Virus record (IMG/VR): IMGVR_UViG_2698536450_000011
Length of the DNA stretch: 4,494 nucleotides
Source of the DNA: a virus
Taxonomy: Duplodnaviria > Heunggongvirae > Uroviricota > Caudoviricetes
Strand: one strand, 5' to 3'
The notes beneath the pieces are model-generated. The model made no database searches, was not told the DNA's origin, and saw only the letters and a program-made list of their open reading frames with translations. How positions within the stretch are numbered: the first letter of the stretch is position 1; the number at the start of each line of letters is the position of its first letter. The position numbers and the translations under genes were made by a program. This document shows, piece after piece, positions 1 through 4,494 of this stretch.

Positions 1-13
1 GAGTTGATGGCTC

Positions 14-271
14 ATGATGTCCCTCTGGGATGCGCTCCGGATGAATATGATGATCTCATATCAGGAACTTGTTCGCACCTTCCCTAATGCTGGTTGCTCT
101 TTTTCTGTCCCTCGCCTGGGTGATGTTGTCTTCGTCGGGGCTGCTGGGGTGACAGTGACTGATGACATCAGCAGAGCGCTGGCTTTTGCTATTAAGTGGG
201 TGGCTGTTGGTATTGCTGTGTCTCCGATGCTGTATGGGCTGGCAAAACTGGTCATTGCGCTGAAATCGTGA
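14..271 (+). CDS. hypothetical small protein (85 aa) with hydrophobic C-terminal segment; possible lysis-cassette-associated membrane protein
   Basis: Complete ORF in track. ATG at 14 overlaps a TGA at 15-17 in another frame (ATGA), consistent with coupling to an upstream gene ending at the window edge. C-terminal ~30 aa (ISRALAFAIKWVAVGIAVSPMLYGLAKLVIAL) is hydrophobic and long enough for one transmembrane helix. This segment is paralogous to the downstream 28-aa ORF, with differences concentrated at third codon positions, which argues that it is really coding. No family recognised. Start uncertain (ATGs at 14, 17, 41, 47, 50). Confidence 0.35.
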   Translation: MMSLWDALRMNMMISYQELVRTFPNAGCSFSVPRLGDVVFVGAAGVTVTDDISRALAFAIKWVAVGIAVSPMLYGLAKLVIALKS

Positions 272-282
272 ACTTTAAAAAG

Positions 283-369
283 ATGAGTGCTGAACTTATT
301 CGGGCAATGGCATTTGCCATTCGTATTGTGGCCATTGCTGTTCTGGTCTGGGCAATCCGTTGGTGGTGA
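283..369 (+). CDS. hypothetical 28-aa hydrophobic peptide ([28 protein letters not shown]), stop 1 nt before Rz start
   Basis: Hand-translated; not in the ORF track because it is under the length cutoff. ATG 283-285, TGA 367-369, Rz ATG at 371. Almost entirely one hydrophobic helix. Resembles the C-terminal segment of ORF 14-271 (RA-AFAI--VA motif conserved; codons differ mainly at wobble positions). Weak Shine-Dalgarno (aaaaag). Confidence 0.3.
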
Positions 370-370
370 A

Positions 371-838
371 ATGAACCGCGTTCTGTGTGTGGTCATCATT
401 GCTCTGCTGGTGGCCTGTGGTGCGCTTAGTCTGGGGCTGAATCATTACCGCGATAACGCCATCACTTACAAAGCGCAGCGCGATAAAAAAGCCAGTGAAC
501 TGAAGCTGGCGAACGCAACCATTACTGATATGCAGGTGCGCCAGCGCGATGTTGCTGCGCTCGATGCAAAATACTCGAGGGAATTAGCCGATGCGAGAGC
601 TGAAAATGAAACTCTGCGTGCTGATGTTGCCGCTGGTCGTAAGCGCCTGCGGATCAACGCCACCTGCTCCGGTACCGTGCGTGAAGCCACCGGCACCTCC
701 GGCGTGGATAATGCAACCGGCCCCCGACTGGCAGACACCGCTGAACGGGATTATTTCATCCTCAGAGAACGGTTGATGACAATGCAGAAGCAGCTGGAAG
801 GGGCGCAGGAATATATCCGTACTCAGTGCCTGAAATAA
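371..838 (+). CDS. Rz: Rz-type i-spanin (inner-membrane spanin subunit), lambda Rz-like
   Basis: Translation from ATG 371 ([68 protein letters not shown]...[37 protein letters not shown]) closely parallels phage lambda Rz as I recall it: N-terminal TM anchor, coiled-coil periplasmic domain, conserved [15 protein letters not shown] and [11 protein letters not shown] blocks. TAA at 836-838. The track ORF starts at an upstream GTG (287), but homology favours ATG 371. Confidence 0.9.
591..776 (+). CDS. Rz1: Rz1-type o-spanin (outer-membrane lipoprotein spanin subunit), embedded in +1 frame within Rz
   Basis: ORF fully inside Rz in a different frame, the classic embedded Rz/Rz1 architecture. Translation [61 protein letters not shown] has a lipoprotein signal with lipobox VVSAC and a proline-rich mature region, resembling lambda Rz1. 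Shine-Dalgarno GAGGGA at 577-582, 8 nt upstream of ATG 591. Confidence 0.85.
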
Positions 839-1113
839 GTTTTGTTGATGCGCCGTATCGTCGCTGTATTCCCTCATTAACAGAGACCGCAGCCCGACAG
901 GGAGACTCCTCTGCGCGAGTGTGCGGGGATAATCAAAAACGATACACACCGGGGTTTACCGCGTTAACGGAGCGCGGCGTTGTCCCCTCATAGTCGCCAG
1001 TCCGGTGCGATGGTGGAAGAAACAGGACGATGTGTTACCTCGCAAGCCCTGTTATGTCATGTGTCTGATTTGTGATTTAAGTCGGATAATTGTCGTTGCC
1101 ATTAAGCAGAGGA

Positions 1114-1144
1114 TTGATGACCGACAGGGCGGCATTGTTAGAAT
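1114..1144 (+). promoter_or_regulatory. candidate sigma70 promoter with extended -10 for the lipoprotein gene
   Basis: TTGATG (1114-1119) as a -35-like hexamer; TGtTAGAAT (1136-1144) matches an extended -10 (TGnTATAAT-like). Spacer is 19 nt, which is suboptimal. Predicted TSS near 1151, about 20-25 nt upstream of the lipoprotein start. Sequence-pattern only. Confidence 0.3.
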
Positions 1145-1170
1145 AAGACTTATTTTTATCTGTGCGGGGA

Positions 1171-1503
1171 ATGAAAATGAAAAGAAATCTTCCGTTAATT
1201 ATTTTGTTGTCTTCTCTGGTTATGGGCTGTACGCAACATAAAACAGATATGCCCCGACAGTTGGTTAAGGCATTACCACAATATCCGGCCTATGCAGCGG
1301 CAAATTATATAAAGGGACGGGTTGATGTGAGGTTTGATATTGGTGCTGATGGTACTGTCACCCGAATTGAGTTTATTCGTTCAGAGCCGCACCATCTGTT
1401 TGATGAGCAGGTTGTAAAGGCGATGGCAAAATGGCGATTTGAGAAGGACAGGCCGTGTAAAGGCGTGAAGAAAACGTTTATCTTTAGTCCTTCTGCACCC
1501 TGA
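1171..1503 (+). CDS. lipoprotein with TonB C-terminal-like domain (prophage moron candidate)
   Basis: N-terminus MKMKRNLPLIILLSSLVMGC is a lipoprotein signal peptide (lipobox-like LVMG-C; Thr at +2, which would favour outer-membrane sorting). The mature part, LPQYPAYAAANYIKGRVDVRFDIGADGTVTRIEFIRSEPHHLFDEQVVKAMAKWRFEK, matches the TonB C-terminal domain signature (YP..A......G.V.V.F.I..DG.V..I.......F....V.A...WRF) as I know it from E. coli TonB. The gene is visibly AT-richer than its neighbours. Start ambiguous: GTG 1162, ATG 1171 or ATG 1177 (GGGGA at 1166-1170 fits best as SD for 1177). TGA at 1501-1503. Confidence 0.75.
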   Translation: MKMKRNLPLIILLSSLVMGCTQHKTDMPRQLVKALPQYPAYAAANYIKGRVDVRFDIGADGTVTRIEFIRSEPHHLFDEQVVKAMAKWRFEKDRPCKGVKKTFIFSPSAP

Positions 1504-1634
1504 TTATTTCATCAGAAATTAATTATCACTCTGTTGTTATTCTGTACATCCCGGCAGGGTAAGTCTTGTTCCGTCGGATATGAAGATGAAATATTGTGGG
1601 AGGACAGTGGGTACCTGCTCCTGTAACCGAACGT

Positions 1635-1835
1635 TCATTTCTCGTTATTTGTCATGCTGGCCGGGCGCAGATGCGTTGCATCTGTTGCCAGCCTTCTCCT
1701 GCAGGCTTCAATAACCCACGCTGAAAAGTTACCGGACCCTTTATGCTCAAGGGCGATGTTGATCTGTTCAATCATGTGATTGGGGAAACGGATATTGCGG
1801 GTTGTGGTTCTGCGGGTACGGTTTTTCGATGACAT
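1635..1835 (-). CDS. small ribbon-helix-helix (Arc/CopG/MetJ-like) DNA-binding protein, 66 aa
   Basis: Minus-strand ORF. Start preferred at the internal ATG (complement of 1833-1835), which is preceded by a strong SD, AAGGA, in gtAAAGGAaataaatATG; the track's longer version begins at a GTG at 1895. Translation MSSKNRTRRTTTRNIRFPNHMIEQINIALEHKGSGNFSAWVIEACRRRLATDATHLRPASMTNNEK has the RHH pattern: basic N-tail, beta-strand (RNIRFP), helix A, G-x-S/N turn, helix B; compare Arc NLRWPREVLDLVRKVAEENGRSVNSEIYQRVMESF. Oriented opposite to all the other genes. Confidence 0.65.
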   Translation of the reverse strand: MSSKNRTRRTTTRNIRFPNHMIEQINIALEHKGSGNFSAWVIEACRRRLATDATHLRPASMTNNEK

Positions 1836-1876
1836 ATTTATTTCCTTTACTGATTGCCATATGACGGGGATTTTAC

Positions 1877-2242
1877 ATGGCTGAGCTTCGTACACTCCAG
1901 AGCAGAATCAAAACACTGAATACCCGACGGGTGAATATTCTGAAGGGTGAACAGCGTCGTGTCAGTGGCAGTGCACGTGTTTCCCTCAAGCGTCATATCT
2001 GGCTCAGGGACGCCGGGCAGTGCCGTCTCTGTGGTCGTGTGGTTGACCTCTGTGACAGTGAACTCGATCACCGAATTGCACTTCAGTTCGGTGGTGGTAA
2101 TGAGGAGACGAATCTCTGGACGCTCTGTACCGAATGCCATCGACAAAAGTCTGCTCGTGAAGCGGCGAGTGATATGCCGGACCCGACGCTGCCGGAGGTG
2201 TCCGGAGGTAGTGGCAGAGAGGACGACATCATCGGACTGTAA
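1877..2242 (+). CDS. HNH endonuclease (phage packaging-associated, HK97 gp74-like)
   Basis: 121 aa. Contains CRLCGRVVDLCDSELDHRIALQFGGGNEETNLWTLCTECHRQK: C-x2-C ... C-x2-C zinc-binding pairs with the His (DH), Asn (NLW) and His (CH) of the HNH motif. SD GGGGA at 1865-1869, 7 nt before ATG 1877. Lies immediately upstream of the putative cos region and terminase genes, the typical position of packaging-associated HNH genes in HK97-like phages. Confidence 0.9.
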   Translation: MAELRTLQSRIKTLNTRRVNILKGEQRRVSGSARVSLKRHIWLRDAGQCRLCGRVVDLCDSELDHRIALQFGGGNEETNLWTLCTECHRQKSAREAASDMPDPTLPEVSGGSGREDDIIGL

Positions 2243-2532
2243 CCCGACCCCGGGGGGGTATCATCCGGCGTAAAAAACGATCGCTTTGGACACCGCGCCC
2301 CCTCTCACGCAGAGAAAAAATTCCTGTTTCAGGGCAGTTAACATGTTAACTGGCTGCCCGGGCATTTTTGCGGTTTTTATCTTTATTATTCAGTTTGTTG
2401 TGCGAAAAAAATGTTAACTGGCTTTTTCAGCAAATGTTAACCAGGCAGCAGTTAACATTTGCGGCATGAGACGCCGGGAAAAATGGGCTGAACCATACCC
2501 GGCTGAGTGCGTTCTGGACCCGGGAGGAGGCT
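2243..2532. other. putative cos / terminase-recognition region (non-coding interval between HNH and terS)
   Basis: 290 bp with no credible ORF, between the HNH gene and terS. The proximal part is GC-rich, with CCCCGGGGGGG at 2248-2258. The distal part is AT-rich, with several A- and T-tracts and a cluster of GTTAACAT-type repeats. Position is analogous to cos in HK97-like and lambda-like genomes. The exact cosN nick sites cannot be determined from sequence alone. Confidence 0.4.
2335..2462. repeat. cluster of five copies of a ~12-bp motif (ATGTTAACTGGC-like) in both orientations, including an 18-bp perfect palindrome and a 12-bp-arm inverted repeat
   Basis: Read directly. 18-bp perfect palindrome CAGTTAACATGTTAACTG at 2335-2352. 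Exact 13-bp direct repeat ATGTTAACTGGCT at 2343-2355 and 2411-2423. Inverted repeat GCAAATGTTAAC (2430-2441) / GTTAACATTTGC (2451-2462) with a 9-bp spacer. Variant copy ATGTTAACCAGGC at 2434-2446. Confidence 0.85.
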
Positions 2533-3096
2533 GTGCTGACAACGCAAAAACGAAAATTTGCGCTGGCGCTCATGTCCGGGAAAAACAAAACAGCGTCAGC
2601 CATTGCCGCCGGTTATTCGGCGAAGACAGCCAGGGTTAAAGGCTTGCAGCTGGCAAAAGATCCGGAGGTGCTCGCGTTTATAGCCCGTAAACAGTGCGAG
2701 ACGGTGGAGGTGGATGAGGTTCCTGTTTACCGGCAGAAAAAATCAGAGCAGGAGGATAAACCCCGTCGCCGTGAGGCGGCTGCAATACCACAGCCGGACG
2801 AAACAAATCCGGAGATGCCACCGTCCGCGGTGATGTCTCCTGGTATTGAATATATGGAGGATGGTCTTCCCGATCCGGTGAAAGCCATGGGGCGGATCCT
2901 GGTGGAAAACCTCTGCATTGATCCGAAACTGGCACTGGATGCGGCCTGGCGTCTGGCGCAGTTCACGCACCATAAAAAAGGGGATACCGGGAAAAAATCG
3001 GCAAAAGGTGATGCCGCGAAAAAAGCGGCTAACCGTTTTGCGGTGCCACCGCCACCCCGACTGGTGGTGAATAACGATAATGAGGGCAACGGATGA
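2533..3096 (+). CDS. terS: terminase small subunit (TerS)
   Basis: 187 aa. N-terminal region KRKFALALMSGKNKTASAIAAGYSAKTARVKGLQLAKDPEVLAFIARKQ matches the HTH signature of phage small terminase subunits (..A...AGYS.KTA...G..LL..P.V...I). Strong SD GGGAGGAGG at 2522-2530 before GTG 2533; an alternative ATG start is at 2572. Basic Lys/Ala-rich C-terminus. The stop overlaps the terL start (ATGA at 3093-3096). Confidence 0.85.
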   Translation: MLTTQKRKFALALMSGKNKTASAIAAGYSAKTARVKGLQLAKDPEVLAFIARKQCETVEVDEVPVYRQKKSEQEDKPRRREAAAIPQPDETNPEMPPSAVMSPGIEYMEDGLPDPVKAMGRILVENLCIDPKLALDAAWRLAQFTHHKKGDTGKKSAKGDAAKKAANRFAVPPPPRLVVNNDNEGNG

Positions 3097-4494
3097 TACC
3101 TGTATGGAGCACAGCCTGCCCGGACTGGGCAGAGCGCCTGAAAAAGGGGCTGTCGATTATTCCGGATCCGATTTATCCGGACGAGGCCGCACATGCCCTG
3201 GCGATTTTTAAACAACTGCGGATTGTGGATGCACCGGGTAGCCCTACGTTCGGGGAGTCCTGTGCACCGTGGGTGTTTGACCTGGTGGCGGCCCTGTTTG
3301 GCTCCTACGATGCGCAGACCGGTGTACGCCATATCAAGGAAGTTTTTATCCTTATCCCCAAGAAAAACTCGAAGTCCACGCTGGCCGCGGGGATCATGAT
3401 GACTGCACTGTTACTGAACTGGCGGCAGGCGGCGGGTTACACGATTCTGGCCCCGACTGTGGAGGTGGCGGCCAACGCCTTCAACCCTGCCCGGGATATG
3501 GTACGACGTGACGATGATCTGGATGACCTCTGCCAGGTACAGACCCATATCCGGACCATCACCCACCGGGTGACAGACACCACCCTGAAGGTGGTGGCAG
3601 CCGATCCGAATACGGTGTCCGGTATCAAGTCCGTGGGTACGCTGATTGATGAGTTGTGGCTGTTTGGCAAGCAGTGCAAGGCGGAGGACATGTTACGTGA
3701 AGCCATCGGCGGGCTTGCCTCCCGTCCGGAAGGATTTGTGGTGTACACAACCACCCAGTCGAATGAACCGCCTGCCGGGGTGTTCAGACAGAAACTGCAG
3801 TACGCCCGGGATGTCCGTGACGGCAAAATTCATGATCCGCACTTTCTGCCGGTGATATTTGAACACCCTCCTGAAATGGTGGAAAGCGGGGCTCACCTGC
3901 TGATGGAAAACCTCGCCATGGTCAATCCTAATCTCGGCTATTCAGTGGATGAGGCCTTTCTGTACCGGGAGTACCGTAAAGCCCGGGAAGCCGGTGAAGA
4001 GACATTCCGGGGGTTCATGTCAAAACACGCCAATGTGGAAATTGGTCTTGCCCTGCGCTCTGACCGCTGGGCGGGGGCTGATTTCTGGGAAGAGCAGGGC
4101 CGTTGTATCAGCCTGGACGATATCCTGCGTCGTGCTGATGTGGTGACGGTGGGGATTGACGGCGGAGGGCTGGATGATCTGCTGGGGATGTATGTGATTG
4201 GGCGTGACCGGGAGACCCGCGAATGGCTGGGCTGGGGCCATGCCTGGGCGCATGAAACCGCGGTGGTCCGACGGAAGAGCGAGGCGTCCCGGTTTCAGGA
4301 TCTTGTTGCCTGTGGAGATATGACCATTGTCCGTCGGGTCGGGGATGACACGGCGGAAGTGGCGGAGTATGTGCGTCGTATTCATGAGGCTGAGTTACTG
4401 GATCATATCGGTATTGACCCGTCAGGTGTGGGGCAGATTCTGGATTCACTGGCGGAAGCCGGGATCCCCGATGAGAGTGTGGTGGGGATAAGCC
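3093..4494 (+). CDS. terL: terminase large subunit (TerL), 5' partial, continues beyond window end
   Basis: Hand-translated codon by codon from ATG 3093 to 4494: no in-frame stop, 467 codons. It is missing from the ORF track only because it is open-ended. Sequence MIPVWSTACPDWAERLKKGLSIIPDPIYPDEAAHALAIFKQLRIVDAPGSPTFGESCAPWVFDLVAALFG...VFILIPKKNSKSTLAAGIMMTALL...VTVGIDGGGLDDLLGMYVIGRDRE... has a Walker-A-like PKKNSKST segment and a later acidic segment (GIDGGGLDD) consistent with an ATPase followed by a nuclease domain. All track ORFs between 3193 and 4449 lie in other frames or antisense within it. Position directly after terS with start/stop overlap. Confidence 0.88.
   Translation, partial: MIPVWSTACPDWAERLKKGLSIIPDPIYPDEAAHALAIFKQLRIVDAPGSPTFGESCAPWVFDLVAALFGSYDAQTGVRHIKEVFILIPKKNSKSTLAAGIMMTALLLNWRQAAGYTILAPTVEVAANAFNPARDMVRRDDDLDDLCQVQTHIRTITHRVTDTTLKVVAADPNTVSGIKSVGTLIDELWLFGKQCKAEDMLREAIGGLASRPEGFVVYTTTQSNEPPAGVFRQKLQYARDVRDGKIHDPHFLPVIFEHPPEMVESGAHLLMENLAMVNPNLGYSVDEAFLYREYRKAREAGEETFRGFMSKHANVEIGLALRSDRWAGADFWEEQGRCISLDDILRRADVVTVGIDGGGLDDLLGMYVIGRDRETREWLGWGHAWAHETAVVRRKSEASRFQDLVACGDMTIVRRVGDDTAEVAEYVRRIHEAELLDHIGIDPSGVGQILDSLAEAGIPDESVVGIS

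Follow-up and report, generated by a model that had tools for sequence, protein, structure and literature searches.

A tandem pair of putative membrane-peptide genes precedes the spanin genes in the late region of an Escherichia coli lambdoid prophage

The window analyzed here, i.e., the whole 4,494-nucleotide (4.5-kb) stretch of DNA, represents the late region in a lambdoid prophage of E. coli, and relatives with 99.8% identity were found when megablast was run against phage records and 5,426 complete E. coli genomes. Directly upstream from the spanin gene Rz lie two short open reading frames (ORFs), B' and C, which are two diverged tandem copies of a gene family encoding small, predicted single-pass membrane peptides. 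The family is already catalogued but functionally unstudied, and it is common in E. coli prophages. We propose that the two genes belong to a tandem mosaic cassette of membrane peptides, which would serve as late, lysis-modulating accessories and was disrupted here by an IS5-like element; we give this explanation as a whole about an even chance of being correct (probability, approximately 0.5). The lysis cassettes of Gram-negative phages, comprising holin, endolysin, and spanin, are regarded as well understood, and in about one-third of the complete E. coli genomes, peptides of this family are encoded beside such genes.

Results

An IS5-Like Insertion at the Left End of the Window

In every megablast match, the prophage homology to the window started only at positions 80–84. 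The DNA to the left is the end of an insertion sequence (Table 1). Positions 2–83 aligned with the last 82 nt of the IS5B element of K-12 (69/83 identity), and the alignment stopped exactly at the terminal base of IS5B. Similarly, positions 1 to ∼106 were 92–96% identical to the ends of IS5-like elements of the ISKpn26 family. The inverted repeat of the element, CTTGTTCGCACCTTCC, was found at 68–83, and the ATG of its transposase is probably the one on the minus strand at 15–13, reading out of the window. The adjoining CTAA is a typical IS5 target. As the reference for the intact gene order, we used L001 (NZ_CP027599), which is a near-identical but uninterrupted relative.

An earlier note, made from the sequence of this DNA, had described an 85-aa ORF at 14–271 as a gene. 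The reading frame is indeed open, but its codons 1–23 are IS DNA and codons 24–45 are an alternative frame of another small gene, ORF-A; the conserved gene extends only from 149 or 155 to 271. Because an IS5 end occupies positions 1–83 and CTAA follows at 84–87, the 85-aa ORF is a chimera, an artefact of the IS5 insertion. The same note had allowed that the frame-1 ORF ending at 87 could be the C-terminus of an endolysin. This candidate (4–87) was ruled out, because the region aligns with the ends of IS5 and of ISKpn26-family elements. There is a lesson for annotation here, in that an IS5 end fused to a short genuine gene can produce a convincing long ORF.

Table 1. Positions of the insertion-sequence end, the small ORFs, and the spanin genes in the window.
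Feature	Position	Strand	Remarks
End of IS5-like (ISKpn26-family) element	1..83		Terminal 83 nt; aligned to IS5/ISKpn26 ends
CTAA, IS5 target site	84..87		One copy of 4-bp duplication; single copy in uninterrupted L001 (4005–4008)
ORF-A, 3' remnant	84..152	+	Last 22 codons and stop; phrog_4906; intact ORF-A is a 43-aa hydrophobic peptide gene, cut by IS5
ORF B', B-type	149..271	+	38–40 aa; start GTG 149 or GTG 155; phrog_1115/3246/4493
A-rich spacer ACTTTAAAAAG	272..282	+	11 nt; between B' stop and C start
ORF C, C-type (phrog_4493 type)	283..369	+	28 aa; short N-terminus, single hydrophobic helix (predicted) ending RWW
Shine-Dalgarno-like GGTGGTGA for Rz	362..369	+	Last codons of C (TGG TGG TGA); near-consensus
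Rz, i-spanin	371..838	+	Pfam PF03245, E = 2.5e-50; phrog_13
Rz1, o-spanin lipoprotein	591..776	+	Embedded in +1 frame of Rz; PF06085, E = 1.7e-21; phrog_3198

Gene Order Around the Spanin Genes

In L001, the order of the genes is S21-type pinholin (class II, PF04971), YdfR (DUF1327), SAR lysozyme, a hairpin, ORF-0, ORF-A, B', C, and Rz/Rz1. The hairpin, between the SAR lysozyme gene and ORF-0, is strong and terminator-like, and ORF-0 encodes a 31-aa hydrophobic peptide (phrog_6632). The holin and endolysin that the earlier note proposed to look for upstream are present in the intact relative, as the S21-type pinholin and the SAR lysozyme. Its spanin call was also correct, since both Pfam and PHROG identified Rz and the embedded Rz1. 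Downstream from these genes, the annotation of L001 lists TonB-like, YlcI/YnfO-family, and HNH endonuclease genes, followed by those for the small and large terminase subunits.

The genes between ORF-A and Rz are tightly packed. The stop codon of ORF-A (TGA, 150–152) overlaps the GTG at 149 to form a GTGA overlap with B'. In one phage record, B' is annotated from GTG 155, and at another locus (L083), the only possible start is the GTG that overlaps the ORF-A stop; therefore, B' is 38–40 aa long. No canonical slippery heptamer for a −1 frameshift fusion of ORF-A and B' was visible by eye in the ORF-A frame. The spacer at 272–282 contains no strong Shine-Dalgarno sequence, and the B'–C junction is kept in 101 IMG/VR instances. 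The 28-aa ORF reported from the sequence was borne out, running from ATG 283 to TGA 367–369, and PGAP had already annotated it in L001 as WP_032140280.1. The claimed 1-nt gap is also real, with A370 alone separating the stop codon of C from the ATG of Rz at 371. The GGTGGTGA at the end of C is complementary to the anti-Shine-Dalgarno sequence, and in Rz genes that are not preceded by C, the homology with the window begins at ∼355. Neither strand around B' and C in the window yielded a promoter-like site, and the predicted RNA fold of the region 260–400 was unremarkable (z = +0.3), with no match in Rfam.

Relationship Between B' and C

The helix motif that B' and C had been said to share, R-A-x-A-F-A-I-(K/R)-x-V-A, is real. 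The best ungapped BLOSUM62 score between the two peptides was 47, a value reached by 1 of 3,000 composition-preserving shuffles (p about 3e-4). Furthermore, full-length relatives of the B and C types aligned without gaps (E = 1e-13, 45% identity over 44 aa). B' and C have nine identical residues, six of which are encoded by different codons. The statement that the DNA differences fall largely at third positions holds only in part and was overstated: across the 28 aligned codons, there were 11, 10, and 17 differences at the first, second, and third positions, respectively. When the core was analyzed with the NG86 method, dN was 0.47 and dS was 1.9. These values indicate that the duplication is old. 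Taken together, the comparisons show that B' and C are true, old, and diverged paralogs.

The full-length B-type forms are 48–60 aa (MEKYKRILLRLT–MKNGLELKAPVTDDISRALAFAIKWVAVGIAVSPMLYGLAKLVIALKS) and end in ...KWVAVGIAVSPMLYGLAKLVIALKS; the long C-type forms are 37–50 aa and have their own distinct ending. Bridging forms and hybrids of the two types also occur: in P0048, a B body follows a C-like N-terminus; in P0098, a C body follows a B N-terminus; and P0138 combines a B-like helix with the RWW end. The canonical N-terminus of the family, (x)YKRILLRLT-MKNGLExxAP, is missing from both window copies, with B' starting VTVTDD and C starting MSAELIR. Both are N-terminally shortened versions and could be partly decayed copies.

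Coding Constraint on the Two Types

In a first sample of B-type loci, which comprised the best matches by protein similarity and was hence partly ascertainment-biased, the unique variants had 21 synonymous and 9 non-synonymous changes in frame (29% synonymous expected; p = 4e-6), and the ratios in the other two frames were near 1 or above. When the test was redone on matches from E. coli genomes picked by nucleotide similarity, the synonymous/non-synonymous counts were 6/1, 7/1, 8/3, and 3/2, i.e., the signal persisted. For the C type, the first tally was 24/33 (p = 0.004), with 12/7 in the core, in a partly biased sample whose loci had been collected by a DNA pattern that fixes the residues AFAIRxVAIA. 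Unbiased C-type pairs yielded about 8/7 (hand count) and 5/5, which suggests a dN/dS of 0.3–0.4 that is not significant alone. The replacements in C are conservative (I/L/V, A/T, and E/D), and nearly all the short C forms sampled have 28 codons. Among the 101 loci anchored on the B–C junction, the C ORF is open in 100 and is exactly 28 codons long in 99.

The neighboring ORF-A had a dN/dS of about 1. Distant members of the family keep the peptide sequence (MKNGLExxAP and the helix) despite their diverged DNA. The coding constraint that the earlier note saw in both copies is thus backed by strong evidence for the B type and by moderate evidence for the C type; purifying selection on B is clear, and that on C is weaker. 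The conservation of the RWW* end of C may be due to the Shine-Dalgarno sequence for the next gene and not to the peptide.

Family Membership

B' matched the profiles phrog_1115, phrog_4493, and phrog_3246 with E values of 6.4e-25, 2.4e-20, and 5e-17, respectively, and C matched phrog_4493 at 3.8e-6 and phrog_3246 at 9.2e-5. The full-length B and C forms matched PHROG profiles at 1.4e-42 and 1.4e-24, and both types matched all three profiles. The B type corresponds to phrog_1115 and the C type to phrog_4493. Lacking the N-terminus, the window copies B' and C align with just the C-terminal two-thirds of the profiles. RefSeq also contains hypothetical proteins of the family (WP_032140280.1 and WP_042004856.1), and PGAP calls both ORFs. 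The statement that no known family is recognized was therefore wrong at the level of catalogues; the three PHROG families are entries with no assigned function.

Searches of Pfam, NCBIfam, PADLOC, and PDB sequences gave no matches for the family peptides. In Pfam, neither the window peptides (E ≤ 1) nor the long forms (E ≤ 0.1) had a match, and no PADLOC model of anti-phage defense matched at E ≤ 1. Literature searches found no published work on family members, and a survey of the lysis cassettes of Stx phages does not mention these ORFs. The small proteins of the K-12 prophages Qin and DLP12 (YnfR/S/Q and others) were considered as candidate relatives and rejected as unrelated.

Distribution and Genomic Context

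When 1.84 billion cluster representatives were searched exhaustively with HMMs, only 19 proteins turned up, all of 20–87 aa. When one genome per species (GTDB) was scanned, 14 matches to the pattern were obtained, but tblastn confirmed none of them. Among the named sources, E. coli and Salmonella predominate, and Citrobacter freundii and Yersinia enterocolitica are represented by one label each. Part of the region 140–400 of the window is present in 1,709 of the 5,426 complete E. coli genomes, and the B'–C–Rz junction in 609 of the 5,426 (about 11%). The arrangement, which had been called atypical, does differ from that of lambda, yet it is common. The family is absent from lambda, from phage 21, and from the cryptic prophages of K-12 (Qin and DLP12).

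The genomic context of the family is mosaic. Of 80 B-type loci, 69 had the order lysozyme-B-A-Rz, and the other architectures were lysozyme-B-C-Rz, lysozyme-B-A-B'-C-Rz, and GH108 endolysin-B-A-lipoprotein. In Stx phages, the order is often ant-A-Rz or ORF0-A-Rz. Some phages carry frameshifted or truncated versions of the family (L005); in phiSTEC1589, B is frameshifted and C is truncated. The absence from lambda, phage 21, and K-12, together with these frameshifted copies, implies that any role in lysis is dispensable. The 3' end of the C type, with the same 1-nt spacing, also occurs before the gene for a Dam-like methylase or for a small lipoprotein (phrog_7528), and one arrangement places the family between the genes for an Ig-domain head protein and a minor tail protein. 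The neighboring endolysin differs among three types of phage, being a SAR lysozyme, a GH108 endolysin, or a PG_binding_1 endolysin. Some distant members follow the PG_binding_1 endolysin in a contractile-tailed P2-like phage and are succeeded by two small lipoprotein ORFs, and others follow a tail-fiber gene. Based on these architectures, the most constant neighbor of the family is the endolysin, usually directly upstream, and not the spanin. The earlier tie to the spanins was thus right about the stop-to-start packing with Rz, but a spanin-specific link does not hold, since the same C end precedes methylase and lipoprotein genes.

Predicted Topology and the 5' Module of Canonical Units

With a 19-residue window, the Kyte-Doolittle hydropathy was 1.9–2.9 in every peptide, and AlphaFold2, run with the family alignment, modeled B' as one continuous helix (residues 2–39; mean pLDDT, 94). 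B' and C are each predicted to be a single transmembrane helix. In the long forms, the net charge N-terminal to the helix is +3 to +4, so an N-in orientation is predicted by the positive-inside rule, which would leave almost nothing in the periplasm.

The canonical full-length units start with an A-run, a GC hairpin, and a T-run, whatever the upstream gene, and the stem carries lineage-specific changes. A leader of 30–45 nt follows the hairpin, and then the ORF begins. In two divergent members, a minus-strand sigma-70-like site lies inside the KYKRILLRLTM codons. A minus-strand RNA of ∼75 nt is predicted, which would be antisense to the Shine-Dalgarno sequence and the start codon and would end at the hairpin (z = −3.3). 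At the same spot in locus L242, there is a sub-threshold match to the sar RNA (E = 0.6). These are hints, based on consensus matches inside conserved coding sequence, that canonical units might be under hok/sok- or sar-like control. The window copies do not have this 5' module.

Discussion

The most likely role of B' and C, as far as it can be inferred, is that of a dispensable inner-membrane lysis accessory expressed late with Rz. Within the late operons of temperate phages, mostly those of E. coli and Salmonella, the family seems to move as a mosaic accessory cassette that usually sits directly 3' of the endolysin gene. In the intact chain, ORF-A leads through the GTGA overlap to B', then through the 11-nt spacer to C, and after 1 nt to Rz, whose Shine-Dalgarno sequence lies inside the last codons of C; here, the IS5-like element has cut ORF-A and so created the spurious 85-aa ORF. 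The peptides would be produced late, along with the spanins, by termination-reinitiation on the Q-dependent pR' transcript and would insert N-in into the inner membrane. There they could exert a non-essential modulation of envelope disruption, e.g., of the timing or efficiency of pinholin triggering, of SAR-endolysin release, or of spanin action. Members that lie between head and tail genes or before the methylase gene weaken the case for a dedicated lysis or spanin role. If the peptides do tune lysis timing or endolysin release, they would represent a dispensable regulatory layer on pinholin/SAR-endolysin lysis, including that of relatives of Stx phages.

Another explanation is that any importance of the ORFs lies chiefly in cis: they would be leftovers of mosaic recombination, a truncated B copy and a short C copy, that persist because they supply the following gene with ribosomes and a Shine-Dalgarno sequence, or they would have no importance at all, and their peptides would be without function at this locus. 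Several observations agree with this: the last codons of C are the downstream Shine-Dalgarno sequence, the same 3' end and 1-nt spacing are joined to Rz, methylase, or lipoprotein genes, and the homology of Rz genes without C starts at 355. Moreover, the canonical N-terminus is missing from B' and C, frameshifted and deleted versions are known, and ORF-A next door has a dN/dS of about 1. However, synonymous changes in B are in strong excess, and in no frame but its own, also with the nucleotide-picked comparators, the replacements in C are conservative and its sampled short forms almost always have 28 codons, and distant members keep MKNGLExxAP and the helix while their DNA has diverged. We therefore regard inert leftovers as rather unlikely; if the peptides do prove inert, they would be a clean case of mosaic junction ORFs retained for translational coupling. 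It is extremely unlikely that 283–369 is not a separate gene and instead either extends Rz at its N-terminus or acts as a structured RNA in the 5' leader. Upstream of its ATG, the frame of Rz stays open as far as GTG 287, and an extended "lysis protein" is annotated in one phage record, but the Rz frame across C has no synonymous excess and four stop events among the variants, the PHROG and Pfam profiles of Rz begin at ATG 371, and a leader RNA is at odds with the fold z-score of +0.3 and the absence of an Rfam match.

The peptides might also act in the lysogen rather than in lysis, as part of a moron-like, self-contained module encoding either a type I toxin-like peptide under an antisense RNA or a superinfection-exclusion peptide, with the window copies being 5'-truncated captures. 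The bidirectional terminator-like hairpin with which canonical units always open, regardless of the upstream gene, would fit such a module, as would the minus-strand sigma-70-like site in two divergent members with its predicted ∼75-nt antisense RNA (z = −3.3), the weak sar-RNA match at the same place in L242, the size and hydrophobicity resembling those of type I toxins, and the occurrence of some members outside lysis cassettes. We consider this module rather improbable, because the promoter hexamers coincide with conserved coding sequence, the −10 element is weakened by a common variant, the sar match (E = 0.6) falls far short of the family threshold, neither a type I toxin in Pfam nor a PADLOC model matched, both strands around B' and C in the window were free of promoter-like sites, and most copies are within Q-dependent late operons adjoining endolysins. 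A broader and more speculative version, which we hold to be quite unlikely, is that the B/C family is an unrecognized mobile module, each unit of which would combine a bidirectional terminator with a short antisense RNA and a 40–60-aa membrane-active peptide. The peptide would be type I toxin-like or a new single-helix lysis regulator, the module would have been captured repeatedly beside endolysins, and the window would hold two 5'-truncated copies translationally coupled into the spanin operon.

Among the known lysis proteins, the S21-type pinholin and antiholin (PF04971) are likewise small inner-membrane proteins and are encoded in the same operon. B' and C differ from the S21-type pinholin in having one helix instead of two and no C-terminal basic tail. 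In BLASTP, the second transmembrane domain of the S21 pinholin (QWVAIGV-LGSLLFGL) locally resembles KWVAVGIAVSPMLYGL of the family, but homology was rejected because the match was not upheld in the profile-profile comparison (hhalign probability, 2%). A fusion of a holin with B, P0062, is the only case of its kind and comes from a single 554-bp metagenome scaffold, and no Pfam holin matched the window peptides or the long forms. Holins trigger lysis by forming lesions in the membrane. An antiholin binds its cognate holin and delays it, and is usually either the product of an alternative start in the holin gene or a dedicated partner. According to the annotation of L001, the reading frames of B' and C are not shared with the holin gene. 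That the peptides act like an antiholin or a pinholin, as mooted earlier, is a conjecture.

A small accessory membrane protein that is neither a holin nor a spanin has been described in phage Mu: gp25, the "releasin" (DUF2730), affects endolysin release and is encoded a few genes downstream of the SAR endolysin (PMC9239132). It has 99 aa, an N-out/C-in topology, and a 73-aa anionic cytoplasmic domain (PMC9239132). In contrast, B' and C fall in the range of 28–40 aa, have almost no soluble domain, and are predicted, from the long forms, to be N-in. No DUF2730 match was found for the window peptides or the long forms, and we therefore treat the Mu releasin as an analogy in position only. An i-spanin consists of an N-terminal transmembrane helix and a periplasmic coiled coil of ∼100 aa, and o- and u-spanins are lipoproteins with a lipobox. 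B' and C have neither a periplasmic domain nor a lipobox, and Rz and Rz1 are separate genes.

Type I toxins (hok/sok and similar systems) are likewise hydrophobic peptides, of 30–60 aa. In canonical units, the likeness to type I toxin-antitoxin systems and to sar of P22 would extend to a possible short antisense RNA, predicted to cover the Shine-Dalgarno sequence and the start of the upstream in-frame extension. B' and C differ from Hok, Ldr, Ibs, TisB, and Fst in that no homology was found in the Pfam families and that the 5' antisense module is missing from the window copies. HK97 gp15 is a small inner-membrane protein encoded by a moron. B' and C have no evident promoter beside them; like gp15, they would be small single-pass membrane proteins whose genes are accessories in a lambdoid late operon.

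Structure of the canonical family units

In the full-length members of the B/C peptide family, which carry an N-terminal segment, each unit opens with a terminator-like hairpin that is conserved and bidirectional. A promoter-like site lies on the minus strand within the first codons of these canonical units, and this site suggests a predicted antisense RNA of ~75 nt that would cover the Shine-Dalgarno sequence and the translation start. A weak match to the Rfam sar model was also found on the minus strand of one locus (L242).

Positions of the features in the window and in the compared phage and prophage loci
Feature	Description	Position
IS5-like element end	ISKpn26 family, with CTAA target site	window 1-87
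ORF-A	43 aa, phrog_4906	window 84-152; L001 3942-4073
ORF-0	hydrophobic mini-ORF, 31 aa, phrog_6632	L001 3838-3939; L008 1298-1435
C/Rz mosaic junction		window 355-373
Sigma-70-like site	precedes TonB-family ORF	window 1117-1144
TonB-family ORF	between Rz and the packaging genes	window 1177-1503
ATGTTAAC cluster	five copies, both strands	window 2337-2458
Small lipoprotein	phrog_7528, lipobox LVGC/LVSC	L100 1349-1567; L009 1794-1991; L015 1916-2191
Canonical unit 5' module	equivalents in L238, L242, L009 and L182	L011 1399-1501; L239 3930-4001
Rfam sar match	weak, minus strand	L242 475-558
Rfam IS009 match	sub-threshold	L239 2786-2976

Junctions and neighboring genes

When the window was compared with Rz genes that are not preceded by C, a mosaic boundary was located at ~355. 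The ATCCGTTGGTGGTGA-N-ATG segment at this junction recurs immediately upstream of genes encoding a methylase and a lipoprotein (L108, L100, and L015), and acts as a portable putative ribosome-binding junction. At loci without Rz, the phrog_7528 lipoprotein was repeatedly found downstream of B-, C-, or A-type peptides, and two other small lipoprotein ORFs occupy the equivalent position in L239, a contractile-tailed, P2-like locus. One protein, P0062 (L209, an ENA scaffold of 554 bp), combines the N-terminal half of an S21-type pinholin with the C-terminal half of a B peptide, and the fusion point is the W-V/A-A-V/I-G motif common to both proteins. This sequence could be either a genuine recombinant or a chimaera introduced during assembly.

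The small hydrophobic ORF-A, located between the lysozyme gene and Rz, is the insertion point of the IS5-like element, and the resulting junction was absent from all complete E. coli genomes in our collection. Across phages, the length of ORF-A is constant and a good Shine-Dalgarno sequence and ATG are retained, despite a dN/dS of ~1; the B'/Rz frame, a second overlapping frame, is likewise open through it. In several prophages, ORF-0 precedes ORF-A. The C-terminus of ORF-0 (...LIVAIKG) is similar to that of B (...LVIALKS).

Further downstream in the window, the TonB-family ORF has a sigma-70-like site of its own and resembles a classic moron. The five copies of ATGTTAAC fall within 120 bp, where 0.09 would be expected by chance, between the HNH endonuclease gene and the small terminase gene. 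They probably serve as binding sites for terminase or in the cos region.

Possible link to a prophage sRNA

In L239, a distant family member lies ~1 kb downstream of the IS009 match. IS009 matches were reported in a 2026 preprint near the prophage sRNA PasB, which is located in a structural-gene operon, and a link between the match in L239 and PasB is possible.

Follow-up and report, generated by a model that had tools for sequence, protein, structure and literature searches.

The window, that is, the whole stretch of 4,494 nt that was analyzed, covers the part of a lambdoid prophage where the lysis module adjoins the packaging module, and in which the gene order is Rz/Rz1, lipoprotein gene, DUF3950 gene, HNH, TerS and TerL. 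The end of the lysis cassette is formed by the gene of the Rz i-spanin (plus strand, positions 371–838; PF03245, 170 bits), with the gene of the Rz1 o-spanin (plus strand, 591–776; PF06085, 76 bits) embedded within it. These are followed by a CDS for a lipoprotein with a TonB C-terminal domain (plus strand, 1177–1503; 108 aa plus stop), a YlcI/YnfO (DUF3950) gene (minus strand, 1635–1835; PF13132, 71.8 bits, and PGAP annotation) and an HNH endonuclease gene (plus strand, 1877–2242; PF01844), with which the packaging module begins.

Comparison with the Stx1 phage LC567821 (blastn), together with the GC profile, delimited a 653-bp moron cassette carrying the lipoprotein gene (1028–1680, unstranded) and including the 3′ end (1635–1680) of the DUF3950 gene. 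Only positions 368–1027 and 1681–4494 of the window match LC567821, which is otherwise 93–95% identical and in which the cassette is replaced by 246 bp of unrelated sequence. The GC content over 1001–1600 is 42–45%, compared to 53–58% in the flanks. The gene therefore lies on a mobile cassette at the lysis–packaging junction of the lambdoid prophage. Both the higher AT content and the horizontal mobility proposed in the initial annotation were confirmed. The placement in the moron position occupied by bor in lambda was also correct: the gene lies between Rz/Rz1 and HNH/TerS/TerL, and a homologue adjoins bor/iss in phage 21 and E. coli Nissle 1917.

A well-conserved non-coding segment upstream of the gene (845–1005) was considered as a candidate RNA and rejected, since its folding was no better than that of shuffled sequences (z −0.57 and +0.19); a search of 800–2600 against Rfam gave no match. 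This segment belongs to the backbone common to about 400 lambdoid phages, irrespective of whether they carry the gene, which places it outside the cassette.

The ORF ending at position 1503 has two possible start codons, ATG 1171 (110 aa) and ATG 1177 (108 aa). The latter is favoured by a Shine-Dalgarno sequence read from the DNA (GGGGA; plus strand, 1166–1170) located 6 nt before it, and by the PGAP annotation of a 108-aa protein, WP_000828072.1, from 1177. A gene start at 1114, as originally indicated, was not borne out, since a promoter-like site is found there; the coding sequence starts at 1177, with ATG 1171 as the alternative.

The product is predicted to begin with a signal peptide, MKRNLPLIILLSSLVMG (MKRN-LPLIILLSSL-VMG/C), followed by the lipidated Cys18 (codon 1228–1230; signal and Cys together, plus strand, 1177–1230). 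Its lipobox, VMGC, fits the PROSITE PS51257-type pattern, in agreement with the lipoprotein signal claimed earlier. The lipobox pattern and the Cys residue are kept in 35 of 38 family members, none of which has Asp at position +2 (0/38). By this match, 1177–1503 encodes a protein with the features of a Sec/Lsp-type lipoprotein precursor, and the Thr residue at +2 predicts sorting of the lipoprotein to the outer membrane. Family comparison further defined a tether of only 7 residues (TQHKTDM; plus strand, 1231–1251) between the lipid anchor and the domain. Across the family, the spacing from the Cys to a conserved Pro is roughly 6–15 residues, and about 7–10 in most members.

The remainder of the protein, residues 26–108 (plus strand, 1252–1500), corresponds to residues 153–235 of TonB, as judged from profile, BLASTP and fold comparisons. 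The TonB C-terminal domain that had been read from the sequence was recognized well above threshold by Pfam PF03544 (TonB_C; 55.3 bits versus a cut-off of 24.6) and NCBIfam TIGR01352 (55.1 bits versus 27.1), and the only Pfam matches of the lipoprotein were TonB_C and TonB_2. BLASTP aligned it without gaps to residues 153–230 of E. coli TonB (38% identity over 78 residues, E 4e-21). Models of full-length TonB (NCBIfam PRK10819 equivalogs) gave 49–74 bits, far below their cut-offs of 265–448, and matched at profile positions ~152–240 only. The inner-membrane anchor and the proline-rich spacer of TonB are absent, as had been noted: within 108 aa, residues 1–18 are taken up by the signal, and residue 26 is already the first of the domain. 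The gene can thus be regarded as a stand-alone lipoprotein gene in the sense first proposed, its product combining a lipoprotein signal with a complete domain of the TonB C-terminal fold.

The AlphaFold2 model obtained from an alignment of 38 sequences had a mean pLDDT of 85, with values >95 across the domain; it was used for the fold comparison, and a single-sequence AlphaFold model (pLDDT 53) was set aside. Foldseek superposed the model on the TonB C-terminal domain, with 1u07, 2gsk_B and 2grx_C as the top PDB matches (rmsd 1.1–1.4 Å, TM 0.88–0.91, probability 1.00). The predicted fold deviates by 1.1 Å from BtuB-bound TonB (2gsk_B) and likewise by 1.1 Å from FhuA-bound TonB (2grx_C). All PDB fold matches were to TonB or TolA, and a search of BFVD gave no match at E ≤ 1e-3. 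Alignments revealed that the equivalents of TonB residues Y163, P164, F180, G186, F202, W213, Y215 (as F) and F230 are kept. The domain also retains an edge strand, KKTFIFS (TonB 225–231), and the PRxL...P-Q-Y-P segment. The position of TonB R166, a residue reported to contact FhuA in the 2GRX structure, is occupied by Tyr throughout the family, and that of Q160 is variable (L, Y, Q, H and others).

A sigma-70 promoter-like site (ATGACC, 16 nt, TAGAAT with TG; 9/12 hexamer matches) is present on the plus strand at 1117–1144, its extended −10 (TGTTAGAAT) being located at 1136–1144. Comparison with phage 21 revealed an island of conservation, ATTGT(T/C)AGAATAAGAC, inside an otherwise diverged stretch, with the −10 kept. 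However, two promoter-like sites were found in the region, compared to a mean of 1.9 in shuffled sequences, which is no better than chance. Of the gene's proposed own promoter, the motif and the conservation of its −10 in phage 21 thus stand, but the number of such sites equals the shuffle expectation. The gene has the same orientation as the late operon, there is no predicted terminator upstream of it, and nothing resembling an intrinsic terminator was detected in 800–1950; late lytic expression is consequently no less likely than expression by the lysogen. The gene would be expected to be expressed from the late transcript, and its extended −10 site may also be active as a promoter of its own in the lysogen. 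A weak Fur-box-like sequence, GATAAAAATAAGTCTTATT (minus strand, 1142–1160; 13/19), overlaps the −10 and the likely transcription start. It was considered as a Fur box of the window's own promoter, but even this best site is indistinguishable from background.

Judged from sequence comparisons, the gene is a member of an older family of ~110-aa lipoproteins in Enterobacterales and not a one-off capture of tonB. Relatives were sought in genome contigs with an 8-sequence alignment, and the family was also found on chromosomes of Klebsiella, Raoultella, Serratia, Erwinia, Pantoea and Salmonella. A scan of viral contigs detected only near-identical copies from E. coli prophages and was uninformative as to diversity. 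When a panel of lambdoid lysis and terminase proteins was compared with 15 genome loci (tblastn), only the Serratia montpellierensis locus matched, which indicates that most of the distant members lie outside lambdoid prophages; ORF inspection and Pfam scans agree. The neighbourhoods of the chromosomal copies are ordinary (lacZ/lacI; dsbB/nhaB/fadR), and no conserved partner gene was found beside them. Phage-borne members occur in at least four genera (E. coli, Klebsiella, Serratia, Rahnella), in every case downstream of the lysis cassette. They are closest to copies of the same or a sister genus (63% and 87%), which suggests that capture by phages was repeated. It may be argued from this carriage in at least four genera and from repeated capture that the gene pays for phages. 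E. coli TonB is about equally far from all members (27–42%).

Fur-box-like sites with up to 4 mismatches in 19 positions were searched for in 209 kb of family loci. Six of the nine sites detected lie within 120 bp upstream of a family gene, where 0.08 would be expected (P about 5e-11). These sites of the relatives (15–17/19) are found at 6 of 16 loci. Strong upstream sites characterize the chromosomal members of Serratia, Klebsiella/Raoultella, Erwinia (two loci) and Pantoea; sites with 2–4 mismatches in relatives from other genera occupy the same relative position as 1142–1160 of the window, and at two additional, independent chromosomal loci a site with 3 mismatches precedes the start codon by 17–18 bp. 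The strong sites at most chromosomal members tie the family to iron/TonB physiology. No convincing Fur box is present at the window or phage 21 copies, and it has been lost in most phage copies.

Roughly 30% of complete E. coli genomes contain the gene. Of 5426 such genomes, 1225 carry the phage 21-type gene; Nissle 1917 is one of them, and there it lies beside iss. Phage 21 also carries the iron/manganese importer sitABCD (sitBCD in its b region). Relative to the phage 21 variant, dN/dS is about 0.11 and synonymous sites are saturated. None of the 71 copies in the loci examined (mostly from IMG/VR) is disrupted; the gene is thus kept intact by purifying selection. The name used in databases is “TonB family protein”, and no functional study of this lipoprotein was found in the literature.

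We tentatively propose, with somewhat less than even confidence, that the product is a lipid-anchored mimic of the TonB C-terminal domain that docks on TonB boxes, competes with TonB and damps TonB-dependent uptake. [quoted passage not shown] There it would probably dock on the TonB boxes of FhuA, BtuB, FepA and Cir, or on those of incoming colicins, since the edge strand and the PRxL...P-Q-Y-P segment, which are the parts with which TonB itself pairs with the box, are retained. As no anchor links the domain to ExbB/ExbD, energy would not be transmitted, and docking of this kind would lead to competition with TonB and damped uptake. The expected result would be fewer infections by TonB-dependent phages and lower sensitivity to group B colicins and microcins, paid for by somewhat reduced iron uptake.

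[quoted passage not shown] A precedent for phage lipoproteins acting at the periplasmic face of a TonB-dependent transporter is provided by Llp of T5 and the prophage protein Cor; acylation of Llp is essential, and TonB binding competes with Llp (bioRxiv 10.64898/2026.03.26.714494).

Several observations argue against the decoy reading. The chromosomal relatives are apparently induced by iron starvation, as judged from their Fur boxes, which would be an odd time for a pure inhibitor of uptake. The pairing of the gene with sitABCD in phage 21 is a hint of cargo that promotes iron acquisition and does not block uptake. In addition, the exchange of R166 for Tyr is family-wide and the Q160 equivalent is variable, inhibition in the laboratory required overexpression, the promoter prediction does not exceed chance level and a convincing Fur box is missing from the copies in the window and in phage 21. 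A more far-reaching version of the decoy, in which the prophage gene encodes a dominant-negative TonB docking domain that blocks the TonB boxes of many transporters or of incoming colicins simultaneously, gives the lysogen broad protection from TonB-dependent phages, group B colicins and siderophore-microcins and was repeatedly captured from a Fur-regulated chromosomal family of like activity acting as a brake on TonB-dependent uptake, appears doubtful to us.

The chromosomal Fur-box-like sites make a helper or regulatory role in iron uptake possible, as opposed to an anti-phage role, and such a role is a serious rival of the decoy. According to this explanation, which we judge rather unlikely, the lipoprotein is a Fur-regulated accessory or regulator on the outer-membrane side of TonB-dependent transport, and prophages supply E. 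coli with a fitness gene, together with further iron-related cargo. TonB C-terminal domains dimerise in crystals (1u07 entry), and the lipoprotein might pair with that of TonB to hold it or hand it over, or might pre-organize TonB boxes. The strong sites directly upstream of the Serratia, Klebsiella/Raoultella, Erwinia and Pantoea members, the ordinary neighbourhoods of chromosomal members, the presence in phage 21 of sitBCD in the b region and of bor adjoining the gene, and the frequency of the phage 21-type gene in complete E. coli genomes, Nissle 1917 among them, are all in line with such a role. However, a domain that is not linked to ExbBD cannot energise transport, the chromosomal copies have no conserved partner gene and the Fur box has been lost in most phage copies. 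Moreover, transporters compete strongly for TonB, which is limiting relative to them (PMC9841981), so that any non-productive binder should inhibit. The Fur-box association of the relatives, which points to iron, also weighs against a general envelope lipoprotein, either a Bor/Iss-like conversion factor (serum resistance, envelope stability) or a tether between the outer membrane and peptidoglycan. This explanation appears improbable, even though the gene shares its locus and approximate size with bor/iss and its product is likewise a (predicted) outer-membrane lipoprotein. The TonB C-terminal domain reportedly binds peptidoglycan and non-receptor outer-membrane proteins, and the tether variant would make use of this reported affinity for peptidoglycan, Lpp or OmpA. 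Yet the protein has no match to the Bor family, Pfam giving TonB_C and TonB_2 only, and the coexistence of bor/iss with the gene in phage 21 and Nissle indicates that the two are not alternatives.

A role as an accessory of lysis, in which the protein is a spanin-like outer-membrane lipoprotein active in the last lysis step, is very unlikely. It is suggested by membership in phrog_1267 (E 1.3e-42), labelled 'Rz-like spanin', and by the constant location of the phage copies after the lysis cassette, with which the gene is predicted to be co-transcribed. Nevertheless, the window contains canonical Rz/Rz1 and phage 21 an annotated i-spanin/o-spanin pair, the cassette is wholly absent from sister phages and many family members are chromosomal, far from lysis genes. 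The modelled product has a folded, globular structure, unlike the short proline-rich peptide of an o-spanin. The phrog_1267 label was accordingly rejected, a separate Rz1 (PF06085, 76 bits) being embedded in Rz, and was most likely assigned because of the location of the gene. We consider it least probable of all that the gene is a non-functional remnant, that is, a decaying fragment of a captured tonB, as the wording of the records of phages ev017 and Perceval ('partial tonB-like membrane protein', 'TonB fragment') and the C-terminal frameshifts of some database entries (P0010, P0012, P0013, P0018) might imply. The low dN/dS with saturated synonymous sites, the integrity of all copies examined, the lipoprotein signal found across the family in place of the N-terminus of TonB and the roughly equal distance of the members of this old family, spread over many genera, from E. 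coli TonB contradict the tonB-fragment reading, which was rejected.

TonB-dependent transporters are the entry route for iron, vitamin B12 and many phages (T1, phi80 and many newer isolates), as well as for group B colicins, microcins and siderophore-antibiotic conjugates. If the preferred reading, modulation through the common TonB box by a decoy, is true, then a TonB-box blocker would be encoded by about 30% of complete E. coli genomes, among them that of Nissle 1917 and those of many STEC. This would affect phage-therapy host range, the ecology of colicins and microcins in the gut, susceptibility to 'Trojan horse' antibiotics and, in strains such as STEC, ExPEC and the probiotic Nissle 1917, virulence that depends on iron; it would also provide a natural tool to probe the interaction of TonB with transporters. 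If the lipoprotein is a helper instead, the TonB system of several enterobacterial genera would have an outer-membrane component that has so far gone unrecognised. Among the PADLOC defence-system models, only one chance-level match was obtained (E 0.038).

With lambda Bor and E. coli Iss, the lipoprotein shares the slot (after Rz and before cos/terminase), a similar size, the lipoprotein nature and the character of moron-like cargo. However, the sequences are unrelated, and bor lies on the opposite strand, whereas the lipoprotein gene is co-directional with the late operon. The closest counterpart in domain family and fold is TonB itself (C-terminal domain 153–239; 1U07, 2GSK, 2GRX), with 38% ungapped identity and an rmsd of 1.1–1.4 Å; the aromatics and glycines of the domain, the PRxL...PxYP lead-in and the last β-strand are kept in the lipoprotein. 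The latter differs in having neither the N-terminal transmembrane helix nor the proline-rich rod, and hence no connection to ExbB/ExbD or the proton-motive force. Furthermore, TonB is held in the inner membrane, whereas the lipoprotein is predicted to be lipid-anchored to the outer membrane, and in its family Tyr stands in for R166, whereas different residues are found at the position of Q160.

The periplasmic TonB fragments used in the laboratory likewise place the C-terminal part of TonB in the periplasm without its energy-coupling anchor. They were engineered, soluble and overexpressed, whereas the gene analyzed here is natural, and its product is only 38% identical to TonB and is predicted to be attached by lipid through a very short tether. 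Llp (T5) and Cor (phi80, N15, HK022) are also small outer-membrane lipoproteins of phages or prophages, which act on FhuA from the periplasmic side. Homology to Llp/Cor was detected neither by Pfam (TonB_C/TonB_2 only) nor by PDB fold comparison (TonB/TolA only) nor by the BFVD search (no match at E ≤ 1e-3). Llp and Cor are FhuA-specific and allosteric, whereas a mimic of the TonB C-terminal domain would be expected to hit many transporters through the common TonB box.

Two start codons, ATG 1171 and ATG 1177, are candidates for the TonB_C gene, whose ORF ends at position 1503. The motif GGGGA (1166–1170) is correctly spaced for ATG 1177, which is also the start chosen by PGAP (WP_000828072.1, 108 aa). 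The initial annotation described the product as a stand-alone lipoprotein with a TonB C-terminal-like domain, devoid of the N-terminal anchor and proline-rich spacer of TonB, and proposed profile, structural and lipobox checks, all of which bore out this description. The protein matches both Pfam TonB_C (55.3 bits; cut-off 24.6) and TIGR01352 (55.1 bits; cut-off 27.1), and aligns without gaps to residues 153–230 of E. coli TonB (38% identity). Its scores with full-length TonB models are far below the cut-offs, and it contains neither a transmembrane anchor nor a proline-rich rod. The best matches among solved structures are exclusively TonB C-terminal domains. Structure prediction from the single sequence yielded a poor model; with a 38-sequence family alignment, pLDDT exceeded 95 over the whole domain, and the predicted fold superposed on 1u07, BtuB-bound TonB (2gsk_B) and FhuA-bound TonB (2grx_C) at 1.1–1.4 Å (TM 0.88–0.91).

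The N-terminus, MKRNLPLIILLSSLVMG followed by C, matches the lipoprotein signature, and this Cys is kept in 35 of 38 relatives. Since none of them has Asp at +2, sorting of the lipoprotein to the outer membrane is predicted. Between the lipid-bearing Cys and the equivalent of TonB P153 there are only seven residues; in relatives this spacing is mostly ~7–10 residues (whole range ~6–15). The feature is real and well defined.

Comparative analysis with a closely related Stx1 phage (accession no. LC567821) revealed 93–95% identity over window positions 368–1027 and 1681–4494, with an unrelated 246 bp in place of positions 1028–1680. This 653-bp block coincides with a fall in GC content from 53–58% to 42–45%. 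Because it is replaced in LC567821 and matches the GC drop, the block behaves as a moron, in agreement with the AT-richer moron initially placed between the lysis and packaging modules. The promoter ascribed to the gene fared less well: a promoter-like site with an extended −10 is present (1117–1144), but it is a weak candidate, since the scan found no more such sites than in shuffled sequence. The sequence ATTGT(T/C)AGAATAAGAC forms an island of conservation between the window and the phage 21 copy. Since no intrinsic terminator was predicted before or after the gene, and its orientation is that of the late operon, late read-through transcription would be expected.

The non-coding segment directly after Rz (845–1005) is ~85–97% conserved over ~400 lambdoid/Stx phage records, above the level of neighbouring genes and with or without the TonB_C cassette; it belongs to the general lambdoid backbone, and gave no Rfam match or folding signal on either strand. 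A short putative ORF, MVEETG..., directly upstream of the TonB_C gene (1010–1075; 21 aa) shares its 5′ part with a 45-aa ORF of phage 21 (L002, 3352–3489) annotated as a hypothetical protein.

The window covers part of a lambdoid prophage from pathogenic E. coli. Two small ORFs are followed by the lysis gene Rz (371–838) with embedded Rz1 (591–776), the TonB_C lipoprotein gene, a minus-strand DUF3950 (YlcI/YnfO) gene (1635–1835), and genes for an HNH endonuclease (1877–2242), TerS (2533–3096) and TerL (3093 onward). Five copies of ATGTTAAC (0.09 expected), in both orientations and some within longer repeats (AAATGTTAACTGGCT), lie between the HNH endonuclease and small terminase genes (2337–2458); these are probably terminase-binding sites in the cos/packaging region of this HNH-dependent phage. 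The gene region (1100–1520) is 100% identical to STEC/EPEC chromosomes, e.g. strain 97-3250 and O26:H11 isolates. In 97-3250 the gene lies between prophage lysis and head genes, with effector genes nleA, nleH and nleF at the far end. This prophage copy (NZ_CP027599.1) is probably defective, since an IS66-family element interrupts its host-specificity gene J and its integrase gene carries a frameshift (L100, 6057–11992); its TonB_C gene is nevertheless intact.

Of 5426 complete E. coli genomes, 415 carry the window-type gene and 1225 a variant of the phage 21 type (71% identical); the latter include Nissle 1917, where it adjoins iss. In phage 21 itself, a classical phage, the copy is annotated "TonB C-terminal domain protein", adjoins bor and lies near cos. 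The conversion-type cargoes of this phage number three: bor, the TonB_C lipoprotein gene and, in the b region (OL657228.1, 21967–24502), the iron/manganese ABC transporter genes sitB, sitC and sitD. The dN/dS ratio between the two types is ~0.11 (with synonymous sites saturated), and the 71 copies from the fetched loci, mostly IMG/VR, are without exception intact, which argues for a functional, non-decaying gene and rules out the decaying "partial tonB" of older annotations.

Exhaustive HMMER searching, together with a profile search, identified dozens of lipoproteins of the same architecture (~104–130 aa) in Klebsiella, Raoultella, Serratia, Erwinia, Pantoea, Rahnella and Pseudescherichia, as well as Salmonella Choleraesuis, all about equally distant from E. 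coli TonB (27–42%). Many are encoded by ordinary chromosomal genes, adjoining lacZ/lacI in Raoultella and dsbB/nhaB/fadR in Serratia grimesii, and set in unrelated gene contexts in Pantoea, Erwinia and Salmonella. Phage-borne members are always placed immediately after the lysis cassette and ahead of the terminase, as in Klebsiella phage ST13-OXA48phi12.4, a Serratia montpellierensis prophage (holin, lysozyme, Rz-like, TonB_C gene) and a Rahnella prophage (Q, holins, endolysin, Rz, TonB_C gene, terminase). Identity is 63% between the Serratia prophage copy and the Serratia chromosomal copy and 87% between the Klebsiella phage copy and one from Raoultella, against only ~40% between either of these phage-borne copies and those of E. 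coli phages. The simplest reading of these relationships is that phages repeatedly captured members of a host family into the same slot. A DUF1440 membrane-protein gene adjoins the lipoprotein gene in the Raoultella ornithinolytica chromosome, and one also lies ~3 kb upstream of it in ST13-OXA48phi12.4 (the two DUF1440 genes are at L003 277–903 and L084 8738–9301), which may be a trace of co-capture from a chromosome.

A search for the 19-bp Fur consensus (GATAATGATAATCATTATC) on both strands of 16 family loci (209 kb) revealed nine sites with at most 4 mismatches, six of them within 120 bp upstream of a family gene (0.08 expected; binomial P ~5e-11, with the Klebsiella and Raoultella loci orthologous and hence not independent). 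These six belong to Serratia grimesii (2 mismatches), a Serratia prophage, Klebsiella and Erwinia typographi (3 each) and two Raoultella loci (4 each). Among loci fetched later, sites with 3 mismatches lie 17–18 bp ahead of the real start codon in Pantoea agglomerans and an Erwinia species, and one with 5 mismatches occurs in a third locus. The sites with 2–4 mismatches occupy L090 7931–7949, L095 7897–7915, L088 7922–7940, L092 1609–1627, L084 7972–7990, L087 7967–7985, L103 3037–3055 and L105 2966–2984. The best site in the window (1142–1160) has 13/19 matches and overlaps the −10; the phage 21 and Rahnella prophage copies have no site, and a good site is absent from phage-borne copies of E. 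coli, Rahnella and Klebsiella alike. This distribution indicates that, in several genera, Fur very probably controls the family as a member of its regulon, a functional link to TonB-dependent iron uptake, and suggests an iron-regulated chromosomal family with most phage copies uncoupled from such control.

Starting from the architecture, fold, genome location, selection and family described here, a mechanism may be proposed. With its lipid anchor and short tether, the domain would be kept at the outer membrane on the periplasmic side, the place at which TonB boxes emerge. It retains the last strand (the one paired to the TonB box in structures 2GSK and 2GRX), the PRxL...PxYP lead-in, and equivalents of TonB Y163, F180, G186, F202, W213, Y215 and F230, reportedly functionally sensitive residues from work of the Postle laboratory. 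Without an ExbB/ExbD anchor it cannot transduce energy, so that, if bound to TonB boxes, it would have to compete with TonB. As quoted in PMC9841981, overexpression of the TonB periplasmic domain inhibited iron import (Howard et al. 2001), and a TonB-box peptide decreased colicin killing and phi80 infection (Tuckman and Osburne 1992). The window protein has Leu where TonB has Q160, and the Q160L change is a suppressor of TonB-box mutations in both FhuA and colicin M (PMC11658791, PMC2533080); this is given no weight because family members differ at this residue (Y, Q, H, others).

That the lipoprotein competes for TonB boxes, as initially suggested, and so damps TonB-dependent uptake is a reasonable idea, unproven and cheap to test, which we consider possible at somewhat less than an even chance. 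It is not placed higher because chromosomal relatives are seemingly induced by iron starvation, when an uptake block would be costly, phage 21 also carries the importer genes sitBCD, and the R166 equivalent is Tyr across the whole family. A serious rival is therefore that the protein helps or tunes iron uptake, which is rather less probable than the competition model; the iron theme of phage 21 may or may not be a coincidence. An envelope role, Bor-like or peptidoglycan-tethering, is unlikely. The PHROG label "Rz-like spanin" (phrog_1267) suggests a lysis-accessory function, but the members of this group are TonB_C lipoproteins, a canonical Rz/Rz1 pair is already present in the window and phage 21 has an annotated spanin pair; the label is apparently an annotation error arising from gene position, and such a function is very improbable. 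A dead remnant is the least credible reading, given the selection and intact copies.

The existence of the gene is not new, since it already has names in the databases ("TonB family protein", "TonB C-terminal domain protein", [quoted passage not shown]); literature searches found no published study of the lipoprotein. As far as we can tell, its recognition as a distinct lipoprotein family, the recurrent placement behind phage lysis cassettes, the association of chromosomal members with Fur boxes and the explicit statement of TonB-box competition are new.

PADLOC returned no match for the window protein. T5 Llp and Cor, acylated outer-membrane phage lipoproteins, act on the periplasmic face of FhuA and compete with TonB (bioRxiv 10.64898/2026.03.26.714494); their likeness to the window protein is at most ecological, with no relation in sequence or fold. 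The protein belongs to the TonB_C domain family and is not a TonB, and would at most work in the manner of engineered periplasmic TonB fragments.

Follow-up and report, generated by a model that had tools for sequence, protein, structure and literature searches.

A five-copy repeat array beside cosN as a probable cosB-like terminase recognition element in lambdoid Escherichia coli prophages

Small terminase subunits (TerS) of the Terminase_2 type, for example G1P of phage SF6, form rings with peripheral helix-turn-helix (HTH) domains, and the pacL and pacR boxes of SPP1 are bound by G1P. The TerS of phage HK97, which we take to be of the P27 type, serves a cos site that, like the locus analysed here, has an HNH gene directly upstream, a 10-nt 3' overhang and terS next in line. 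It recognises one 15-bp site, at +15 to +29, as the DNA exits the central tunnel of the protein (PMC11331095). In phage lambda the corresponding function resides in cosB (R3-I1-R2-R1), a region bound by gpNu1, and satellites either need a lambda cosB-type region or replace it (PMC6092414). A literature search retrieved no experimental dissection of cos for the class of phages combining an SF6-type HTH TerS with an HNH protein and 3' cohesive ends. The locus described below is of this class, and carries between its HNH gene and terS an array of short repeats that is probably the recognition part of the packaging site.

The window, i.e. the whole stretch of 4494 bp that was analysed, belongs to a lambdoid E. 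coli prophage and runs from the last part of the lysis region into an HNH-terS-terL packaging region of the type found in long-tailed lambdoid or Stx prophages. It contains Rz (371-838), a TonB_C lipoprotein gene (1177-1503) and, on the minus strand, a gene for a DUF3950 protein (YlcI-like, ribbon-helix-helix or RHH; 1635-1835), which is divergent from the HNH endonuclease gene (1877-2242, plus strand; Pfam HNH PF01844, E = 3.7e-8). The HNH product is, as judged from its family and position, the predicted packaging accessory nuclease of HK97-type cos systems. A non-coding gap of 290 bp (2243-2532) separates it from terS (2533-3096, plus strand), which has a GTG start preceded by GGAGGAGG, and terS is followed by the 5' part of terL (3093-4494, plus strand; Pfam TerL_ATPase PF03354), which continues past the window end. 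The Pfam order HNH, Terminase_2, TerL_ATPase thus found in the window corresponds to a gene order, HNH-terS-terL, that is kept in all relatives, the TerL proteins of which are 57-86% identical to that of the window. Over the 1.4 kb around the gap the window shares 93-98% identity with long-tailed Stx-converting and related phages, among them BP-4795, 2851, 1717 and the Stx1a/Stx2c phages, and the gap is carried by 1287 of 5426 complete E. coli genomes (about a quarter), in up to seven places per genome. The TerS protein matches the Pfam family Terminase_2 over residues 2-57 (32.4 bits against a cut-off of 26.1) and no other family, and weakly matches two structures of the SF6 DNA-binding domain, 4zc3 and 2cmp. 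HK97 is absent among the tblastn matches to this protein, which does not belong to the HK97 gp1 family.

The motif ATGTTAAC occurs five times within 2337-2458 and nowhere else in the window, against a mean of 0.09 copies in dinucleotide shuffles, none of 200 of which reach five; GTTAAC occurs six times in the window where 0.59 are expected. All the repeats listed in the original prediction were recovered at the coordinates given there. The order of their orientations is another matter, as the copies start at 2337 (minus strand), 2343 (plus), 2411 (plus), 2434 (plus) and 2451 (minus) and do not alternate as had been claimed. The proximal site is a perfect 18-bp palindrome, CAGTTAACATGTTAACTG (2335-2352), made up of two inverted half-sites with their hexamers at +34 and +42 from the cut discussed below. 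Distal site 3, AAAAAAATGTTAAC (2405-2418, plus strand, hexamer at +110), shows no variation in 63 distinct sequences including satellites, and distal sites 4 (GCAAATGTTAAC, 2430-2441, plus strand, hexamer at +133) and 5 (GTTAACATTTGC, 2451-2462, minus strand, hexamer at +148) form the left and right arms of an inverted repeat with 12-bp arms and a 9-bp spacer. The proximal and distal parts are further linked by an exact 13-bp direct repeat, ATGTTAACTGGCT (2343-2355 and 2411-2423). Expressed as half-sites of the form (A)ATGTTAAC, the array has two copies at +32 to +49, which make up the palindrome, and three at +108 to +155. The comparison with relatives indicates that the constrained core is this (A)ATGTTAAC of 8-10 bp rather than the longer ATGTTAACTGGC, and the TGGC flank varies at copy 3 among them.

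Between the proximal and the distal sites lies a T-rich spacer of about 55 bp (2353-2404), which contains a conserved block, TTTTTATCTTTATTATTCA (2374-2392), kept in phages and satellites while the surrounding DNA diverges. This spacer is a candidate bend or wrapping segment. The richness in A/T noted in the original prediction is evident, with an A+T content of 61% in 2304-2462 compared to 47% over the whole window, and the helical phasing of AA/TT is modestly above that of shuffles (p about 0.01-0.03), as is a 9.5-10 bp AA/TT periodicity within the spacer (p = 0.014). The T-rich block and the modest phasing fit a bent or wrapped spacer, while the case for an intrinsic bend, which had also been put forward, is weak. 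No match to the IHF consensus WATCAANNNNTTR is present in 2243-2532, even with one mismatch allowed, and an Rfam scan of 2150-2650 (E <= 1) returned no match. A scan for sigma-70 promoters and intrinsic terminators gave nothing above shuffle expectation. The single promoter-like match is made of the motif itself and lies on the minus strand.

The position of the array relative to the genome ends can be read from relatives with mapped termini. Phage Lys8385Vzw, which was sequenced from induced particles, matches the window at 94% identity in TerS and at about 97% in the cos region. Its record opens with CTCACGCAG, the left end CTCACGCAGAGAAAAAATT falling at the equivalent of window position 2304, and ends with ...GGACACCGCCCCCCCT at the equivalent of 2303. 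PhageTerm assigned it to the cos phages with 3' cohesive ends, the cos sequence being CGCCCCCCCT (PMC7946995). In the more distant Acinetobacter phage fEg-Aba01, the TerS of which is 51% identical to that of the window in the N-terminal domain, PhageTerm and a gel gave a 10-nt 3' cohesive end, CGCCCCCCAT (PMC7354433). This end falls at the position homologous to the cosN of the window, and the left end of fEg-Aba01 is CGCACGCACAAAAAAAATTCCC. Both relatives with PhageTerm-mapped ends therefore have a 10-nt 3' overhang, with confirmation by gel for one of them (fEg-Aba01), and an IMG/VR contig (L075) begins independently at window position 2303. By homology, the cosN core of the window would be GGACACCGCGCCCCCT (2288-2303, plus strand), with the top strand cut after 2303 and a predicted 10-nt 3' cohesive end CGCGCCCCCT at 2294-2303. 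With cosN at 2294-2303, the array occupies +32 to +159 on the terS side, which is the position of a cosB. The original prediction had placed the array next to cos, between the HNH gene and terS, and had named the mapping of virion ends as a check; in Lys8385Vzw and fEg-Aba01 these are defined cohesive ends at homologous positions, and those of Lys8385Vzw lie 32 bp to the left of the array.

Two further elements flank the cut. A G-run box, GGGGGGGTATCA (2252-2263, plus strand), lies 41-52 nt to its left and is also found in HK97 and in Acinetobacter, Burkholderia and enterobacterial relatives; phages and satellites keep a spacing of 27 bp between the box and the next block, although the spacer sequence differs. 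The box is a conserved cos element and possibly cosQ-like or a site that positions the nuclease. To the right of the cut, the left end of the virion DNA, CTCACGCAGAGAAAAAATT (2304-2322, plus strand), with an A-tract at +11 to +18 (2314-2321), is almost unchanged in phages, satellites and distant relatives.

Within the E. coli lineage the array is strictly maintained. Exactly five copies are present in 78 of 78 cos regions (58 distinct sequences) ascertained via the TerS protein alone; this set, from a search of viral-contig loci that returned only close E. coli relatives, is the unbiased set as regards conservation; tblastn confirmed 539 relatives in this IMG/VR search and 297 in a later one anchored on the Acinetobacter TerS. 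Among 63 distinct sequences, none of 24 positions in the distal motifs is polymorphic, compared to 51 of 121 non-motif positions (42%) in 2304-2462 (p = 1e-5), a count from which the proximal palindrome was left out because part of the set had been collected with the palindrome as search pattern. Across 69 homologous loci, 345 copies lie within cos regions and seven in 552 kb of flanking phage DNA. The gap is also better conserved than the genes that flank it: of 94 phage records, 91 show 95-99% identity over the gap and 82 show 90-95% over the 1.4-kb stretch that takes in these genes. One prophage, H122 in E. coli TB354, retains only the terS-proximal 55 bp; it is a defective prophage truncated by IS1 and is uninformative. 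Since the majority of copies belong to E. coli prophages that are closely related, the distal copies might be a functionless relic of a duplication or insertion, conserved merely through kinship, and the absence of the distal 182 bp in other Enterobacterales and the duplicated flanks GCAGTTAACAT and ATGTTAACTGGCT would agree with such an origin. The motif positions are, however, fixed while 42% of adjacent positions vary, the same kind of expansion has arisen independently in another locus (L292, see below), and a satellite copy that is 20% diverged overall has no change in 38 motif positions and a boundary at 2460. A mere relic is accordingly held to be highly improbable.

The satellite copy in question is found in a 9.6-kb island between cspD and clpS in E. 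coli 042 (NZ_CP042934.2, 939.3-948.9 kb), which encodes an integrase, an HTH regulator, an Icd-like protein, a RepA helicase and a ClpP-protease/capsid fusion protein, and carries neither the HNH gene nor a terminase. About 300 bp from the right end of this island lies a stretch (L005) that is 80% identical to window 2287-2460, with mismatches at 0 of 38 motif positions and 34 of 135 other positions (p = 1e-4), and with all five motifs and their spacing intact. The similarity ends at about 2460, right after the last motif. The same satellite-type cos, 80% identical from the G-run to 2460, is found in a phage-inducible chromosomal island (PICI) that is built differently from the 042 island (L088; integrase, Ash, D5-type primase, SSB, lambda-E-type capsid protein and gpD), and the satellite version of the array is present in about 50 complete E. 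coli genomes. The two island copies are of one origin and so represent a single independent retention. The satellite keeps the block yet has no terS to regulate, which speaks for a packaging signal rather than a signal for gene expression, and this retention is the strongest argument for a packaging role of the array. The capsid fusion protein of the 042 island showed no similarity to the helper-type loci, of which partial capsid genes were compared, and so is no close copy of a helper capsid. It is proposed that such satellites exploit the array block for being packaged by a helper phage.

The satellites also bear on the suggestion, made in the original prediction, that the repeats are operators for the RHH-like DUF3950 protein. 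RHH proteins do bind repeated or palindromic half-sites, and the DUF3950 gene is located in the same late region. However, the start of this gene (1835, minus strand) faces the HNH gene, which separates it from the array at a distance of about 500 bp; the motif is confined to cos; and no DUF3950 homologue was detected by tblastn in the upstream flanks of 16 palindrome-carrying relatives, nor in the satellites, the YlcI/YnfO protein of the 042 island having no similarity to the DUF3950 protein. With the gene at such a distance and no homologue accompanying the motif, a role as RHH operators is scarcely credible.

Outside E. coli, 16 relatives in other Enterobacterales were identified via the TerS protein, with hosts in Atlantibacter, Kluyvera, Phytobacter, Kosakonia, Enterobacter, Serratia, Citrobacter, Rouxiella, Erwinia and Pantoea, and Salmonella phage FSL SP-016 groups with them. 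These loci have the G-run, cosN and A-tract, a short gap and, 34 nt to the left of the cut, an additional GT(A/T)AACAT box. In 15 of 15 of them a near-palindrome, GT(A/T)AACATGTTAAC, is located at +34 to +47 and covers the terS start codon (ATG TTA ACA), and codons 1-3 of terS are fixed in all 15, whereas synonymous changes are seen in codons 4, 5 and 7-10. The palindrome of the window shares its offset from the cut with this near-palindrome, and is, on this comparison, evidently the ancestral site, while the start of the window terS, GTG CTG ACA, appears, when set against the terS start of SP-016, as a decayed copy of ATG TTA ACA. The common offset and the decayed motif at the terS start identify 2351-2532 as an expansion within the E. 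coli lineage, so that the three distal copies and the spacer would have been added there and the terS start displaced by about 190 bp. The shared flanks, with GCAGTTAACAT and ATGTTAACTGGCT each present twice, suggest that the array may have grown by local duplication. The comparison of related cos regions called for by the original prediction thus has a divided outcome: the proximal palindrome is present in other Enterobacterales, and viable relatives, e.g. Salmonella phage FSL SP-016, lack the three distal copies. The distal copies are consequently not universally required, and the array in its full form is a lineage-specific expansion.

A second locus search, anchored on the Acinetobacter TerS, yielded 39 distant relatives of the same architecture from Acinetobacter-like bacteria, other low-GC Gammaproteobacteria and Burkholderia. 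They carry 2-4 GTTAA(A/C) repeats from +34 on, about 11-13 bp apart, with TTAAC again at terS codons 2-4, and the Acinetobacter-type loci have GTTAA or GTAAA at +34/+35. GT(T/A)AA half-sites starting at +34, often overlapping the terS start codon, are hence shared by Acinetobacter, Burkholderia and the other Enterobacterales. In the 39 distant relatives the 200 bp before terS contain GTTAA/TTAAC at a density of 16.9 per kb, the flanks at one of 2.6 per kb. At one locus (L303) the repeats still lie beside cosN although the terS start, here without TTAAC, is about 100 bp more distant, and at another (L292) an independent expansion has produced two clusters about 100 bp apart. In the Burkholderia-type loci TTA makes up 6% of the Leu codons, yet codon 3 is always TTA, which is weak evidence as these loci are closely related to one another.

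The overlap of the relatives' ancestral palindrome with the ribosome-binding site and start codon of terS would suit autoregulation, and the inverted repeats could fold in RNA. It might therefore be argued that the array regulates terS or the late operon, by way of TerS itself, another repressor or an RNA hairpin, and has no part in packaging. Against this, the satellites retain the whole array with neither terS nor HNH adjacent, the repeats of L303 stay by cosN and away from the terS start, the Acinetobacter-type repeats are direct and so offer no conserved hairpin, and the scans described above revealed no Rfam match, no terminator and no significant promoter signal. A purely regulatory array is for these reasons considered very unlikely. 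A combination of both functions in the ancestor is a different matter: with the ancestral palindrome on the terS start, recognition of the genome might have been physically coupled to the transcription or translation of terS, TerS bound at cos throttling its own synthesis, and the E. coli/Stx lineage might then have uncoupled the two functions by duplicating the site into five copies and shifting the terS start by 190 bp, yielding a portable cassette captured by satellites. This is a possible but doubtful reading. If true, the start-codon palindrome would represent an autoregulatory logic not recognised before, in a class of cos terminases yet to be characterised. On this reading the ancestral site would be what has preserved TTA ACA at codons 2-3 in Gamma- and Betaproteobacteria alike.

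Taken as a packaging element, the array probably serves for recognition, in the manner of a cosB, within an HK97-style, HNH-dependent cos system and is probably read by TerS. This is the reading of the original prediction, and it is supported on the points testable in silico. The type of repeat tracks the TerS family across Burkholderia, Acinetobacter and E. coli, and a TerS clade with an altered HTH (GYSEGSA.SRGSQLA.N versus GYSEK[ST]A..QGSKLAK) has GTAAATAAAC at +35 and no GTTAA repeats. This covariation of HTH and motif is suggestive, essentially a single clade being involved and the pattern being confounded by phylogeny. The TerS of HK97, which has the only structurally characterised cos system of the HNH type, binds a single A/T-tract site at +15 to +29 (PMC11331095), and the homologous A-tract is kept across the whole family. 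The A-tract at 2314-2321 could hence be the primary TerS site instead of the repeats, in which case TerS would recognise only +11 to +18 and the repeats would be cos elements read by HNH, TerL or a host nucleoid protein. The window TerS is, however, of another family than that of HK97, and the SF6-type HTH binds DNA as a separate module. The correspondence between repeats and TerS family, together with the different repeat of the altered-HTH clade, also points away from such a division of tasks, and we know of no HNH packaging protein that acts as a sequence-specific binder. Recognition of the A-tract alone is thus regarded as unlikely.

On the preferred reading, with TerS as the reader of the repeats, packaging may be pictured as follows. 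The terminase and the HNH nuclease would cut cosN (2294-2303), leaving the 10-nt 3' overhang, and 2304 would become the left, first-packaged end of the virion DNA. The five half-sites would be bound, most likely, by the N-terminal HTH domains of the oligomeric TerS encoded downstream. Bending or wrapping of the DNA at the T-rich spacer, about 55 bp long, would bring proximal and distal sites onto one TerS assembly, which would then position TerL and HNH on cosN. In this scheme TerS as the binder, the wrapping geometry, the stoichiometry and the direction of packaging are all predictions.

The cos region, often carried in several copies per genome, is the packaging signal of many long-tailed Shiga-toxin-converting phages. 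Its anatomy, i.e. the G-run, cosN (2294-2303), the A-tract and GT(T/A)AAC from +34 on, provides a rule for finding the cos ends of prophages, helps to spot terminase-less satellites that parasitise such prophages, and supports the design of cos plasmids and transduction for Stx phages. Terminase recognition repeats of a cosB-like kind are well known, while the present version is not previously described: a literature search found no description of the array (searched as the 14-mer GTTAACATGTTAAC), and the 10-nt cos of Lys8385Vzw was reported without the repeats.

When compared to the known systems, the locus combines features of several. HK97 and the window share two elements around the cut, a G-run box at about 45 nt on its left side and an A/T-tract 11-30 nt to its right, whereas HK97 lacks repeats of the GTTAAC type and its terS starts at +50. 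An SF6-type HTH TerS thus appears to read multiple repeats in a lambda-like manner, in contrast to the single tunnel-exit site of HK97, although both systems use an HNH nuclease and 3' overhangs. The lambda cosB resembles the array in adjoining cosN on the side of the small-terminase gene, in consisting of several short repeats of mixed orientation over about 130 bp, and in having a spacer between the proximal site and the distal sites. Lambda differs in its 12-nt 5' overhang, in having no HNH protein, in the winged-HTH gpNu1 of an unrelated family and in an IHF site (I1) between R3 and R2, where the array region is without the IHF consensus, and the repeat sequences are unrelated. The pac system of SPP1/SF6 (pacL/pacR boxes and G1P) has, as in the window, a Terminase_2 TerS with an N-terminal HTH and short repeated boxes that flank the cleavage site; SPP1 and SF6, however, package by headful from pac and without HNH, while the relatives of the window have defined cohesive ends. 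As for the satellites, terminase-less islands carrying a helper cos are known from SaPIbov5 with phi12/phiSLT, P4 with P2 and EcCICFT073 with lambda/phi80, and in helper-cos satellites, as in the islands described here, a homologue of a capsid protein adjoins cos. The published PICIs of E. coli have a lambda-type cosN with a divergent cosB and Rpp, whereas the islands found here carry an HNH-type cos with the complete ATGTTAAC array.

A run of G residues followed by (T)ATCA is found approximately 41-52 nt to the left of the cut (window 2252-2263; 880-895 in HK97, locus L008; 248-262 in the comparison locus L152). This element is common to the HNH-type cos sites of HK97, E. coli, Acinetobacter and Burkholderia, spans different TerS families, and may be cosQ-like or serve to position TerL or HNH. 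On the left side, 34 nt from the cut, the enterobacterial relatives (L003, L131-L142) additionally have the motif GT(A/T)AACAT, which places half-sites on both sides of cosN. Its counterpart in the window (2270-2278) is retained only as the degenerate GTAAAAAAC, and in the satellites GT(A/T)AACAT has no counterpart at this position. A clade of TerS proteins (L293, L295, L296, L297, L300 and L147) is associated with cos regions which lack the GTTAA repeats at approximately +35 from the cut. There, GTAAATAAAC and ATAAATA-type repeats are found where GTTAA is missing, and the HTH sequence of TerS is likewise distinct, which may indicate a switch of recognition specificity. The terS gene of the window starts with GTG CTG ACA (2533-2541), which differs by three transitions from the ATG TTA ACA found across the family (L003, 3101-3109). 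These codons seem to have been released from constraint at the DNA level after the palindrome ceased overlapping the start codon.

Alignment of the E. coli prophages shows that at least one position within the 10-nt cohesive end is polymorphic, being G in the window (2297) and C in Lys8385Vzw, a relative with PhageTerm-mapped ends; co-resident prophages may therefore carry cohesive ends slightly different from each other. IMG/VR contigs break at window positions 2303 (L075), 2333 (L020 and L203) and 2406 (L176). The first agrees with the mapped cos end, while those at 2333 and 2406 lie on the borders of motif copies, where repeats have probably interrupted the assembly.

Just upstream of cos, and divergent from the HNH gene, lies a gene of the DUF3950/YlcI family (window 1635-1835, minus strand). 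Genes encoding YlcI and YnfO adjoin cos in other lambdoid prophages as well, for example at ylcI-nohD of DLP12. A lipoprotein gene with a TonB_C domain (window 1177-1503, plus strand) is situated between the lysis and the packaging genes, a moron-like placement. In the ompW-site prophage PPompW_EH1846, ISEc20 of the IS110 family (L004 1546-3004) directly adjoins the G-run, at approximately window 2255. The ompW-site prophages with ISEc20 have neither the HNH gene nor the lysis region, but retain cosN, the array and terS. Cutting at cos should be impossible in these prophages unless a helper supplies HNH.

The HNH-type cos, together with the full ATGTTAAC array, is also found at the right end of a satellite-like island of 9.6 kb, located between cspD and clpS in E. 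coli 042 (NZ_CP042934.2; L006 9313-18900; cos copy at L005 2465-2675). This island encodes an integrase, an HTH regulator, an Icd-like protein, a RepA helicase and a ClpP-protease/major-capsid fusion protein, and contains neither a terminase nor an HNH gene. Among 5426 complete E. coli genomes, approximately 50 carry this satellite-type cos, many of them without a helper-type (phage) copy. A cos of the same satellite type (L088 10734-10907) is present in an EcCICFT073-like PICI (L088 1-11730; IMGVR_UViG_2563366903_000013), which encodes an integrase, Ash, a D5-type primase, SSB, a lambda-E-type capsid protein and gpD. While published E. coli PICIs of the EcCICFT073-like build are described as having a lambda-type cosN, the cos of this PICI is of the HNH type.
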